DNA from: a virus
Length of the DNA stretch: 64,000 bases
Strand: one strand, 5' to 3'
Virus record (IMG/VR): IMGVR_UViG_3300023174_000097
Location: 1 to 64,000 of that record
Shown: one piece after another, positions 1 through 64,000 of the stretch
Layout: every line of letters starts with the position of its first letter
Position numbering within the stretch: the stretch's first letter is position 1
The notes under the pieces: model-generated
What the model was told of the DNA's origin: nothing
Seen by the model: the letters and a program-made list of their open reading frames with translations, nothing else
Database searches by the model: none
Program-made: the position numbers and the translations under genes

Positions 1-326
1 AAATTGAAAATGAATGGTTGGACTCTATTAGACTTCCAAATAACAGAGAAAATAGACAAGTTTTTATAAAAATTAATAATAAAAAATTTAGAGTTGATGG
101 CTATGATCCGGACACAAAAACAATATATGAATTTTTAGGAGATTTTTGGCACGGGAATATTAATATTCTTGAAAAAAATGAGATGAATCCCATTTTAAAA
201 AAAACTTATTTTGATTTATATTGTGATTGGTTGAATAGAAAAAAAATCTTTGAAGAAAATGGATATAATGTTGTTTTTATATGGGAAAATGACTTTAGAA
301 CTAAAAGAAAAGGTTTAAATACATGA
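1..326 (+). CDS. Vsr-like (EDxHD-type) putative homing endonuclease, C-terminal part, 5'-truncated by the window edge
   Basis: Motifs VDGY..T.TIYEFLGDFWHGN and VVFIWENDF; the frame is open upstream to the window start; same domain as 6985..7887. Confidence 0.7.
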   Translation, partial: IENEWLDSIRLPNNRENRQVFIKINNKKFRVDGYDPDTKTIYEFLGDFWHGNINILEKNEMNPILKKTYFDLYCDWLNRKKIFEENGYNVVFIWENDFRTKRKGLNT

Positions 327-664
327 TAAATTTTTTAAAGCAACCATTTACAACAGCTTTGCTTTGTGTTGTTGGATTAACTGGAGGTTTTTTAATTGGT
401 ATTACTGCCACTAATTTAATTACATTAGAAAACAAAGAGTTGCAAAAAACTAAAGGCTGTAAAACTGCATATAGAACAATGTGTGTTCAAGTACATGCTT
501 GTACAGGCTCTTCTGTGGAGCAGTGCGATAAAGTTGTTCAAGATCAAGAATTATGCAAGGTAAATTTGCCTGATGCGCAAGTTATTTATTCATGCGAAGA
601 AGAACTTCGTCATGTTGAGTGTGAAGATCAAATGCCTACAAGTTGTACACTTTTTATGGAGTGA
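323..664 (+). CDS. Membrane-anchored Cys-rich hypothetical protein
   Basis: N-terminal hydrophobic segment, then 8 regularly spaced Cys; ATGA overlap with the upstream gene. Confidence 0.7.
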   Translation: MINFLKQPFTTALLCVVGLTGGFLIGITATNLITLENKELQKTKGCKTAYRTMCVQVHACTGSSVEQCDKVVQDQELCKVNLPDAQVIYSCEEELRHVECEDQMPTSCTLFME

Positions 665-667
665 TAA

Positions 668-1180
668 ATGCGAAATGAAACTCGTCGTGAAAGATACAAG
701 AACAAAGAAAAACTCTCTGTTAAGTTTCCAGTAGAGGTTGCTTGTATTAATTTTAAACACGAACCCAATATTGGATATGTGATTAGAGCGGCAGCATGTT
801 TTGGAGCGGAAAAAGTTAATTTAATTGGTTGCTGTCCGGAATCAAAAGAACTACGAGAACTTTCCGGAACAACAAGTGATTTTATTGAACTTCAAAAGTT
901 TTCTAATCCACATGATTTTTTAACTTATTGTAGGGATAACAATATCCATATTGTTTCAGCAGAGATCGCAGATAACTCAAGGAGTTTATATGATTATGTG
1001 TATCCGAAAGATTGTAAGGTCTGTATTGTTGTTGGGAATGAACAAACCGGTGTTCCAACGGACATTCTCCAGCACAGTGAAGTTGTACAGATTCCAATGC
1101 CGGGATTAGGTTATTGTTTAAATACGGCAGCTACTGCGCATATAATGTTGTACGAATATACTAAGCAGGTTTCTGTCTGA
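668..1180 (+). CDS. SpoU/TrmH-family (SPOUT) RNA 2'-O-methyltransferase
   Basis: SPOUT motifs PNIGYVIRAAACFG, VVGNEQTGV, IPMPGLGYCLN. Confidence 0.9.
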   Translation: MRNETRRERYKNKEKLSVKFPVEVACINFKHEPNIGYVIRAAACFGAEKVNLIGCCPESKELRELSGTTSDFIELQKFSNPHDFLTYCRDNNIHIVSAEIADNSRSLYDYVYPKDCKVCIVVGNEQTGVPTDILQHSEVVQIPMPGLGYCLNTAATAHIMLYEYTKQVSV

Positions 1181-1207
1181 AAAAGTGGTTTTTGTTTGAA
1201 TAAAATG

Positions 1208-1238
1208 TATTCTCCTACTATTTAAGTATTGGAGGATA
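1208..1238 (+). promoter_or_regulatory. RBS-sequestering hairpin containing the putative late-promoter motif
   Basis: TATTCTCC (1208-1215) pairs with GGAGGATA (1231-1238); inner TACT/AGTA; CTATTTAA at 1218-1225. Confidence 0.65.
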
Positions 1239-1242
1239 AAAC

Positions 1243-1851
1243 ATGTTAGAAAATACAAGGAAATGTAGAGTATGTGAGAAAGTTTTTCTTCTTTCTTCTG
1301 ATTTTTTTCCGAAAAGAGGAGAGAAATGCTATCGTAGAGAATGTATAGAATGTCATAAAAAATTTCATTTGGAATATAGAACTAAAAATAGAGAAAAAAT
1401 AAATAAAAAATTTAAAGAATATCGTGATAGTAATAAACAGCTCATTTCCGAAAGAAATAAGAAAGCATATTTAAAAAAAACAGAAGAAAGAAAATTATAT
1501 TCTAAAACTTATTATCACGACAATAAAGAAAAAATTAATAAACATAGAAGAAATGATTTAGAAAAAAATTATTCTAAATATAAAAGTTCTGCAAAAAGAA
1601 GAAAAATAAATTTTGAACTAACACAGGAAGAATTTTCATGTTTGTGGAATAAAGATTGTAGTTATTGTGGTTCAAAAATTGAAAGTATTGGAATTGACAG
1701 AGTTGATAATAAATTAGGTTATACGAAAGAAAACTCAGTAAGTTGTTGTACAGTATGCAATAAAATGAAACTAAATTTGTCATTAAATGAATGGTACGAG
1801 CATATGAATAAGATTTTATCTTTACACACAAAACAGATGGCAGGGGCTTGA
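1243..1851 (+). CDS. HNH-like putative homing endonuclease
   Basis: N-terminal CxxC pairs, Lys/Arg-rich linker, C-terminal CSYCG..GIDRVDN..GY...N..SCCTVCN. Confidence 0.75.
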   Translation: MLENTRKCRVCEKVFLLSSDFFPKRGEKCYRRECIECHKKFHLEYRTKNREKINKKFKEYRDSNKQLISERNKKAYLKKTEERKLYSKTYYHDNKEKINKHRRNDLEKNYSKYKSSAKRRKINFELTQEEFSCLWNKDCSYCGSKIESIGIDRVDNKLGYTKENSVSCCTVCNKMKLNLSLNEWYEHMNKILSLHTKQMAGA

Positions 1852-1876
1852 CAAGCACAGAGATCAGTGCTATACT
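1848..1876 (+). promoter_or_regulatory. Sigma70-type promoter for the tRNA genes
   Basis: TTGACA (1848-1853), 17-bp spacer, TGc-TATACT (1871-1876), 12 nt before tRNA-Leu. Confidence 0.85.
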
Positions 1877-1888
1877 GATCTCGTTCCT

Positions 1889-1975
1889 GCCCCGATGGTG
1901 GAATTGGTCGACACAGCAGACTTAAAATCTGCCGATCGCAAGGTCATGCCGGTTCGAGTCCGGCTCGGGGCACCA
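1889..1975 (+). tRNA. tRNA-Leu (TAA)
   Basis: Acceptor GCCCCGA/TCGGGGC, anticodon arm GCAGA-CT-TAA-AA-TCTGC, long variable arm, GGTTCGAGTCC, encoded CCA. Confidence 0.97.
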
Positions 1976-1980
1976 ACTTT

Positions 1981-2054
1981 TGGGGAATCGTCTAATGGCA
2001 GGACCGTGGATTTTGATTCCACTTATCGGGGTTCGAGTCCCTGTTCCCCAACCA
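1981..2054 (+). tRNA. tRNA-Gln (TTG)
   Basis: Acceptor TGGGGAA/TTCCCCA, anticodon arm GTGGA-TT-TTG-AT-TCCAC, GGTTCGAGTCC, encoded CCA. Confidence 0.95.
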
Positions 2055-2070
2055 CTTATAACAAGAGTAT

Positions 2071-2104
2071 TACTCTGGTGAATACTATTTATTTTTAGAG
2101 GTAT
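2071..2104 (+). promoter_or_regulatory. RBS-sequestering hairpin containing the putative late-promoter motif
   Basis: CTCTGG pairs with TTAGAG and GAATA with TATTT around loop CTATT; CTATTTAT at 2085-2092; the 3' arm covers RBS AGAGG. Confidence 0.5.
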
Positions 2105-2109
2105 TAAAT

Positions 2110-2490
2110 ATGAATAGTAAACACAAAGGTGATATTGCGTTGTCAAAAGCCATATCTTATTTTATGGAAAATGAATATGAAGTTCTTTTACCAATTGGAG
2201 ACAAAAGACCATATGATATGGTAATAGAAAAAGATGGTATTTTGCAAAAAGTCCAATGCAAATATACTTCACATAAACCAAAATATGGTATTTATGTAGT
2301 TCCACTAAGAGTCATGGGCGGCAATAGAAGTAGTGGAAATACTGCTAAAAAATATAATAAAGAAGATTTTGATATATTATTTGTATACACCTCTGAAGGA
2401 GACATGTATTCCATACCATTTAAAGAGTTAAATGTAACCACTGCATTTTCTTTAGGAGAAAATGCAAAAATTTATAAATTAAACTCTTAG
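2110..2490 (+). CDS. PD-(D/E)XK endonuclease of the group I intron-associated type (I-Ssp6803I-like), free-standing
   Basis: KGDIA...VLLPIGD..PYDMVIE....KVQCK and C-terminal Y....FD pattern; 126 aa; located in a tRNA cluster. Confidence 0.85.
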   Translation: MNSKHKGDIALSKAISYFMENEYEVLLPIGDKRPYDMVIEKDGILQKVQCKYTSHKPKYGIYVVPLRVMGGNRSSGNTAKKYNKEDFDILFVYTSEGDMYSIPFKELNVTTAFSLGENAKIYKLNS

Positions 2491-2517
2491 GGAGTTCGAA
2501 TCTCTCACTTCCCACCA
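2490..2517 (+). pseudogene. Orphan tRNA 3' fragment (T-arm, acceptor 3' strand, CCA)
   Basis: GGGAG-TTCGAAT-CTCTC T-arm followed by ACTTCCC-A-CCA; no matching 5' half nearby. Confidence 0.8.
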
Positions 2518-2520
2518 AGT

Positions 2521-2724
2521 ATGTTACAACTGAATCCAATGATTCCGGTATATTCTCTCCGTCACAAGATGGAGGGATATGCTTTTCTGATAATTGATTA
2601 TTCACAAGAGCACGATTTATTATTTACTGTTGCTCTTGATAATGGTGAAATTTGGACATTATCTAATAAAGAAATTAGATTTTGTAAAAATATAAGTATG
2701 GATAGAAAAAATATTAATATTTAA
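2521..2724 (+). CDS. Hypothetical phage protein
   Basis: 67-aa ORF followed by a terminator. Confidence 0.7.
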   Translation: MLQLNPMIPVYSLRHKMEGYAFLIIDYSQEHDLLFTVALDNGEIWTLSNKEIRFCKNISMDRKNINI

Positions 2725-2745
2725 AGCACCTCTTGGTGCTTTTTT
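2723..2745 (+). terminator. Intrinsic terminator
   Basis: AAAGCACC-TCTT-GGTGCTTT followed by a T-run. Confidence 0.75.
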
Positions 2746-2773
2746 ATTCTCAAATTTAAATACTATATATTAT

Positions 2774-2944
2774 ATGAGATTTAATATAATATTTGAATTT
2801 GATCTTGAAGAAATGAATTCGGAAGAAATAGAAAATAGACTTTTTCTTATTGAAGACTGGTCTGAAGCACAAAAAGAATCTTTTTTAGAAATACCTGGTG
2901 GATTTAAAAATATTTTAATAAAACGAAAATTAATAGAAGACTAA
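2774..2944 (+). CDS. Small hypothetical protein, 56 aa, not in the ORF track
   Basis: MRFNIIFEFDLEEMNSEEIENRLF...; preceded by CTATATAT; converges on the protease gene. Confidence 0.45.
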   Translation: MRFNIIFEFDLEEMNSEEIENRLFLIEDWSEAQKESFLEIPGGFKNILIKRKLIED

Positions 2945-3702
2945 TTTGATTTTTCAATAATTTTATTTGCGTGTTCTATTACAGATTCTTGATTCTCGCC
3001 TTGTATATGTTTTAAATCAACAATAAATTGATCTGAGAAAATATAACTATAAAATAGTTTTGTTCTTTCATATCCCACAGACATCATGATGTGCTGAAAA
3101 TCTGGCATACCTCTTGAAACAATGCCAATCAATTCCCAGTTTTCATTAAATATTGGAGAACCAGAACTTCCGCCCATACCAACGATACTGTATATATTCA
3201 TATCGTATTTTTCTTCTGGTATAGACATTCTTCCTTGATAGTATCCATCAAACATTAAAGACATATTTGGACCATGTAAGCTTCTTGGAGCTGAAATATT
3301 ATAAACATGATCTGCTATTTCTGGCTCCGAATCGGCTATTTTTATATCTCTTCCATTTATGTTTCCATCTGCAATTAATACACATAAATCATCTTCATTT
3401 GAGCGTATAGAAGATAAAATATTATATTTATTCTCATAAAGATCTAAAACTCTCATTGCAATTATGTTAGGATCACAAATATGACCAGCTGTGAGAATAA
3501 AAGTTTTAGAATTATCAGAGTGGTGAATAATTACTCCAGAACCCGTGCTAGCATATTCAGACGTGACACTTTCTATTTTAACAAATGAGTCTCGTGGAGC
3601 ATTTTTGAAATCATTTAAACTAGATAATGTTACACAACCGCAGCTAGTGCCGAATACCACTAGAAAAATTATGCCAATTAGTTGTTTAAATAATTGCGGC
3701 AT
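2941..3702 (-). CDS. Trypsin-like serine protease with N-terminal signal or lipobox
   Basis: LTAGH, DDL and GGSSGSPIFN...LIGIVS triad motifs; likely start MPQLFKQ at 3702 followed by a hydrophobic stretch and Cys. Confidence 0.85.
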   Translation of the reverse strand: MPQLFKQLIGIIFLVVFGTSCGCVTLSSLNDFKNAPRDSFVKIESVTSEYASTGSGVIIHHSDNSKTFILTAGHICDPNIIAMRVLDLYENKYNILSSIRSNEDDLCVLIADGNINGRDIKIADSEPEIADHVYNISAPRSLHGPNMSLMFDGYYQGRMSIPEEKYDMNIYSIVGMGGSSGSPIFNENWELIGIVSRGMPDFQHIMMSVGYERTKLFYSYIFSDQFIVDLKHIQGENQESVIEHANKIIEKSN

Positions 3703-3764
3703 ATATGTAACTATAGTGCCGCAGTGTGAAATGCATATTAATATAAAGAAAAGTTGGTAATAAA

Positions 3765-5081
3765 ATGAAAAAAATATATGTGTTAGATACAAGTGTCTGT
3801 CTTGCAAATGCCAATGCTGTTTACAGTTTTGGAAAAGAAGATGTCTGCATACCTCTTAAAGTTTTAGAAGAAGTAGATAAACACAAGAACCGCCAAGACG
3901 GTGTAGGACAAAATGCTCGTAGTTTCATCAAGATCCTTGACGAATTGCGAGAAAAAGGTTCCCTACACGATGGCGTAAGACTTCAAAAAGGCAAAGGTTT
4001 ATTGAAGTCGGTTGCACTAGCACCATCACCTTTCCCAACTGATTTAGATTTAAGTGTTCCGGACCATGTTATAATCGCTACCGCCTTTGGTATTGCAAAG
4101 GCTAATGAAGATAAAAAAGTAGTAGTTGTTTCACGCGATATTAATATGCGTGTTATTTGCGATTCCATCGGTCTCGGTTCCGAAGGATATGACGCAAATC
4201 AAGTAATCTCCAGTAGTTCAGAGCTTTATTCTGGTTTTGCTGATATTGTTGTTGATGATGAATTCATTGAACGCTTATACAAAGGCGAGTTGATGCATCT
4301 TGACGACAAACAAACAGAAAAATTATTTCCACATCAGTTCCTCACCCTTATATCAAACAAGAACGCAAACAAGACAGCATTAGCAAGATTTATAAATAAA
4401 GAATCTTCTCTTCGCAGAATTCCGGAATTCAAAGGACGCAACCAAGTCTTTGGTGTTGAATCAAGAAACCGCGAACAAAGTTTTGCTATGGATTTATTAA
4501 TGGACCCAGCCGTTCCAGTTGTAACTCTTGTAGGCAAAGCAGGCTCTGGTAAGACACTCACTGCAATCGCAGCAGGAATGGAACAAATGCTTAAAAAAGG
4601 TGTATATACACGCCTTATAGTTTCAAGACCAGTTCAACCAATGGGAAGAGATATTGGATTCTTACCAGGAACTATGGAAGAAAAAATGTTGCCTTGGTTA
4701 AGTCCAATTCAAGATAATCTTCAGTTCCTATTAGGCAACGACAAAGAACTTCTTCAAGAATATATGGCTCGTGGTCAAATTGAAATTGAAGCCTTAACAT
4801 ATATTCGTGGTCGCAGTATCGCTAAGGCGTTCATGGTTATAGACGAAGCACAAAACCTCTCAGCGCACGAACTCAAAACGATCGTCACTCGCGTAGGCGA
4901 AGACACCAAAATCGTTTTAACGGGCGATATAGAGCAGATTGACAACGTTTATGTGAACGATACGAGTAATGGTCTAGCTTATGCTGTAGAGAAGTTTAAA
5001 GACACTCATTTAGCTGGTCACGTAACACTTACTAAGGGCGAGCGGAGTGCTGTTGCCTCACTAGCGGCCCGTATTTTGTAA
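3765..5081 (+). CDS. phoH: PhoH-family ATPase with N-terminal PIN domain
   Basis: YVLDTSV PIN start; GKAGSGKT, IGFLPG, YIRGRS, IDEAQN, TGDIEQID. Confidence 0.95.
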   Translation: MKKIYVLDTSVCLANANAVYSFGKEDVCIPLKVLEEVDKHKNRQDGVGQNARSFIKILDELREKGSLHDGVRLQKGKGLLKSVALAPSPFPTDLDLSVPDHVIIATAFGIAKANEDKKVVVVSRDINMRVICDSIGLGSEGYDANQVISSSSELYSGFADIVVDDEFIERLYKGELMHLDDKQTEKLFPHQFLTLISNKNANKTALARFINKESSLRRIPEFKGRNQVFGVESRNREQSFAMDLLMDPAVPVVTLVGKAGSGKTLTAIAAGMEQMLKKGVYTRLIVSRPVQPMGRDIGFLPGTMEEKMLPWLSPIQDNLQFLLGNDKELLQEYMARGQIEIEALTYIRGRSIAKAFMVIDEAQNLSAHELKTIVTRVGEDTKIVLTGDIEQIDNVYVNDTSNGLAYAVEKFKDTHLAGHVTLTKGERSAVASLAARIL

Positions 5082-5204
5082 GGGTAGAAAATATTTTATT
5101 TCGAAAAAATAGTTTTTGAGCTTTATAAAAAAGGTTTAATAAAATTTGAAAATGGCGAATACAAATTAGATTTTGATTATTCGCAATTAATTTGAGGAGA
5201 TAAT

Positions 5205-5453
5205 ATGGAAGACAGAGAATTAGAAGATAAAGTTGTAGAAACTGACACAGATTTAAAAGTTTTATTTATTCAATATATTGGTGAAAAATTAAAACCAGAA
5301 AATGGAGAAGTGACAGTTGAGATGTGTGTAGAAGTTCTAGCAAAAGAATTTCCTGATTTTTTATTGCTTGTTGCTCAAGAGAATTTTTTAAGAGGATACA
5401 AACAGTGTTTAATTGACATGGAGAACAATGTTGATGAACAAAAATTACAATAG
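5205..5453 (+). CDS. Hypothetical protein
   Basis: GAGGAG RBS; 82-aa ORF. Confidence 0.75.
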   Translation: MEDRELEDKVVETDTDLKVLFIQYIGEKLKPENGEVTVEMCVEVLAKEFPDFLLLVAQENFLRGYKQCLIDMENNVDEQKLQ

Positions 5454-6117
5454 ATATTTTAAAGCTTCAACACAAATTAAGCTTAATGAACAAACTATTT
5501 TTGGAACAGTGAATATTGTTCAACAGGGTGAATTTCCTGAAAACATAAATTTTAATAACATATTAAAAAAGTTAGAAATTATTGTTCCAGAACATTTTAT
5601 TCAAAATCTTGATGGAATTTATGTCGGAGATTATGATTTTCTTTTAAAAAGAGATTTAAATGCTCTTTATAAAGATGGTGTGATTTATGTCATGCCAGAA
5701 CAAGATGATGAACAAGATGTTTATGAAGATATTGTGCATGAGATAGCGCATTGTGTTGAAGAAACTTATGGTATGGATATCTATGAAGACGGCAAGATAG
5801 AGGAAGAATTTTTACGCAAAAGACGTGCTTTGCTTGACATTCTGAAGGCATACGGCTACAATGAGGTGTCCGATGCGGCATACGGAAATACAGAATATAA
5901 TAAGAAGTTTGATGAGTTTTTATATTTAATGGTTGGATATCCAACCTTAACTCAACTGACTCCTAATTTATTTGTATCTCCTTATGGTGCAACCTCGTTG
6001 AGAGAATATTTTGCTAATTGCTTTGAGGAATATTTTGCGCGTCGTCAATACGACCATGTAAAGAAAATATCTCCTGCTGTATTTGAAAAAATAGAACTCT
6101 TGTTGGGGATTAACTAG
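5428..6117 (+). CDS. Putative zincin metallopeptidase
   Basis: HEIAH (HExxH) with distal YGATSLREYFA third-ligand motif. Confidence 0.7.
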   Translation: MLMNKNYNRYFKASTQIKLNEQTIFGTVNIVQQGEFPENINFNNILKKLEIIVPEHFIQNLDGIYVGDYDFLLKRDLNALYKDGVIYVMPEQDDEQDVYEDIVHEIAHCVEETYGMDIYEDGKIEEEFLRKRRALLDILKAYGYNEVSDAAYGNTEYNKKFDEFLYLMVGYPTLTQLTPNLFVSPYGATSLREYFANCFEEYFARRQYDHVKKISPAVFEKIELLLGIN

Positions 6118-6126
6118 AGGTGTTCT

Positions 6127-6936
6127 TTGCTTGAAACAGAAAATAAAAAGCCTGATTACGTTAGCTATTCATCAATTAAAGACTGGAAGTTTTGCCCTCA
6201 TTATTACAAAATTACTCGTATTGATAAAGTTCCTGCCGGAAGAGAATCAATCCATACTGCTTTCGGAAAAGCACTTCATTCCACAAGCGAACGAATCTTT
6301 AAGCAAGAAAAAGAAGGATCTTTTGATTATGCAAAAGACTTCTCAACAAACTTCTCAAAAGAAATCTCCTCTTTACCAAGAGAGATCCGTGAAGGTTTAT
6401 CGGAAAAAGACCTTGCAGATTTTGAACAGCAAGGGCGAGAACTGGCAGAATTAACCTATCCAGCAGCACAGCAATATTTCGGTGAGTTTGAATTCTTTTC
6501 AGCAGAAGAAGATCTGCTTGAAGAAATTGAAGAATACAAAATTGATGATTACAAATATAAGGGATATATTGACCTCGTCTTAAAGACAAAAGACGGTAAA
6601 TATAATATTATTGACTGGAAAACTTGTAGTTGGGGTTGGGAACCACAGAAGAAGAATGATGCAATGGTCACATACCAGCTGACCTATTATAAGCATTTCT
6701 TTGCAAAGAAACACGGTATCCCATTAGATAAAATTGAAACTCACTTTGGTCTACTAAAGCGAACTGCAAAGAAAGATAAGGTAGAACTATTCCGCGTGAG
6801 TAGTGGTGAAAAAAAAGTAAGTAATGCTCTTAAACTTTTACAAGAATGTGTGCATAATGTTGACCACGAAAGATTTATTAAAAACAAACTTTCGTGTTCT
6901 ACATGTTCTTTTCACAGAACACAACACTGTCCTTGA
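6127..6936 (+). CDS. PD-(D/E)XK exonuclease, Cas4/AddB-like
   Basis: SYS..K.WKFCP, GYIDLV, IIDWKT, QL..Y and C-terminal C..C......C; TTG start with AGAGG RBS. Confidence 0.85.
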   Translation: MLETENKKPDYVSYSSIKDWKFCPHYYKITRIDKVPAGRESIHTAFGKALHSTSERIFKQEKEGSFDYAKDFSTNFSKEISSLPREIREGLSEKDLADFEQQGRELAELTYPAAQQYFGEFEFFSAEEDLLEEIEEYKIDDYKYKGYIDLVLKTKDGKYNIIDWKTCSWGWEPQKKNDAMVTYQLTYYKHFFAKKHGIPLDKIETHFGLLKRTAKKDKVELFRVSSGEKKVSNALKLLQECVHNVDHERFIKNKLSCSTCSFHRTQHCP

Positions 6937-6945
6937 GTTTGAGTA

Positions 6946-6971
6946 CCCACACTACTATTTATAAGTGTGGG
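6946..6971 (+). promoter_or_regulatory. Hairpin with the putative late-promoter motif as its loop, overlapping the RBS
   Basis: Perfect 8-bp stem CCCACACT/AGTGTGGG, loop ACTATTTATA; the 3' arm overlaps GGGAG. Confidence 0.75.
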
Positions 6972-6984
6972 AGAACAAACTAAA

Positions 6985-7887
6985 ATGACTACAAGAAATT
7001 GTTTAATTTGTAATATTGAATTTCTATTGTTAGAAAGGCAAGTAACTAAAAAAACTTGCTCTGATGAATGTAGAAAAAAACACAATAATTTAAGAAGAAA
7101 AAAATCTACTCAAGAACATCTAGAAACTTTTAATTGTATTCATTGTGATAAAGAAGTCACAAGATATAGAAAGAGAAGTGGTTTCTGTTCTCGCTCTTGC
7201 GCTTCAAAAAAATACATTCAAGATGGAACATATGATAAATGGAGATTAAGAGTCCAAGAAAAAATTGGTATTTATAAAAAATGTTTAAAATGTCATAGCG
7301 AATTTTATTGCGAACCGGCAGATTTAGAAAACAAAAAACTTTGTGGCTCAAAAGAATGTCGTAAATCATATATGTCTGAATATATGATTGTTAACAGTCC
7401 TCTGCGTGGCAAAAAAGAAAAAGAAGGCGTTAGAGAAAAAGTTAAAAATACTTTATTAGAAAAATATGGTGTTAAAAATGCTTTTGCTCTTGCTAAACAT
7501 ACATCTCTTTCAAAACCTCAAAAAGAACTGATAGATTATTTAAAAAATAATACAAATTATACAATATTTTATGATTTTCCAATTTATAATAAAGAAGACA
7601 AATTATATAAAGTTGATATCTTCATAAAAGAGACAAACCAGATAATAGAATTCAATGGCACTTATTGGCACGCTGATCCAAGATTTTATAAAGAAGATTA
7701 TCTTGTAAAAAAGAAGCAAAAAACATCAAAACAAATATGGGAAGAAGATCAGAAAAGACTTAACGACCTTGTTGAATTGGGGTATAAAGTAAAAATAGTT
7801 TGGGAATATGATTATAGGTTAAACAAACAATATATTCTCACGGAGTTAATTAATGAACAAAAAGATAAAGATACTCACGATCAGTGA
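6985..7887 (+). CDS. Zinc-finger plus Vsr-like (EDxHD-type) putative homing endonuclease
   Basis: Three CxxC...C(S/G)x2-3C modules, KYGVKN segment, VDIF...IIEFNGTYWHADP...VWEYD; ATG 6985 preferred over GTG 6967 by RBS spacing. Confidence 0.8.
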   Translation: MTTRNCLICNIEFLLLERQVTKKTCSDECRKKHNNLRRKKSTQEHLETFNCIHCDKEVTRYRKRSGFCSRSCASKKYIQDGTYDKWRLRVQEKIGIYKKCLKCHSEFYCEPADLENKKLCGSKECRKSYMSEYMIVNSPLRGKKEKEGVREKVKNTLLEKYGVKNAFALAKHTSLSKPQKELIDYLKNNTNYTIFYDFPIYNKEDKLYKVDIFIKETNQIIEFNGTYWHADPRFYKEDYLVKKKQKTSKQIWEEDQKRLNDLVELGYKVKIVWEYDYRLNKQYILTELINEQKDKDTHDQ

Positions 7888-9397
7888 CCATCCGTTGACC
7901 TGAAGGTTATTTAGCGGATGTAAAATCGGGTGAATTGCTGGAAACTCTTGACAATTTATCTACTACAGCATAGTTGGAAACGACAAGTGCGAAAGTTTGA
8001 AAAAGATAAATTATAAGACAATCAGCAGCCAAGCATCTGTCCGGAAACGGTGATGAAGGTTCAGAGACTACGGTTAGCCTAAAATACATTTAAGTATCAT
8101 GGCAATGATCCGACAGCGCCCGACTCGCTTAAGCGATGATGATATAGTCCAAAATACTATTATGTAGTATGATGTAAGTCCTTCTGGAGTAGGTACTCAA
8201 ACAAGATATATGATTGAAGCCATGTTAAAAACTGGCAAATATCAATTTGTCTCGCTTGGTGGAGCGGTAAAACACAATGATTATCGCATTCAAAAAACCC
8301 AAGAATGGGGAGATGATTTTGTTATAATCCCAGTTGATGGTTATGGTACGCAAGATTTAATTAGACAATTATTAAAACAACAAAAACCAGATATTCTTTG
8401 GTTTATGACCGATCCAAGATTTTATGGTTGGCTTTGGGAGATAGAAGACGAAATTCGCTGTAATGTTCCCATGGTTTATTACCATGTATGGGACAATAAA
8501 CCATATCCAAAATTTAACAAACCTTATTACGCATCAAACGATGTAATAGTTACAATTTCTAAAGTAACAGATGATATAGTTAGAAATGTCTCGCCAGAAG
8601 TTGAAACACACTACATCCCACATGGTGTAGATATGAATGTTTTCTGTAAATATCCACAACAGCAAGTAGCTGAATTTAGAAAAAGAGTATTCCCAACTGA
8701 AATAGAAAAAAGATTTACAATTTTCTGGAATAGCAGAAATGCACGCCGCAAAAATCCTGGTAGCGTTGTGTGGTGGTTTAACGACTTCCTAAATGTTGTT
8801 GGAAAAGACAAAGCAAGATTGTTAATGCACACAGATCCAAAAGATCCTCACGGACCAGATTTAGAGGCCATAATATCTGAACTTGGATTATTAAATGGAG
8901 AAGTAATGTTCTCCCCAGCAAGAGTTGGATCTCAAGATTTAGCTGCAATGTATAACATGTCAGACGTAACTGTTAGTTTGTCTGACGCTGAAGGATTTGG
9001 ACTTTCAACCTTAGAAAGTCTTGCTTGTGAGACACCAATAATAGTTCCAAGAACCGGTGGTCTGCAAGAGCAAGTAAAAAATGATGAAGGCGACTATTTT
9101 GGTGTTGAACTTCCAATTGCTTCACAAATGATTGTTGGTTCTCAAGAGGTTCCATTCATTTACGAAGATCGTGTTGGTAAAGAAGACTTTATAAATGCTC
9201 TTGTTAAATTATATAATATGCCTCAAGACGAGAGACAGATGCTTGGTAAAAAAGGAAGAATGCATTTAGAAAAGAATTACAATCTTGGTGTATTGATGGA
9301 TAAATGGGATCAGTTATTTACAAGTATTCATGAAAAACACGGTTCATGGGAAAATAGAAAAAATTATACTCGTTGGACCCTAAAGGAGATAGCATGA
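7853..9397 (+). CDS. GT-B (GT4-like) glycosyltransferase, spliced: join(7853..7895,8175..9397), 421 aa
   Basis: Exon 1 MNKKIKILTISDHP with GGAG RBS joins in frame to (L)SPSGVGTQTRYM; later RNARRKN and EGFGLSTLESLAC. Confidence 0.9.
7896..8174 (+). ncRNA. Group I intron, 279 nt, no internal ORF
   Basis: P1: exon CATCCGT pairs with IGS GCGGATG (7914-7920) with U.G at the splice site; P3 TCGGGTG/CGCCCGA; P4 TTGCTG/CAGCAG; R TCAGAGACTA; S GATGATATAGTCC; P8 and P9 hairpins; terminal G8174; removal restores the frame. Confidence 0.95.
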
Positions 9398-10626
9398 GAA
9401 AGAAAGTATTAATAAAAGGACCAGCTCTTTCCATGAGTGGCTATGGAGAACAAACAAGATTTGCTCTTCGCTCTTTAAAAACAAGAGAAGATTTATTTGA
9501 TATATTTCTTGTTAATATCCCTTGGGGAAAAACCGGTTGGACAATTGAAGAATCGGAAGAAACACAATGGATATCACAATTAATGGCCAAAACTCACGGA
9601 TACATTCAAGAAAAAGGTCCATTTGATATAAGTATCCAGGTCACTATACCAAACGAATTTGAAAAAATTGCTCCCGTAAATATTGGTTATACAGCCGGAA
9701 TTGAAACAACAAAAGTTTCTCCACAATGGATTGATAAAGCAAGATTGATGGATAAGATTATTGTTGTTTCAAATCATTCAAAGCAAGTATTTGATTTGAC
9801 TGAATATAAGATACAAAATCCACAGAATAAGCAAGTAATAGATTTTAAAAACACCACTCCTATTGATGTAGTACATTTTCCCGTTAAGAAATTACAGCAA
9901 AAAGAAATAAATCTTGATTTAAAAACTGATTTTAACTTTCTGTCCGTTGCTCAATGGGGACCAAGGAAAAATGTTGAAGCAACAATTGTAAGCTTTTTAA
10001 AAGAGTTTAAAAACGATACTGATATTGGTCTAGTTCTCAAACTAAACGTTGCCAAAAACTGTCTTATGGATAGAATTGCTTGCGAAAATAGAATACAAGC
10101 TGCAAAGAAAAGAGTGCCCGATGCTAAATGCAGTGTATATCTTCTTCATGGGAACATGAGTGATGAAGAAATGCAGGGTCTATATACTCATCCAAAAATA
10201 AAAGCTCTTGTATCAACAACTCACGGTGAAGGATTCGGTCTACCATTATTTGAAGCAGCATGTAATGGACTCCCAGTAGTTGCTCCAAAATGGAGTGGTC
10301 ATGTTGATTTCCTCCTTGCCCCAGTTAAAGAAGACGGTAAAACAAAAATGAGAAACCATTTTACAAGTGTTGATTTTGATTTAGGAGTTGTCAACAAAGA
10401 AGCAATTTGGGAAGGAGTAATACAAGCAGACAGTCAATGGTGTTTTGTTAAGGAACACAGCGTTATGGATGCAATGAGAAAGGTTCAGAAGAATCATGGT
10501 GGAGTTCTTGCTGCAGCAAGAAAACTAAAAGAACACATCTTAGAAGAATTTGCCGAGCAAAAACAAGTAAATAAATTTATTCAAGTATTAAATGGAAAAT
10601 CAGATGGAACAGAAATTATTCTTTGA
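9394..10626 (+). CDS. GT-B (GT4-like) glycosyltransferase
   Basis: SGYG start motif, QWGPRKN, HGEGFGLPLFEAA. Confidence 0.9.
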   Translation: MRKKVLIKGPALSMSGYGEQTRFALRSLKTREDLFDIFLVNIPWGKTGWTIEESEETQWISQLMAKTHGYIQEKGPFDISIQVTIPNEFEKIAPVNIGYTAGIETTKVSPQWIDKARLMDKIIVVSNHSKQVFDLTEYKIQNPQNKQVIDFKNTTPIDVVHFPVKKLQQKEINLDLKTDFNFLSVAQWGPRKNVEATIVSFLKEFKNDTDIGLVLKLNVAKNCLMDRIACENRIQAAKKRVPDAKCSVYLLHGNMSDEEMQGLYTHPKIKALVSTTHGEGFGLPLFEAACNGLPVVAPKWSGHVDFLLAPVKEDGKTKMRNHFTSVDFDLGVVNKEAIWEGVIQADSQWCFVKEHSVMDAMRKVQKNHGGVLAAARKLKEHILEEFAEQKQVNKFIQVLNGKSDGTEIIL

Positions 10627-11650
10627 ATGTAATTTATTCAACGAAGAAGTTGATATCTTCACGGATAAATTTATAGTTAATCAAAAAGAGATCTTGCTTG
10701 ATGAAGTAATGGGTCATCAGGCAAAATTTAAATTTATTGATGTAGAATATATTTGCAAATTCACAAAACAAAAAACAGAAATTGATAAAACAAAACCATT
10801 TATTATTATTCCTTCAAGAAATAATATAGATTTAATTGAATATACTTTAAATAATTTATTTATCAACAATGTTGATGAAATTTGTAATATAATGGTGGTT
10901 GATGATCGCTCTACTGACGATTATTCATCGCTTTTAAAATATTCTTCTCTTTCTTTGTTGCGAGTTGATAATCAAAAAGGTTTTAATTTTTCAATGCTTT
11001 GTAATATTGGAGCATATGTAGCCAACAAATTAGGTTGTGAAGAAATAATATTATGGAATAATGATTTATGGGTTGAAAAAAGAGAATATCTAGAAACAAT
11101 AATTAAAAAACATAGGGAAGATAAGTCGACTATTTCTGGTACAAAACTTCTTTATCCACTTAAATCATTTAATGGAAATACGGAAGATAGTGAGAATGTA
11201 AAGCAGCATTTTCCTGATATGAAAGATGGAAAATGGAGAGGAACAATTCAGTTTGGCGGCTCATCATGGGCACAGTTTCCAAATACTCCAATACTGTTTA
11301 GTCCATTACACTTTAAGAGATTTTCCCAGCCTGATAATCATTTAGTAAATTGTGATAAAGGAGAAACATTTATAACTGGTGCTTTTCATTTATATGATTT
11401 ATCTTGGTTTATTAAAATGGGAGGATTAAATCCTTCTCTTTCAAAAAACTTTCAAGATGTTGATGTATGTTTAAGGGCTTTTGAAGATAATAAAAAAGTA
11501 ATGTATTATGGAAAAGATATTCATTTTTTACACGATGAATCTTTGACTTTTAATTCGGTTGGTGAAAAAAAGAACGATAAACAAATGATAAGTGATCATG
11601 TATTATTTGGAAAAATCTGGAATAGTAAAATAACAAAAATAATACTTTAA
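10592..11650 (+). CDS. GT2-family glycosyltransferase
   Basis: IIIPS, VVDDRSTD, FNFSMLCN.G, WNND, FQDVDVCL, HDES. Confidence 0.85.
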   Translation: MENQMEQKLFFECNLFNEEVDIFTDKFIVNQKEILLDEVMGHQAKFKFIDVEYICKFTKQKTEIDKTKPFIIIPSRNNIDLIEYTLNNLFINNVDEICNIMVVDDRSTDDYSSLLKYSSLSLLRVDNQKGFNFSMLCNIGAYVANKLGCEEIILWNNDLWVEKREYLETIIKKHREDKSTISGTKLLYPLKSFNGNTEDSENVKQHFPDMKDGKWRGTIQFGGSSWAQFPNTPILFSPLHFKRFSQPDNHLVNCDKGETFITGAFHLYDLSWFIKMGGLNPSLSKNFQDVDVCLRAFEDNKKVMYYGKDIHFLHDESLTFNSVGEKKNDKQMISDHVLFGKIWNSKITKIIL

Positions 11651-11652
11651 AT

Positions 11653-12339
11653 ATGAAAAAAACAGTATGTATCTTTATTCATCATGATTCGTCTGATTCT
11701 TATTCTTCTGAAGATTTAGATTATATTAAAAAAATAAGTTCTATTTTTTCTGATGTAATAGTATTGACAAGCAATACTCATCCAATAACCAATATTGATA
11801 ACATACAAACAAAATATAATATTCCTAATATTGGTTATGATTTTGGAAAATTAGAGACCTATGTTAACTCAATCAATCTTGAAGAAATTGAAGATTTATA
11901 TGTATTTAATAATAGCTGTTTGCTAGTAAGAGATCCGAGTATTTCCATTGAGCATATGAAAAAAAGAAGTTTAGATTTTTGGGGCTATACAACTTCAACA
12001 GAAGAAACAATGCATATTCAGAGTTATTTTCTTTACTTTAGTAATAAATCAATTAAATTATTAAAAGAATTTTTATCAAACAACAGTCCTGTTAAGAATA
12101 ATTTTTCTCATATTGATGTTGTTAAAAAAATAGAACTTCAATTATTAAGATATATGTACGATAATAAAGTTAAATGCGGAGCTTATATGCAAGCTCACAA
12201 GCTATTTCCAGATATAAATTCTACAATAATTCATGCAGATAAATTATTAGTTTTAAATCCACATTTTCCTTTTATAAAGAAAAAAGTTTATACATTTGCA
12301 AAAACTTTTGATAAAAATTACTTGTTAAGTTTAGTCTAA
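11653..12339 (+). CDS. RgpF-like (rhamnan synthesis F) protein
   Basis: NIGYDFG, FNNS, DFWGYT, HIQSYFL, PFIKKK. Confidence 0.7.
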   Translation: MKKTVCIFIHHDSSDSYSSEDLDYIKKISSIFSDVIVLTSNTHPITNIDNIQTKYNIPNIGYDFGKLETYVNSINLEEIEDLYVFNNSCLLVRDPSISIEHMKKRSLDFWGYTTSTEETMHIQSYFLYFSNKSIKLLKEFLSNNSPVKNNFSHIDVVKKIELQLLRYMYDNKVKCGAYMQAHKLFPDINSTIIHADKLLVLNPHFPFIKKKVYTFAKTFDKNYLLSLV

Positions 12340-12341
12340 AC

Positions 12342-13211
12342 ATGAAATACATATCAATATGTTCTATAATGAAAAATGAAGAAAACTATTTAGATGAATG
12401 GTTATTTTTTCATATCAATATTGGAATAGAACATTTTTATTTATATGATAATGATACTGAGAATAAAGAACAAGTTTTAAAAATCATAAAAAAATACGAT
12501 AAATATGTTACTTTATATTCCATTCCTGGTAGAGTTCAACAATTAAATGCATATAATCATTGCTTATTTCATCATAAAAATGATACACATTGGCTAGCAA
12601 CTATTGATTTGGACGAGTTTTTAGTTCCAAATAAAAAAGATAATTTAAAAGATGTTGTTTCATCTTACGAACAGTTTGATGGAATAGGAATTAATTGGCT
12701 TATGTTTGGCAACAATGGACATGAAAAAGTACATAATGATTATAGTATAATTGATAGATTTGATAAATGCTGCGAACCAGATAAAAATTTGGATCATTCT
12801 TTACAAAATTCTGATAAATTTGATCCTTGCTCTCATATTAAGACGATAGCAAAAACGACAAAAATACTATCATATCACAATCCACATTTTGCTATATATA
12901 AAAATAATAATTTTGCCTGTGACGAAAAAAAGAATCCTATAAATGGTAGTAATAAAAAAATAGGATTAGCCGGCACTAATTTTGTTAGTCATGATTTTTT
13001 ACAAGTAAATCACTATTCTGTAAAAAGTTGGGAAGAGTTCAGAAAAAGAAGATCACAGCCTTTAGCAGACAGCTTCACAGTGCCTGAATTTTATAAATCA
13101 GAAAATCTGAGAGATACTTTTGAAAAATTAAATTTTGAAAATAATTGTGCTATAAACAATAGAGCTAAACAATTAATGAAAATTTTTAAAAATAGACCGG
13201 AGAAAATATGA
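12342..13211 (+). CDS. Glycosyltransferase, GT92/GT2-like
   Basis: ICSIMKNE..YLDEWL.FH...G.EHFYLYDN, IDLDEF, NHY..KS. Confidence 0.85.
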   Translation: MKYISICSIMKNEENYLDEWLFFHINIGIEHFYLYDNDTENKEQVLKIIKKYDKYVTLYSIPGRVQQLNAYNHCLFHHKNDTHWLATIDLDEFLVPNKKDNLKDVVSSYEQFDGIGINWLMFGNNGHEKVHNDYSIIDRFDKCCEPDKNLDHSLQNSDKFDPCSHIKTIAKTTKILSYHNPHFAIYKNNNFACDEKKNPINGSNKKIGLAGTNFVSHDFLQVNHYSVKSWEEFRKRRSQPLADSFTVPEFYKSENLRDTFEKLNFENNCAINNRAKQLMKIFKNRPEKI

Positions 13212-13798
13212 AATTTTTTACACAAGATTGGTTTTGGGGAAATATAGATAGATTCAATAAACATTTAGGTCATCTTAGAGGACAACCAAATTTAGAATTT
13301 TTAGAAATTGGTAGCTTTGAAGGAAAAAGTACTGTTTGGTTATTAGACAATATATTAACTCACGAAACAAGTAATATAACTTGTATTGATACTTTTGAGG
13401 GCGGTTTTGAACATGCACAAATGCGTTTAGATTTAAATAATTTATATAATGTATTTTTGAATAATGTTTCTGAATATGGCAAAAAAGTAACTCCAATAAA
13501 AAAAATGAGTTCAATTGGTTTGCTAGAACAAACAGTTAGAGATAAAAAATATGACTTTATTTACATCGATGGTTGTCATGAATCTAAAGAAGTATTAGAA
13601 GATGCGATATTATCATGGCAACTTTTAAAAGAAGGTGGAATAATAATTTTTGATGATTATTTGTGGGGCGTTCATAGAGGAGAAACAGATCAAACAAACG
13701 CACCAAAAATTTCTATTGATTCTTTTATGAATTGCTATGCTCGTTATATTGATATTTTAGAAATTGACTATCAAGTAGTTTTAAGAAAGAAAACTTGA
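13208..13798 (+). CDS. Class I SAM-dependent methyltransferase
   Basis: LEIGSFEGKS, FIYIDGCH, GGIIIFDDY. Confidence 0.9.
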   Translation: MKFFTQDWFWGNIDRFNKHLGHLRGQPNLEFLEIGSFEGKSTVWLLDNILTHETSNITCIDTFEGGFEHAQMRLDLNNLYNVFLNNVSEYGKKVTPIKKMSSIGLLEQTVRDKKYDFIYIDGCHESKEVLEDAILSWQLLKEGGIIIFDDYLWGVHRGETDQTNAPKISIDSFMNCYARYIDILEIDYQVVLRKKT

Positions 13799-13804
13799 TA
13801 AATA

Positions 13805-14380
13805 ATGGAGCAAAAAATGACGCTGATAGAAATATTAAAAAATTTTAATTTAGATGACGCTGGATATACTTATGGTACAGATAAAAATACTATACATGAT
13901 TATATAAATGGTTTTTATGAAAGTGGTCTTTTGCCATATAAAGAAAAATCATTAGATATTTTAGAAATAGGAATATATTTTGGTGCATCTTTAAAATTAT
14001 GGAGAGAATATTTTCCAAATGCTAAAATATATGGAGCAGATATACAAAATAGAGTATTGCCTCAATATAAAAATATAAACAACGTTGAATATATTTTTGG
14101 AGATGCTTATTCTCAAGAATTTTTAAATAATGAATTGAAATTTGATGTGATAATAGATGATGGTCCCCACACTTTACAATCTCAAAGAGATTTTATAAGA
14201 AAATATCATTCTAAATTAAAAAAAGATTCTATTATGATAATAGAAGATATAGCAGACATAATGTATATTCCAATATTAAAAGACGAAGTTCCTGATGGCT
14301 TTACTTGTGAAGTTATTGATTTAAGAAAAAACAAAAACAGATATGATGATTTAATGTTAATAATAAGAAATGGAGAATAA
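13805..14380 (+). CDS. Class I SAM-dependent methyltransferase, sugar O-methyltransferase-like
   Basis: GTDK...HDY, LEIGI..GAS, IIDDGPH, IIEDI. Confidence 0.85.
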   Translation: MEQKMTLIEILKNFNLDDAGYTYGTDKNTIHDYINGFYESGLLPYKEKSLDILEIGIYFGASLKLWREYFPNAKIYGADIQNRVLPQYKNINNVEYIFGDAYSQEFLNNELKFDVIIDDGPHTLQSQRDFIRKYHSKLKKDSIMIIEDIADIMYIPILKDEVPDGFTCEVIDLRKNKNRYDDLMLIIRNGE

Positions 14381-14720
14381 TATGACTGAAACAAGACCAT
14401 GGGGAGAATTTCAAGTTCTCCATGAAGAAGAAAAATGCAAAATAAAGAAACTAGTTGTCAAGCCAGGACAAAAATTTAGCCTACAAACTCATCAAAATAG
14501 AAACGAATTGTGGTCTATTATAAGTGGAAATGGTGAAATAACTCTTGATGATGAGATTATGCCAACACAAGCAGGAATGATATATTATATTCCTGCTACA
14601 ATAAAACATAGATTAGAAAATGTTGGTAATGACGATCTTATTGTGATAGAAGTTCAAACAGGGACTTCATTTGCAGAAGAAGATATAGTAAGATACGAAG
14701 ATTTTTACGGAAGGGTATAA
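14370..14720 (+). CDS. Cupin, mannose-6-phosphate isomerase type II C-terminal-like
   Basis: RPWG, SLQTH..RNELW, HRLEN, IEVQTG, EEDIVR..D.YGR. Confidence 0.9.
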   Translation: MENNMTETRPWGEFQVLHEEEKCKIKKLVVKPGQKFSLQTHQNRNELWSIISGNGEITLDDEIMPTQAGMIYYIPATIKHRLENVGNDDLIVIEVQTGTSFAEEDIVRYEDFYGRV

Positions 14721-14722
14721 AA

Positions 14723-14935
14723 ATGGAAAAATTTAAATTATCAAATCAAGCACTTGGTGCAGTAATGATGGCTCTACAAAATAGTATATTAACACAAACT
14801 GATATTGTACCGGTATTGAAAGGTTTTGAATTATTCGTAGGACCAGATGGAGAATTAGTTGTATCAAATCCACCATCAATAAGAGCAGCACTACCAGAAG
14901 ATGATGAAGAAGCTTCTGTGTTTGTAAGTGAATGA
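14723..14935 (+). CDS. Hypothetical protein
   Basis: 70-aa ORF tightly packed in the operon. Confidence 0.7.
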   Translation: MEKFKLSNQALGAVMMALQNSILTQTDIVPVLKGFELFVGPDGELVVSNPPSIRAALPEDDEEASVFVSE

Positions 14936-14936
14936 T

Positions 14937-15191
14937 ATGCCAAGATACGTGTATCATTGTGAAAAATGTGATAATATATTTGAATATTATCATGGTATGA
15001 AAGAAAAAAAGAGTGAATGTGAAGTGTGCAAAGAACAAACCTTGTTAAAACTTCCGTATTTCAGTGGTACAATAAAAAAGCAATCTACTAAAAAAGTAGG
15101 TTCAATAGTTGAGTCTTATATTGAAGAAGCACGTGAAGAGATAAAGCGCGAAAAGAAAGAATTAAGTAAGACAGAATTTAAACCTGAATGA
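14937..15191 (+). CDS. FmdB-like zinc-ribbon protein
   Basis: MPRYVYHCEKC...FE...CEVC. Confidence 0.8.
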   Translation: MPRYVYHCEKCDNIFEYYHGMKEKKSECEVCKEQTLLKLPYFSGTIKKQSTKKVGSIVESYIEEAREEIKREKKELSKTEFKPE

Positions 15192-15580
15192 CTATACTAA
15201 TAACATTATTAATTTTATTTATCGTTTCAACCGCCCTTCTCGGATGGTTTTGCTTTAAGCTGGTATTTAGACTCAACTTTGTTTCCAATAATCTGGTTGA
15301 ATTGTATGGCAGATTAAGTGAATTTGACCAACATATCAAATTTATTTATGAACTTGAAATGTACTATGGTGATGAAACCTTAAAAAATCTTATTCGTCAT
15401 TCAAGAGATTTAAGAAATTACATGACAAAATATAAAGAAGTTATGGAATTATTGGAAGAACAAGAAGAAATTATTGAAGAGGAAATTGATGACGAAGACG
15501 ACCAAAACCCCGAGAACAATGAGGAGAAAGAAAAATTCGCCTCAACAACAGGAAAAACTCTATTTTACTCAGGAACATGA
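15188..15580 (+). CDS. Hypothetical membrane protein
   Basis: N-terminal TM helix, acidic tail. Confidence 0.7.
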   Translation: MTILITLLILFIVSTALLGWFCFKLVFRLNFVSNNLVELYGRLSEFDQHIKFIYELEMYYGDETLKNLIRHSRDLRNYMTKYKEVMELLEEQEEIIEEEIDDEDDQNPENNEEKEKFASTTGKTLFYSGT

Positions 15581-16223
15581 AGATGCAATTATCAAATATG
15601 CTATTACAAAAGATCCAAAAGTAAGACAATATCTATATAGAAGTTTAATTGGTCCAGCTTTCAATGAAATGGTGAATAAAATTGTATTCACCTATAAATT
15701 CAATAATCTTCCAAATATTGATGATTTAAAAGAAGAATGCAAAATTTGGATCACAACCATATTAGATAAGTTTGATCCATCAAAAGGCTCTAAGGCTTTT
15801 AGTTATTTCTCTGTCATTACAAAAAATTGGTTTATTCATAAAGTTAAAAAAGTAAGCCGCCAGAATAAAAAAGAATTATTTCTTGATGATGCAGAACATC
15901 AAAAAGAAGTTGATTATGACAATTTAATCGTTCACAATGAAAGTGATAACCTCAGAGAGAGTGAAGAGTTCTGGAATCATTTATGGATTGAGATAGAGGG
16001 ATGGAAGAAGTTAGATTTAAAAGCAAACGAAAAGAAAGTTCTTGATGCAATAATAATCTTATTGAAAGATCCGGATTCAATAGAAATTTTTAATAAAAAA
16101 GCAATTTATTTATATGTTCGTGAAATAACCGATCTTAATACAAAACAAGTTGTTAATAATCTTAATAAAATAAGGCAGAAATATAAAGATTTCAAAAAAA
16201 CATGGGATAATGGAGAAATTTAA
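15489..16223 (+). CDS. Phage sigma factor, T4 gp55-like late sigma
   Basis: Region-2-like DDLKEEC...LDKFDPSKGSKAFSYFSVITKN; lies just before the virion module. Confidence 0.7.
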   Translation: MTKTTKTPRTMRRKKNSPQQQEKLYFTQEHEDAIIKYAITKDPKVRQYLYRSLIGPAFNEMVNKIVFTYKFNNLPNIDDLKEECKIWITTILDKFDPSKGSKAFSYFSVITKNWFIHKVKKVSRQNKKELFLDDAEHQKEVDYDNLIVHNESDNLRESEEFWNHLWIEIEGWKKLDLKANEKKVLDAIIILLKDPDSIEIFNKKAIYLYVREITDLNTKQVVNNLNKIRQKYKDFKKTWDNGEI

Positions 16224-16242
16224 TTAGACCATAATTATTAGT

Positions 16243-16530
16243 ATGAAATCAAAAGACGAATTAATACAACAAGCTATTAAAAATATTGACGAAGATCGTG
16301 CAGCTGCCAAAGAGCTATTAGAGGATGTCGCTCAATATATTGGACAGCAACAAGATCGTTATGCAACGACGGGAATGGTTGCTGCTAAATATTTGGAAAC
16401 ATTACAGCGTTCAAATGAACAGCTTGTTAAACTTATTGGCTTAATGAAAAGGTCAGATGAAGATAAATATGGTGATTTAAACAAAGAAGATAAAGAAAGT
16501 CTCTATAATGAAATAGAGGAGACAGAATGA
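16243..16530 (+). CDS. Hypothetical helical protein
   Basis: 95-aa ORF preceded by ATAATTAT. Confidence 0.75.
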   Translation: MKSKDELIQQAIKNIDEDRAAAKELLEDVAQYIGQQQDRYATTGMVAAKYLETLQRSNEQLVKLIGLMKRSDEDKYGDLNKEDKESLYNEIEETE

Positions 16531-16531
16531 G

Positions 16532-18070
16532 ATGATGATAAAAGAAGCCGACAGGCAAGATCCAAAAAGACAACAAAATTCAGTATTACCAACCACCCCA
16601 ACTCATCACTCATCTATTGATAGAAATCCAACTCCAGGACTCAAATCATTAAATGAAACAATAAAATTACTTTCGGAAGCTCCAATTTCAAGAGTAGTTG
16701 ATAATGCTACTGTCCTTGAAGTTTGGCCACCTCTTGGTAATTTAAAAACAAAATATACACTTCCTCATTTAAACATGAAAGACGGAGAATATCTTGAAGA
16801 TTTTCTCTTAAAAATAAGAGATCCAATTCATGATCAAGGAAACAAAGTAAATCCAGAAGATTTACTTATTGAAATGCAAAAGTTAGATCCACAGGCAAAA
16901 CCTTCTTATTTTTTTGGTAACAAAACAGAAACTCCAGAAAAAAAAATAGCTATTAAAAATTATTACGATGCTTGTTCAACTCACAATACTTTTGCTCCAA
17001 AAACATTTGATGGTATGTCAAGCTCTCCTCCTGCTCCTGGCACAAAAGTAAGAATTTATTATTTTCAAGATCCACGTATTTCTGCAGGACATAATATAGC
17101 TGGATTATATGAAAAAATGTATGATGATGATATATTTGAAGAAGGATTTAATAGTTTAAGAGAAATTTTACAAACATTTAGACAATTATATCTTGAAGCA
17201 GTTGCTTCTACAAAAAGTATATTAGATTTAGTATCTGCAAATATACCAAGTTTAAATCCAGTAGAAGATAATAATGCCAGCCAATCATTAATTCCCGGTC
17301 CAGGTTCTTCACAAATCCGTCAAAATCTTGCTGCTAAAAATGAAGAACAAAAATATGATTATTTTGCAAATTTTGTGCCTCAAAATGCCGGCACATTTAA
17401 AACTAATTTAGGTGAAAAAAATATTATTGGTCTTCGTAAAACAACAAGTACAAAAGAAAATAAATATGATGATGTGTTTTATTTAGCATGGAAAGATAAT
17501 AGTGGCAAAAAAAGAGTTACCGAATACCTTGGCAATACAGAACCGACAGCTTCTTTTCTTGATAAATCAAATACGCGAGGAACAGCTCTTGAAAACTTAG
17601 ATCATCTTTCAAGATTGCGTCCTGGATTTATGATATATAATGTTGTTAGAACTCAAGAAAGAAAACCAAATGGTGAGTTAAAATATGGTGGCACATATTT
17701 GAGAATGAAATCAGGAACTTATGGTGTAACTGAAAAAGATTTAAATGATGATGGATTATTTAATGATAATTCAATAAATAATCGTGGAGGTACATCAATG
17801 TTGTTTCATCCTGGTGGCAGAAGAACAACAGGTAGTGCTGGATGTCAAACAATGCCAGGTGATGTTTTTGCTAAATTTATAAAAGATCTTTTAAGCGATG
17901 GAGAGCCAGGAGATTTAGGATATACTCTGGCAGATGAATCAAGTCTCTATGATCCAGACACAACGCAGAGTTCTGTACCACAACAGCCTACAACACAAGA
18001 AGATATGACTTTGGCTCAACAATCAAATCCCCAAGAAAGCACATCAGAAGAGCAATCATTAGGCAATTAA
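16532..18070 (+). CDS. Baseplate-associated protein with C-terminal L,D-transpeptidase (YkuD)-like domain
   Basis: LFHPGGRRTTGSAGCQT (H...SxGC); position before spike-like, gp25-like and gp6-like genes. Confidence 0.55.
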   Translation: MMIKEADRQDPKRQQNSVLPTTPTHHSSIDRNPTPGLKSLNETIKLLSEAPISRVVDNATVLEVWPPLGNLKTKYTLPHLNMKDGEYLEDFLLKIRDPIHDQGNKVNPEDLLIEMQKLDPQAKPSYFFGNKTETPEKKIAIKNYYDACSTHNTFAPKTFDGMSSSPPAPGTKVRIYYFQDPRISAGHNIAGLYEKMYDDDIFEEGFNSLREILQTFRQLYLEAVASTKSILDLVSANIPSLNPVEDNNASQSLIPGPGSSQIRQNLAAKNEEQKYDYFANFVPQNAGTFKTNLGEKNIIGLRKTTSTKENKYDDVFYLAWKDNSGKKRVTEYLGNTEPTASFLDKSNTRGTALENLDHLSRLRPGFMIYNVVRTQERKPNGELKYGGTYLRMKSGTYGVTEKDLNDDGLFNDNSINNRGGTSMLFHPGGRRTTGSAGCQTMPGDVFAKFIKDLLSDGEPGDLGYTLADESSLYDPDTTQSSVPQQPTTQEDMTLAQQSNPQESTSEEQSLGN

Positions 18071-18090
18071 TTTATCAATAAAGGTAATAT

Positions 18091-19011
18091 ATGTCAGATA
18101 TTGAAAAAGAAATAAAAAAACAAAGCGAACTTCGTCCAGCTATAGAAGTTAATGTTAAAAAACCAGCAGAATATGATAAGCACTTAAGCGAAAAAGTAAT
18201 AGATGCAGATGTCAATACACATATAATACTTGGAGGTAAAACACATAATACTCCGGATATAGCTAAGGCAGCTTTTACTTCAAATATAACTTTAGTATCC
18301 GGAATGGGTACTGCTATAAAAAATTCACCACCTTTTTTAGAATCTGGAAAACTTTCTCTTAGTCCAAAATATTATTACGATTCTGCTGTAATACAAATCA
18401 GCGAGCAAACAAATGTTGATTCTAATTTCGGAGCCAGAATAGATGATGCAACAACATATAATCGTTCCGCGATAGCATTAAAAGCAGACGAAGTAAGATT
18501 ATTCTCTCGTGGAACTGTAAAAATTATAACCGGAATAGATCAGGCAGATAAACCAATTCCGGACGATCCAAAAAATACAAATCCGCCATCACATCAAAAA
18601 AGAGACTTGAGTGCAAACGGAATACATCTAATAGCAAATAATAGTGTTGAAAAAGTTGGCGAATTACAACCACTTGTTCTTGGAAATAATTTGGTTGAAT
18701 TTTTAAATGAAGTCCTTAATGAGATAAACAAAATTTATGCAGTTATAGAACAAGTATGTGAAAAACAGAGTTTTATTAATGAAGTAATAAAAGAGCATAC
18801 ACATCTTTCAAATTTTATACCTGAACCTTTATTGCCTTTGACTGACCCAAAATTAGTATCCAAAATAACGCTATATAATGAAGAAATGAAACAGCTGGTA
18901 AATATCAATAATAGTACTTCAAGAGTTCCGAATGTTGAAACTTTAAGAAATAACTATTTAAAACAAAATCCAGTTTTTTATATAAATAGCTATTACAATA
19001 AGACAAATTGA
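18091..19011 (+). CDS. Putative baseplate spike-like protein
   Basis: Beta-rich IALKADEVRLFSR, PLVLGNNL, HTH (HxH) metal-tip motif, baseplate context. Confidence 0.5.
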   Translation: MSDIEKEIKKQSELRPAIEVNVKKPAEYDKHLSEKVIDADVNTHIILGGKTHNTPDIAKAAFTSNITLVSGMGTAIKNSPPFLESGKLSLSPKYYYDSAVIQISEQTNVDSNFGARIDDATTYNRSAIALKADEVRLFSRGTVKIITGIDQADKPIPDDPKNTNPPSHQKRDLSANGIHLIANNSVEKVGELQPLVLGNNLVEFLNEVLNEINKIYAVIEQVCEKQSFINEVIKEHTHLSNFIPEPLLPLTDPKLVSKITLYNEEMKQLVNINNSTSRVPNVETLRNNYLKQNPVFYINSYYNKTN

Positions 19012-19012
19012 T

Positions 19013-22000
19013 ATGAGAACACCAGAGCAAAAAAATCTACTAAATACAAGTTTTACTATTGATTTATCAACTGTAGATAAAAAAGTTGATAAATTAGTAA
19101 AATATTTAAAAAATTGTGAAATTGATTTAAAAGACGATGGAAAAGATTTCATAAACTTTCATCCAACATACAAAACAACTATAGAATCTTTGGATAGAAG
19201 AAAATATAAAGAAAGCTTATCTACACTTGTTTATAATATTTATTTAGATAGATTTTTAGAAACTAAATCTAAATTAATAAGTCAAAAAATAATGACTTAT
19301 CAAGATGCACCAATACCTGAACCTTTAGATGATTTTGGTTCAAGATTTGATGCATTTGCTGCGACAAATACAGATCCTAATAACGCTGTGTTAATTGCGT
19401 TAGGTACTAAACCATATAAAAACTTGAAAGTTGACATCTTTGAAGAGTCAGAGATAAGAACTTATTTAGAAAATGTTGCTTCTGCTTCATATGATTTTAA
19501 TAATTTAAATTTTTTATTAACAAAATTAGATTCTATAACAAATTCTTATTTAAGTATAAACTCTCCAGTTTCAATAAACTATTGTAATGATTTAAGAAAT
19601 GAAATTATTACAATTAAAAGTAATGTTGCTTCTTCTGATTCGCAAGAAGTGTTTGTATACAATTTACTTGAAAAAATACCATCTTTAAAGACAGCAGATA
19701 ATTTAATATTTGCATATGTAGAAAGCACATCAGAAACTTCAAAAAAGAAAATATTTCCGGCAGATGCCGAAATAGATGTTTTCCATTATTATCCAATGGA
19801 AGATGTATCATCTATTGTAGGTGAAAAATTATTAAAAGATGAAATAGAAAATAATGATGTTGAATATGAATTAAAAATTATAGAATCAGCAAGAATAAAA
19901 TTGCTTGATTATATAATAAGAACAGAAATTAAAAAAGCTATACAAGAAAAATTATCTTCTATTTCTTTTTTGAGTGATTTTAAATCAAAATATGATAGAT
20001 ATAACTTTTTAGAAGAAAAATTATATTCAAATTCTCAATCAATAAATGTAAAAAAAGAAAATTTATTTTTTAGAATAACTTTTTTAAGAGAAGAAGAGCA
20101 ATTATTATTAGAAAAAAATGAACAATTAACTTCCAATTTAAATATTGAATTTGTTAATAAGCAGTTTTTAAAATTTGAAAGTCCATTTGGTTCTATTGAT
20201 AGGAGTAATAAGTTCGTTGCCATAATTGGCGGTTCAGATTTGGTAGAAAATGCATCAGCTTTTCACTTTTTTGATCCAACCATATTATCAATACTCTCAG
20301 ATATAAATTATATTGATAATAATATTGTTGAAATAGATCCTTTTTATTGTCCAACTCCTCAATCATTACAGCCAAACACAATAATTCAAAGAGAAAAATA
20401 TAATAGTAATCAACTTATTTTAGAATCTTCTCCTTTATCTAAAGATAAAAATTTAGTAAATTCAAGGCCGAATGCTTTTACTTTTATTAATTTTCCGAAT
20501 TTATATTTTATACCAAATAAATTTCCGGATGCTCTTTCGTTCTATGAATCTGTAAATGCTAAATTAACTTTTAATAAGGCAAATAATTTAATAGTTCAAA
20601 ATAGTAAATATTATTATCAATCAAGTGCAGATACGCCATCTGCAAAACTAATAAGAGATCCTAATTCTAATCGTCTTTTTCAAAAAGCATTATTAAATAA
20701 TGGATTTAATGGGTTATATACTGCTAAATCTGATTCTTTTAGCGATCCAGTTTCAATACAAGCAGCAATAGAACGATTAAGAAAAACAACAGATGCATTA
20801 GCAAGTGATGCAGTTAATGAAATACAAGATATAGTTTTTGCAAGAACTAATATATCTTGTTTACTAAAAGAATTTCAAACATGCTTCCTTCCAAAAATAG
20901 GTAATTGTAGAGACATATTGAGAGGTTTTAGATTTTCTGAATTAGAAAGCATGTTGAATAAGGCATTTCCAGAATCTCTTTATACTGAATTATACAAAGG
21001 TATTAATCAATTTAAGATTAATAACTTAAAAGACGAAAGAGAAAAAAGACTTCTTCAAGAGATAAGAGATTTAGAAACAGCTATTCGTGAAAATGAAAGA
21101 AAGAGAATTGTTTTTAGTGAATTAGATAAAAGAACAGATCCAGGTCAAGCTTTTGATATAGCAGATAGAGCCATGCCTGCAGGCTCAGAAGGAGATATTA
21201 GCTTACAAGAATCTTATGAAAGAAAGCTAAAACAATACAGAGATTTAAAATTAAATCAAGAATCATCTCAAATAACAGAATTAGATAAAGTAAGAGCAAG
21301 AAAAGAGATGGATTTAGATGAATTAAAATTTATAGATGATTTCTTAGATTTATTAGAAAATGATTATGGAATAAATGTAGATATTTTATGTAGTATTGTT
21401 GATTTATTTAATATAAGTCCAATGTTTGGAGCAATACAATTACCAAGACTACCAGAATTTGATATATATCTTGAATTAAAACTTAATTTAGATTTATCAA
21501 TAGTTAAAATCATTTTTGATTCTTTCGTTGCTTTTATTATAAAAATATTGCAAGAATTGTTGACATGTGGTGGTATTAAGAATCTATTAAATGCTGCTCT
21601 AACAGGAGAAGCAAGTGGAAGTATGACAGGAGCTGCTTTTGCAGCAGCAAATCAATTAGCCAGAGGAAAATTTGATTTGGATGATTTTGTTTCAAGCAAT
21701 CCACAAGTTGATCCGGTTGCTTATACAAAATCATTTATTAATATTTCTAAAACTATCAAACCTCCATTAACAGTACAAGAAACTTCTCAATTAGATATGA
21801 GAGTTGACACTCCAATTGGAAGAATGGATACAACATCAAGAACAAAAAGTCTTCTTGTTTTAAATGTTGCAACACATTCTGCAACCACCGAAACAGAAAT
21901 ACAGCAATCACTCTCTTTATTAATTTCTGGATTGTCAAGAGTGATGACAGCAGATTCTTTCATGAGACTTTTTCACAAGCCAATGAAAGAAGATCTAAAT

Positions 22001-25000
22001 CAGGTAGAGCAATTTATAAAGCAATACATGACAGAATTATCATACTTGTTAACTCCAGGAACATTATCTGGAATTTTTACTTATTTGGGAAATATAACCG
22101 GATTAGATTCAGTCAGACAAGAGATGATGGCGCTATCAACATTCTATACTTCAAATTCTTTGGGTACAAGGAACGTTGAATGTCTTGATCCGAGTATTCC
22201 AGTTATTAATTCTACACCAGATGATTCTGAAGATTTAGAGCAAGCAACAAATGCTTCTCAAAATTTGGATAACATTAGAATTGACTCAATTGATAGATAT
22301 AGAAATTTATTACAAGATCTTTTATCTTCTTCTCCTGAAACACTTAAAAACAAAATAGATGACTCTATATTTAAACCACTTTTAATAGGAAAGTTACCAA
22401 ATGGTAAAGCCATTGAGTCTGTTGAAAAAGCAAAATCAGAAATTATAGATTCTAATTTACAAAATATTTCAAAAAAATTTAAAGCTGGATGTAATGAATA
22501 CTATTCTAATCTGGTATGTAAAAAACCTTTTAAAAGAAAAGTACCAAAATTTTTAAAACAAGATGACAGTACTGAACAATATGAAAATTCTGAATATAAA
22601 GATTTAGTAAATAAAGGTGGTTACAAAGAAGGTGAAGCACCAGATCCAATAGAAATTGAAGAAACAAAGTACGTATATGGTGCATTGTTTACTGATAGTT
22701 TTAATGTATCTTCAAAAACTCTTTCTATAAACAGTACACCGGAAGAATTAAAAATAACATTAACCGGCTCAAAAGGATATCCAAGTGTCAGAGAAAAAGA
22801 AGCTAATGCTTCTTCTGATGGAAGTAGCTGGAAAATACAAAGTATAATTTCAAATAATAAAAATAATATAACAATTTATGAAGGTAACTCAATAGAACAA
22901 AATAATATTAAATTTACTTTTGATATAAAAAATCAAAATATTAATACAAATTCTATTAATGAACAAATATTAGATTCAAGACAAGAATTTAATAAAATAT
23001 TAATAGATTCAATAACTGGAAGTTTAAATCTTGGTAATTCTTTAATAGAAAAAAGTATTAATTTGCAAACATTTGAAAACAAATTTGAAGAATATTCTTC
23101 TAATTCTTATAATGAATTCTTATCACTAATTTATGAAAAAATAACTAATGTAATATCCGAAGATGGATTATTGAAGCCAATTAATCTTGATACACTACAA
23201 AAAGAAAAATATATCACCGGAATAAAAAATGGACTTGATACAATATTGCCGGGATTATCATTAGCATTAGAAGGCAATTCATTGCCGGCTATAGTCAGTC
23301 CGAATGTAGACACTCCGCTAAAATATATCAATTTTTGTCCGAAACCAACAAAAAAACAAAAAAATGCAAAAGTTGATCCAGCATTATTTGGTGCATTGGA
23401 GTTGAAAGAATTTATATCTGAAACAATGAATAAAAGATCTCAAGAATTAGTAAATTTAAATACACTTGAAGATATGTTGAAAGATAAGGATAATTTATTA
23501 AAATTTTCCACAATAGATGGTTTATATTTGACATTAATAAGAACTGCATGTACGGAAATGTCTTTAAGAGCACTTTTCCCATTAAGAGTTTTTAATTATA
23601 ATAAGAAATTAATTGATGACTTGTTATTACCAACTTACATAGCAGAAACAATACAAAAAGAAATTATCTATGTATCAAAAACTCTAAATAGAGCAAGTCT
23701 TGTAGAATTAACACAAAAACATGTAAGCTATATACATGACTTTGTTTTTCAAGATGAATTGGACAAACCAGAAAATCAAAAACTATTCTATAAAATTAAA
23801 CAACTCAAAAAAGAAATTGTAATGTTAGAAGAAGACAGACAAATAGTTAATTCTTATTTAGGAAAGCTATATGTAGAAAGCGTAAATAATTCAAATATAG
23901 AATATAAAAATAAACTTGATAATTTTCTTTCTTGTATTAATACCGAAATAAAGAACAAATATAATGAAATCTTGTTATTACAAACAAGAAACATAGCCTA
24001 TAATGAGCTTGTAGTAATATTTGATAAGCTATCTTATTTAACCTCCACAAACGAAAGAGTAAAACAAGATTTGGGAACAGCATGTAAAGATATAGATCAA
24101 AATTTATCAGATAAAGAATTTTTATCAGTATTGATTCCGGAACTTTTAATAAAATCTGATTTAAAACAAGTGCATACAACATATACAACTTTAGATAATT
24201 TTATAGAAATGCAAAATAAAAGATATGATTCTGGTTCAAATCTTATAATGGAACATTATATTAATGTTCCAACAGTAAAGAATCAATATACTTCTTTAAG
24301 AAATAAACAGACTGAAATAGGTTGTTATGGTCCACAGCCATTTTATAAATTTAAAAAATTATTAGAAGAAGGAATACCACATTATGAATATGATAGAAGA
24401 AATTTAAATGATTATTTTGCACAAGATTTGACATATGAGATGAGATTGATTTATGTTCCATCTACAAATTTACAAGATCGTACTTCAATATTATTTGATC
24501 CGATATTAAACAATGTTAGAGGCATGGGAATTGTAAATGAAAATATTCAAAAATTAATAAATGATCATAAATATGCTCTATTATTGATTGATGATTTATA
24601 CTCGGTTAATAATTTTGAAAAAACTTATGTTGTTCCATTTATTGGAAAAGAATATAAAGATTATCAAGGAGATATAAAAAGAAAATTCGGAGTTATTAAT
24701 GAATTTCCATTGATAAAAGAATCACAAAGTCTTTATTCTGCTGGAATAGTTAATGTCTCTGATGTCTTACAGATATTACCATCTTTGGAGGCTGGAACTT
24801 CTAATCAGTTAACTGATTTATTGAAAGCAAAAATTTCTTGTAATGAACAGTTAAAGAAAATATATTCAATATTTACAAATGAAAATTTACTTTCTAATTT
24901 AACAATATTATCAAGTACTCAAATTCTTTCAGACGATAAAATAGTTGCTCCGTTTAGAAGTGTAAGAAAAGAAATAATAAATAATATTTTCACTAAAATG

Positions 25001-25513
25001 ATATCAATTTATAATAGAGATGATCTTGAGGATTTTTTTGAAAAAATGTCATCTATTGAATATTTTAAAGATTTTAATGCTGCAGAAATGGCAAAAATAT
25101 CTCTAAAAGCAGCAATATATGTTTTACAATATTATTGTCAAATGACTGATCCAAATATAAGTCTCGCACTTCTAATAAGAAATGCAGTTAAATTATCATT
25201 AGCTACGGCTTCTCAACTTCCAAATCCATTTGGTGGTCCAACTATACCATCAGAACTTCCATTGCCACTAAGTCCATTGGCAATCTATTCTATGGCTCAA
25301 TTACCGGTAACTGTTTTTGGTATTCCACCGGTTGGAATAGGCGTCGGCGCACCCTTAACAATACCCGGAATGGTTTTATTGGGTGCAGATTTATTATTAC
25401 TTTCTTTAGAGTTTTCAGAGAATTTAGATTCTAATGCAGAAAATGATAAAATAAAAGAAGAACTTAAAAATTATTGCTTTGATTTATCCGGCTATAAAAA
25501 ATATGGTGTGTGA
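19013..25513 (+). CDS. Very large hypothetical virion-associated protein, 2166 aa
   Basis: Uninterrupted ORF within the baseplate operon; hydrophobic Pro/Gly-rich C-terminus. Confidence 0.75.
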   Translation: MRTPEQKNLLNTSFTIDLSTVDKKVDKLVKYLKNCEIDLKDDGKDFINFHPTYKTTIESLDRRKYKESLSTLVYNIYLDRFLETKSKLISQKIMTYQDAPIPEPLDDFGSRFDAFAATNTDPNNAVLIALGTKPYKNLKVDIFEESEIRTYLENVASASYDFNNLNFLLTKLDSITNSYLSINSPVSINYCNDLRNEIITIKSNVASSDSQEVFVYNLLEKIPSLKTADNLIFAYVESTSETSKKKIFPADAEIDVFHYYPMEDVSSIVGEKLLKDEIENNDVEYELKIIESARIKLLDYIIRTEIKKAIQEKLSSISFLSDFKSKYDRYNFLEEKLYSNSQSINVKKENLFFRITFLREEEQLLLEKNEQLTSNLNIEFVNKQFLKFESPFGSIDRSNKFVAIIGGSDLVENASAFHFFDPTILSILSDINYIDNNIVEIDPFYCPTPQSLQPNTIIQREKYNSNQLILESSPLSKDKNLVNSRPNAFTFINFPNLYFIPNKFPDALSFYESVNAKLTFNKANNLIVQNSKYYYQSSADTPSAKLIRDPNSNRLFQKALLNNGFNGLYTAKSDSFSDPVSIQAAIERLRKTTDALASDAVNEIQDIVFARTNISCLLKEFQTCFLPKIGNCRDILRGFRFSELESMLNKAFPESLYTELYKGINQFKINNLKDEREKRLLQEIRDLETAIRENERKRIVFSELDKRTDPGQAFDIADRAMPAGSEGDISLQESYERKLKQYRDLKLNQESSQITELDKVRARKEMDLDELKFIDDFLDLLENDYGINVDILCSIVDLFNISPMFGAIQLPRLPEFDIYLELKLNLDLSIVKIIFDSFVAFIIKILQELLTCGGIKNLLNAALTGEASGSMTGAAFAAANQLARGKFDLDDFVSSNPQVDPVAYTKSFINISKTIKPPLTVQETSQLDMRVDTPIGRMDTTSRTKSLLVLNVATHSATTETEIQQSLSLLISGLSRVMTADSFMRLFHKPMKEDLNQVEQFIKQYMTELSYLLTPGTLSGIFTYLGNITGLDSVRQEMMALSTFYTSNSLGTRNVECLDPSIPVINSTPDDSEDLEQATNASQNLDNIRIDSIDRYRNLLQDLLSSSPETLKNKIDDSIFKPLLIGKLPNGKAIESVEKAKSEIIDSNLQNISKKFKAGCNEYYSNLVCKKPFKRKVPKFLKQDDSTEQYENSEYKDLVNKGGYKEGEAPDPIEIEETKYVYGALFTDSFNVSSKTLSINSTPEELKITLTGSKGYPSVREKEANASSDGSSWKIQSIISNNKNNITIYEGNSIEQNNIKFTFDIKNQNINTNSINEQILDSRQEFNKILIDSITGSLNLGNSLIEKSINLQTFENKFEEYSSNSYNEFLSLIYEKITNVISEDGLLKPINLDTLQKEKYITGIKNGLDTILPGLSLALEGNSLPAIVSPNVDTPLKYINFCPKPTKKQKNAKVDPALFGALELKEFISETMNKRSQELVNLNTLEDMLKDKDNLLKFSTIDGLYLTLIRTACTEMSLRALFPLRVFNYNKKLIDDLLLPTYIAETIQKEIIYVSKTLNRASLVELTQKHVSYIHDFVFQDELDKPENQKLFYKIKQLKKEIVMLEEDRQIVNSYLGKLYVESVNNSNIEYKNKLDNFLSCINTEIKNKYNEILLLQTRNIAYNELVVIFDKLSYLTSTNERVKQDLGTACKDIDQNLSDKEFLSVLIPELLIKSDLKQVHTTYTTLDNFIEMQNKRYDSGSNLIMEHYINVPTVKNQYTSLRNKQTEIGCYGPQPFYKFKKLLEEGIPHYEYDRRNLNDYFAQDLTYEMRLIYVPSTNLQDRTSILFDPILNNVRGMGIVNENIQKLINDHKYALLLIDDLYSVNNFEKTYVVPFIGKEYKDYQGDIKRKFGVINEFPLIKESQSLYSAGIVNVSDVLQILPSLEAGTSNQLTDLLKAKISCNEQLKKIYSIFTNENLLSNLTILSSTQILSDDKIVAPFRSVRKEIINNIFTKMISIYNRDDLEDFFEKMSSIEYFKDFNAAEMAKISLKAAIYVLQYYCQMTDPNISLALLIRNAVKLSLATASQLPNPFGGPTIPSELPLPLSPLAIYSMAQLPVTVFGIPPVGIGVGAPLTIPGMVLLGADLLLLSLEFSENLDSNAENDKIKEELKNYCFDLSGYKKYGV

Positions 25514-25535
25514 TAATTATTGTAGGAAATAATAT

Positions 25536-25925
25536 ATGGCTGGATTTGGACCAAAACTACCTTTAAAACTCGGAACCGAACAAGGTTATACTTTAATTTC
25601 TGATCTTAAAACTCTAAGTAAACAAAATTTTTTGATGTTATTATTAACCAATCCTGGTGAAAGGATTATGGATAGTAATTTTGGAGTTGGAATAAAAAAA
25701 TTATTATTTGAAAATTATAGTGCTGTATTAAAATTAAATTTTGAACAAAGATTAAAAAATCAAATTCAAATTTATGCACCCTATATTTCTATTAGAAATA
25801 TAAGCTATGGAAATACTGATATTGATGGTTCTTTGTTGGATATTACTATAACATATTTTATTATTCCTTTGGGAAATACTGTAAATTTAACCATACAATC
25901 AAATGGTAATATTATAAGTTCGTGA
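25536..25925 (+). CDS. Baseplate wedge protein, gp25/GPW-like
   Basis: QNFLMLLLTNPGERIMDSNFGVGI..LLFE. Confidence 0.9.
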   Translation: MAGFGPKLPLKLGTEQGYTLISDLKTLSKQNFLMLLLTNPGERIMDSNFGVGIKKLLFENYSAVLKLNFEQRLKNQIQIYAPYISIRNISYGNTDIDGSLLDITITYFIIPLGNTVNLTIQSNGNIISS

Positions 25926-25953
25926 AGTTCTATTTATATTAGAGGATTTTTTG

Positions 25954-27756
25954 ATGCCTAAAAAGAATATACCGATTGATTATCTGGCCAGAGATTTTCA
26001 AACTATAAAAGATGCTCTCGTTGAGCACGCAAAAAAGTATTATCCGGATACATATAAAGACTTTAGTGAAGTTGGCTTTGGAAGTTTGATGCTTGATACA
26101 GTTGCATATGTTGGAGATAATTTATCTTTTTATGTTGATTATGCTGCTAATGAATCATTCTTGGATACCGCTTCGGAATTTGATAATATTCTTAAACTAT
26201 CAAAACCATTTGGTTTTAAATATACAGAAAATCCATCATCTCATGGAATAGCAACTTTTTTTATTCTTGTCCCTGCAAATTCATTTGGAACCGCTCCTGA
26301 TGAAAAATATATTCCAATTTTGAAAAAAAATAGTTCTTTTCAAAATAAAACAGGAATATCTTTTTCTTTAGTAGAAGATGTTTATTTTAATCGTGAAAAT
26401 AATGAAGTTGTTGTTGGTGCAGTAAATGAAACCACAGGTCTTCCATCAACTTATGCTATTAAGGCATATGGAAGAGTTCAATCAGGATATTTAACACAAA
26501 CCTTTTATGATGTAGGTGAATATCAAAGATTTTTAAAAATACCAGTCAACATTGATCTTTTAACTGAAGTAATCTCTGTTACGGATACGGAAGGTAACGA
26601 ATATTACGAGGTAGATTATCTTAGTCAAGATATTGTATACAAATCAATTTTGAACAGAGACAATAATGATGGTAATGCAGAAGTAAAAAGTATATTAAAA
26701 CCATTTTCTGTCCCAAGAAGATTTGTAGTTATAAGAGAAAAAGATAAAACTTTTCTTCAATTTGGTACGGGAGATGCAACCAGCGATACGTATAATTCTG
26801 ATTTATTGGATCCATCTGCAGTTAGTTTAGAAGTATATGGAAAAAATTATATTTCAGATAAAGAATTTGATCCAAACAATTTAATCAAATCAGATAAATT
26901 AGGCGTTGTACCGATAAATACAACTTTAAAAATTGTTGCAAGAGCTAATAATTCTGATAACGTTAATACTGGAGCTGGAACTTTAGTTTCTGTTGCAAGT
27001 GCATTATTTGATTTTGGTGATACAAGAAATTTAGATACAACAAAAATTAATTCTATTCGTGGTTCACTTGAAGTTAATAATGAAGAAGCAATAGTAGGAG
27101 ATACTCCTCTTGTTACAGCTGAAGAATTAAAATTTAAAGTATACAATACATTTGGTTCTCAGAATAGAGCTGTTACTGAGAAAGATTATGAAGCACTCAT
27201 ATATAATATGCCGCCAGAATTTGGAAGTGTCAAAAGAGCTTCTATTGTTAGAGACTATGATTCATTTAAGAGAAATATAAACATATATGTTATATCAGAA
27301 GATTCAGCCGGTGGTCTAACAAATACAAATCAATCTATTAAAGAAAATGTAAAAGTTTGGTTAAATAAAAACAAAATGATAAACGATACTGTTGATATTT
27401 TAGACGCTAAAATAGTAAATTTATCTATTAAATTTAGCGTTATTTCTGATATAGAAGCAGACAATTCACAAGTTTTAAGAAATTGTATTTCTGCTTTGGA
27501 AAGAGAATATTCTAAAATAAAATTTATTGGAGAAGCTTTTTTTATAAGTGATGTTTATACAATATTAAAAAGCGTTCAAGGCGTTAATGATGTTAAGAAT
27601 GTAAAAGTGGAACAAAAAACTGGATTAGATTATTCTGATGTTTTTTTTGACATAAATCGTTTTATGTCACGTGACGGAAGATACATAGAAGCACCAAAGA
27701 ATGTAATTTTTGAAATTAAATTTCCACGTTCTGATATATATGGAGAAATTAGCTGA
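25954..27756 (+). CDS. Baseplate wedge protein, T4 gp6/baseplate-J-like
   Basis: IDYLARDF, YVGDNLSFYVD..ANESFL, LQFG.G, QNRAVT..DY; follows the gp25-like gene. Confidence 0.85.
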   Translation: MPKKNIPIDYLARDFQTIKDALVEHAKKYYPDTYKDFSEVGFGSLMLDTVAYVGDNLSFYVDYAANESFLDTASEFDNILKLSKPFGFKYTENPSSHGIATFFILVPANSFGTAPDEKYIPILKKNSSFQNKTGISFSLVEDVYFNRENNEVVVGAVNETTGLPSTYAIKAYGRVQSGYLTQTFYDVGEYQRFLKIPVNIDLLTEVISVTDTEGNEYYEVDYLSQDIVYKSILNRDNNDGNAEVKSILKPFSVPRRFVVIREKDKTFLQFGTGDATSDTYNSDLLDPSAVSLEVYGKNYISDKEFDPNNLIKSDKLGVVPINTTLKIVARANNSDNVNTGAGTLVSVASALFDFGDTRNLDTTKINSIRGSLEVNNEEAIVGDTPLVTAEELKFKVYNTFGSQNRAVTEKDYEALIYNMPPEFGSVKRASIVRDYDSFKRNINIYVISEDSAGGLTNTNQSIKENVKVWLNKNKMINDTVDILDAKIVNLSIKFSVISDIEADNSQVLRNCISALEREYSKIKFIGEAFFISDVYTILKSVQGVNDVKNVKVEQKTGLDYSDVFFDINRFMSRDGRYIEAPKNVIFEIKFPRSDIYGEIS

Positions 27757-29180
27757 TGTCTATCAAGAGATATATAGCAGAAAAAGATACGACTATAACT
27801 GATGCTTTTAAGCAGAATCAAATAAGTCGTGGAACATATTCTAACATGGGAGCATCCGATGTTCTTGAGATATTTTCTATATACGGACAAGTGACCACAA
27901 GCTCTTATGAAAAATCAAGAGTATTAATACAGTTTCCGATATCAGATATAGTCTCGGATAGAAATAATAAAATAATAGCTGAAAGCGGAAGTTGTCAGTT
28001 TATATTAAAGCTAAGTAATGCTTCGCACACAGATTCAACTCCTGATAATATAACAATTTCTATAGCTCCTGTCTCCGGAACATGGCAAGAGGGTGTCGGC
28101 TTGGATATGGAAGGATATAATGATTTGGGAGTAGCTAATTGGATTAGTGCATCCTCCACTTCAGGTTGGATCAATCAAGGTGGCGATACTTATTCGTCTT
28201 CTATGGATTATTTGATTGAGAATGCTACTGATGATTTAGAAGTTGATATAACACACTATGTAGAGAATTGGATTTCTGGTGCGATTCCTAACAATGGTTT
28301 TTTAATATCTCTATCTTCTATCTTAGAAGGAGACACTGAATCTTATTATACTAAAAAATTCTTTGCCAGAAGAAGTCAATTTTTTTATAAAAAACCATGG
28401 ATAGAGGTCAGAAGCAATTCATCTATTAAAGACAAAAGAAATTCATTTTATTTGAGTAGTAATTTACTATCTCAAGAAGATAATTTAAATACTATATTTT
28501 TAATAAACACAGTTAGAGGACAACTTAAAAATATTCCATCCGTTGGAACTGGAAGTTTGTTAGTGAGTTTATATAGTGGAACAATAACAAGTGGCCCTCT
28601 CGGTGTTCCTTTGGCTTTGATGGATGGTTCTATAACAGTTGTAACAGGAGGATATTATTCTCCAGGAACATATACAGCATCTATTGGTATTAGTGGTGCA
28701 TATGAATATCTATATGATGTTTGGTCATCACTTGATGGCGCACAACTATATACAGGTTCGGTAATCCATACTAATGTTTACGACGGTTCAGACGACAATC
28801 AAATACCAGATTATATATTATCTATGCCGTTATTAAGACAAACTTATAGAAATAATGAATTTGCAAAAATGAGAGTTGAAGTAAAAAATAAAATTTGGGA
28901 TTCAAACATCTATCATGTAGCAGCATACGAACCAGAAAAAACTAATATAGAAAATTTATATTATAGGATTATCAGATTGGCAGATAATCATGAAGTTATT
29001 GCATATGGAACTGGATCATTTAAGCATACATTAACTTCATACGATAGTGAAGGAAACTATTTTGATCTTGATATGAATTTATTTGAACCAGGGTTTGCAT
29101 ATAAATTATTATTTGGATTTGAATATAATGCTTCATTTTATGAAATGAAAGAAACATTTAAATTTAGGGTTGATAAGTAA
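27756..29180 (+). CDS. Virion structural protein with DNRLRE-like domain
   Basis: RVLIQF, W.EG, W...GGD, VDIT..VENW....NNG. Confidence 0.6.
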   Translation: MSIKRYIAEKDTTITDAFKQNQISRGTYSNMGASDVLEIFSIYGQVTTSSYEKSRVLIQFPISDIVSDRNNKIIAESGSCQFILKLSNASHTDSTPDNITISIAPVSGTWQEGVGLDMEGYNDLGVANWISASSTSGWINQGGDTYSSSMDYLIENATDDLEVDITHYVENWISGAIPNNGFLISLSSILEGDTESYYTKKFFARRSQFFYKKPWIEVRSNSSIKDKRNSFYLSSNLLSQEDNLNTIFLINTVRGQLKNIPSVGTGSLLVSLYSGTITSGPLGVPLALMDGSITVVTGGYYSPGTYTASIGISGAYEYLYDVWSSLDGAQLYTGSVIHTNVYDGSDDNQIPDYILSMPLLRQTYRNNEFAKMRVEVKNKIWDSNIYHVAAYEPEKTNIENLYYRIIRLADNHEVIAYGTGSFKHTLTSYDSEGNYFDLDMNLFEPGFAYKLLFGFEYNASFYEMKETFKFRVDK

Positions 29181-32100
29181 TGTCTTTAAAAGAACTATTT
29201 GGAAAAAAATCAACAAAAATATTAGCTTCTACTAACTTTGAAGATTTATCTAAAGATGTAGAATCAACTGAATATATCGTTCAAGAATTAGAAGAACGTA
29301 AACTAATAAAACCAGAGATTGATTATACTGATCCTAAAAATTTTGCTTTCTTTGGTTCTGCAAATAAATATTATACAGACGCTATTGAAGGAATAGCTAA
29401 AAAATATCCATATGATGGAAGCGCAGCAGAAAAGTTAAAATGGACAAAAAACGCTTCGGATCTACAAAATTATATTTTTGAAAATGATTATCCAAGAAAT
29501 AATGGATATATAAATTTAGGATATATTTACGGTTCAACTTTAAGCATATCGTCGGACAACTATTCTGAACCTAATGATAAAGAATATATTTCAATAAAAG
29601 GTGGACCAAATACAGCACAAGATGTTAATTCTCTCAAGGCTTCAAAATTATTTGGAACTTCAAACATATTAGATTCAAATGAAAATAGAGAAAGTAATTT
29701 ACTTTTAGATGGAGATAAAGGTGTAACTGTTGAGTTTTGGTTAAAGAAAAACGATCTAAATGGAAGTAGTAAACAAGTAATATTTGATCTCTGGAATAGT
29801 AGTAGTTTTGGTAGTGATTATGGAAGATTTAGAATTGAAATACATCCTGGAATATCCGGAGAAGAAAACAAGTTTTATATTGAATTATCCTCTGGCTCAA
29901 CAGGTATTTCAAATTTTTCAATAGGACAAGATTTAAGTATTAGTAGCGCAACATGGCAACATTATTCTTTGTCTGCCATCAATAGTGGAAGCAACATAGA
30001 ATTCAAACTTTTCTTAAATGGAACATTGAATGAAAAAGTAATAACTGGAACCTCAATATCAAGAGTATATGGACCAATGCTTGGTTGGATAGGTTCGCTC
30101 GGTACTCAAGTAGATGGTGGTAATGCCGGATTGGGATACGGAAAATTATCAGGTTCTTTAGATGAATTTAGATATTGGAAAACAAAAAGAACAGAAAAAG
30201 AAATTTCTCGTTTTTGGTTTACAGATATTAATGGTGGAACAAATACCGATACAGCTAATACTAATTTAGGTGTATATTATAAATTCAACGAAGGTATTTA
30301 TGATACTTCTTCCACGGATACAAAATATGATAATAAAATTTTAGATTATTCCGGAAGATTTTCCAATGGATATTGGACCGGCTATGTATCCGGAAGTCGT
30401 TCCCAGAATTCAGCTATGGTCGAGTCAGGAGCCTCTCAGAAAGAGTTTAAAGACCCTGTAATATATCTAACTCATCCGGATGTTCAAAGCTTGTTAACTG
30501 AAAAACAAGAACTTGGAACGTTACACGATAATAATAATAATTCAATGATCTATTATACTATTCCATCATGGATAGTTGAAGATGATCAAGAGAATAATAG
30601 CAATAAATTATATGAATTAACTCAAATAATTGGTTCTTATTTTGATGAATTATTTATTAAAATAAAATATTTGCCATCAATAAAAGAAGTATCTTATAAA
30701 AATGGAAGATCATTTCCTTATGCAATGAAACTTCTTGAGTCTATGGGCTTTATGACACAAGATTTATTTACCAACTCAAGTTTGTTGGAAAATATGGCAA
30801 ATAGAAATGAAAATGTTTTATATGATGAAAGATTATTTAATGTAAAAAATCATATATATCAAAATATATACAATAATTTATCATACATTCAAAAATCAAA
30901 GGGCACAGAAAAATCAATAAGAAATTTATTGAGATGTTTCGGTGTTGATGAGGAATTGATAAGATTAAGCATATATTCAAATGATTCTGTTTATACTTTT
31001 GATGATAGATTTTTAAATACGTATTATAAAAAGAAGATCATAAATTTCAACGATCAAGATAGAGTTCAGGGAACAATCTACCAAATGACATCAAGTTTGG
31101 ATCCGAATTCTACTTCTTATATACTTGGCAATTCAGAACTTTCTTATCATGGCTCTACTTTGGAAGCAGAAATAATTGTACCTTTAAACTCTTCTCAATC
31201 TGATAAGGTATATTTTCCAAAAAGTTTTTTAACTTCTTCTATTTTCGGAATCCATTCTGCAAATACTGTTGCGCCGGCAGATACAACATGGTTCGGTTCT
31301 GATTTGTCTAATCTTGAGGTTTATATTGTAAGACCAGATATTCTTTCAAGTGATGGACATTTTCAAATAACATCTTCTTATCTTGGCATTAATTTAACTT
31401 CTTCTTTGATAAGAGATTTATATACAAATCAAAAATGGAATTTGGCAATTAAAATAAAACATGAAAAATATCCAAATAGTCTAAAGGTAATAGGTGCTAA
31501 TGTTGGCGATTATCTATTTGAGTTTTATGCGATTAATACAATTCAAGATTTTATACAGCAAGAAATATACTTAACTTCTTCTATTCCTCAAACTATAGCA
31601 GAAAATTATTTTGCTGATTCCAAAAGAATATATGCCGGCTCACATAGAGAAAATTTCACCGGTTCAATAATACATAATAGCGATATAAAACTATCAAGTG
31701 TTAGATACTGGCTGTCTTATCTTGATGATGATACTCTCAAGCAACATGCAAAAGATCCAAAAATATTTGGTCAAAATTCACCAATATCAAACATTGAAAC
31801 ATTGTATAGCGGGACAATAAACGAACTTCCACAACAGAAAACTCTTGCACTACATTGGGATTTTAATAATGTGACAGGTTCAGATAATGGTTCGGGAGTT
31901 GGACCTGCAAATTCATTTGATGCTAAATTTACAGTATTAGATATTTCAAGTGGTTCACTCACAAATGATTATGGAATAATAGGTCAAATAGTAAACAAGA
32001 CATATACTGCAGTTGGTGACTTCTTTTTTAGAAATAATAAAGATATGGTTGAAAATGGATACATCTCTATAGCAAAACATAGACTCCCAGAGAATATGAT

Positions 32101-32875
32101 GAACTCTGATTTGATCAATATTCTAAATCAAGATGATGAAATTTTTACAAGAGAATCAAGACCTGTAAATTATTATTTTGCTCTTGAAAAAAGTATGTAT
32201 CAAACAATCTCTGAAGAAATGATAAAATTCTTTGGAACAATAACTGATTTTAATAATACTATTGGTAAACCTCAGTATCGTTACGAGAGAGAATACAGAG
32301 AATTAATAAAACTAAGACAACTATTTTTTGAAAATATATCTAATTCTCCAGACTTAGAAAAATACGTTGATTACTTTAAATGGATTGATATTGCTATAAC
32401 AAAAATGGTTTATCAATTAATGCCAGCAAGTGCTGATTTTTCACCAGAAATTTCAGATATTGTTGAAAGCCATGTTTTAGAAAGAAATAAATATCTTTGG
32501 AAATTACCATCAATAGAACTCGGAGCAGAACCTCCAATAAGCTCAGTTAAAACAATTGGAGAATTAAAATATAATTGGAAATATGGTCATGCACCAATCC
32601 CACAAAAAGAGAACACAAATTGTATTTGGTGGAAAGAAAGAGCAGAAAGAAGTAGCAATTTAAATGGAATATTTCAAGTTTTATCAACAGAATATAAAAA
32701 GAAGTTTACAAGAGTCACAGATTTTGGTACAGATATACAAATAAAAATTGATAAGAATCCGATTTCTGTAGATGTTATAAAACCTGCAACAAAATTTGGA
32801 TCGGGCGGATATTTAGAGATTGATGTACTTAATCTACTTGAAATCACTGAGAAAAAAGATTGTTCTGACGAATAA
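29180..32875 (+). CDS. Virion structural protein with LamG-like domain
   Basis: TVEFWLK, WQHYS, GSLDEFRYW, YYKFNEG; also KSKGTEKSIRNLL. Confidence 0.7.
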   Translation: MSLKELFGKKSTKILASTNFEDLSKDVESTEYIVQELEERKLIKPEIDYTDPKNFAFFGSANKYYTDAIEGIAKKYPYDGSAAEKLKWTKNASDLQNYIFENDYPRNNGYINLGYIYGSTLSISSDNYSEPNDKEYISIKGGPNTAQDVNSLKASKLFGTSNILDSNENRESNLLLDGDKGVTVEFWLKKNDLNGSSKQVIFDLWNSSSFGSDYGRFRIEIHPGISGEENKFYIELSSGSTGISNFSIGQDLSISSATWQHYSLSAINSGSNIEFKLFLNGTLNEKVITGTSISRVYGPMLGWIGSLGTQVDGGNAGLGYGKLSGSLDEFRYWKTKRTEKEISRFWFTDINGGTNTDTANTNLGVYYKFNEGIYDTSSTDTKYDNKILDYSGRFSNGYWTGYVSGSRSQNSAMVESGASQKEFKDPVIYLTHPDVQSLLTEKQELGTLHDNNNNSMIYYTIPSWIVEDDQENNSNKLYELTQIIGSYFDELFIKIKYLPSIKEVSYKNGRSFPYAMKLLESMGFMTQDLFTNSSLLENMANRNENVLYDERLFNVKNHIYQNIYNNLSYIQKSKGTEKSIRNLLRCFGVDEELIRLSIYSNDSVYTFDDRFLNTYYKKKIINFNDQDRVQGTIYQMTSSLDPNSTSYILGNSELSYHGSTLEAEIIVPLNSSQSDKVYFPKSFLTSSIFGIHSANTVAPADTTWFGSDLSNLEVYIVRPDILSSDGHFQITSSYLGINLTSSLIRDLYTNQKWNLAIKIKHEKYPNSLKVIGANVGDYLFEFYAINTIQDFIQQEIYLTSSIPQTIAENYFADSKRIYAGSHRENFTGSIIHNSDIKLSSVRYWLSYLDDDTLKQHAKDPKIFGQNSPISNIETLYSGTINELPQQKTLALHWDFNNVTGSDNGSGVGPANSFDAKFTVLDISSGSLTNDYGIIGQIVNKTYTAVGDFFFRNNKDMVENGYISIAKHRLPENMMNSDLINILNQDDEIFTRESRPVNYYFALEKSMYQTISEEMIKFFGTITDFNNTIGKPQYRYEREYRELIKLRQLFFENISNSPDLEKYVDYFKWIDIAITKMVYQLMPASADFSPEISDIVESHVLERNKYLWKLPSIELGAEPPISSVKTIGELKYNWKYGHAPIPQKENTNCIWWKERAERSSNLNGIFQVLSTEYKKKFTRVTDFGTDIQIKIDKNPISVDVIKPATKFGSGGYLEIDVLNLLEITEKKDCSDE

Positions 32876-32889
32876 TGTGGGAGTAAATA

Positions 32890-35800
32890 ATGACTGATAT
32901 TAATACGAGAGGTAAACTTCCGTTTACTGTTGTAAGTTCTTCTGTTAATACAGGATATGCAGCGGAATTAACCTCTGCTGTCGGACAAAATATTGAATTA
33001 GTAAATCATCATAGAGATGAATACGGTCAATTAGAAAACTCCCCATTACAAGGCCCATTTACAAATCAACATGTTGGCGGCAATCAACATCGTCACGCCA
33101 ATTTAAATATTGGAACAGATAATAGTGATAATAGAGCAGAAGGATATTTTGTTTCTGCTTCTGCAAATTCAATTAAAATATATGGTCCAGATATAAAGGG
33201 TATAAATAAACCAAGATCGTTATTGACAAGAGACTTTACAGCAAAATCACCGGTTAATATTAAAAACATTCAAACAAGTGGAAATGTTGCAGGTAATTTT
33301 GAATATAATTATCAAGTTGTTCAAAATGTTGGTCGCGGTTTAAATAATAATTTAATTGTTGATGGATTTGAAGCGAGTGGAAATTTAACAACTCAGTTCG
33401 TTTCAAGTTCAAAACAAATATATACTTTACCAGACATAACGAGAATTGATGCCGAAGGTAAACAATATAAAGATAAGACAACAATCGTCCAAAGATTTAA
33501 TGCGCCTGGTGGCAAAGAAGTCAGTTCCAGAGGCGCATTAGATAGAGAAGGTGAAGAATTAGCACCAAACAATTCTCTTACAACAAGAAATATTAAAGTT
33601 AGACAGCCTTATTATGATCGTCTAACCCAACATTCAGTTAAGCCATTTTTATCAAAATTAAATTCTTTAGATACTTCTTTGGTAAACGGAAACATTTATC
33701 TTTCATTAACATTTGGAAATGATGGTCTATCATTATATGCAACAGTTGCAAATGTCACATATCAATTTAATTTAAATAAAAAATATGATTTATCTACTGC
33801 ACAATATCATACAAGTTTCTCATATGTTGTTGGTTATGGCGCAGGTATTGCTTTTGATAATACAGGCAAATTTTTATATCAAGCAGGGACTTCTGGGATT
33901 ATAAAATTATATAACTTATCTTCTCCTTGGGACATAAATACTGCCACGTATACATCCGATTTAAGTGGATTTAACATCAACATATCTGGAATAGTATTTG
34001 CTGATAATGGAAATAAATTTTATACTATTTCTTCTACATCAAAAATATTAAATTGCTACAACTTAACAACTCAATGGGTTCCAAATTCTGCAGATCCAAG
34101 CACCACATTCACCTTAGATTCTGGAATACAAATATCTACTGGTATTGCTGTAAAAAATGATGGAAAATATATCTATTCTACAGATAGATATGATGGATGT
34201 GTGTATGAGTATGCCCTATCAACACCTCATGATGTTAGTACTGCCATTTTTTCTAAAAAACATTTTTTAGGTATAAAAGAAGCAGAAAATTTTGATTTAT
34301 TTTTAGATCAAGAAACCAATCAAAGATTGTTTATTGTAGATCGTACAAATAAGAGAATTGATTGTTATGTTAATTTTATTAACGATTATGTTACTGAAGA
34401 AAAAGTTAACAAAAATTCATTCTATAGGTTAAAACAAGGTCTTGTATCTAATAAATTCACGACTTCTTCTGTAAATGATAATTTCTGGGTTCAACATGCT
34501 ATACCTTCAACCGATCTGAGATACAAATGGATTGCTGATTCTGTAAGCTCAAGTCAACAACCAATTCAATATCAAAGTTATAATTTACCATATAGTACAA
34601 GTAGTTTTTACAACTCTAATGGTGCTTTTGAAGATTTGCAATTCGAATTAACCGGTCCTTTTGGAGATCATCTTGGTATTAGTGGTGCTATTGATAAAGA
34701 TGAAATGTTTGTAAGTACATATACAAATACGATGTATAGAGATAGAAAGTATTTTAGATTTACAACAGATTCAAATCAATTTTCCATAGATATGAGCAAT
34801 ATAAGCTCAAAAATTTCAAATAAAAATTTTACCATTTCTTTTTGGATTAACATACCTTCTAATCCTTCTGATATAGGGCCATTTCCAATTTTGTGGTATG
34901 GAAATTCAAGTGGAGAAAATATATTTAGATTTAATTACAAATTTGGTAGTACATATAAGTTCGAACCATTTTTGCAATCATCCATAAAAACAGTTAATAC
35001 AAAAAAAGTCATAACAGCCGATTATGATGATGGTAAGTGGCATTTATTAACTTTGGTTAATAACAAGGGAACACCTTCTATAACTTCGTTATTCCCTTTT
35101 AATTCTCAAACAACAAAAGCAACTACGAATTTAATAACCACAAAAGTATATTTAGATGCAGGTTTGATATACGAAGCCACACAAACTGATACTCAAATAA
35201 TCATAGAACATTTAAAAATAAACTCTTATTCTGCAACGTTACAGAATTTACTTATTAGTGATATATTAATTTGGGACTCTTCTTTGACAGAAGAAGAAGT
35301 TTCTAATTTATTCAGAATTACTAAAACTGAATATGGACAATTTCCTAAAAAATACAATCAATATAATTTAAATAAAGACGTTATTCCCCAACCAATCCAT
35401 GTATATTCTTCAAAACTTGATGAAGTTAATGGCACATTGTTTGATGAAATAGGAGGAATTGACGCAAGTTTAAATAATTTTACATCATCTTTTCACTTAA
35501 AGCCACAAAATACCGGAATAATAAGTTATTCAACTTATTTCAATGGTCCATATCAAGGTGCAAGTTGGAAATCAATAAGAAATAACGAACACCCGATAAC
35601 AAGAAAGTTAACAACAGAAAATACAAATATTGTTTCTGTTGTTGTGCCAGAAGGTCCACATGAAGTTTTTAAAACAGTAATGGGTCAACAAATAAGGTAT
35701 ACTCTTCCGGGTTCAAGAAAACAAGGCACTATTTTAAATATAAAAGAAAGCCCGGTTTATATAAACAATAAGCCATTGAAACATAAATTTATATTAAAAG

Positions 35801-38800
35801 ATTCTCCTAATCAAAATATTGGTTTTGAATTAACCCATACTTATGCAAATAATTTGCAATATTTTGCAGATAAAAAATTAAATGATGCATTAGGTTTGGG
35901 TAAAAAAGAACGACAAATATATGATACATTATTAGAATATTACAATGGCTCAGTTGATCAAAATGAAAATCCAATAGAAAGATTTGTTGGGTATACTTAT
36001 GCTGAAACAATATTTCCAAAACAAGGTCAAGCATTATTAAAAGATGTTCGCCAAAGAATTGATTATATTACAGACGAACCCGGCTATGGTTTGGATGGAT
36101 ATGATAGACAATTAGGAACTCAAAGAGCATTCTGGAGAGACAACAAAGAAGACAGAATGAGAACTGCAAAATCTTACATTACTTCACTTGGAGAACAATA
36201 CGATAGTTCCTATGATAATTTTCCTTTTAAAACTCCAAGTATTGCAGCACTTGAATACGTAACCAGTTCAGTATCTTTGGAATATAAAATATCTGATTTT
36301 GCTAATATCAAGCGTAGTTTAATTGATTTATCTTTTAAGCAAAGCGCAGAGTTAAATAGAAATTTTTATTACATAGATACAGAAGTTATAATAAATCCAT
36401 TTCAGCAGTATTATTCCATATCTTATCCATCAGAGCAAGTACCTGAATTGTATTTATTTAGAGATACCCTCTCAACCTCGCGAGATCAATATAATGTAGT
36501 TTTAGCCAGCGGATTGTATCCTCTGGTAAAAACAACCGATCCATCTTCTTTAAGAGCATCTCCTTCAATGGTGTATCTGCACGGTAGTAGAATAATAACT
36601 GGTAGCATACAAGGTCAAAAAACAGCAGAAGCCGTCTATAAAGAGAATACGTATGATCTTGGCTTAAATCGATTTACAGAAATACTTTCTGGTAAAAATC
36701 CATGGTATGATTGTTATCAAGATTATTATCAAGATGTAAAAAATTTATCAAACGATAATTTAATAACCTATTCAACATTACCAGAATTTAAAATATCAGA
36801 TAATATAAAAAATTTAGTTGAAATTTATTCCGGTGATATAACAAAGATTACTTTAGATGATTATGATGATGGATTAAATTTTATTAATAAAGATTCTGTA
36901 GAAAAAGATAACGATCAATTTTCTCAAAATAGTCTGATAAAATTTAAAATTAATACTGTTAAAAAATTACTTCCATATAATGGTTTCTATCCACAAGACA
37001 GAAGTATCCAGTTAGTTAATTATTTTAAACAATCATATCTGGATACAAATGCCATAGATGGTGGTCTTTTCCTCACAGGAACAAACACAGAACTAATATT
37101 CCGTGAAGATGAAGACAAATTGGTAAATTTTTTAAAGCAATCTTCTTTTTTGGAACCATTTTATTCACCTGGTATATTTTATAATTTAATAAAATCCGGT
37201 ATTGCAACAGATTGGGCGGTTTATACTGGTTCTCTACCAACTTCTTCATTTTATGTTCCATTAAGTGAAAGACCAGCAAATAGAATTTCTTTTGAATCAA
37301 TATTAGATCTTAAAGATATAGCTTTTTCTTCTTCTCTAAAAAATAAAGAAAATCGTTATATTAAACACAAAGAAATTTCAAATGAATATGATGCGGGAGA
37401 TTATGGAGTAGGCGGTTCCATTTCTTTTCAAGGCTTTTTTGAAAGAAAAAGCATCGGTTCTCCTCTGTATTCACTTGCTATTCATAATTTTTTAGCAGAA
37501 ACTATTAATTTCTTCTTAAAGGATTCTAAGTTAAATTCGTTTATATCTGCCCCAGAAACATCATATATAACATTTGATTCTACAAAAACATATTATATGG
37601 ATGTTGTTTTGCGTAAAAAAGATATTGTAATGTGTGAAGCGCATTCCTCATCGTTATCTTACAATTTTGGTAAAATGAGTGGAAGATATTTTGGTCCATC
37701 TTTTTGGACAGGTTCAGCAGCAGATGAGACAAGAATAAGCAATAATACGGGATTACCCGAATTGCTAAGAGATCCCGGATATTGTATGTATGCTCCTCCA
37801 TATTTTTATGGAGATTCTATAGCTCGTTTATCTTTTAAGCCAGAATTAGATACAGCTTATAAATTAGATGATATTCTTTCAAATTTAAAAATAGAAAATA
37901 TAAATACTGGATTTCTTGATGATACTATTTATCCTTCTGGTTCTTTATATTCTTCTTTCGTGATGCCAGTCGAATCCTCGGTCACTATTAAAGGAACAAT
38001 TGAAGATAGGCAACAAACAGTAGACCCAAATACCGGTGCAAGATTAAGTATAACTAATAATACTGGAATAAAAAAATGGGTAATTTCTTCAAAAATGGAA
38101 ACACCTGTTTTGGATTTTAGCAATCAAGATTTCGTAACTTCAAGTAACATTTTACCAAAATCATATCCTGATTTTTATTTAAACTTATTAACGTCCGACA
38201 TCCATACTCCCCCAACCGCTTCTGGTTTTGGAAGAGGCATGTGGAGTGGTTATGGAAAAATTATAGAAAACGATCAAGTATTTGGAACATTAGATAAGGG
38301 TATATTTATTGAGCTAAAAGAAAGCTTTCCTGAGAAACTTTCAAGTCAATATGATACTTCTACCCTAACATTTAGGGAAACAAATACAGGATCTCTCTTA
38401 CAAGCTTGCGGTTTTCACAAAGTGAATAGTAAATTATCTAACAAAATAGGTGAACTTGCAGATTCAAGAGAAATATCGGAAGCAATCGTAATAATACCAT
38501 ATAGTGATAGTACAAGGGCGCAACAAACTGTTCGTATAGAAGGTCACAATTTCTTTAAAATTGAAAAAGAAATTTTTAGCAAACAATTACAAAACATATC
38601 AAGCAGCAAATCTGCTGTTTTGTCTGGTGATTTTGGCTCAACAGAAGATATAGCAGAAACAAGTATCAGTAAAATGATACAAAAAATGAGCAAATATATT
38701 ATTCCTCCTAACTTTGATTTTATAACAAATTCAAATATAAATCCGTTTGTTATGTATATTGCGGAATTTACAAGCACTCTTGATAAGCAAGACCTTGCTG

Positions 38801-39132
38801 ATATTTGGCAAGGAGTTATGCCAAAAATAGCAACAATAGCTGAAAGAGAAGAACAAATCATTTCGCATCAAAACAGCATACACGACTTCTTTCATGGAAA
38901 AGGTTTGCCAAAAGATGTTAAATTTATGATCTTTAAAGCAAAGAAGCGTGCAGAGATTAATTACTATAAGATGACTGCTGATTCAACTGACGATGGTTTC
39001 TTCCCTACAATTCAAGCAGGTAGACCATCATCTCCATATAGTTTTAACTGGCCATACGATTATTGTTCTCTTGTAGAAACTGCAAGAGTTGATGTAGAGA
39101 TAGATTATGTTAGCGGGAGTAATAATATATGA
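32890..39132 (+). CDS. Large virion/tail protein with beta-propeller-like repeats and LamG-like domain, 2080 aa
   Basis: Repeated GI.F...G..(F/Y)Y / Y.LS.PWD..TA units; FTISFWI...DGKWHLL. Confidence 0.7.
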   Translation: MTDINTRGKLPFTVVSSSVNTGYAAELTSAVGQNIELVNHHRDEYGQLENSPLQGPFTNQHVGGNQHRHANLNIGTDNSDNRAEGYFVSASANSIKIYGPDIKGINKPRSLLTRDFTAKSPVNIKNIQTSGNVAGNFEYNYQVVQNVGRGLNNNLIVDGFEASGNLTTQFVSSSKQIYTLPDITRIDAEGKQYKDKTTIVQRFNAPGGKEVSSRGALDREGEELAPNNSLTTRNIKVRQPYYDRLTQHSVKPFLSKLNSLDTSLVNGNIYLSLTFGNDGLSLYATVANVTYQFNLNKKYDLSTAQYHTSFSYVVGYGAGIAFDNTGKFLYQAGTSGIIKLYNLSSPWDINTATYTSDLSGFNINISGIVFADNGNKFYTISSTSKILNCYNLTTQWVPNSADPSTTFTLDSGIQISTGIAVKNDGKYIYSTDRYDGCVYEYALSTPHDVSTAIFSKKHFLGIKEAENFDLFLDQETNQRLFIVDRTNKRIDCYVNFINDYVTEEKVNKNSFYRLKQGLVSNKFTTSSVNDNFWVQHAIPSTDLRYKWIADSVSSSQQPIQYQSYNLPYSTSSFYNSNGAFEDLQFELTGPFGDHLGISGAIDKDEMFVSTYTNTMYRDRKYFRFTTDSNQFSIDMSNISSKISNKNFTISFWINIPSNPSDIGPFPILWYGNSSGENIFRFNYKFGSTYKFEPFLQSSIKTVNTKKVITADYDDGKWHLLTLVNNKGTPSITSLFPFNSQTTKATTNLITTKVYLDAGLIYEATQTDTQIIIEHLKINSYSATLQNLLISDILIWDSSLTEEEVSNLFRITKTEYGQFPKKYNQYNLNKDVIPQPIHVYSSKLDEVNGTLFDEIGGIDASLNNFTSSFHLKPQNTGIISYSTYFNGPYQGASWKSIRNNEHPITRKLTTENTNIVSVVVPEGPHEVFKTVMGQQIRYTLPGSRKQGTILNIKESPVYINNKPLKHKFILKDSPNQNIGFELTHTYANNLQYFADKKLNDALGLGKKERQIYDTLLEYYNGSVDQNENPIERFVGYTYAETIFPKQGQALLKDVRQRIDYITDEPGYGLDGYDRQLGTQRAFWRDNKEDRMRTAKSYITSLGEQYDSSYDNFPFKTPSIAALEYVTSSVSLEYKISDFANIKRSLIDLSFKQSAELNRNFYYIDTEVIINPFQQYYSISYPSEQVPELYLFRDTLSTSRDQYNVVLASGLYPLVKTTDPSSLRASPSMVYLHGSRIITGSIQGQKTAEAVYKENTYDLGLNRFTEILSGKNPWYDCYQDYYQDVKNLSNDNLITYSTLPEFKISDNIKNLVEIYSGDITKITLDDYDDGLNFINKDSVEKDNDQFSQNSLIKFKINTVKKLLPYNGFYPQDRSIQLVNYFKQSYLDTNAIDGGLFLTGTNTELIFREDEDKLVNFLKQSSFLEPFYSPGIFYNLIKSGIATDWAVYTGSLPTSSFYVPLSERPANRISFESILDLKDIAFSSSLKNKENRYIKHKEISNEYDAGDYGVGGSISFQGFFERKSIGSPLYSLAIHNFLAETINFFLKDSKLNSFISAPETSYITFDSTKTYYMDVVLRKKDIVMCEAHSSSLSYNFGKMSGRYFGPSFWTGSAADETRISNNTGLPELLRDPGYCMYAPPYFYGDSIARLSFKPELDTAYKLDDILSNLKIENINTGFLDDTIYPSGSLYSSFVMPVESSVTIKGTIEDRQQTVDPNTGARLSITNNTGIKKWVISSKMETPVLDFSNQDFVTSSNILPKSYPDFYLNLLTSDIHTPPTASGFGRGMWSGYGKIIENDQVFGTLDKGIFIELKESFPEKLSSQYDTSTLTFRETNTGSLLQACGFHKVNSKLSNKIGELADSREISEAIVIIPYSDSTRAQQTVRIEGHNFFKIEKEIFSKQLQNISSSKSAVLSGDFGSTEDIAETSISKMIQKMSKYIIPPNFDFITNSNINPFVMYIAEFTSTLDKQDLADIWQGVMPKIATIAEREEQIISHQNSIHDFFHGKGLPKDVKFMIFKAKKRAEINYYKMTADSTDDGFFPTIQAGRPSSPYSFNWPYDYCSLVETARVDVEIDYVSGSNNI

Positions 39133-40154
39133 CCTTTTTTAATCAAAAAGAAGAAGTAATACAAATTGAATTAACTCAATATGGAAAACATTTATTATCC
39201 AAAGGAAAATTAAAGCCAACATATTATGCCTTTTTTGATGATGATATAATCTATGATGCAAAATATGCCGGCGTAGATGAAAACAATGGAAGTGCTGTAG
39301 AAAGAATAAAAAGTGTTCCAAGACCAAAAGTTCAATATGTTTTTACTGGAATTGAAGAACAAGTAAAGAAAAATTTAGAATTAATTAAATCTGGTAGAGA
39401 AACACTTGATTCTCTTAATCTTGTTCCAACTGCCGATAAACACCATGTTTTAAATAATAGAATCGGAACTTCTTTTTTGGGAGATAATAAAGCTCCATCT
39501 TTCAATATTACTATGTTAAATGGTGAAATACAATCTACAACTTTATTACAAACAGGCTCTCTGGATACTAAGCCATTAATAAAAATTCCTTTATTAGAAT
39601 TAAAAGATGTAGATTATATTCTATCAGAAAAAAGAGTTGGTAATAATATACCTTCAACTGAAGGTGTAACTTATCTTTCAAAATATGATGATGGAACAGC
39701 TATAGCTTTGGAAGAAGATTATCTTCTGATTGAAATTGTTGAAAAAAATGTTGAAAACGAAATGAAAAATTTTGATATAGAAATGTTTATGTGTGAACAA
39801 AATCCGGTGACAGGCGAAGAAAGCTATACTCCATTACACTTTGATCAGAAATTTGAAGATTATAAAAATGGTATTTTATTAGATCCGAAAATTGTAGACA
39901 TAGAAACTGATGGTATTTTAAACGAACAAAAAAGTAATGATCAATTTAGAGCTGAAAACTTTTTTGAAATATTAATTGATAATGAAATTGAAAAAAATCT
40001 TATTTGCAAATTAATTAGTAAGATGAAAGATCGTACTCTTTATGACCCGCTTTATGATTGTTCCGAATACCAAGAACAACAGCGTGTTAATCAACAGACA
40101 GCTTCAGATTTGTATTCTCCATCTTATAACGAAGATGATGTTAAAAATTGCTAA
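39129..40154 (+). CDS. Putative virion structural protein
   Basis: N-terminal LT.YG...L.KG......AF.DD.I.Y, similar to 46915. Confidence 0.65.
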   Translation: MTFFNQKEEVIQIELTQYGKHLLSKGKLKPTYYAFFDDDIIYDAKYAGVDENNGSAVERIKSVPRPKVQYVFTGIEEQVKKNLELIKSGRETLDSLNLVPTADKHHVLNNRIGTSFLGDNKAPSFNITMLNGEIQSTTLLQTGSLDTKPLIKIPLLELKDVDYILSEKRVGNNIPSTEGVTYLSKYDDGTAIALEEDYLLIEIVEKNVENEMKNFDIEMFMCEQNPVTGEESYTPLHFDQKFEDYKNGILLDPKIVDIETDGILNEQKSNDQFRAENFFEILIDNEIEKNLICKLISKMKDRTLYDPLYDCSEYQEQQRVNQQTASDLYSPSYNEDDVKNC

Positions 40155-40166
40155 CGAGGTATAAAA

Positions 40167-43100
40167 GTGGCCGCTACAACACAAGAAGAAATATTATCAG
40201 GTATACTTCCAAGAGTATCAATTGAAAAAATTACATTAACAACCTCCTCTTCTAATTTAGAAGTGGGAGTTGAATTAAATATAAAAGAAGTATTAGATAA
40301 TAATTTCTTTGGTAGTTGGTTTGATGATATAAATATTAAAAAATATATTTTAATAGATGTGGTACAATCAACTGATTCACGAATCACAGAGGCTCTATCA
40401 TTTTCTAATGATATGATACGACTTTGCAACAAATCACGTTCACAAAATAGTGTTATAAATGCAAATGACATAAAAGCTAAAGCTTTATCATATATAACTG
40501 GACTACCAAGTTTAAGCGATATAACAAATTTATTACAAACAAGTATAACAAGGAATGCGATTTCTATAAACGAACCCGCTCAAAGAGGAAAAAATATTTC
40601 TAACTATCCTGGATATGTAAATAGCGACGGCGAAAAAGTATATGAAATACCGTATAAAACAAATTTTACAATTAATAATATCCAGCCAGAACATTTAGCA
40701 TATTTTGCTGTTTGCTCAATAGATATCCAGACTTTATGTTCTGATCTTAATATTGATTATGATATTGCTGAAGCACTTGAAGAAAATGGAAAAGTTGTTT
40801 CTGAAATAGTGATAGAAAATTCTAAAATTGCTGGACATAGTTATGTTTTTGTTGATGAGAATGGCGTAGCCTGGTCGGGTCCAGTTCATCAAAATGAGTC
40901 CGAACAATGGAAAAGCGGAGATGATGAAACTCCAGATTCAATTATACTCTCCAGAGTTTTAGTTTCTAATACAAAAATACAAGATTTTAGACATTTTGCT
41001 GAAATACAAAGATTGATGTTGGATTTTAATCAACAAAAGAGAGATGATAATGGTAAAATAGTAACAAATGCATTTAATCTCAACAATACATTAAACAAAG
41101 TAACAAAAATACAAGGTATAGATTATAAGCCAGATGGAAATATACCGCAATTTACTCAAATTTTTTCTTCTTATGATTCAATCGGAAATATAAAATTTCT
41201 ATTTGGGATTGAATTTATAAATGTATTAAAAAGTTATTCTAAATTTTCAAAATTATATAATTCTAATAATGAAACTTTTAAAAATGAAAGTATATCTAAT
41301 ACAAAAATATTGGATTTAAAATTATATAGAAGAAGAGTTAAGAGCAACATATCCCTTAATAATTCTCTTGCTGATTATGTTCCGGAAAAATTTAATGACA
41401 ATGAATCCGACGAAATTATATTACAGACAAAAGATGAGTCTTGGAGAAATTTTTTAAGCATAAACAACGAAAAATCAAGCATAAGAGAAACACAGCTTTT
41501 TGTTGATACTGATAATGATTATATGAGATACTTTACAGGTGTTGATAAAAGTTTCAAAGATTTGACGGATGGAATTTATCAATACTATGTTGAACTTGAA
41601 ATAGAAGATGGAATTATACAATTAATTAAAGATCAAATACGAGATTTAAATATAGCCAAAAATGAGCTTATTAAATATTATAATCTTGTTAGTATGCCAA
41701 CTATGAGAAAATTCTTGATAGAAACACAAAATCCACATATTGATTCTCCAAGAGAAACTTCCAACAATTCAACTATAACTGATTATGGATATGATCTTGT
41801 TTTAAATAAACTATCACCACAATTGGTTGATAAAATATTGCTACAATATACTGATGCTAATGCAGCTGTTACAAGACTAACACAAGAATATGGTAGTGAT
41901 GTAGTTACAAATTTAACAACAAAATATGGTGGCGCTACTTCTATTGCTGCTCCATGGAATTCTTCTGCTGCAATTTTTTCTGCAGCGTTAGATATTTTCA
42001 GTGAAGGCATACAGACAAGTCAAGATAGAACAAATATAATTACATTTTTAACTACAAATTTGATGCCTAACTCAACTAATCCAAGTATAATATCAAAAAT
42101 AATTGAAATGATTGACTATTTTATATCTTCTTTGTCAAATACTTTTGATATAAATATGGAAAATTTAAATAGCTCTTCTCCTACTTCTTCTTCAAGCACG
42201 AAAACAAATAGAAGCTTTAAAATAGTTAAATTTTTTAATGAAATTTTTGATTCTAATTCACTAAAAAGCTTTAATATCGATTACATGTCAACTTCTGTAA
42301 ATGATTCTGAAAATGATGATGGATTAAGAATGTTAACTAAAAATAAGATGGCAGAAAGAGTTTCAAATGAAATGTTGAAATTTTTCACCGGAGAGGATTT
42401 GAATTTAAATTTTTCCGGAGAAAATGAAAATATTTCACAAAATATGAAATATTCGTTTTTAACTCCAACAAGATTAGATTTTGAAAATAGAACTATTATG
42501 CTTTCTGTATTACAAAATGAAAGCAACAATTTACAAAATAGAACAATAGAAGATTTTTATAATTCAACAAATAAATATGAAAAAGCTATTTCAATATATT
42601 CTGATATGTTAAATTTTAAATTAGATACAAATGGAAAAAATAGATTAAGACTATCTTCAACTGAGCAACAAAGAACAAATTTGTCACCGTCTGAAAGAGC
42701 TGCTTCTCGAAGAAGAGAAGAAATATTAACTTCAAGAAAAATAAATGATTTATTTTCCGATTATGCAAATTTAACTATTGAAAGATTTAGTACAATACAA
42801 TCTACTAATATATTGGGTGATTCAAATATAAAATCTTTAAATAACTTAATGAGTTCTTTGTCTTCCGGAGCAATAAGAAGCAACCAGACGAACAATAATT
42901 CTTATAATACTAAATCTTCTAATAGTATTTCTAATATTGTTTCTAATTCTCAAATTGATTTTGTTAAAGAACTTGCAAATAAAAATCCAAATGACATTAC
43001 AATGTCGCCGCGAGGTCGGATTGTAGGTCTTAATAATTCATCAATAGGATTTTATCCTCAATTTTATAAAATACCTAATCAAATTAGAGCATTAATTTTT

Positions 43101-43871
43101 AAACCACAACAATTATCAAATAATGTAAAAAATAATTTAGATTACAACGGTGATTATAAAACTTATATAAGAAATAAAACGATAAATTATTTTAATTTTG
43201 AAATGATAGGAGAGATACAATATTTAAGTGGATTTGAAAATGTTGTTGAAACAAATATTTTAAATTTAAACAAACCAACATGGAAAACTTTAACTAAAGA
43301 ATATATTGATAATATAACTTCGGAAAGAGAAATATTGTGTAGAATTAAATCATTTAGAAATATAAAATTAAATATTAATGGTTCTTCGGATTTAGAAAAA
43401 AGATTCTATGATAAATATTTTATTATAAAAACAACCTCTAATCAGCAGGCAATATCAGTAACAGGATTTGTAATCAACAATCCATTTATTGGAAATATAT
43501 TAGAAGACATTAGAAGAGGACTACCCGGAGTAAGAATCAGAGAGTCCAATAATATATCATCATTATTAAATAATATTCCATCAAGTATAGAAATAATAAG
43601 AACCGATAATTCTGGAAATAGAAATATATTAGAAGTTAAAGATATTAGAGATGTGTTAGCAAGGGACATAAATAAAAGTGCTAATAATAAAACTGGCAAT
43701 TTAAAAACTCCCGCTATTGCTTCTTATGCAGCACAAGCACTTTCTATTAGCTCTCAACAAGCGCACATAAATAATAATTTTAAAAGTAGCAATCATGTAT
43801 CGGGTAGAAATATTTCTCGCGGAATGGCAAGTGTTCGTCCGAATATGCGTGATAGGACATCAGGAATTTAA
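40167..43871 (+). CDS. Large hypothetical protein, putative virion, 1234 aa
   Basis: Long ORF, GTG start with GAGG RBS. Confidence 0.7.
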   Translation: MAATTQEEILSGILPRVSIEKITLTTSSSNLEVGVELNIKEVLDNNFFGSWFDDINIKKYILIDVVQSTDSRITEALSFSNDMIRLCNKSRSQNSVINANDIKAKALSYITGLPSLSDITNLLQTSITRNAISINEPAQRGKNISNYPGYVNSDGEKVYEIPYKTNFTINNIQPEHLAYFAVCSIDIQTLCSDLNIDYDIAEALEENGKVVSEIVIENSKIAGHSYVFVDENGVAWSGPVHQNESEQWKSGDDETPDSIILSRVLVSNTKIQDFRHFAEIQRLMLDFNQQKRDDNGKIVTNAFNLNNTLNKVTKIQGIDYKPDGNIPQFTQIFSSYDSIGNIKFLFGIEFINVLKSYSKFSKLYNSNNETFKNESISNTKILDLKLYRRRVKSNISLNNSLADYVPEKFNDNESDEIILQTKDESWRNFLSINNEKSSIRETQLFVDTDNDYMRYFTGVDKSFKDLTDGIYQYYVELEIEDGIIQLIKDQIRDLNIAKNELIKYYNLVSMPTMRKFLIETQNPHIDSPRETSNNSTITDYGYDLVLNKLSPQLVDKILLQYTDANAAVTRLTQEYGSDVVTNLTTKYGGATSIAAPWNSSAAIFSAALDIFSEGIQTSQDRTNIITFLTTNLMPNSTNPSIISKIIEMIDYFISSLSNTFDINMENLNSSSPTSSSSTKTNRSFKIVKFFNEIFDSNSLKSFNIDYMSTSVNDSENDDGLRMLTKNKMAERVSNEMLKFFTGEDLNLNFSGENENISQNMKYSFLTPTRLDFENRTIMLSVLQNESNNLQNRTIEDFYNSTNKYEKAISIYSDMLNFKLDTNGKNRLRLSSTEQQRTNLSPSERAASRRREEILTSRKINDLFSDYANLTIERFSTIQSTNILGDSNIKSLNNLMSSLSSGAIRSNQTNNNSYNTKSSNSISNIVSNSQIDFVKELANKNPNDITMSPRGRIVGLNNSSIGFYPQFYKIPNQIRALIFKPQQLSNNVKNNLDYNGDYKTYIRNKTINYFNFEMIGEIQYLSGFENVVETNILNLNKPTWKTLTKEYIDNITSEREILCRIKSFRNIKLNINGSSDLEKRFYDKYFIIKTTSNQQAISVTGFVINNPFIGNILEDIRRGLPGVRIRESNNISSLLNNIPSSIEIIRTDNSGNRNILEVKDIRDVLARDINKSANNKTGNLKTPAIASYAAQALSISSQQAHINNNFKSSNHVSGRNISRGMASVRPNMRDRTSGI

Positions 43872-43899
43872 AAGATAATACAATTATTTGGAGATATAT

Positions 43900-46875
43900 A
43901 TGGCGTTTAATCGTGAACAAGCAATAGCGGCAGCAAAAGAAACAGCAAAACAATCCGCAAGAAATAAAATATTAGATATAAAAAGTAAAGGCGCAACGGA
44001 TGCTGCAAGAGGTGTTTATGACCCGCCAGCAGAACAACAGGGTTTTAGTTATGATATAATGAACTACCAGAGTGGTTGGCTTTCTACTGGAAATTCTTTA
44101 CCACAAGGTGTTGAGTGGATAAGAACTCCAAATACATTAGGATTTCGTTCAACTTGCAGAGATTTACAAAATATTTTATCAAATATTGAAGATCATAACG
44201 TAGAAGATGATACGGGTTCTACAGCTGGTTCAGCCTCAGAACGCGATAAAGGTAAAAAAACAAAACCACAGCAAGATCGCACGCCCAGAATAAGTGATAT
44301 TTTAATTCCAAGACACGATCAAAAAACTGATACAACAGTTAATACTTCGCGACCGATAGATCCATCAGAAGATGCTATAAATGCTTTAGATTCTGAAACA
44401 CACGATAATATAGCATCAAATATTTTACAGTTTGAAGATTCGCCGTTTCTTAATATTGGCAGAACAGCAACAATAATTAACAGAATAGATTATGCTGTAC
44501 CTATAGCAAATTTATCAAGAGATTATGGAATAGAAAAAAGCTTAGTTTCAGATCATATAAAAAACTTCAATGGTTCTTTTTACGTTGTTGACAATAGATC
44601 AAATTTAAAATTTCATAAAAATTTAGCATTTTATGATAATTTGAGACAAAGAAAAAAATATATTACCTTAATAAGAAACGCTACAAATTCAACAAATTAT
44701 GCAACGTTAAATAGCGCTTCTTTAGAAAATTATGTTTTTAAATTTGATTCGGATTTAAAAGTAAAAAAGCCAGAAGATCTCTCAAGATTCAAAAGAAGTT
44801 TTATAAAAGGTATTTCTTTTACCGGCTCAATATTGGGACAAAATAAAGATACATTTCAATTTGAAAAATTAGTAGATTCAAATATACAATTAATTGATAA
44901 TACATTTTCTATGCAAATGCCTTTTGAAAATTCAGAATTATTAAATACATTAAATTTAAATGGCGCATCTATTATTGATATAAAAGAAAATTATAATTTT
45001 TATATTAAAGAATATGAAAAAGTTGCTTCACAAGCCGATAATCAATCTAAAGAAAATGTATTTCCAAATTTATATGTTTTAAATTCTATTTTAGATGAGA
45101 AAACAGAACAAAAAGAGTTTTTAATTTCTTTGGCAAATTTAGATAATATGATTAATTCTGGTGATAGATTTATGCTAAATAACTCAGAAAAAGTTATTTT
45201 CGGAATAAAAGATAATATTGGTGAATATTTTGATTTATTTGGTTTAAATTATAAAGATTTATTAACAAACAATAGAAGCCTACATGATTCATACAAAATA
45301 AAACTTAATAATATTATATTTTTGTCTGATACAACAAATAAATTAAATGAAATAAATAAGAAAAAATATATGTTTCCTATGTCTGTAGATTTATCTATTC
45401 CGACTGATAAAACAACTACAATAACTAAAATGTTGATAGATTCAGATTTGATGGACAGCTTTGTGATCCGATTGTTTAATATGTATAATACAAGTAGATT
45501 TAGTTCAAATCAATCTGTAATGTGCGAAACTCTTTTTACACAAGAAGTAAATCCAGGAAATCAACAAACACAAGTTCAACAAACATTTAGTTCTAAAATC
45601 AAAAATATTAATAGTGTTAATCTTCTTCAAACTCTCGTAGATATAAGTCAAGAACCAATTAATTTAAATGATTCAAGATATACTATAATAGGCGATACGA
45701 CAAGATACTTAAGAACAAACAGAAATTCTATGAGTTTTGTAAATGGATTAAGAAATATTATTTTTAACTCTAAATTAAATACATTTGTAAGAAACAACTA
45801 TAGAAATTATGAAGATATTTTAAATGGAAAAAAATGTTATAATGAAACTGTAGCATTTAGAGTTTCTAAATATGAAAAAGGAAACAATTCTGCAATACAA
45901 AATTATTGGATTCCTAATAATCCTGATTTAGATTTAATAAACATTGTTGATACACAAATTAAATATAATAAAGAATATAAATATAAAATATTTGCTTATC
46001 AATTTGTATTAGGAAATAGAATAATACAAGATAACAATACTACATCAACATCAGATGGAGAATTTAGAATTGATGTTGAAAATCTTCCGATAGCCGATTT
46101 AATAGAAGTTGAAATATTATCAACAACTAAAAGAGTTTCAGATACTCCTCCTTTATCTCCGGAAATATTATTTGTTCCTTATTTTGGAGTAGATAATAAA
46201 ATTGGTCTATTTTTAAATGGTAGAACAGGAGAAGAAAAATTAGAGCCAATAAATATATTGCAAACAGATCAAAATATAACATCCCTATATAAGAGAGATT
46301 TAAATAATTCAGTTTTATATAAATCTGATGATGTAGCAAAAAGATTTGAAATAATGAAGCTTGAAAACAAACCAAATTCTTATGAAGATTTTTCTAAAGG
46401 TTTCATAAAAGTAGTTGATACAGATGTAAATAAAGAAACCATACAAAATGCAAGTGCTGCAGCTTTTATTGATACTGTAGAACCAAATAAAAAATACTAT
46501 TACTGCTTTAGAGCTGTTGACATTCATGATAAGCTGTCTAATCCAACACAAATATTTGAAGTTGAAATGGTGAATGAAAAAGGTATGATCTTTCCAATAA
46601 TTAAAAATTATGAATTTGAAAAACCTGCTTATTCAAATGTAAAAGAAATTCGTAGATTTATAAAAATAAAACCAGCATCTCAGCATACGTTTTTAGATAG
46701 AGAAACATCTCAAATACAAAATGACACAACTGCACAACAATCATTAAGAAAAGTAAATCTTGGTTTATCGGATGTGTCAGTTCCTTGGGGAAAAACATTT
46801 AAAATGGTTTTAACTTCAAAACAAACCGGTAAAAAATGCGAATTTAAGTTTAAATTTAAATACAAAACAGAATAA
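43900..46875 (+). CDS. Large hypothetical protein, putative virion, with FN3-like C-terminal segments
   Basis: GGAG RBS; DTQIKYNKEYKY and DTVEPNKKYYYCFRAVD. Confidence 0.65.
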   Translation: MAFNREQAIAAAKETAKQSARNKILDIKSKGATDAARGVYDPPAEQQGFSYDIMNYQSGWLSTGNSLPQGVEWIRTPNTLGFRSTCRDLQNILSNIEDHNVEDDTGSTAGSASERDKGKKTKPQQDRTPRISDILIPRHDQKTDTTVNTSRPIDPSEDAINALDSETHDNIASNILQFEDSPFLNIGRTATIINRIDYAVPIANLSRDYGIEKSLVSDHIKNFNGSFYVVDNRSNLKFHKNLAFYDNLRQRKKYITLIRNATNSTNYATLNSASLENYVFKFDSDLKVKKPEDLSRFKRSFIKGISFTGSILGQNKDTFQFEKLVDSNIQLIDNTFSMQMPFENSELLNTLNLNGASIIDIKENYNFYIKEYEKVASQADNQSKENVFPNLYVLNSILDEKTEQKEFLISLANLDNMINSGDRFMLNNSEKVIFGIKDNIGEYFDLFGLNYKDLLTNNRSLHDSYKIKLNNIIFLSDTTNKLNEINKKKYMFPMSVDLSIPTDKTTTITKMLIDSDLMDSFVIRLFNMYNTSRFSSNQSVMCETLFTQEVNPGNQQTQVQQTFSSKIKNINSVNLLQTLVDISQEPINLNDSRYTIIGDTTRYLRTNRNSMSFVNGLRNIIFNSKLNTFVRNNYRNYEDILNGKKCYNETVAFRVSKYEKGNNSAIQNYWIPNNPDLDLINIVDTQIKYNKEYKYKIFAYQFVLGNRIIQDNNTTSTSDGEFRIDVENLPIADLIEVEILSTTKRVSDTPPLSPEILFVPYFGVDNKIGLFLNGRTGEEKLEPINILQTDQNITSLYKRDLNNSVLYKSDDVAKRFEIMKLENKPNSYEDFSKGFIKVVDTDVNKETIQNASAAAFIDTVEPNKKYYYCFRAVDIHDKLSNPTQIFEVEMVNEKGMIFPIIKNYEFEKPAYSNVKEIRRFIKIKPASQHTFLDRETSQIQNDTTAQQSLRKVNLGLSDVSVPWGKTFKMVLTSKQTGKKCEFKFKFKYKTE

Positions 46876-46888
46876 TATTGATAAAACA

Positions 46889-46896
46889 CTATTTAT
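46889..46896 (+). promoter_or_regulatory. Putative late-promoter motif CTATTTAT (representative copy)
   Basis: CTA(T/A)TTAT also at 2085, 6955, 25930, 48931, 50175, 51646, 54481, 55608 and 56841, each shortly before a start codon. Confidence 0.65.
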
Positions 46897-46914
46897 AGCG
46901 TAGGAGAACACATA

Positions 46915-47847
46915 ATGGCATTTCTTGATAATTCAGGCGATATAATATTAGATGCTGTATTAACCGATACAGGAAGATACAGATTAGCAAAAGGCGATGG
47001 AAGTTTTAGAGTTGCTAAATTTGCTCTTGGCGATGATGAAATAAATTATCGTCTTTATGATAAAAACAATACAAGTGGTTCTGCTTATTATGATTTAAGC
47101 ATTCTACAAACACCAATTTTAGAAGCATTTACAGATAATGCAGCCGGCCTTAAATCAAAATTGATAACAATGTCAAGAAATAATTTATTATATCTTCCAG
47201 TTATAAAATTAAACGAAACAAGAAACGAAACATCAAGATATGTTGACGGTTCATTCTTGGTTGCTGTTGATGAAGATACTGAAAGTGCCATGATTTCTTC
47301 TAATGCAAATAGTAGTACTGTAATTGGAGTTCTAAAAGGCGTTACAACAACTGAATCATCAAATTTTATACAAGTAGATCAAGGTTTGGATACAAACTAT
47401 GAAATGGCTCCAACAACTCTTGATGCTGATTTAGTAGAAACTCAATATATTATAGAAATAGATAATCGTCTTGGAAATATTATTGCCACAAATTCCAATG
47501 GTAATACAGTAGCAAGAGCTTCTTATATAGATGACGATAATATAGCAAGCTATTTCTTTTCTCTCGGTAGTGATGGTACTTTTGTGAAAGAAATTGATAA
47601 CACAACCAGCACAGATAACAACAATCAAGTAATAAAAGGTCCAAGAGGAACAAGATTAGAATTTTCTATAAGATCTTCTATAGATTTACAAACAACAACT
47701 TTCTTGTTTGATCAGTTAGGTTCTACAACAACTATAACAGAAGCAAGAGCTACACCGACTGTTCAATTTATTGATACAAATGTTAGAGTAATTGGTGCTA
47801 CAACAGGTTATAGAATTGATATCCCTGTAAGATTTATAAAAGTGTGA
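46915..47847 (+). CDS. Putative virion structural protein
   Basis: MAFLDNSGDIILDAVLTDTGR..LAKG...FALGDDEINY; AGGAG RBS. Confidence 0.7.
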   Translation: MAFLDNSGDIILDAVLTDTGRYRLAKGDGSFRVAKFALGDDEINYRLYDKNNTSGSAYYDLSILQTPILEAFTDNAAGLKSKLITMSRNNLLYLPVIKLNETRNETSRYVDGSFLVAVDEDTESAMISSNANSSTVIGVLKGVTTTESSNFIQVDQGLDTNYEMAPTTLDADLVETQYIIEIDNRLGNIIATNSNGNTVARASYIDDDNIASYFFSLGSDGTFVKEIDNTTSTDNNNQVIKGPRGTRLEFSIRSSIDLQTTTFLFDQLGSTTTITEARATPTVQFIDTNVRVIGATTGYRIDIPVRFIKV

Positions 47848-47865
47848 TAAGTTTAGGAGAATAAG

Positions 47866-48897
47866 ATGGCTACAATATATAAAACATTTTTAAATAACGA
47901 CGTTGTTTCAACGAGAACATTATTACACGAATCAATTCCAATTACAGGAACAATTGTATCTGGTACTTATGTTACTTCCGGTGTAGAAAAAAATATAAAA
48001 AATTATGCTCACGGCATGTTTCAATCTGTATATGATTATCCTGTTTTAAGTTCGTCTGCAAACCACATATTTGATATAACTGTAGGTTTAAGCAACAACT
48101 CGGGACTTTCAAGTTCAAATAATCAACAAAACAGTAAAAAAATAAACATTTATAATCAAATGGCTCAAGTTCTTGTTGGTAACGATGTTACTGGAAGTAT
48201 ACTTGAATTTGATAGGGATGGAAACATATTAGCAGGTGGAGATAAGCTAAGAGAAGTATTTTTTGTTAATTTCTCAAGACTTCTTGTAAAGGACGAAATA
48301 AAGAAAGACACATTTAGATTTACACTTGGCACAGGTTCTTTTAGTGATCCGTTTGCTGGAACATTAAAAGTTGTTGGTGATTATGGTGCTCAAAACGAAT
48401 ATCGCGTAAATTCTCCATCCGGAGAATATGGTATATTATATACTGGTTCTGCTGCTGTTGAAGGAACAGGGGTTGGATTAATATTCTATCAAGCAGGTAT
48501 TGCTGTTTTGACTGCTTCCTTATTTGATGGTGCGACAATGACTGGCTCAACTGGAAATGTTTCAAATCTTTTCCAAACAAGTTCTATGCAAGTTGCTGCA
48601 GATTCATTAAGAAGAAGAATTTATAATATTGACTTTAATAATACAACAGAACTAAATTCAACAATTTATTTTTGTAGATTAAATCACAACGAATTTAACT
48701 ATAGTTCAAATCCAACTTATTTAAGTTCAAGTAAGATAATTGTTAAAAACAATGCAATAGACAATCCGGTAAGTTATATAACTTCTGTTGGTTTATACTC
48801 GGCAGATAACGAACTTCTTGCTGTTGCTAAATTAAGCGAACCTCTCAAAAAAGATCCAACAAATGAAATGATTTTGAGAGTTAGACTTGATTACTAA
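47866..48897 (+). CDS. Putative baseplate/tail structural protein
   Basis: EFNYSSNPTY and YITSVGLY...ELLAVAKLS.P; paralogous to 48959. Confidence 0.7.
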   Translation: MATIYKTFLNNDVVSTRTLLHESIPITGTIVSGTYVTSGVEKNIKNYAHGMFQSVYDYPVLSSSANHIFDITVGLSNNSGLSSSNNQQNSKKINIYNQMAQVLVGNDVTGSILEFDRDGNILAGGDKLREVFFVNFSRLLVKDEIKKDTFRFTLGTGSFSDPFAGTLKVVGDYGAQNEYRVNSPSGEYGILYTGSAAVEGTGVGLIFYQAGIAVLTASLFDGATMTGSTGNVSNLFQTSSMQVAADSLRRRIYNIDFNNTTELNSTIYFCRLNHNEFNYSSNPTYLSSSKIIVKNNAIDNPVSYITSVGLYSADNELLAVAKLSEPLKKDPTNEMILRVRLDY

Positions 48898-48923
48898 TCA
48901 CTATTATTAAAATTAAAACAAAG

Positions 48924-48952
48924 AAACTGCCTATTTATTTTAGGCAGTTTTT
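48924..48952 (+). terminator. Intrinsic terminator-like hairpin overlapping the late motif
   Basis: AAACTGCCTA-TTTATTT-TAGGCAGTTT followed by TT. Confidence 0.6.
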
Positions 48953-48958
48953 ATTATT

Positions 48959-49918
48959 ATGGCAAAACCAAAACAATTTATTACAAAAGATGGAAATCTA
49001 AATAACTTTAAAACAGTTTCTACAAACGATTTTAGTCAATTTCAATACGGCGATGTTATAACTGGAAGCGAATATCCTTATGTCGCAAATGTTTCAAGAT
49101 TTCACGTTTATGATGCTCAAAATAGAAATTATATAAAAGCATTAAAAAACACATTAGATTATTATATTTATTCAAGTCCTCATTTTGCTTATAGTTCTTC
49201 ACTTGGCAATAAAGAACAACAAGAATTAAGTTTGGTAACAATACCATCTATTTTCTATGGCTCCTCAATTAGAAAAGGAAGTATAAGCTGTAAATGGTAT
49301 GTAACAGGAACTGTTGTTGCTGAATTACAAGATGTAAGACAAAATGGCGAATTAATACAAATTGGACCAAGTGGAAGTAATGGTTCTGGTAGTGTTGCTG
49401 GTGTTGTTTTATATAAAGAGGGTTTTATATTATTAACAGGTTCTTGGAGTTTGCACCCAACATATACAGATAAATTTGGAATAGGCACAACAGAAGATTT
49501 GTCTCCATCTTGGAAATATTTTATGCATACAGGTTCTGATGAAACAAATAGAGTTATTTCATCAAGTTTCTTATTAGATTTTGAAGGAACAAATTATATA
49601 CCAACAGTAACAATGCTTGCTCACGCACAACAAGGTGAATTAAATCATTCTAATAATCCAACTTATATTGAGTATGGACAACAACAGAGATTGACAACTG
49701 GAAGTTATGGATATATAGAAAATAATGATGCTATTATAAAAAATATGGTTAGTTCTTCTTTTGTTGATGAAGAACCAGATTTTAAAAAAACAACTTATAT
49801 TTCAAAAATTGCTATATATGATGAACAAAAGAATTTGATAGGTGTTGCCAAGTTGGCGAATCCGGTAAGAAAAAGAGAATTAGATTCTTATACATTTAAG
49901 TTAAAAATGGACCTATAG
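48959..49918 (+). CDS. Putative baseplate/tail structural protein, paralog of 47866
   Basis: ELNHSNNPTY and YISKIAIYD...LIGVAKLANP. Confidence 0.7.
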   Translation: MAKPKQFITKDGNLNNFKTVSTNDFSQFQYGDVITGSEYPYVANVSRFHVYDAQNRNYIKALKNTLDYYIYSSPHFAYSSSLGNKEQQELSLVTIPSIFYGSSIRKGSISCKWYVTGTVVAELQDVRQNGELIQIGPSGSNGSGSVAGVVLYKEGFILLTGSWSLHPTYTDKFGIGTTEDLSPSWKYFMHTGSDETNRVISSSFLLDFEGTNYIPTVTMLAHAQQGELNHSNNPTYIEYGQQQRLTTGSYGYIENNDAIIKNMVSSSFVDEEPDFKKTTYISKIAIYDEQKNLIGVAKLANPVRKRELDSYTFKLKMDL

Positions 49919-49919
49919 A

Positions 49920-50174
49920 ATGTTAAAAAAATTTGAAAGCAGTGACATATTTGTAAATCGTATAAAAGCATATCCACGAGTAAAAGTATTTACTTATTCC
50001 GGAAGCATGTATTATGGCAATGATTCAGTATCGCAAGATGGTGTCAGACTATTTGATTTTTTAATGGTACCTGTATCTGGTGCTGCTCCAAGTCCAATTC
50101 CATCAACTGTTATAACAACTGAAGACGGACAATATTTATTAACAGAAGACGGAAACTTTCTAATATTAGAATAA
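49920..50174 (+). CDS. Small putative virion protein
   Basis: C-terminal ITTEDGQYLLTEDGNFL mini-repeat. Confidence 0.6.
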   Translation: MLKKFESSDIFVNRIKAYPRVKVFTYSGSMYYGNDSVSQDGVRLFDFLMVPVSGAAPSPIPSTVITTEDGQYLLTEDGNFLILE

Positions 50175-50205
50175 CTAATTATATATAATTTGAGGATCAA
50201 CATAG

Positions 50206-51639
50206 ATGTCAGTAAAAATTTCAGAATTAACAGCTTCTTCTGCAGTAACTTCAAACGACTTTGTTCCTATAGTTGATTATGAAACTGCCACAACAAAAAG
50301 AGCACCCGCTAATCAAATTCTTGATTATATTACTGGTTCTACTTTTAATAGTTTAACTGTTACATCTCTAACTTCTTCAAACGTTACAGCATCAAGAATT
50401 GATGTAGATCAAATTTATGCTAATGATGTTATTGGTGGAAATATTTCTGGTGATGCAGCTGGATTAACAAACATCCCAGCATCAGGAATAGAAGGTTCAA
50501 TACAATATAATGTAAGTGGAGTACTCACTGGCGACAGTTATTTAACTTACGATTCTGAAAATTTAAAATTAATAAGTCAAAACGCAGATTTTATTTCTGT
50601 TACTGTTGATGATATATCCGGAACAACAGCGCAATTTACAACAATAACATCTTCAAATCTTATTGTCTCTGGTGGTAATGCAATATTTTATGAAATGGCG
50701 GAAATAGGTGATAATGCTTATGTTCTGTACAATTCTTCAATAGATAAATTGGTAGCGTTTCCTGGTTTATATGTAACTGGCGCTATTACTGCTTCAACTG
50801 CACTTTCTGCTTCAAATATAGGCGCAACAACAGCACAATTTACTAATCTCACTTCTTCTGCTGTTTCCAGTTCAAAATTGGAATTAAATACTGGAACTCG
50901 TACTAGTTTAAACTATGGCGCATATATTTCTGGTGTACCATATAACGGTCCACTTGTTCGGCTTGATGCAGCAGGCAATACTTCTCATATAGGTGGAAAT
51001 GCCAATTTAAATAATGGTGGATTGCAAGTTGTATTTAGTTCTGGATATACCGGAACCGGCATAACATTTGCTGGTGATTTTGAAAACTCTAATCAAAGCG
51101 CCGGAAATAATTTAAAATTTGATACAAGTTATGCAAATCCAGTTGGCAATTCAGGATTTAATGGTTTTGCGGCAGGAACAACAGACGGACTAAATGTCGG
51201 TGGTTATTGTGAAGCTGCTAATGGTAATGTTAGTATAGGACAAGTTGGCAAATCAATTACATCAAAAGTTTCTGGAACTAATATCGGCGTTATTGGTGTT
51301 GCTCGTAATACAGATGGAGGTTCTACAGAAATCGGAGGCTATTTTGGATTAAACAATTCAACTCCTGTTTTCTCGTCTTCAGCACTTACTGCTGATAATG
51401 GAACAAGTACAGCACCAATATTTATTGCGCGTGATAATGGTAGTGAAGTATTTACAATTTCGGATGGTGGAAATACAATAATATCAGGCAACTTAACTGT
51501 TACCGGTTCGGATTCAAGTATAGCATTTTCTGCAAGTAATTCATCTCATTGGACCGGTTCACCTCCATCAACATTGCAAGAAGCATTAAATAGAATAGCG
51601 GCGGCAATATATAGTGGAATAACAGGCTCTATTGCTTAA
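50206..51639 (+). CDS. Tail-fibre-like protein
   Basis: MSVKISELT start, Gly/Ser/Thr-rich, GSIQYN..G.LTG. Confidence 0.6.
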   Translation: MSVKISELTASSAVTSNDFVPIVDYETATTKRAPANQILDYITGSTFNSLTVTSLTSSNVTASRIDVDQIYANDVIGGNISGDAAGLTNIPASGIEGSIQYNVSGVLTGDSYLTYDSENLKLISQNADFISVTVDDISGTTAQFTTITSSNLIVSGGNAIFYEMAEIGDNAYVLYNSSIDKLVAFPGLYVTGAITASTALSASNIGATTAQFTNLTSSAVSSSKLELNTGTRTSLNYGAYISGVPYNGPLVRLDAAGNTSHIGGNANLNNGGLQVVFSSGYTGTGITFAGDFENSNQSAGNNLKFDTSYANPVGNSGFNGFAAGTTDGLNVGGYCEAANGNVSIGQVGKSITSKVSGTNIGVIGVARNTDGGSTEIGGYFGLNNSTPVFSSSALTADNGTSTAPIFIARDNGSEVFTISDGGNTIISGNLTVTGSDSSIAFSASNSSHWTGSPPSTLQEALNRIAAAIYSGITGSIA

Positions 51640-51671
51640 ATTAATCTATTTATAACAAAGGATAAATAAAA

Positions 51672-52076
51672 ATGTCAACAGATTTTATGAGTTTACATAG
51701 ACCAGGTATAGGAAATGCTGCTTCCTATCAAGTATCTGGTATTCCATGGGTTTCAAGTTCGCTTGCTGTTCCTGCAAGCGGCTCAACAACATTAGAAATA
51801 AGTTTTCCACAAGTAACAAAAAGCATTATCGTTAAAAATGCAAGTACAGGTTCTGTTCAAATGCGTGTTGGATTCAGCGATAATGGCGTGAAAACTTCAA
51901 ATAATTTCTTTATTTTATCTGGCGGTGAAAGTTTCGCAGCCGATCTAAAAGTAACAAGAATTTATTTAATGAGTAACAATGGCACTGCTTTGACTGCAAG
52001 TGTTATTGCAGGTTTAACAAACATTCCAGCAACCGAATTAACAAATAATTGGTCTGGTTCAGCAGGAGTAGGTTGA
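51672..52076 (+). CDS. Putative virion protein
   Basis: Beta-rich 134-aa ORF with late motif and RBS. Confidence 0.65.
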   Translation: MSTDFMSLHRPGIGNAASYQVSGIPWVSSSLAVPASGSTTLEISFPQVTKSIIVKNASTGSVQMRVGFSDNGVKTSNNFFILSGGESFAADLKVTRIYLMSNNGTALTASVIAGLTNIPATELTNNWSGSAGVG

Positions 52077-52077
52077 A

Positions 52078-53934
52078 ATGAGTTTTAATGACGGCTTTAA
52101 TATCAGATCAGTTCCATGGCCATCAAACACACCAGTAAGTGGTAATACGCTCGTTTATAATGGCTCACAATGGATTGCAGGAACCGTAAGTGGTTCTGGT
52201 GGTAGTGGAACAGGAGATATTACAGCTGTCAATGCTGGAACTAATTTAACTGGTGGTGGAGATACTGGAGATGTAACCGTTTCTCTTTCTTCATCTGTTG
52301 TTGGACTAAATAATCTACAAACAACAACTTTAACTGCTTCTCACGTTACGGGAACAGATTTAAAAATAGACTATATTGATTTTAACAACAATCTTGTTGA
52401 ACCAACATTTCAAACCGGTAGATTGCACTATGATCCAGCAACAAGCGATCTAATTTATGATACAAATGTATCTGGTGTTACAATAAATATCGGACAACAA
52501 ACCGTTGTTAGAGCAAAAAATACAAGTGGTTCTCCAATAAGCAAGGGTAAATTTGTAAGAATAACGGGTGGTTCAGGTTCATTTCCAGTTATAGCATTAG
52601 CAAGTTGGACTGATGAAGGAAATTCTGCTAATACAATTGGCGCTGTAATGCAAGATGTATTACAGAATGGATTTACATACGTTCTTTTAAATGGCACTCT
52701 TGAAGGCGTAAATACCAACAATGGTGTTTATAACGCTGGCGATTTATTATATCTCTCTTCAAGTGGTGACTTTACAAAAGTTCAACCATTACCGCCAAAA
52801 CATGCAGTAAGATTAGGTCAAATTGTTCGTGCTCAAACTAATAATGGTGTTATATTCGTTAAAGTTGATAATGGATATGAGCTTGGTGAATTACATGATG
52901 TATACACAGGTTCTGTGGCAAATGGTGATTTATTAGTTTATAACACATCGCTAACTGCTTGGAATAATTCAAAAACTTTAAGTGGAAATTATACTGTAAG
53001 TGGTAGTTTTGTAACAAATAATATTGGCAACAATATTCATCTTGTTGTAAGTGGTGGTTTGTTTTCAACTCTCCAACAAGCAGTAGACATTTCGGTAGAT
53101 GGTGATGTTATATTGGTTGGTCCGAATACAGTTGGATGGGGCGATGTTAGTTTGCCTCAATTAAAAAAACTTTCAATTGTAGGTTTAGGTGCAAAAAGAA
53201 CTCCACTTGTTGTGAAAGTTGGAAAAATTAATTTCGGTCCAACAAGCGGTGCTACAGCTACTGTAAATGAAATTCATTTAGAAAATCTTTATATATCATC
53301 TCTCGTAACATCTTCAGCATGTGTGAATATTTCTGGTACTGCTCCATGTCGTGTAAGATTTGAAGGTTGTTATATTAATAATGCTGCAAATTCTGGAAAT
53401 GGCATATTTATGAGTTCATCAAATACCAGTTCGGTTGTTTATTTAAATGATTGTATGGTATATGGCGCAAGTGATGTTTCTGGTGCTGGTTTGTGGACAG
53501 AAGCAGGAACTGTGTATATCAATAATTGCGATTTTGATGGATATAAACATTCCTTATATTTAACAGGTGCATCTGTTCTTGTTCCTTATACAGAAATTGG
53601 ATTATCTAAATTCACAACAAGAAACGCGTTTGATGTTGTTAAAATTGATGGTGGTCTTTTTTCTGGAAATAGTAATTATTTTGAAAATCTCACTTTAAAT
53701 GCTAATGGAATAAGAGCCAATAATTATACTTCTGTAATAATAACAAATAGTATTTTTAATATAGCAACCGGAAGTGGTTATGTTGTAACCACTGATAATG
53801 CTTGTTCACTTATCACCGGTAGTAATACTTACACATCTTTTAACAGTATACTTGGTACAATATCAAGAAATAATAAAGTAAAGTCAACTGTTGGCAGATA
53901 CAGCATTACTAGTTCCTTAACGCCAACTTTATAA
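52078..53934 (+). CDS. Tail fibre/spike-like protein with C-terminal beta-helix
   Basis: GDITAV.AGT.LTGGG, ELGELHDV, STLQQAVD...GDVILV followed by right-handed beta-helix-like repeats. Confidence 0.65.
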   Translation: MSFNDGFNIRSVPWPSNTPVSGNTLVYNGSQWIAGTVSGSGGSGTGDITAVNAGTNLTGGGDTGDVTVSLSSSVVGLNNLQTTTLTASHVTGTDLKIDYIDFNNNLVEPTFQTGRLHYDPATSDLIYDTNVSGVTINIGQQTVVRAKNTSGSPISKGKFVRITGGSGSFPVIALASWTDEGNSANTIGAVMQDVLQNGFTYVLLNGTLEGVNTNNGVYNAGDLLYLSSSGDFTKVQPLPPKHAVRLGQIVRAQTNNGVIFVKVDNGYELGELHDVYTGSVANGDLLVYNTSLTAWNNSKTLSGNYTVSGSFVTNNIGNNIHLVVSGGLFSTLQQAVDISVDGDVILVGPNTVGWGDVSLPQLKKLSIVGLGAKRTPLVVKVGKINFGPTSGATATVNEIHLENLYISSLVTSSACVNISGTAPCRVRFEGCYINNAANSGNGIFMSSSNTSSVVYLNDCMVYGASDVSGAGLWTEAGTVYINNCDFDGYKHSLYLTGASVLVPYTEIGLSKFTTRNAFDVVKIDGGLFSGNSNYFENLTLNANGIRANNYTSVIITNSIFNIATGSGYVVTTDNACSLITGSNTYTSFNSILGTISRNNKVKSTVGRYSITSSLTPTL

Positions 53935-53952
53935 TTCTGTTATAACATTTAA

Positions 53953-54474
53953 ATGATCCTAGGACTTGACATATCAACTTCATGCACCGGTATAACTATA
54001 TTAGATTATACTGATCGTGTTGTTTTAAATGATTGCTGGAAATTTAAAGAAGATGATGTCTTTGATAAATTAGAACGTGCAAAAAAAGAAATAAGAGAAC
54101 TAAAAAAGAAACATCCAATAACAGAAGTGTTTGTTGAAGAAAGCCTTCAAGCATTTCGTCCTGGTTTTTCATCTGCAAAAACAATTCTTTCACTTGCTAA
54201 ATTTAACGGTATTCTTTGCTGGATGATTTGGGAAGAATTAGGAATAAAAGTTAAATATATCGGCTCAACAACTGCAAGAAAGAATTGTGGAATAAAGATA
54301 ATAAAAGGAACTCCAGCCAAGCAACAAGTGATGGAATGGATGCTGCAAAATCAATCATGGTTTAAAGTAGAAAAGAAAAAAAATAGTGACAAGATAAAAG
54401 ATCATTATTATGATATGGCAGATAGTTTTGTCATCGCCAGAGCAGGATTTCTCTCCATAACGAACAACAAATAA
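53953..54474 (+). CDS. RuvC-like Holliday junction resolvase
   Basis: ILGLDISTSCTG, VFVEE, DMADS. Confidence 0.8.
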   Translation: MILGLDISTSCTGITILDYTDRVVLNDCWKFKEDDVFDKLERAKKEIRELKKKHPITEVFVEESLQAFRPGFSSAKTILSLAKFNGILCWMIWEELGIKVKYIGSTTARKNCGIKIIKGTPAKQQVMEWMLQNQSWFKVEKKKNSDKIKDHYYDMADSFVIARAGFLSITNNK

Positions 54475-54546
54475 TTGAAACTAATTATAGTAGTTCTGAG
54501 ATTTTTCAGGACAGGATTTCTTTATTTCTTTTTGGAGGATTTATAA

Positions 54547-55548
54547 ATGTTTTTTTATTGCGAAAAGACACCAATTGTTTTGTCAACGAGTGTCGCAACA
54601 CTATCTTTTAGTAATATTGCTGTTAATTCAAGTAGTTCGGTAACTTTTACAGTTAACTCAACTGGCGATACAACAGAAACTATTACATTAACCGACGATT
54701 CAAATCAATTTGATTTTTCACCAAGCTCATTCAGCCTATTTGGTGGAGAAAGTCAAGTTGTTACAGCAAACTTTAGACCAACTGCTTCTGCAAGAAAAAC
54801 TGCAAAAGTAACAATTACAGCTTCAGGTGGAAGTGTTAGTAGCGTTGCTCTAACCGGTTCAGCAACAACCTATAATACTTTATTGAATACCGATGCATTA
54901 GCACCATATGTTTATGCAGATCGTGAAAAAGGTTTAACACCACCTTCTGGCGTTGGTTCATTCCCAACAGGAAGTACCGGATGGATGTTTAAAAACATAA
55001 CATCAACTGGTGTTAGCTCATCATTTAATTATTATTTCTATGATGCCGGTATAACAAATAGTGCATCAGTTTCACAATTAGATAATGCATATGCTGTAGT
55101 CACAATGAACGCCAATACAGCAGCTTCTTCAAGTTGGCGTCCATTTCTTACAATTTATACTAATCGTACGAGACCAGTTACACAAGCAGAAATCAATTCA
55201 GGTACATACTGGTTTGATAGCCGCTTAAGTTATTCAATATATACCGGTTCAGTTTCTGCTAATACAAAATATTTGATGTATTTCGGAAATGATCCAGGTG
55301 TATATCCATCTTTACCAAGATTGAAGATGGGTCTTATGACTAATCCATTAGTAACAATAACTTCTTCACTGACACCAAACGAAGCAGTTTATAGTCTTAG
55401 TGTTGCCACTGCTGCAGGCTCACCTTCATCAGCGGGCGCACCAGCTTATTCTACTAATTTGAATAAGCAAATAATTGTCACAGAAGCTGTTGGATTCCAA
55501 TCAACAAAAGGAACTGGCAGCTGGTATGAAACAATGTTACGCTCTTGA
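54547..55548 (+). CDS. Ig-like domain protein, putative virion decoration
   Basis: LSF......S....FTV..TG......F.......L..GES..VT..F.PT Ig-like pattern; Ser/Thr-rich. Confidence 0.6.
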   Translation: MFFYCEKTPIVLSTSVATLSFSNIAVNSSSSVTFTVNSTGDTTETITLTDDSNQFDFSPSSFSLFGGESQVVTANFRPTASARKTAKVTITASGGSVSSVALTGSATTYNTLLNTDALAPYVYADREKGLTPPSGVGSFPTGSTGWMFKNITSTGVSSSFNYYFYDAGITNSASVSQLDNAYAVVTMNANTAASSSWRPFLTIYTNRTRPVTQAEINSGTYWFDSRLSYSIYTGSVSANTKYLMYFGNDPGVYPSLPRLKMGLMTNPLVTITSSLTPNEAVYSLSVATAAGSPSSAGAPAYSTNLNKQIIVTEAVGFQSTKGTGSWYETMLRS

Positions 55549-55569
55549 TACTATAAAATAGTAATTTAG

Positions 55570-55602
55570 TATCCCCCTTGAAATATAGGGGGATATTTTT
55601 TT
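55570..55602 (+). terminator. Intrinsic terminator
   Basis: TATCCCCCT-TGAAATAT-AGGGGGATA followed by T7. Confidence 0.85.
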
Positions 55603-55624
55603 AAACACTATTTATAGAAGAATT

Positions 55625-55873
55625 ATGCCTCTTTATTATCGTGAACCTTTAATAAAACTATTATTTAGAGAATCATTTGAATATCCAAGTTGGACAGGTA
55701 CATATGATACAGGTAGTATCATTTATCCAACATTTACCGGTTCAGTTGTTTTTGCAGAAAGTTATGAATATCCAAGTTGGATTGGAACATATGATACAGG
55801 AAGTATAATTTCTCCAACATTTACAGGTTCAGTTTTGTTTTCAGAAACATACGACTCTGGTTCATGGCCATAA
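55625..55873 (+). CDS. Small protein with 29-aa tandem repeats
   Basis: FRESFEYPSWTGTYDTGSIIYPTFTGSVV / FAESYEYPSWIGTYDTGSIISPTFTGSVL / FSETYDSGSW. Confidence 0.7.
   Translation: MPLYYREPLIKLLFRESFEYPSWTGTYDTGSIIYPTFTGSVVFAESYEYPSWIGTYDTGSIISPTFTGSVLFSETYDSGSWP
55664..55867 (+). repeat. 87-bp coding tandem repeat, about 2.3 copies
   Basis: Units start at 55664, 55751 and 55838. Confidence 0.8.
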
Positions 55874-55893
55874 TTAATAAAGGATTTTAACAT

Positions 55894-56682
55894 ATGTCTC
55901 AAAGTGATTGGAATTTTATTTTAGCTGATGCAAATACTTTTATTGGTGGCACTTCCGGCAGTGCAAAACAGCATACTGATTTTTCAAATCCATTAACTAG
56001 TTCAGGTGATTGGTGTAGATATTTTCAACCAGATAATGGCGTTCAATCATATCGTCAGCTTGCAATGATTCCTGTTGGTAATTCTGAATTAACAAGCTCA
56101 TCTGGATATGAATATGGATATGGATATTCTATGAGAGTGTGGACGAGAGCAGAGTGGAACGCTTGTGGAACTCTTTTAACATTTAAAAATTACAGCGATT
56201 TATCAATCACATATCCTCCAGATCCTTTTTATAATATTAAAAATTCTTTGGGCTATGGATTATGTATCTATAATAGCACAGAATTAACTTTATTCTGTAA
56301 TTCCAGTAATGCCATTCAAGTCAACGAAAGTCTTGATCCTGCGTATAATCAATATGGATATAGTAAAAATATTAGCATATCAACAGCAAATAATATCTGG
56401 AAAGGTATTAGAATGGACGTTACTCCAATATCAGGAGCTTATGATAAAATAACAGTATATACTGCAGAAAGAACAACTCCGGATGTATGGACAGAAAGAC
56501 ATACAGTTAATATTCCACGAACAAAAACCGGTGCATATATTCCTTGGGCAAATAATCCAAATGGCGACGGTGCTGCTGCAAGCGGAAAAGGATATATGGG
56601 AATAAGAGTGTGGGCTAGATATGATACCGCTCCTGTATCAATCGATCAATTTGAAGTATATAAACAAAGAATAATCCCTTGA
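55894..56682 (+). CDS. Hypothetical beta-rich protein, putative virion
   Basis: AAGGA RBS; 262-aa ORF. Confidence 0.7.
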   Translation: MSQSDWNFILADANTFIGGTSGSAKQHTDFSNPLTSSGDWCRYFQPDNGVQSYRQLAMIPVGNSELTSSSGYEYGYGYSMRVWTRAEWNACGTLLTFKNYSDLSITYPPDPFYNIKNSLGYGLCIYNSTELTLFCNSSNAIQVNESLDPAYNQYGYSKNISISTANNIWKGIRMDVTPISGAYDKITVYTAERTTPDVWTERHTVNIPRTKTGAYIPWANNPNGDGAAASGKGYMGIRVWARYDTAPVSIDQFEVYKQRIIP

Positions 56683-56684
56683 CC

Positions 56685-56713
56685 TTGACAAGACGCGAAC
56701 GAGCTGATAGCGT
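56685..56713 (+). promoter_or_regulatory. Sigma70-type promoter upstream of the primase locus
   Basis: TTGACA (56685-56690), 17 bp, TGa-TAGCGT (56708-56713); ATG follows at 56723. Confidence 0.55.
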
Positions 56714-56722
56714 CGTGCTTGA

Positions 56723-56869
56723 ATGTCCGACTCCCACAAAGAACAGATCCTCATAGAAATTCTAAGCACTCCCCTCCGTTCTGGCGGGGAGTTACTTTTT
56801 TATTGTCCTAAATGCAAACATCATAAACCAAAATGCGATACTATTTATCATTATGCAACAAATTATTAA
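56723..56869 (+). pseudogene. Orphan 5' fragment of DNA primase, 48-aa ORF, not in the ORF track
   Basis: MSDSHKEQILIEILSTPLRSGGELLFYCPKCKHHKPK matches the primase N-terminus at 57640-57735 in 23 of 32 residues. Confidence 0.85.
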
Positions 56870-57659
56870 TACTGGAATATATTGCATAAGAAACATTATA
56901 AACAATAAAATATACATTGGTTCTTCGTGTAATATTAAAAAAAGATTTAGATATCATAAATGGCAATTAAATAACAATAAACATCATTCATTTTTACTAC
57001 AAAATGCGTGGAATAAATATGGAGAAAATAGTTTTGTATTTGAAGTTCTACAAGAAGTAGAAACACATTTACTGATAACCGAAGAACAAAAATGGCTAGA
57101 TGAAAAGAAAACATATCAACCAGAAAATGGGTACAACATATCAAACATAGCAGGAAATCCTTTAAATTTATTTACAGAAGAAACAAGAAAAAAGATTTCA
57201 CTCAAAAATAAAGGAAAAATAGTTTCTGAAGAAACCCGTAAAAAAATGAGTGCTTCTCGTCTAGGAAAATCTCTTTCGGAAGAGCATAAGAAAAAATTAA
57301 GTGAAATAAAGAAGGGGAAAACGTTTTCGGAAGAACACAAAAAAAATTTAAGTAATTCACAAAGAGGATTAACTAGACAATTTTCGGAACAACACAAAAA
57401 GAAACTAAGTGAAGCAAAAAAAGGAAAATGTATTTCTAATGAACACAAACAAAAGATCAGTTTGACTAGCCGTGGAAGGAATAGTAAACTTACAGCAGAA
57501 CAAATTTTAGAATTAATTTCTTTATATGAGACAGGAAATCATTCTACAAGAGAATTAGCAAAAATTTTTAATATTTCTAAAAGCAACGTCCATTCAATTG
57601 TTGCTAGAAAGACGTGGAAATACCTTGACGATAAACCAGAAGGAACAGATATTAATTGA
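56853..57659 (+). CDS. GIY-YIG homing endonuclease with NUMOD3-like repeats and C-terminal HTH
   Basis: GIYCI.N..N.KIYIGSS, LQNAWNKYG, repeated SEE(T/H)KKK(L/M)S, terminal HTH. Confidence 0.92.
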   Translation: MQQIINTGIYCIRNIINNKIYIGSSCNIKKRFRYHKWQLNNNKHHSFLLQNAWNKYGENSFVFEVLQEVETHLLITEEQKWLDEKKTYQPENGYNISNIAGNPLNLFTEETRKKISLKNKGKIVSEETRKKMSASRLGKSLSEEHKKKLSEIKKGKTFSEEHKKNLSNSQRGLTRQFSEQHKKKLSEAKKGKCISNEHKQKISLTSRGRNSKLTAEQILELISLYETGNHSTRELAKIFNISKSNVHSIVARKTWKYLDDKPEGTDIN

Positions 57660-58566
57660 TATTTTTGGAGTTCCTCTACACTCAGGAGAGGAATTACTTT
57701 TTCAATGTAAGAAGTGCTCACATCACAAGCCTAAACTGAGCTGTAATGTCCGTAAAAACGTTTTTAAATGTTGGGTATGCAACTTTACGGGAACTAACTT
57801 AACAAGGCTGGTAAAGCGTTATGGTTCGTATAAACAGAAACAAGAGTGGAGTAGGTATGATGACAAAATTGATTTGTCTTCCACTTCTTTTGCAGATACT
57901 TTATTTGGAGAACAAGAAGCAAATGAGACGCTACTTAATCTCCCTAAAGAATTTATTTCCTTAACAGGAAAGCACAATTCTCTTTCAAATGTCGCTCTTC
58001 GTTATTTATATGAGCGAGGAATAACAAAAGAAGATATTTTAAAGTGGAAGATTGGTTATTGTCCGGATGGCGAATATGGTGGACGAGTTATTGTTCCCAG
58101 CTTCAACCTTGAAGGAAAAATAAATTATTTTATTGGTCGTTCTTATCGTGATGATTGGATGAAATATAAAAATCCGCCACTGCACAAAAATTCTATTATC
58201 TTTAATGAATTATATGTTGATTGGGATAGTGATTTGGTCTTGACAGAAGGCGTATTTGATGCTATTGTCGCGGGTAATGCTATACCCCTTCTCGGTTCAA
58301 CTTTACCCGAAACAAGCCGTTTATTTCAGGAAGTTGCGAAACATGACACGCCGATTTACATTGCGCTTGATCCGGATGCGGAGAAAAAAGCGAAATACTT
58401 GATTAGAGATATGTTGCAATATGGAATTGAACTCTATAAAATAGATGTTCGTGGTTTCCAAGATGTTGGCAGCATGACTAAGCAAGAATTTGTAGAAAGA
58501 AAAAATTCTGCATTACCGATGAATGCAGAAAGTTTATTTAAGTATCAATTACAAGGAATCATATGA
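57625..58566 (+). CDS. dnaG: DNA primase (zinc-binding domain plus TOPRIM)
   Basis: CKKC...CWVC zinc site, YL.ERGI, KYKNP, TEGVFDAI, ALDPDA; probable TTG start at 57625. Confidence 0.9.
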   Translation: MTINQKEQILIDIFGVPLHSGEELLFQCKKCSHHKPKLSCNVRKNVFKCWVCNFTGTNLTRLVKRYGSYKQKQEWSRYDDKIDLSSTSFADTLFGEQEANETLLNLPKEFISLTGKHNSLSNVALRYLYERGITKEDILKWKIGYCPDGEYGGRVIVPSFNLEGKINYFIGRSYRDDWMKYKNPPLHKNSIIFNELYVDWDSDLVLTEGVFDAIVAGNAIPLLGSTLPETSRLFQEVAKHDTPIYIALDPDAEKKAKYLIRDMLQYGIELYKIDVRGFQDVGSMTKQEFVERKNSALPMNAESLFKYQLQGII

Positions 58567-61500
58567 TTAAACTCGCACATCTGGCTGACACACATATCAG
58601 AAACCTAAAATATCACGAAGAATATCGTGAAGTTTTTAAAAAAATCTTTTCAATTCTACGAGAAGAAAAGCCCGATTATATTATCCATTGTGGTGATATT
58701 GCTCATACAAAAAATCAAATTTCACCAGAATTTGTTGAGATGTGTTCTTGGTTCTTAAAAGAACTTGCGGACATTTCACCAACATATGTTATTCTTGGCA
58801 ATCATGATACAAATTTAAAGAACGATACTCGTCAAGATAGTATTTCTCCTATCGTTGCCGCACTTAATCATCCAAATCTAACGCTTTGGAAATATTCAGG
58901 TGAACGAGTTATTAGCGATAAACTTGCTTTTAACGTTCTTTCACTAATTGACGAAGATAAATGGGTCAAACCATCAGACCCAAATCGCATCAATATTGCT
59001 CTTTATCACGGAGCAATTGCTGGTGTATCAACCGATATTGGTTATACACTAGAACATTCAGATCATGAGCTTTCAATTTTTGAAGGCCATGATTATGCTT
59101 TTTTAGGCGACATACATAAGACAAATCAAATTGTTGATACAGAAGGACGTGTTCGTTATCCGGGTTCAACAATTTCCCAAAACCATGGGGAAACTGACGA
59201 TAAAGGTTTCCTAATTTGGGAAATTCAAGATAAGAATAATTTTGATGTTCGTCATATTGTAATTCCACATCCTCGTCCATTTATTACAATTAAGCTTGAT
59301 GAAAGTGGCAAGTTTGACGAAACAATTAACATCAAACCAGATGCTCGCATTCGTGTTATTTGTGAACACAACATTTCTGTAAGCGATATTCGCAAATCAA
59401 TTGATGTTATTAAGGTAAAATATATTCCAGAAAGCGTTACCTTTTTAAATAAGGCAACTGATCGTATTGATATCAGTGATACAATTAAAAAGATTGATAC
59501 AGATGATTTGCGTAATCTGCAAACACAAGAAAAACTACTTCGTGAATATTTAAAAGACTTCAGCCCGTCAGAAGAAGTTTTACAAAAAGTATTTGAAATA
59601 AATAAAAAATATAATACAATTGCAGAAGAAAATGAAGAAGTTTCTCGTAATATTCGTTGGTCCTTGAAATCACTTAAATGGGATAATCTATTCAATTATG
59701 GAACTGCTAATAAAATAGATTTTGAAAAACTTCAAGGTGTTGTAGGAGTTTTTGGTAAAAACTTCTCAGGTAAATCCAGCATTATTGATAGTTTGATTTG
59801 GGGAATTCAAAATTCAACAAGTAAAAATGTTCGTAAGAATGTAAATATCATTAATCAAAATCAGCAAAATGCAAAAGCAGAAGTTCAAATTTCTGTTGAT
59901 GATAAGCTTTACATAGTTGAAAGAACTGCTGAAAAGTATTTAAAGAAACTTGCCGGCGAAGAAACACTTGAAGCAAAAACAGATGTATCTTTTAGTGTGT
60001 GCGATGCAAGCGAACAAGAAGATTGTATTACCTATGAAAAAGGCAATCTAAATGGTCTTGACCGCAATGAAACAGACAAGAATATTCGCAAACTATTTGG
60101 AACATTAGAAGATTTTCTTTTTACTTCTATGGCTTCACAAATGGGTTCGCTTGATTTTATCAACGAAGGTTCAACTCGTCGTAAAGAAATTCTTGGAAAG
60201 TTTCTTGATCTTGAACTCTTTGCAAAGAAATATAAACTATCAAACAATGACGCCACAGAACTCAAGGCAGCTTTAAAGCGTCTTGAAAGCAAAGATTACG
60301 ATAAAGAAATCGCTGAAACCCTTATCAAAGGCTCAGAGGCAAAGAAAAAAGCAGAACTGCAGTCTATTGAGTGTGAAGAAGTAAAAGAAGAAATAAAACA
60401 ATTTGCAGACAATATTAACAACATTAATGTTGAAATTGCTTCATTTCCAAAAATAGAAGTTATTGATGTAGATGGAGTAAAACTTTCTCTTAAAAAAATA
60501 GAAGATGATATTCTTGGTTGGCAAACAACAATTGGTACAAATTATAAATTTATTGAAGAAAAAGAAAAAGCATTAGAAAATGCAAGAAAAGTAATTGATG
60601 AAATCAAAATAGATGAATTAAACAATAAAAAACAAACCTTATCAGATAAAAATAAACAACTTGAAAAGGTTTTAAGAGAAATCACGGACGTAGAGAAGGA
60701 TATTCTACGTGATCAAAAAGATATTAAAATCCTTGATGAAGTGCCATGTGGCGATGGTTTCCCATCTTGCAAGTTCTTGACTGATGCTTTTAGCAAAAAA
60801 GCAGACTTGGAAGATAAAAATGAACTTGTAAAAATCTCAAACAAGAAAAAACAAGCGATTGAAGAAGAAATCAAAGAATTAAAGCCAGACGAGATAGAAA
60901 AATCAATCTCAACGCGTAATGTTATTCTTGAAAAGATTAGAAACATGGAAAATCTTATCTCTAATAAGAAACTTGAAGCAGAACAGTTAAATGGAAAAAT
61001 TATTCTATCTCAAAATCTAATTGAAAAACTAGAAAAGAAGATAGAAGATTATTATAAGAATGAAGAAACTGCTCTAAAATTAAAAGAACTAGATGATAAA
61101 AAGCAAGAATTTACTTCGCAAAAGAATAAGCTTTCAAAGAAACTTGTTGAGTGTGAAGCAAGTATATTAAAATTACATCGTGAATATGGTTCATTAGAAC
61201 AGAAATATAAAGATTTAGAGGAATCAAAAAGCGAACTATTAAAATTACGAGATGAATATGCGGCTATTGCTATGTTTGAAAAAGCCATGCACAGCAACGG
61301 AATTAGTTACGATATTATTCGTAAGAAACTCCCAGTAATAAACGAAGAAATTGCAAAAATTCTTTCAAATATTGTTGGATTTGAAATTTTCTTTGAAGAT
61401 GATGGAAAGAAATTAGATATCTTAATCAAACATCCAAAATATGATCCACGTCCACTTGAACTTTGTTCCGGTGCAGAAAAGAGTCTAGCGGCTATGGCAA

Positions 61501-61736
61501 TCCGTTTAGCGTTAACTAAATTAACTACTTTACCTGTGAGTGACGTATTTATATTAGATGAACCAGCAACTGCTCTTGATGAAGAAAATATGGAAGGCTT
61601 TATGCGTATAATTGATATGTTGAAATCACAATTTAAAACAATTATACTTATTTCTCACTTGCCAGAATTGAAAGATGTTGCTGATCTACAAATAACTATT
61701 GATAATGTTGATGGTTATGCGCATGTGGAGGCTTAA
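58563..61736 (+). CDS. Fused Mre11-Rad50 (SbcD-SbcC; T4 gp47-gp46-like) recombination nuclease/ATPase
   Basis: ADTH, GD, GNHD, GDIH nuclease motifs; Walker A GKNFSGKS, coiled coil, CSGAE signature, ILDEP, ISH. Confidence 0.92.
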   Translation: MIKLAHLADTHIRNLKYHEEYREVFKKIFSILREEKPDYIIHCGDIAHTKNQISPEFVEMCSWFLKELADISPTYVILGNHDTNLKNDTRQDSISPIVAALNHPNLTLWKYSGERVISDKLAFNVLSLIDEDKWVKPSDPNRINIALYHGAIAGVSTDIGYTLEHSDHELSIFEGHDYAFLGDIHKTNQIVDTEGRVRYPGSTISQNHGETDDKGFLIWEIQDKNNFDVRHIVIPHPRPFITIKLDESGKFDETINIKPDARIRVICEHNISVSDIRKSIDVIKVKYIPESVTFLNKATDRIDISDTIKKIDTDDLRNLQTQEKLLREYLKDFSPSEEVLQKVFEINKKYNTIAEENEEVSRNIRWSLKSLKWDNLFNYGTANKIDFEKLQGVVGVFGKNFSGKSSIIDSLIWGIQNSTSKNVRKNVNIINQNQQNAKAEVQISVDDKLYIVERTAEKYLKKLAGEETLEAKTDVSFSVCDASEQEDCITYEKGNLNGLDRNETDKNIRKLFGTLEDFLFTSMASQMGSLDFINEGSTRRKEILGKFLDLELFAKKYKLSNNDATELKAALKRLESKDYDKEIAETLIKGSEAKKKAELQSIECEEVKEEIKQFADNINNINVEIASFPKIEVIDVDGVKLSLKKIEDDILGWQTTIGTNYKFIEEKEKALENARKVIDEIKIDELNNKKQTLSDKNKQLEKVLREITDVEKDILRDQKDIKILDEVPCGDGFPSCKFLTDAFSKKADLEDKNELVKISNKKKQAIEEEIKELKPDEIEKSISTRNVILEKIRNMENLISNKKLEAEQLNGKIILSQNLIEKLEKKIEDYYKNEETALKLKELDDKKQEFTSQKNKLSKKLVECEASILKLHREYGSLEQKYKDLEESKSELLKLRDEYAAIAMFEKAMHSNGISYDIIRKKLPVINEEIAKILSNIVGFEIFFEDDGKKLDILIKHPKYDPRPLELCSGAEKSLAAMAIRLALTKLTTLPVSDVFILDEPATALDEENMEGFMRIIDMLKSQFKTIILISHLPELKDVADLQITIDNVDGYAHVEA

Positions 61737-61964
61737 ATGGATATGGCAAAGTATAAACAAGAAATATTAGATAAATTAGTAGGTAAAGCAGTAAGTAGAA
61801 AACTACTTGTTTGGTTGGTTGCAACAGCGGGTGTTCCACTGCATTTCATAACTGGTGAAGAATGGATACAAATAAGTATGATATATATCGGGTCTCAAGC
61901 GGCTATGGACTTTGTATTGCAGTATGCAAAAGTCAAACAGAGCGGTTCAACTCCACAAACATAG
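61737..61964 (+). CDS. Putative holin
   Basis: 75 aa, SRKLLVW plus two short hydrophobic segments. Confidence 0.55.
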   Translation: MDMAKYKQEILDKLVGKAVSRKLLVWLVATAGVPLHFITGEEWIQISMIYIGSQAAMDFVLQYAKVKQSGSTPQT

Positions 61965-62067
61965 TGTTAAAAACACTCTTATAAAATGGTTCTACACCGG
62001 TATAATTTTACTCGGTGTAGTTTCCGTTTTAGTAGAAATACTATCATCGGAGAAAAGATATAAATGA
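61924..62067 (+). CDS. Small single-TM protein, 47 aa, not in the ORF track
   Basis: MQKSNRAVQLHKHSVKNTLIKWFYTGIILLGVVSVLVEILSSEKRYK; ATGA-coupled to 62064. Confidence 0.5.
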   Translation: MQKSNRAVQLHKHSVKNTLIKWFYTGIILLGVVSVLVEILSSEKRYK

Positions 62068-62438
62068 AATTTTTAAATTCACTATTAGAAACATTAAAGA
62101 AATTTTGGTATTTTTTTGTTATACTTGCTTTAACTGTTCTTGTTTTGGTTGTAGGATTTGTTGAAAATTCTAAAATGACAGGTTTAACTAATTCTATTAA
62201 AGATATAATTGGAAACTACAAAAAACAAGTTAAAACAATAGATAAATTAGGCGATAAAAAAGCAGTAAGCGATAAAGAAACTGTACAAACTTATATTGAT
62301 AGAGAAAAAGAACTACAAGCCGAAAGAGAAGCAGCATTAGCAAAAGTAAATGCAAAAAAGATTAAAGTAGTGGAAGAATTAAAAGATAAACCAACAGATG
62401 AATTAGCGAAAAAAATGAAAGATGAGTTTAAACTATGA
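62064..62438 (+). CDS. Membrane-anchored coiled-coil protein, i-spanin-like
   Basis: N-terminal TM followed by a charged helical region. Confidence 0.5.
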   Translation: MKFLNSLLETLKKFWYFFVILALTVLVLVVGFVENSKMTGLTNSIKDIIGNYKKQVKTIDKLGDKKAVSDKETVQTYIDREKELQAEREAALAKVNAKKIKVVEELKDKPTDELAKKMKDEFKL

Positions 62439-62863
62439 GAACATTATGCTTAACGATATTTTTCTTATTTTCTTGTACCTCATATGCCCAAGTTGCGGTA
62501 GAAAAAGGTCAGCCAGCTCCAGAAGCAGGTATCTTTCTCACAAAGGAACAAGCGGCAAAAGTAATTGCAGAAAAACAAGCCGCAGAACAAATTTGCAAAA
62601 TAAACCAAGACTCAGCACTAGAGCGATTAAAAGCAAAATGTGAATATGAAAAAGGTTTATTAAATAATGAACTCTCTTATGAAAAAAGTAAGTTTACTGA
62701 GATAAGTAAACTTAGAGATGTTCAAGACGAGAAGCTATACGATAGAATTAGCGATAGTGGTGACAATCTTTACTGGTTTGCTGGTGGAATCGTTGCTGGT
62801 GCCGCAACAGCCGCAGCTGTTTCCATAAGTATAGTTTTAGTTATTAATCAGGTAAATCCATGA
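62435..62863 (+). CDS. Exported coiled-coil protein with C-terminal TM, spanin-like
   Basis: Signal MRTLCLTIFFLFSC; C-terminal WFAGGIVAGAATAAAVSISIVLVI. Confidence 0.45.
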   Translation: MRTLCLTIFFLFSCTSYAQVAVEKGQPAPEAGIFLTKEQAAKVIAEKQAAEQICKINQDSALERLKAKCEYEKGLLNNELSYEKSKFTEISKLRDVQDEKLYDRISDSGDNLYWFAGGIVAGAATAAAVSISIVLVINQVNP

Positions 62864-63258
62864 CAGATTGGGATAAAATAGCAGCAATAGAAAAAGCCGT
62901 AAAAGAAAAATACGGAGATAATGCAATTCATAATCCAAAAGCAAATTGGAATGAAGAAAAAGAAAAAGAATATATAGAACAAGTAAAAGAGTATGCTGAA
63001 ATTGTTAAAAACAAAACAGAAACCCAAGAAACAATAGAAGAAAACGGGTTTTTAATAAAGAAAAAACTATTTACTACGAAAACCAGCAGGGTTTGTCCTG
63101 TGAAAGATTGTAAACGTTATTCTTTTAGTTTAAAAGATGATGTTTATATGAACAAATTTGATTGTTGTTATGAATGTTTTATAAAATTTGTTGAAGGGCG
63201 AGAAGAACTTTGGCAAGAAAGAAAGAAGGTGATGTTAAATGGTAGTTTCAAAACTTGA
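62860..63258 (+). CDS. Hypothetical protein with Cys cluster
   Basis: CPVKDC...DCCYEC; ATGA overlap. Confidence 0.75.
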   Translation: MTDWDKIAAIEKAVKEKYGDNAIHNPKANWNEEKEKEYIEQVKEYAEIVKNKTETQETIEENGFLIKKKLFTTKTSRVCPVKDCKRYSFSLKDDVYMNKFDCCYECFIKFVEGREELWQERKKVMLNGSFKT

Positions 63259-63433
63259 AGAAGTATTAAAAGTATTAGAAAGCTGTAAGGCTGATGCAGC
63301 AAAAGTTGAAAAAGGTAATCGTTCAGCAGCAACTCGTCTACGTAAAGACGCAGCTGCTGTTGCGAAATTACTCAAAGAACTTCGCGTAGCTGCTCTTGAT
63401 ACAGTAAAAGAAGCCAAAACAAAAGAAGGCTGA
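63239..63433 (+). CDS. Histone H1-like (Hc1-like) small basic protein
   Basis: DAAKVEKGNRSAATRLRK. Confidence 0.65.
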   Translation: MVVSKLEEVLKVLESCKADAAKVEKGNRSAATRLRKDAAAVAKLLKELRVAALDTVKEAKTKEG

Positions 63434-63457
63434 TAAAACCACAAGGAGACGGTATAA

Positions 63458-63988
63458 ATGGCTGAATTAATGGATGTAATAAAGGGAATTTCGCAAGTAA
63501 TGGCGAATACATATGACGGTGCCCGTGATGAAAAGGGTGAACCAATCAAAGCAGGCTTGCGTCGTGAAAGTGTTCCCGCATTCACAAGCTGTGATTGCCG
63601 TCTCCTTGATGGATTTAGAGCAAGAGTAACACATCATGCATCAAAAGATGGTTCGTTCCCTTGCTTAATTGTTTCATATCAAAGTGAAATTAAACTAGAA
63701 GAAGCACATAAACCAGGTCTTGCCGATGATGTTGAAGAACATATTGCGGAAGCCCTCAAATATCTTAAAAAAGAATTTAAGAAAGTTACTGGCAAAGAAT
63801 TAACTGTTGAAAAATATCAAGATGTAAAAATGAATGTTGAAGAAATATCAAAAATTCGTACACAAGTTACAGCACAATGTCATTACAAAATAAAAAATGT
63901 TGATATGCCAAAATTAGAAGACAAAAAAGACGTTGAACGTGCCGAACAACTACAAAAATGGTTAGCTTTAGGTGGGCTTAAGAAATGA
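63458..63988 (+). CDS. Hypothetical protein
   Basis: AAGGAG RBS; 176-aa ORF. Confidence 0.75.
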   Translation: MAELMDVIKGISQVMANTYDGARDEKGEPIKAGLRRESVPAFTSCDCRLLDGFRARVTHHASKDGSFPCLIVSYQSEIKLEEAHKPGLADDVEEHIAEALKYLKKEFKKVTGKELTVEKYQDVKMNVEEISKIRTQVTAQCHYKIKNVDMPKLEDKKDVERAEQLQKWLALGGLKK

Positions 63989-64000
63989 AAATAACTAAAT

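Follow-up and report, generated by a model that had tools for sequence, protein, structure and literature searches.

A primase gene of a lake phage with a genome of 103.7 kb carries a 902-nt insert that we interpret, with a probability of roughly 80%, as an intronless homing cassette composed of an I-TevI-like homing endonuclease gene (HEG) and a strongly diverged second copy of the primase start. The latter is probably a cleavage-resistant replacement 5' end, so that the essential gene appears to be entered without being broken. In the following, the window is the whole stretch of 64,000 nt that was analyzed, W is its own occupied allele, N1 and N2 are the first and second primase starts, and C is the primase body.

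Anatomy of the primase locus

Every detail of the earlier sequence-only reading that we checked proved correct, and all features that it described lie where it had placed them: a promoter, N1, a recurrent motif, a GIY-YIG gene, N2, and the rest of the primase up to position 58566 (see table). The TTG of N2 at 57625 follows the ATG of N1 by exactly 902 nt with the register kept, and the two copies (tblastn E ~1e-12) match at 23 of 32 residues (K6 to K37), 13 of these 23 with a different codon. At synonymous sites N1 and N2 are saturated (pS 0.75–0.78), and therefore no long identical run is left between them for recombination. The arrangement is not an assembly artefact, since it recurs in four independent assemblies and both junctions are spanned at 100% identity by short contigs from two additional runs. 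Among GenBank phages, blastn with the 4.2-kb region as query gave no match, and tblastn retrieved distant primases only (at most 39% amino acid identity, best for Flavobacterium phage immuto).

Features of the primase locus (positions in the window)
Feature	Position	Strand	Remark
Primase promoter TTGACA (56684–56689), 17 nt, TAGCGT	56684–56712	+	9 nt before N1 ATG
N1, resident orphan first 37 codons of primase	56723–56833	+	homology to primase stops after HHKPK at 56833
Terminator-like hairpin ACTCCCC...GGGGAGT with T-run, inside N1	56768–56803	+	−15.8 kcal/mol, z −3.3
Inserted cassette, 902 nt (19-nt leader, HEG, replacement primase codons 1–37)	56834–57735	+	absent from empty alleles
ACTATTTAT, strand-specific promoter-like motif	56840–56848	+	4 nt before HEG ATG
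GIY-YIG homing endonuclease gene (HEG), 268 aa	56853–57659	+	GIY-YIG, NUMOD3 repeats, C-terminal HTH
N2, replacement primase codons 1–37	57625–57735	+	TTG start; overlaps HEG 3' end by 35 nt
DnaG-type primase ORF, predicted functional (N2 and resident C part)	57625–58566	+	complete CxxC...CxxC zinc finger, Toprim core
Right junction zone	57736–57750	+	Ser codon AGC in W, TCC in all native alleles

The sigma70 promoter proposed ahead of N1 can be accepted because a TTGAC-N17-TAnnnT element is positionally conserved 6 to 9 nt before the primase ATG, with unrelated spacers, in at least nine relatives (L001, L002, L004, L005, L007 to L009, L133, and L030). The promoter was missed by a scanner for consensus elements, as its −10 element matches the consensus at only 3 of 6 positions. 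The primase mRNA probably has little or no leader. No RNA run was listed as containing the locus. N1 itself holds only half of the zinc finger and is 77%–83% identical in nucleotides to the native N-termini of relatives (pN/pS ~0.2). In L003 and L133, the two other occupied alleles compared in detail, its homology to the primase breaks off at the identical base, and in W the open reading frame (56723–56869) continues into a nonhomologous tail with its stop codon at 56867–56869; the residues after HHKPK are not conserved as protein (CDTIY..., PDTNY-stop, and QDTIY-stop).

N1 might additionally be kept for a function of its own, as a leader ORF for termination-reinitiation at the HEG or as the carrier of an attenuator hairpin, which we consider rather unlikely and which would be compatible with the homing cassette. 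In L003 and L133 a single nucleotide separates the N1 stop codon from the HEG ATG (TAG-T-ATG and TAA-T-ATG); in W the stop codon lies 14 nt past this ATG, and N1 overlaps the HEG start by 17 nt. The N1 frame is uninterrupted in each of the three occupied alleles, and N1 retains the hairpin with its T-run. The hairpin is also present in native alleles, with a compensatory change from CCCC/GGGG to CCTC/GAGG in L007 and L009, and the copy in N1 descends from the 5' end of the native primase gene. However, N1 resembles the recipient's own sequence in each lineage (99%–100% identity to the empty alleles L002 and L215, 95% to L004), so its intactness may reflect recent insertion only.

The presumed "late motif" ahead of the endonuclease gene turned out to be real and recurrent: ACTATTTAT occurs 9 times on the + strand and never on the − strand of the 103.7-kb genome, and 8 of the 9 copies lie just upstream of an ORF start (4 to 39 nt). 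It is kept in L133 and degenerate in L003, and the 19-nt leader before the HEG is homologous in all three alleles. The encoded protein has a GIY-YIG catalytic domain (Pfam PF01541 at 5.7e-10) with an intact motif set that is related to that of I-TevI (PDB 1mk0 and 1ln0; phmmer E ~1e-12), followed by a DNA-binding region with NUMOD3 (3.9e-10) and HTH_7 (4.6e-07) matches in Pfam, and it matches the PHROG homing endonuclease family at 8e-39. W, L003, and L133 all have an intact copy of the gene, which is under purifying selection (dN/dS 0.10–0.14).

The reading frames of HEG and primase overlap, with the stop codon of the HEG located 35 nt into N2. The TTG start of N2 in W is preceded by a weak GGA only and aligns with an ATG in L003 and L133. 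As had been claimed, an intact primase is rebuilt downstream of the HEG: N2 and C together are full-length and collinear with the single-ORF primases of relatives (78%–87% amino acid identity), with matches to DNAG_N in Pfam and to the PHROG DNA primase family. Its start is in register, its zinc finger complete, and its frame open in three lineages. The primase would be translated from N2. N2 is an outlier, with 51%–68% identity to the native N-termini, and in tblastn searches of both N2 types against more than 200 loci no native N-terminus was closer than 58%–74% in amino acids. It may either have been recoded under selection or have been acquired from an unsampled distant phage, two origins that are inseparable given that no donor lineage was found and that N2 stands apart from native N-termini.

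Occupied and empty alleles in related phages

The sequence-only reading had predicted empty alleles in which promoter, N1, and C are contiguous, and such alleles are present: ten close relatives have one contiguous primase with a single start and no HEG behind the same promoter, and none of the relatives compared keeps both primase starts without the HEG. The empty alleles from which the cassette is absent are L001, L002, L004 to L010, L012, and L215. Occupied alleles are known from four sources, i.e., W and three other lineages with the insert at the identical junction: L003 (cassette at 102–1003), L133 (at about 543–1443), and a contig in run X7 that is continuous across both junctions. When IMG/VR was scanned for the pattern of the occupied junction, the L003 contig was the only match, the window's own record aside.

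L215 (empty) and L003 (occupied) come from one metagenome and differ by the 902-nt insert and two synonymous changes. Their left arms match at 99 of 99 nt, and over the 135 nt of the right arm that were compared they differ at +3 and +15 only, with the remaining ~120 nt matching. Both contigs break at the primase locus, as expected for an assembly bubble. Being present or absent in otherwise near-identical phages, the insert appears to move. No near-isogenic empty partner of W was found, and no joint skipping the insert is seen in the contigs of four runs, which drop rare variants.

That the mobile unit comprises the HEG together with the diverged gene start, as originally proposed, is backed by a conflict between the relationships of cassettes and flanks and by short tracts of co-conversion flanking the unit on either side. 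L003 and L133 have closely related cassettes (HEG 88% identical in nucleotides with dS 0.56, N2 93%), whereas their primase bodies are only 74%–80% identical (dS 1.28) and belong to different well-supported clades, in which occupied alleles pair with empty ones (L003 with L002 at 100/100 and L133 with L008 at 99/98). Conversely, the HEGs of W and L003 are more diverged (dS 1.54) than their flanks (dS 0.82). Contigs of runs X2 and X4 are identical to W across N1, HEG, and N2 and then continue into a ~10% different primase from about 57927–57972, which places the same cassette on another primase haplotype.

On the left side, N1 of L133 equals L004 over codons 1–27 (81 of 81 nt) and differs from it at 5 of 15 nt over codons 28–32, in the direction of the "CPKCK" type that characterizes the remaining N1 copies; this co-conversion at −16 to −30 nt would fit a cut ~20–30 nt upstream of the insertion site. 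On the right side, the Ser codon of the junction zone is AGC in W, AGT in the run X7 relative, and TCC in all native alleles, and from this difference the zone is probably part of the co-converted tract in W. An AAC-TTT-ACG stretch downstream of the L003 junction that had seemed co-converted in comparison to L002 was dropped as a candidate because the empty L215 from the same sample has it, which limits the right co-conversion tract of L003 to at most 15 nt. Presence or absence at a fixed site, co-conversion of the flanks, and a phylogeny in conflict with that of the host, the marks of a homing element, are thus all found at this locus.

Further support comes from a second, distant cassette in L054, where a HEG only 38% identical to that of the window likewise overlaps a diverged primase start. 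Compared to the empty partner L030, the replaced DNA extends from the promoter spacer to around codon 30. This related cassette comes without an orphan. The L054/L030 pair, in which the HEG simply lies upstream of the primase, could suggest that the locus is a passive scar: one illegitimate recombination would have placed a neighboring free-standing HEG and a foreign primase start inside the gene, followed by vertical inheritance and occasional loss, with the HEG not targeting the primase at all. Free-standing HEGs do often adjoin replication genes, and the first junction between N1 and HEG must have arisen illegitimately. We nevertheless regard this scenario as improbable, since the cassette is less diverged than the flank for L003 and L133 but more diverged for W and L003, an isogenic occupied/empty pair exists in one sample, and the co-conversion tracts adjoin both junctions. 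Moreover, precise loss by recombination between N1 and N2 would leave N2-type sequence behind, and no empty allele has any.

A proposed route of homing and rescue

For the homing cassette we propose that, upon co-infection by an occupied and an empty phage, the enzyme would cut the empty primase gene near the codons for CPKCKHHKPK|LSCN. The break would then be repaired from the occupied genome, with N1 and upstream DNA as the left arm and the primase body as the right arm, leaving the recipient's own 5' end stranded as orphan N1, followed by the HEG and by N2 in frame with the recipient's own primase body. Since the cassette would bring N2 fused in frame to this body, the essential gene would stay whole without splicing. 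The occupied allele, in turn, should escape cutting because N1 would have lost the right half of the target site and because the left half is rewritten at the junction of N2 and C, by synonymous changes and the change of Ser TCC to AGC in W and by a change of HHKPK to ENSSKNK in L003 and L133. The enzyme is accordingly predicted to cut the empty junction, and recoding would make N2 immune. Expression of the HEG probably also draws on the primase promoter and on the leaderless N1 ORF, with N1 putatively coupled to the HEG.

An alternative possibility, that a group I intron or ribosomal bypassing as in gene 60 joins N1 to the primase body with N2 as a bystander, would draw on N1 being an open frame behind a true promoter and on the use of both tricks by T4-type phages (PMC2988022; bioRxiv 10.1101/2022.08.31.505936), yet it is highly improbable: a search of the whole of Rfam with cmscan (E up to 10) gave chance-level matches only and no group I or II intron, the gap of only 19 nt between N1 and the HEG ATG together with the overlap of HEG and N2 leaves no room for a ribozyme core, 902 nt far exceed known bypassing, the N1 sequence past HHKPK is not conserved as protein, and N2 starts a complete, open frame in three lineages. 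An intein is not apparent either, as the Pfam search found no such domain and the HEG lies in a different frame from N1 and N2 with stop codons between them; the scans and this layout uphold the original statement that intron and intein hallmarks are missing.

In a broader and more tentative reading, to which we give slightly less than even odds, the homing cassette would be a natural phage "home-and-rescue" drive that targets the coding sequence of an essential gene, carries a recoded cut-resistant rescue, and reuses the stranded 5' end as promoter, attenuator, leader ORF, and left arm. It would then exemplify a general, unnamed strategy for intronless endonucleases entering viral ORFs, with the L054-type cassette as an intergenic precursor. 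Synthetic home-and-rescue or cleave-and-rescue drives (bioRxiv 10.1101/2019.12.13.876169) similarly direct a nuclease against an essential gene and link it to a recoded resistant rescue, but the phage cassette is natural, protein-guided, and viral, and the resemblance is functional only.

Relation to known elements and implications

The closest parallels are mobile ORFs of fungal mitochondria that carry a foreign gene terminus, described for atp6 of Allomyces macrogynus and for atp6, atp9, cox2, and nad3 of Glomus (PMC3630166 and work it cites). There as here, an endonuclease ORF moves with a diverged duplicate gene end without any need for splicing, and the native end is left as an orphan that hardly differs from its counterpart in close relatives; the inserted mitochondrial copies are ~64%–81% identical in nucleotides and conserved as protein. 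However, the phage cassette replaces a 5' end rather than a 3' end, its HEG begins at a start codon of its own and runs into N2 instead of being fused in frame to the host gene, its orphan keeps the gene's promoter, and its setting is a dsDNA phage replication gene as opposed to an organelle respiratory gene.

The sequence-only reading knew of no such arrangement in a phage primase, and this needs to be tempered insofar as small ORFs beside HEGs in the "HEG islands" of ICP1 and other phages have been recognized as fragments of essential genes and proposed as recombination substrates for later homing (Barth et al., PMC10055350). The fragments were noted there in passing, whereas at the primase locus the anatomy is resolved down to the exact junction and the replacement segment, with an empty allele that is isogenic, tracts of co-conversion, and transfer from one lineage to another.

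In T4-like phages, intronless homing is known from free-standing endonucleases of the GIY-YIG (Seg) and HNH (Mob) types (PMC2988022, PMC2330249), and the element described here resembles them in its I-TevI/Seg-like nuclease family, its modular DNA-binding repeats, the absence of an intron, and the targeting of conserved essential genes, as well as in the (here predicted) cutting of a HEG-less relative that is repaired with co-conversion of flanking markers. Seg and Mob genes are normally intergenic, and inside a gene they result in two polypeptides (nrdA of Aeh1, gene 60/39, and gene 43). The phage primase, by contrast, is neither split nor functionally interrupted, because the cassette supplies a new start: N2 and C are full-length, unlike "genes in pieces" of the nrdA type. 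It also differs from a group I intron with its HEG in that there is no gap at all between HEG and N2, and the insert is no intein; with neither intron nor intein and with a HEG that has its own start, it conforms to free-standing homing. I-TevI, the td intron endonuclease of T4, shares a homologous catalytic domain and the same architecture of catalytic domain, linker repeats, and HTH, but the phage HEG is not intron-encoded, and no CNNNG cleavage motif was seen by eye at the corresponding distance (23 to 25 nt upstream of the junction) in native alleles.

The routes of HEGs into essential genes are thought to be few, i.e., within introns or inteins, between genes, or by splitting a gene into pieces that reassemble. 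The primase cassette points to a further route in phages, in which an element inserts into an ORF and undoes the damage at the level of DNA by supplying a diverged gene start of its own, much as mitochondrial mobile ORFs do with the 3' ends of genes. Natural controls are available for this locus: the same lake sample contains an empty allele that is isogenic, the cassette comes in two subtypes that differ in their putatively "immune" sequences, and there is a related cassette without an orphan. The cassette helps to explain small orphan ORFs and gene fragments beside phage nucleases, indicates how diverged phages can exchange the 5' ends of essential genes, and would be a natural counterpart of engineered drives that combine a nuclease with a recoded rescue.

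Layout of the primase locus and its relatives

The record is a 103.7-kb IMG/VR virus sequence from lake water, of which the window covers the first 64 kb; the virus is a large tailed phage whose primase is distant kin of those of Flavobacterium phage immuto and SPO1/Twort-like phages. Our reading of 56684-58566 bears out the order proposed by the sequence-only reading, i.e., promoter, orphan primase start (N1), motif, GIY-YIG homing endonuclease gene (HEG), second primase start (N2), and primase. The figures given there for the two copies (902 nt apart, 23/32 residues identical, 13 of these 23 with different codons) are exact on codon alignment. Beyond HHKPK, the N1 ORF runs through 11 unrelated codons to a stop. 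The catalytic domain of the HEG product is homologous to I-TevI. The ORF behind the primase is a fusion of two parts, a phosphoesterase domain resembling Mre11/SbcD and an SMC ATPase resembling Rad50/SbcC. In the window, primase and fusion gene share a 4-nt overlap (ATGA), and a 47-aa ORF (MKVYVVIEVWY...) separates them in the relative L003 (1831-1974) and in a contig of metagenome run X7.

Features of the primase locus and associated signals in the window
Feature	Position	Strand	Remarks
Promoter TTGACA-17-TAGCGT	from 56684	+	sequence reading; first element of the 56684-58566 locus
N1	ORF from 56723; HHKPK end at 56833	+	primase N-terminus is the first 37 codons
Hairpin and T-run, terminator-like, in N1	56768-56803		also in native primase 5' ends
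19-nt stretch with ACTATTTAT	ACTATTTAT at 56840	+	between end of N1 homology and HEG
GIY-YIG/NUMOD3/HTH endonuclease, 268 aa	56853-57659	+	domain matches
N2, second 37-codon copy	start TTG 57625	+	overlaps final 35 nt of HEG
Remainder of DnaG-type primase	end 58566	+	in frame with N2
Mre11/Rad50-like fusion gene, single 1057-aa ORF	58563-61736		next after primase
ACTATTTAT(A) sites	2084, 6954, 37924, 46888, 55607, 56840	+

A primase search of IMG/VR returned 12 close relatives (78-87% amino acid identity) and many at ~50%. Alleles without the insert had been expected to run contiguously from promoter through N1 into the primase body, and this is what we find in 10 close relatives lacking the HEG, each with a single primase right behind the same promoter type. 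L003 shares the window's layout (N1, 19 nt, HEG with 71-73% amino acid identity, N2, primase), and a metagenome scan with both HEGs added L133, with promoter and N1 complete. Because of these two loci, a 21.7-kb X7 contig (~94% identity to the window between the N1 ATG and the primase stop, dissimilar past both ends), and short contigs of two other studies that span both junctions at 100% identity, we conclude that the structure is real and present in at least 4 lineages.

Junctions, putative target, and mobility of the cassette

Aligned in codon register, N1 of the window, L003, and L133 tracks the native alleles of HEG-free relatives through ...CAT CAT AAA CCA AAR, and all three switch at the identical base into a homologous leader (NNN GAT ACT AWT TAY ...) followed by the HEG ATG. 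At the right junction, N2 ends in ...AAA, followed by CTN TCC/AGC TGT AAT, and the insert (the cassette of leader, HEG, and N2) measures 902 nt in both the window (56834-57735) and L003 (102-1003). Five IMG/VR contigs matched a pattern search for the empty junction, including L215 from the metagenome of L003. L215 ends 148 nt beyond the junction and L003 starts 12 nt inside N1, contig breaks of the kind that an assembly bubble usually leaves. The left arms of the pair are identical at 99/99 comparable nt, and the right arms (135 nt compared) show just two differences, at +3 and +15, each synonymous in a Leu codon, with the other ~120 nt the same. The occupied allele is therefore the empty allele plus the cassette and a co-conversion tract of at most 15 nt.

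By its sequence, N1 appears to behave as the recipient's own DNA; it is 99-100% identical to L002 and L215 and 95% to L004, and the window's N1 shows a pN/pS of ~0.2 against native alleles. N2 stands apart from all native N-termini (51-68% nucleotide identity), no donor was found among the native N-termini of the relative loci searched, and synonymous sites are saturated between N2 and N1 (pS 0.75-0.78). Beside the junction, the two cassette subtypes differ in how they depart from the native site: The window's N2 retains HHKPK with three consecutive third positions changed, and the Ser codon after it is changed from TCC to AGC (AGT in X7), while N2 of L003 and L133 reads ENSSKNK with one codon extra. 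Set against these altered ends, the near invariance of the 15 nt beside the junction across native alleles and N1 copies fits a putative target at the junction or immediately to its left that would be made immune in the cassette.

The flanks of L003 are closest to empty L002 (98% and 95% nucleotide identity) and those of L133 to empty L004 and L008 (96% and 90-92%), with merely 74-80% between L003 and L133; these two fall in separate well-supported clades in maximum-likelihood trees built from the primase body and from the neighboring gene. Their cassettes are nonetheless mutual nearest relatives (HEG 88%, N2 93% nucleotide identity), with a dS of 0.56 for the HEG versus 1.28 for the flanks, and the conflict between window and L003 runs in the opposite direction (HEG 1.54, flanks 0.82). 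N1 of L133 equals L004 across 27 codons and then carries five changes in codons 28-32 toward the "CPKCK" form seen in the other N1 copies, which fits a co-conversion tract on the left side whose donor already bore an N1. Contigs of runs X2 and X4 match the window's N1-HEG-N2 identically and continue, from ~57927-57972, into a primase haplotype ~10% different. Vertical descent with repeated precise loss of the cassette does not explain these patterns: It leaves the cassette/flank conflicts, the L133 tract, and the X2/X4 haplotype switch unaccounted for, and loss by N1/N2 recombination would put N2-type sequence into empty alleles, where we see none. Purifying selection acts on the HEG (dN/dS 0.10-0.14).

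An intron or ribosomal bypass is rejected, given no intron match at the locus in an Rfam scan, no space for a ribozyme, an N2 start that is its own and in register, and a nonconserved peptide past HHKPK in N1; an intein is rejected because the reading frames differ, so the earlier remark that hallmarks of both are lacking holds. A split gene is contradicted by N2 and the downstream part already forming a full-length primase, and independent assemblies rule out an assembly artefact.

Predicted expression signals

In the window (56684-56725), L001-L012, L133, and L030, just 6-9 nt lie between the end of the primase promoter's -10 box and the ATG, suggesting that the primase mRNA is probably leaderless or nearly so. 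In L003 and L133, a single nucleotide separates the N1 stop from the HEG ATG that follows it, and in the window the stop overlaps the HEG start; this position suggests translational coupling. The 103.7-kb genome as a whole has 9 copies of ACTATTTAT(A), all on the + strand and none on the - strand, 8 of them 4-39 nt upstream of an ORF start. The motif is reminiscent of T4 TATAAATA and may be a late or middle promoter element; this strand-specific placement suggests that the HEG may also have its own promoter at ACTATTTAT, probably of late type. N2 starts with ATG in L003 and L133 and with TTG in the window, preceded by just a weak GGA.

All close native alleles (L001, L002, L004, L007-L009) carry a GC-rich hairpin (-16 to -21 kcal/mol; primase codons 15-28) followed by TTTTTTAT, 45-80 nt past the primase start; L007 and L009 differ by a compensatory change (CCCC/GGGG to CCTC/GAGG). 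The hairpin is weaker in the window's N2 and absent from N2 of L003 and L133 and from L005, L013, and L054. The structure resembles an attenuator or intrinsic terminator within coding sequence.

Related GIY-YIG elements and precedents

L053 and L054, ~50%-identity relatives, carry a second cassette type of distant kinship, in which the 3' end of a 210-aa GIY-YIG HEG (38% identical) likewise overlaps the primase start, here by 56 nt. Comparison of L054 (3322-4063) with L030 (3964-4081), their near-isogenic empty partner (95-97% in both flanks), shows that the replaced DNA spans from just past the -35 box to around primase codon 30, with the -10 box and the spacer included, and that no orphan copy remains. 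This layout is the ordinary free-standing type with a diverged linked primase start, plausibly a precursor or a derivative of the in-ORF layout. Further HEG homologues (37-43% identical) lie 3' of the Mre11/Rad50 gene in L005 (7010-7705), L006 (8178-8873), and L011 (4179-4697), and this phage group seems to have a hot spot for GIY-YIG elements in its replication module. Outside the window, 43 residues at 80001-80129 of the genome share 58% identity with the HEG's N-terminal GIY-YIG motif region and may represent a second small GIY-YIG gene or remnant.

Mitochondrial mobile ORFs bring in the 3' end of a gene from elsewhere and leave the native end stranded (PMC3630166 and the Allomyces case cited there). 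In those, the native orphan is near relatives and the inserted copy ~64-81% identical, an identity pattern like that seen here. For phages, a T4 review lists gene splitting as the only outcome of HEGs inserted in genes (PMC2988022), Barth et al. mention essential-gene fragments in HEG islands as possible recombination substrates (PMC10055350), and in the literature searched we found no description of a phage HEG within an ORF supplying a replacement 5' end. The anatomy and mobility of the cassette are well supported, and its biochemistry is a prediction. Gene-end-carrying mobile ORFs are already known from mitochondria, as are essential-gene fragments beside phage HEGs, and the variant here is an in-ORF phage HEG that would bring a replacement 5' end.

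Follow-up and report, generated by a model that had tools for sequence, protein, structure and literature searches.

Primase expression in Escherichia coli is kept low by a partial terminator between rpsU and dnaG in the rpsU-dnaG-rpoD operon. Free-standing endonuclease genes are found in or next to essential genes, as in the 'genes-in-pieces' nrdA of Aeh1, and the Allomyces atp6 hybrid gene may be a fungal mitochondrial analogue of a cassette that duplicates the 5' end of a gene, for which the literature search returned no source.

Phage T4 already offers examples of terminators within 5' coding regions, since mobE and segF carry intrinsic ones; about 30% of transcripts end at that of mobE, and both were proposed to limit read-through and to keep endonuclease transcripts low (PMC2988022). 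The same source covers RBS-sequestering hairpins that regulate I-TevI, segB and Aeh1 mobE, and intronless homing by free-standing endonucleases of the Seg and Mob genes. In mycobacteria, attenuators formed by leaderless short ORFs have been described, as has premature termination within translated regions (bioRxiv 10.1101/834739; 10.1101/2022.06.01.494293). No paper on a terminator or hairpin inside the coding start of a phage primase was found in the literature search, and PMC10448857 and PMC7902536 held nothing on endonuclease cassettes that duplicate the 5' end of a gene.

The window analysed here is a stretch of 64,000 nucleotides (positions 1 to 64,000 of IMG/VR virus record IMGVR_UViG_3300023174_000097), in which a hairpin followed by a T-run occurs twice at the coding start of a primase. 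As in mobE and segF, a GC-rich hairpin and U-tract lie early in an ORF of a large lytic phage; unlike there, the element is in the invaded host gene (the primase), is older than the endonuclease, stands right after the promoter of an apparently leaderless mRNA, and its termination is predicted (PMC2988022). The E. coli rpsU-dnaG terminator is intergenic and cellular, whereas this one would act inside the coding sequence, about 46-80 nt past the inferred start.

An endonuclease cassette in the primase gene

All features given below are on the + strand. The resident primase 5' end (copy 1) is a remnant ORF of 48 codons (56723..56869) starting with the ATG at 56723; its N-terminus matches those of endonuclease-free relatives such as L002 and L004, and primase similarity stops after codon 37 (Lys, 56831-56833). 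It is followed by an inserted cassette of 902 bp (56834..57735), aligned with the cassettes of L003 and L088 and made up of a 19-nt junction, a GIY-YIG gene and replacement primase codons 1-37. The gene (56853..57659) encodes a predicted GIY-YIG / NUMOD3 / helix-turn-helix homing endonuclease of 268 aa, with profile matches to PF01541 (5.7e-10), PF07460 (NUMOD3, 3.9e-10), PF02796 (HTH_7, 4.6e-07) and phrog_314 (8e-39). Homologous cassettes were found at the same codon in L003/L086, in L088 and in a contig of run X7, and no cassette occupies this site in L001, L002 and L004-L010, L002 being an empty-site relative of L003. By its domains and its presence or absence at one site, the insert-borne gene is predicted to be that of a GIY-YIG homing endonuclease. 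Contigs of four DNA runs were compared with the region; no joints were seen, and there was one extra cassette-bearing contig (run X7, record 20). Among the sequencing runs listed as containing the sequence, none was an RNA run.

The predicted functional primase ORF (copy 2, 57625..58566; phrog_47 7.1e-42, PF08275 7.4e-07) has a putative TTG start at 57625, which is in register with the copy-1 ATG and aligns with the ATG start in the cassettes of L003 and L088. The first 35 nt of this ORF are shared with the 3' end of the endonuclease gene. Copy 2 has the zinc ribbon CKKC...CWVC, whereas the truncated copy 1 retains the first CxxC only, and the copy 2 product is predicted to be a DnaG-type (Toprim) phage primase. 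A group I intron or an intein was considered and rejected, as Rfam 15 gave 0 matches to any curated RNA family in 55000-59000 (both strands, E up to 1), the insert is out of frame, and the duplicate 5' end is complete with a start codon.

There are two hairpin copies because the cassette in the primase gene brings its own codons 1-37. The hairpin is older than the insertion; it occupies the same codons in endonuclease-free relatives. Copy 2 came with the cassette from another primase lineage, which makes the two copies orthologues; they agree at 71 of 111 nt, 23 of 37 residues and 17 of 27 nt within the hairpin. The earlier note had described pairing retained despite recoding, and the pair changes were confirmed, but they did not arise in place. 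Divergence between the copies is greatest downstream of the T-run, in codons 27-37, and this stretch is the likelier nuclease target.

As in the Seg and Mob genes and Aeh1 nrdA, there is no intron or intein, and spread would be by gene conversion with flanking host sequence; unlike them, the cassette supplies all of codons 1-37 together with a start codon. This leaves the gene in one piece, with nothing to be spliced, and turns the old 5' end into a stub. The stop codon of this stub overlaps the endonuclease start, which suggests translational coupling of the kind proposed for several T4 endonuclease genes (PMC2988022).

Hairpins, codon usage and covariation

Hairpin 1 (56768..56792; 5' arm ACTCCCC, 56768-56774; 3' arm GGGGAGT, 56786-56792) reads ACTCCCC TCCGTTCTGGC GGGGAGT, then TAC, then TTTTTT (T-tract 1, 56796..56801), with the Leu-Phe-Tyr codons CTT TTT TAT over the T-run. 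Its 7-bp stem has five G-C pairs, and an inner CC/GG pair adds two more pairs and leaves a 5-nt apical loop. Hairpin 2 (57670..57694; 5' arm GTTCCTCT, 3' arm AGAGGAAT) reads GTTCCTCT ACACTCAGG AGAGGAAT, then TAC, then TTTTT (T-tract 2, 57698..57702) over Leu-Phe codons; with a stem of 8-9 bp and -10.5 kcal/mol it is weaker than hairpin 1. Both lie at codons 16-24 of their primase 5' copies, in the same register. From hairpin 1 to hairpin 2, C56769-G56791 becomes T57671-A57693, C56773-G56787 becomes T57675-A57689 (GGG Gly to GAG Glu) and A56768-T56792 becomes G57670.T57694. Re-reading of the sequence thus located the hairpins, the T-runs and the three compensated pairs exactly as the earlier note had reported them. 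Both stems have the form expected of an intrinsic terminator (GC-rich, about 5-14 bp, short loop). Between the stem and the T-run (T6 in copy 1, T5 in copy 2) there is a 3-nt spacer, TAC, and the loop closed by the 7-bp core is 11 nt long; with this spacer and loop the window copies would be poorer terminators than those of the relatives.

The RNA of copy 1 folds at about -16 kcal/mol (-15.8 to -16.0), within the range of the intergenic terminators of the same genome (roughly -10 to -22 kcal/mol), and scores z -2.8 against dinucleotide shuffles, of which 3 of 200 were equally good; for copy 2 (MFE -10.5) the values were z -1.3 and 19 of 200. In a synonymous null, codons were resampled by the genome's own codon usage. 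The copy 1 MFE was matched in 9 of 2000 such sequences and its 8 of 9 in-register pairs in 26 of 20,000, the counts for copy 2 being 141 of 2000 (MFE) and 510 of 20,000 (pairs). Taken alone, the structure of copy 1 is clearly non-random and that of copy 2 only marginal, and the strong support for the structure comes from the relatives. The codons concerned are rare in this genome of 31.9% GC (CCC 4% of Pro, GGG 2% of Gly, GAG 10% of Glu, CTC 5% of Leu), and in copy 1 GC-rich codons occur only in the stem, the hairpin having 68% GC against 26% in the remainder.

Across the close clade the same helix is present at the same codons of endonuclease-free relatives. The covariation alignment comprised 17 distinct close-clade sequences and 13 pairs (221 cells), of which 87.3% were paired, against 45.7-62.4% when the 3' partners were slid by 1-3 columns. 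Changes on both sides were seen in 5 of 13 pairs, a number reached by 3 of 500 shuffles, and the covariation score was 0.240 compared with 0.160, with 0 of 500 shuffles reaching it. RNAalifold recovered the helix unaided, with four compensated pairs. CCC/GGG is replaced by CCT/GAG in L006/L009/L010/L012 as well as in window copy 2, and a C-G pair is flipped to G-C in L038, a 49%-identical relative. G.U cells outnumber A.C cells (39 vs 9 of 221), which favours a sense-strand RNA. The selected structure that the earlier note had proposed is borne out by compensatory changes in endonuclease-free relatives, rare GC-rich codons and the G.U bias.

In most close relatives the stem is longer (GGCACT../..AGT-T-GCT), with TTTTT directly after it; TTTTT abuts the extended stem in L002, L004, L006, L008, L009, L082 and L088 copy 1, and the stems of relatives have up to 13 pairs, with energies down to -21 to -22 kcal/mol. 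Other lineages, about 50% identical, have non-homologous stems at the same site, as in L106 (-29.4 kcal/mol, z = -6.9), L071, L159, L020, L045 and L097. A z below -2 at the hairpin segment was obtained for 19% of 113 unique homologues, compared with 2-6% in five control segments of the same genes. Counted by 70%-identity cluster, 14 of 39 were structured against 2-7 of 39 in the controls, a modest excess (p = 0.06 for the hairpin segment vs control segment c0). A terminator shape, defined as a hairpin of -10 kcal/mol or lower directly next to 8 nt with at least 6 T, was present in 17% of the real sequences. The synonymous null gave 3.5% and the control segments 0-1%; counted by cluster, 10 of 39 had it.

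Not all relatives have the structure: L005/L007 and most of the 39 clusters lack it. That it is kept in both primase copies, as the earlier note had it, is true of the window and not general: two of the four cassette-bearing genomes lack the hairpin in cassette copy 2 (L003/L086 and L088), whereas the run X7 contig, at 95% identity, has the stem of hairpin 2 unchanged. Two cultured relatives were examined, Microcystis phage Mel-JY01 and a Flavobacterium phage from the immuto group. Neither has a hairpin at the equivalent codons, each has a canonical terminator ahead of the primase, and no cultured phage suited to testing the element came to light. The T-tracts of both copies are as the earlier note gave them, but the run is mostly set by conserved Leu-Leu-Phe codons. 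The mean T-run was 4.59 in hairpin-bearing sequences vs 4.07 in the null, and the excess over other sequences was weak (p = 0.06 and 0.035, uncorrected).

Promoter position and a candidate attenuator

A sigma70-like promoter (56685..56713) precedes copy 1, with the -35 box TTGACA (56685-56690), a 17-nt GC-rich spacer and the -10 box TAGCGT (56708-56713). Because the -10 box ends 9 nt before the copy-1 ATG, we infer an mRNA that is leaderless or nearly so, which would put the hairpin at about +46 to +80. The layout TTGACA-N17-TAnnnT-N6-9-ATG was found at 22 of 107 unique homologue starts and at 230 of 13,233 (1.7%) of all ATG triplets in the loci, and of these 22 homologues, 16 have a gap of 6 nt from -10 to ATG and the other 6 one of 7-9 nt. 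Mean z was -2.21 with this layout (n=22) vs -0.51 without it (n=85; Mann-Whitney p = 1e-6, uncorrected), the link having p = 0.04 at cluster level (6 vs 33 clusters). In L002 a canonical terminator lies just upstream of the promoter, so the hairpin there would not be needed for ending the upstream operon. Another promoter of the same type, that of a DNA pol A-domain gene (-35 at 98304, ATG 98341), lacks such a hairpin with T-run in the first 130 nt, and the design is thus not general in this phage. For copy 2, TTGACG-N17-GATATT (57625-57653) was rejected as primase promoter, since the start would fall downstream of the TTG start codon.

With a conserved promoter that ends 6-9 nt before the ATG, it makes sense to think of an attenuator, and we consider it slightly more likely than not that hairpin and T-run form a partial Rho-independent terminator close to the promoter. 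This old sense-strand RNA structure, selected in primase codons 16-26 and some 46-80 nt past a sigma70-type promoter, would then hold primase transcription low or conditional. The GIY-YIG cassette has landed after codon 37 with a replacement 5' end from another lineage, so that the attenuator would be present twice. Copy 1, resident and promoter-adjacent, would now also gate read-through into the endonuclease gene that overlaps the 48-codon stub, hairpin 1 being located between the promoter and the endonuclease ATG (56853). Copy 2 would be an inherited, weaker and probably dispensable version. Like the hairpins of I-TevI, segB and Aeh1 mobE in T4-type phages, this would be an RNA hairpin restraining homing-endonuclease expression; unlike those RBS-sequestering hairpins, hairpin 1 leaves start sites free, its end being 61 nt short of the endonuclease ATG (PMC2988022).

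A more specific version, which we regard as doubtful, is a translation-gated terminator on a leaderless mRNA. A ribosome quickly on the 5'-terminal AUG would block the stem and let transcripts escape at about +80, and untranslated RNAs, including upstream read-through, would stop; primase would thus be tied to the host's capacity for leaderless translation, the cassette would have captured the gate, and lineages would have rebuilt it with unrelated stems at the same codons. As in the mycobacterial systems, translation from a 5'-terminal AUG would cross the early-termination site, and the 48-codon stub is similar to a leader ORF ahead of downstream genes; the mycobacterial examples depend on Rho or sense amino acids, whereas no antiterminator fold or sensing codons are evident here (10.1101/834739; 10.1101/2022.06.01.494293).

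Alternative explanations and biological meaning

The structure could be selected for a role other than termination, with the T-run just Leu-Phe codons, which we consider unlikely. Candidates are a translational-repressor or primase-autoregulation operator, an RNase III/RNase E processing or stability element, or a slowing of early elongation. Covariation and G.U bias point to an RNA structure and are silent on its function, the protein largely explains the T-run, stem and T-run are 3 nt apart in the window, and L021, L103/L105 and L052 have a strong hairpin with no adjacent T-run. Against such a role, the strongest hairpins usually abut the T-run with their 3' arm (L004, L008, L082, L106, L071), the terminator-shaped combination is about five-fold above the synonymous null, and a sequence-specific protein operator fits poorly with stem sequences that are wholly different between lineages. 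We also rejected frameshifting or slippage at the T-run: the run has only 5-6 T, and the hairpin precedes it instead of following it.

That the stem has no function, as a by-product of the Thr/Val-Pro...Gly-Gly/Glu-Glu peptide (CCN facing GGN/GAR) and locally GC-rich codons, with copy 2 resulting from descent and chance, is quite unlikely. Codons for Pro and for Gly or Glu are inherently part-complementary (the null expects 4.0-5.6 of 9 in-register pairs), copy 2 is marginal, close relatives are non-independent samples, and loss in L005/L007 and two cassette copies has come with no obvious harm. Set against this are the copy 1 pair count under the synonymous null, stem codons of 2-10% usage with GC-rich codons restricted to the stem, compensated pairs in separate lineages, unrelated stems at the same site of distant lineages, and far fewer structures in control segments of the same genes. 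Highly unlikely, in our estimate, is a structure at the DNA level, be it a cruciform or single-strand hairpin for replication initiation or an endonuclease recognition or recombination boundary. The reverse strand of copy 1 folds well (-19.0 kcal/mol), the element adjoins a promoter and a replication gene, and the cassette insertion point is about 40 nt downstream of the hairpin. However, G.U is tolerated although it is an A.C mismatch on the other strand, the hairpin is found in endonuclease-free genomes with a lineage-variable sequence unlike that of a nuclease target, the likelier target lies past the T-run, and the stretch read has no iterons or repeats.

If the hairpin and T-run do terminate, an essential replication gene would have a compact control element within its first 25 codons, where the same bases must serve protein and RNA fold. 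Several phage lineages appear to converge on the same solution with different stems. The locus illustrates a way for a selfish endonuclease to settle in an essential gene with neither intron nor intein, by bringing along a spare 5' end, and the cassette would inherit the promoter and brake of the host gene. On a template of about 150 bp, the element would lend itself to a simple test of whether ribosomes that translate a leaderless mRNA can override a terminator.

Hairpins in the two primase 5' copies and in relatives

The primase 5' end is present twice, as a resident copy 1 (ATG 56723) and a copy 2 (TTG 57625) carried on an endonuclease cassette. The hairpins and T-runs described in the earlier note were found base-exact in both. 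In copy 1 the paired arms are ACTCCCC (56768-74) and GGGGAGT (56786-92), with TAC and T6 after the stem; in copy 2 they are GTTCCTCT and AGAGGAAT (57670-94), with TAC and T5. In both versions 3 nt separate stem and T-run. The pair changes reported between the copies (two C-G to T-A, one A-T to G.T) were likewise confirmed. The MFE was -15.8 kcal/mol for copy 1 and -10.5 kcal/mol for copy 2, equalled by 3 and 19 of 200 dinucleotide shuffles, respectively. A stricter null was applied in which the peptide was fixed and synonymous codons were resampled from the genome's own codon usage. Here the copy-1 MFE was reached in 9 of 2000 resamples and its eight of nine in-register pairs in 26 of 20,000; the counts for copy 2 were 141 of 2000 (MFE) and 510 of 20,000 (in-register pairs). 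The copy-1 stem uses codons that the genome avoids (CCC 4% of Pro, GGG 2% of Gly, GAG 10% of Glu, CTC 5% of Leu), and its hairpin has a GC content of 68% versus 26% for the remainder of copy 1. The T-run mostly follows from Leu-Leu-Phe coding.

Primase relatives were gathered from viral contigs (80 loci) and metagenome contigs (80 loci), most of them with a single, uninterrupted primase. Endonuclease-free relatives have the same helix at the same codons, so the hairpin is older than the cassette. In most of them the helix grows to 13 pairs (GGCACTCCCCATC.../...GGTGGGGAGT-T-GCT) at -21 to -22 kcal/mol, so that TTTTT directly abuts the stem.

Covariation was assessed on 17 distinct sequences: those of the close clade, the two window copies and the 49%-identical relative L038. 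The covariation claimed earlier held, with a score above 500 of 500 shuffles, and both-side changes were seen in 5 of 13 pairs, a number reached by 3 of 500 shuffles; as the aligned sequences are related, these shuffle counts overstate independence. Pairing was retained in 87.3% of 221 cells, compared with 45.7-62.4% when the 3' partners were slid by 1-3 columns. RNAalifold found the helix on its own, with four compensated pairs. CCC/GGG is switched to CCT/GAG in window copy 2 and in four relatives (L006, L009, L010 and L012), and the top pair is flipped from C-G to G-C in L038. The excess of G.U cells (39) over A.C cells (9) fits a sense-strand RNA, not the opposite strand or a cruciform.

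Gene neighbourhood and the endonuclease cassette

The window is the initial 64 kb of one 103,706-bp contig with 31.9% GC, on which 82 of 86 genes lie on the + strand (crude ORF call). Family searches gave phage-type content for the genes surrounding the hairpin locus, which lies within a block of replication genes. Family matches identified a RuvC-like resolvase (53953-54474), a GIY-YIG/NUMOD3/HTH homing endonuclease (56853-57659), a DnaG-type primase (ending at 58566) and a fused SbcD-SbcC-like nuclease (58563-61736). Between the resolvase and a 40-nt gap are three ORFs without family matches; directly 3' of the gap is a 48-codon ORF (56723-56869) consisting of primase codons 1-37 and 11 unrelated codons. 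The region from the RuvC-like gene to the primase promoter (54475-56722) varies in content between relatives: RuvC adjoins the promoter directly in L001, L005 and L009, and the window has the three additional ORFs and a strong terminator at 55568-55597. One 82-aa ORF (55625-55873), for which no family match was found, is a tandem pair of a ~28-residue unit, ES[FY]EYPSW.GTYDTGSII.PTFTGSV.F. The nuclease is one 1057-aa ORF joining an SbcD/Mre11-like phosphoesterase domain to an SbcC/Rad50-like ATPase (PF00149, PF02463; phrog_100, phrog_77); in T4 the SbcD-like phosphoesterase and SbcC-like ATPase are two separate proteins.

The real primase restarts within the 3' end of the endonuclease gene at the in-frame TTG 57625, in exactly the register of the copy-1 ATG and aligned with the ATG of homologous cassettes in two other phages. 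The 111-nt copies share 71 identical nt and 23 of 37 residues. The endonuclease and duplicated 5' end also occur in three more genomes: L003 (on a contig shared with L086), L088 and a contig of the DNA sequencing run X7, with 56 differences from the window between 56723 and 57980. The three cassettes compared (window, L003 and L088) align end to end, including the junction 3' of the Lys-37 codon. Copy 1 resembles a different endonuclease-free relative in each cassette genome (in L003 it matches L002 at all but 1 of 66 nt; in L088 it is of the L004 type), and the cassette copies are alike; the mobile unit is thus the endonuclease gene plus substitute primase codons 1-37. By this comparison the resident 5' end persists as a 48-codon stub. 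The recoding noted earlier is not a change in place; the differences between the copies are those of two primase lineages.

Copy 1 of the X7 contig has a shortened stem: 56773 C>T and 56774 C>G both alter its 5' arm, and no change is listed for the 3' arm. The copy-2 stem of that contig is unaltered. The copy-2 hairpin is dispensable in two other genomes.

The cassette (56834-57735) supplies its own start codon, and the essential primase gene remains complete with neither intron nor intein involved. Homologous cassettes lie at the identical codon in L003/L086, L088 and the X7 contig, each with a different resident copy 1. In the cultured cyanophage Microcystis phage Mel-JY01 (L162:1-449), an annotated GIY-YIG gene ends 61 nt 5' of the primase start, which suggests that free-standing GIY-YIG genes beside primase genes are recurrent.

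In the window the last 17 nt of the stub ORF (56853-56869) are shared with the start of the endonuclease gene, and in L003 and L088 the endonuclease ATG lies one base past the stub stop (TAGTATG and TAATATG). The last 35 nt of the endonuclease gene (57625-57659) overlap the primase from its TTG onward. ORFs overlapping one after another in this way suggest serial coupling of translation, starting from a presumably leaderless stub. The overlapping or adjoining stub stop and endonuclease start suggest coupling of the kind proposed for T4 free-standing endonuclease genes (PMC2988022).

Structure and promoter among primase homologues

The 54 nt 5' of the first zinc-finger Cys were compared with synonymous resamples in 113 unique homologues, with z expressing fold energy against the resamples. 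This stretch was more structured than the resamples (mean z -0.89), with z < -2 in 19%, compared with 2-6% for five control windows of the same genes. After collapsing redundancy to 39 clusters at 70% protein identity, 14 had a member with z < -2 (control windows, 2-7), and paired tests of cluster medians against the five control windows gave p = 0.06, 0.008, 0.009, 1e-4 and 6e-5. The share of sequences with a hairpin of <= -10 kcal/mol abutting at least 6 T in 8 nt was 17% for the real set, 3.5% for the synonymous resamples and 0-1% for the control windows; 10 of the 39 clusters contained one. Several structured lineages have unrelated stems that still end at a T-run, including L071 (TAGCTCA...TGAGCTA, then CTTTTTT), L159, L020, L045 and L106 (AAAAAGGTATTCGGAGC...GCTCCGAATACCTTTTTT; -29.4 kcal/mol, z -6.9 against the synonymous null). 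The L106 primase is ~49% identical, and its 20-pair hairpin (L106:1516-1562), at the same codons, has an A-run on one side and a T-run on the other, shaped like a bidirectional terminator placed within an ORF. The hairpin was not found in L005/L007, in most of the 39 clusters or in the two cultured relatives examined; the feature is recurrent, not universal.

A TTGACA-N17-TAnnnT motif lies directly 5' of the primase ATG in the close clade and several other lineages, with GC-rich spacers of variable sequence and a fixed, short -10-to-ATG gap. The layout was present at 22 of the 107 unique homologue starts whose upstream sequence was long enough (gap of 6 nt in 16, 7-9 nt in 6), against a background of 230 of 13,233 ATG triplets in the loci under the same rule. 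The window's motif match is TTGACA at 56685-90 and TAGCGT at 56708-13, 9 nt from the ATG. This spacing implies a probably leaderless or nearly leaderless mRNA, in which hairpin and T-run would span ~+46 to +70 and ~+74 to +79, respectively. Homologues with the layout were more structured (mean z -2.21, 55% < -2) than those without (mean z -0.51, 9% < -2; Mann-Whitney p = 1e-6 uncorrected, p = 0.04 on 6 versus 33 clusters). In L005/L007, where the hairpin is absent, the -35 has decayed to TTGCAA too. A second promoter of this type was observed outside the window (locus L163, G000:C1:98304-99525), with TTGACA, a GC-rich 17-nt spacer, TATGAT and 8 nt to the ATG. The 394-aa ORF that it precedes encodes a family A DNA polymerase domain (PF00476, 2e-12), and the promoter is not followed by a hairpin with T-run.

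Comparison with terminators and proposed role

A contig scan returned 22 + strand hairpin-plus-T sites at <= -9 kcal/mol, 10 of them intergenic by crude gene calls. Nine of these are textbook between-gene terminators (~-10 to -22 kcal/mol). Copy 1 (-16.0 kcal/mol) makes up the tenth and would not have counted as intergenic had the 48-codon stub been annotated. Copy 2 scored -9.0 kcal/mol. The hairpin is not simply the terminator of upstream genes, since L002 already has a canonical terminator just 5' of the promoter.

The structure is real and selected, very probably acts as RNA, and is plausibly an attenuator. Most likely it is a partial intrinsic terminator just within the primase ORF, which would attenuate transcripts started at the adjacent promoter; since the arrival of the cassette, copy 1 also stands between promoter and endonuclease. 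In T4, mobE and segF have intrinsic terminators in their 5' coding regions, with termination at that of mobE measured at ~30% (PMC2988022), so this kind of element is already known. The present case would be a fresh example of it, in an instructive endonuclease-cassette setting.
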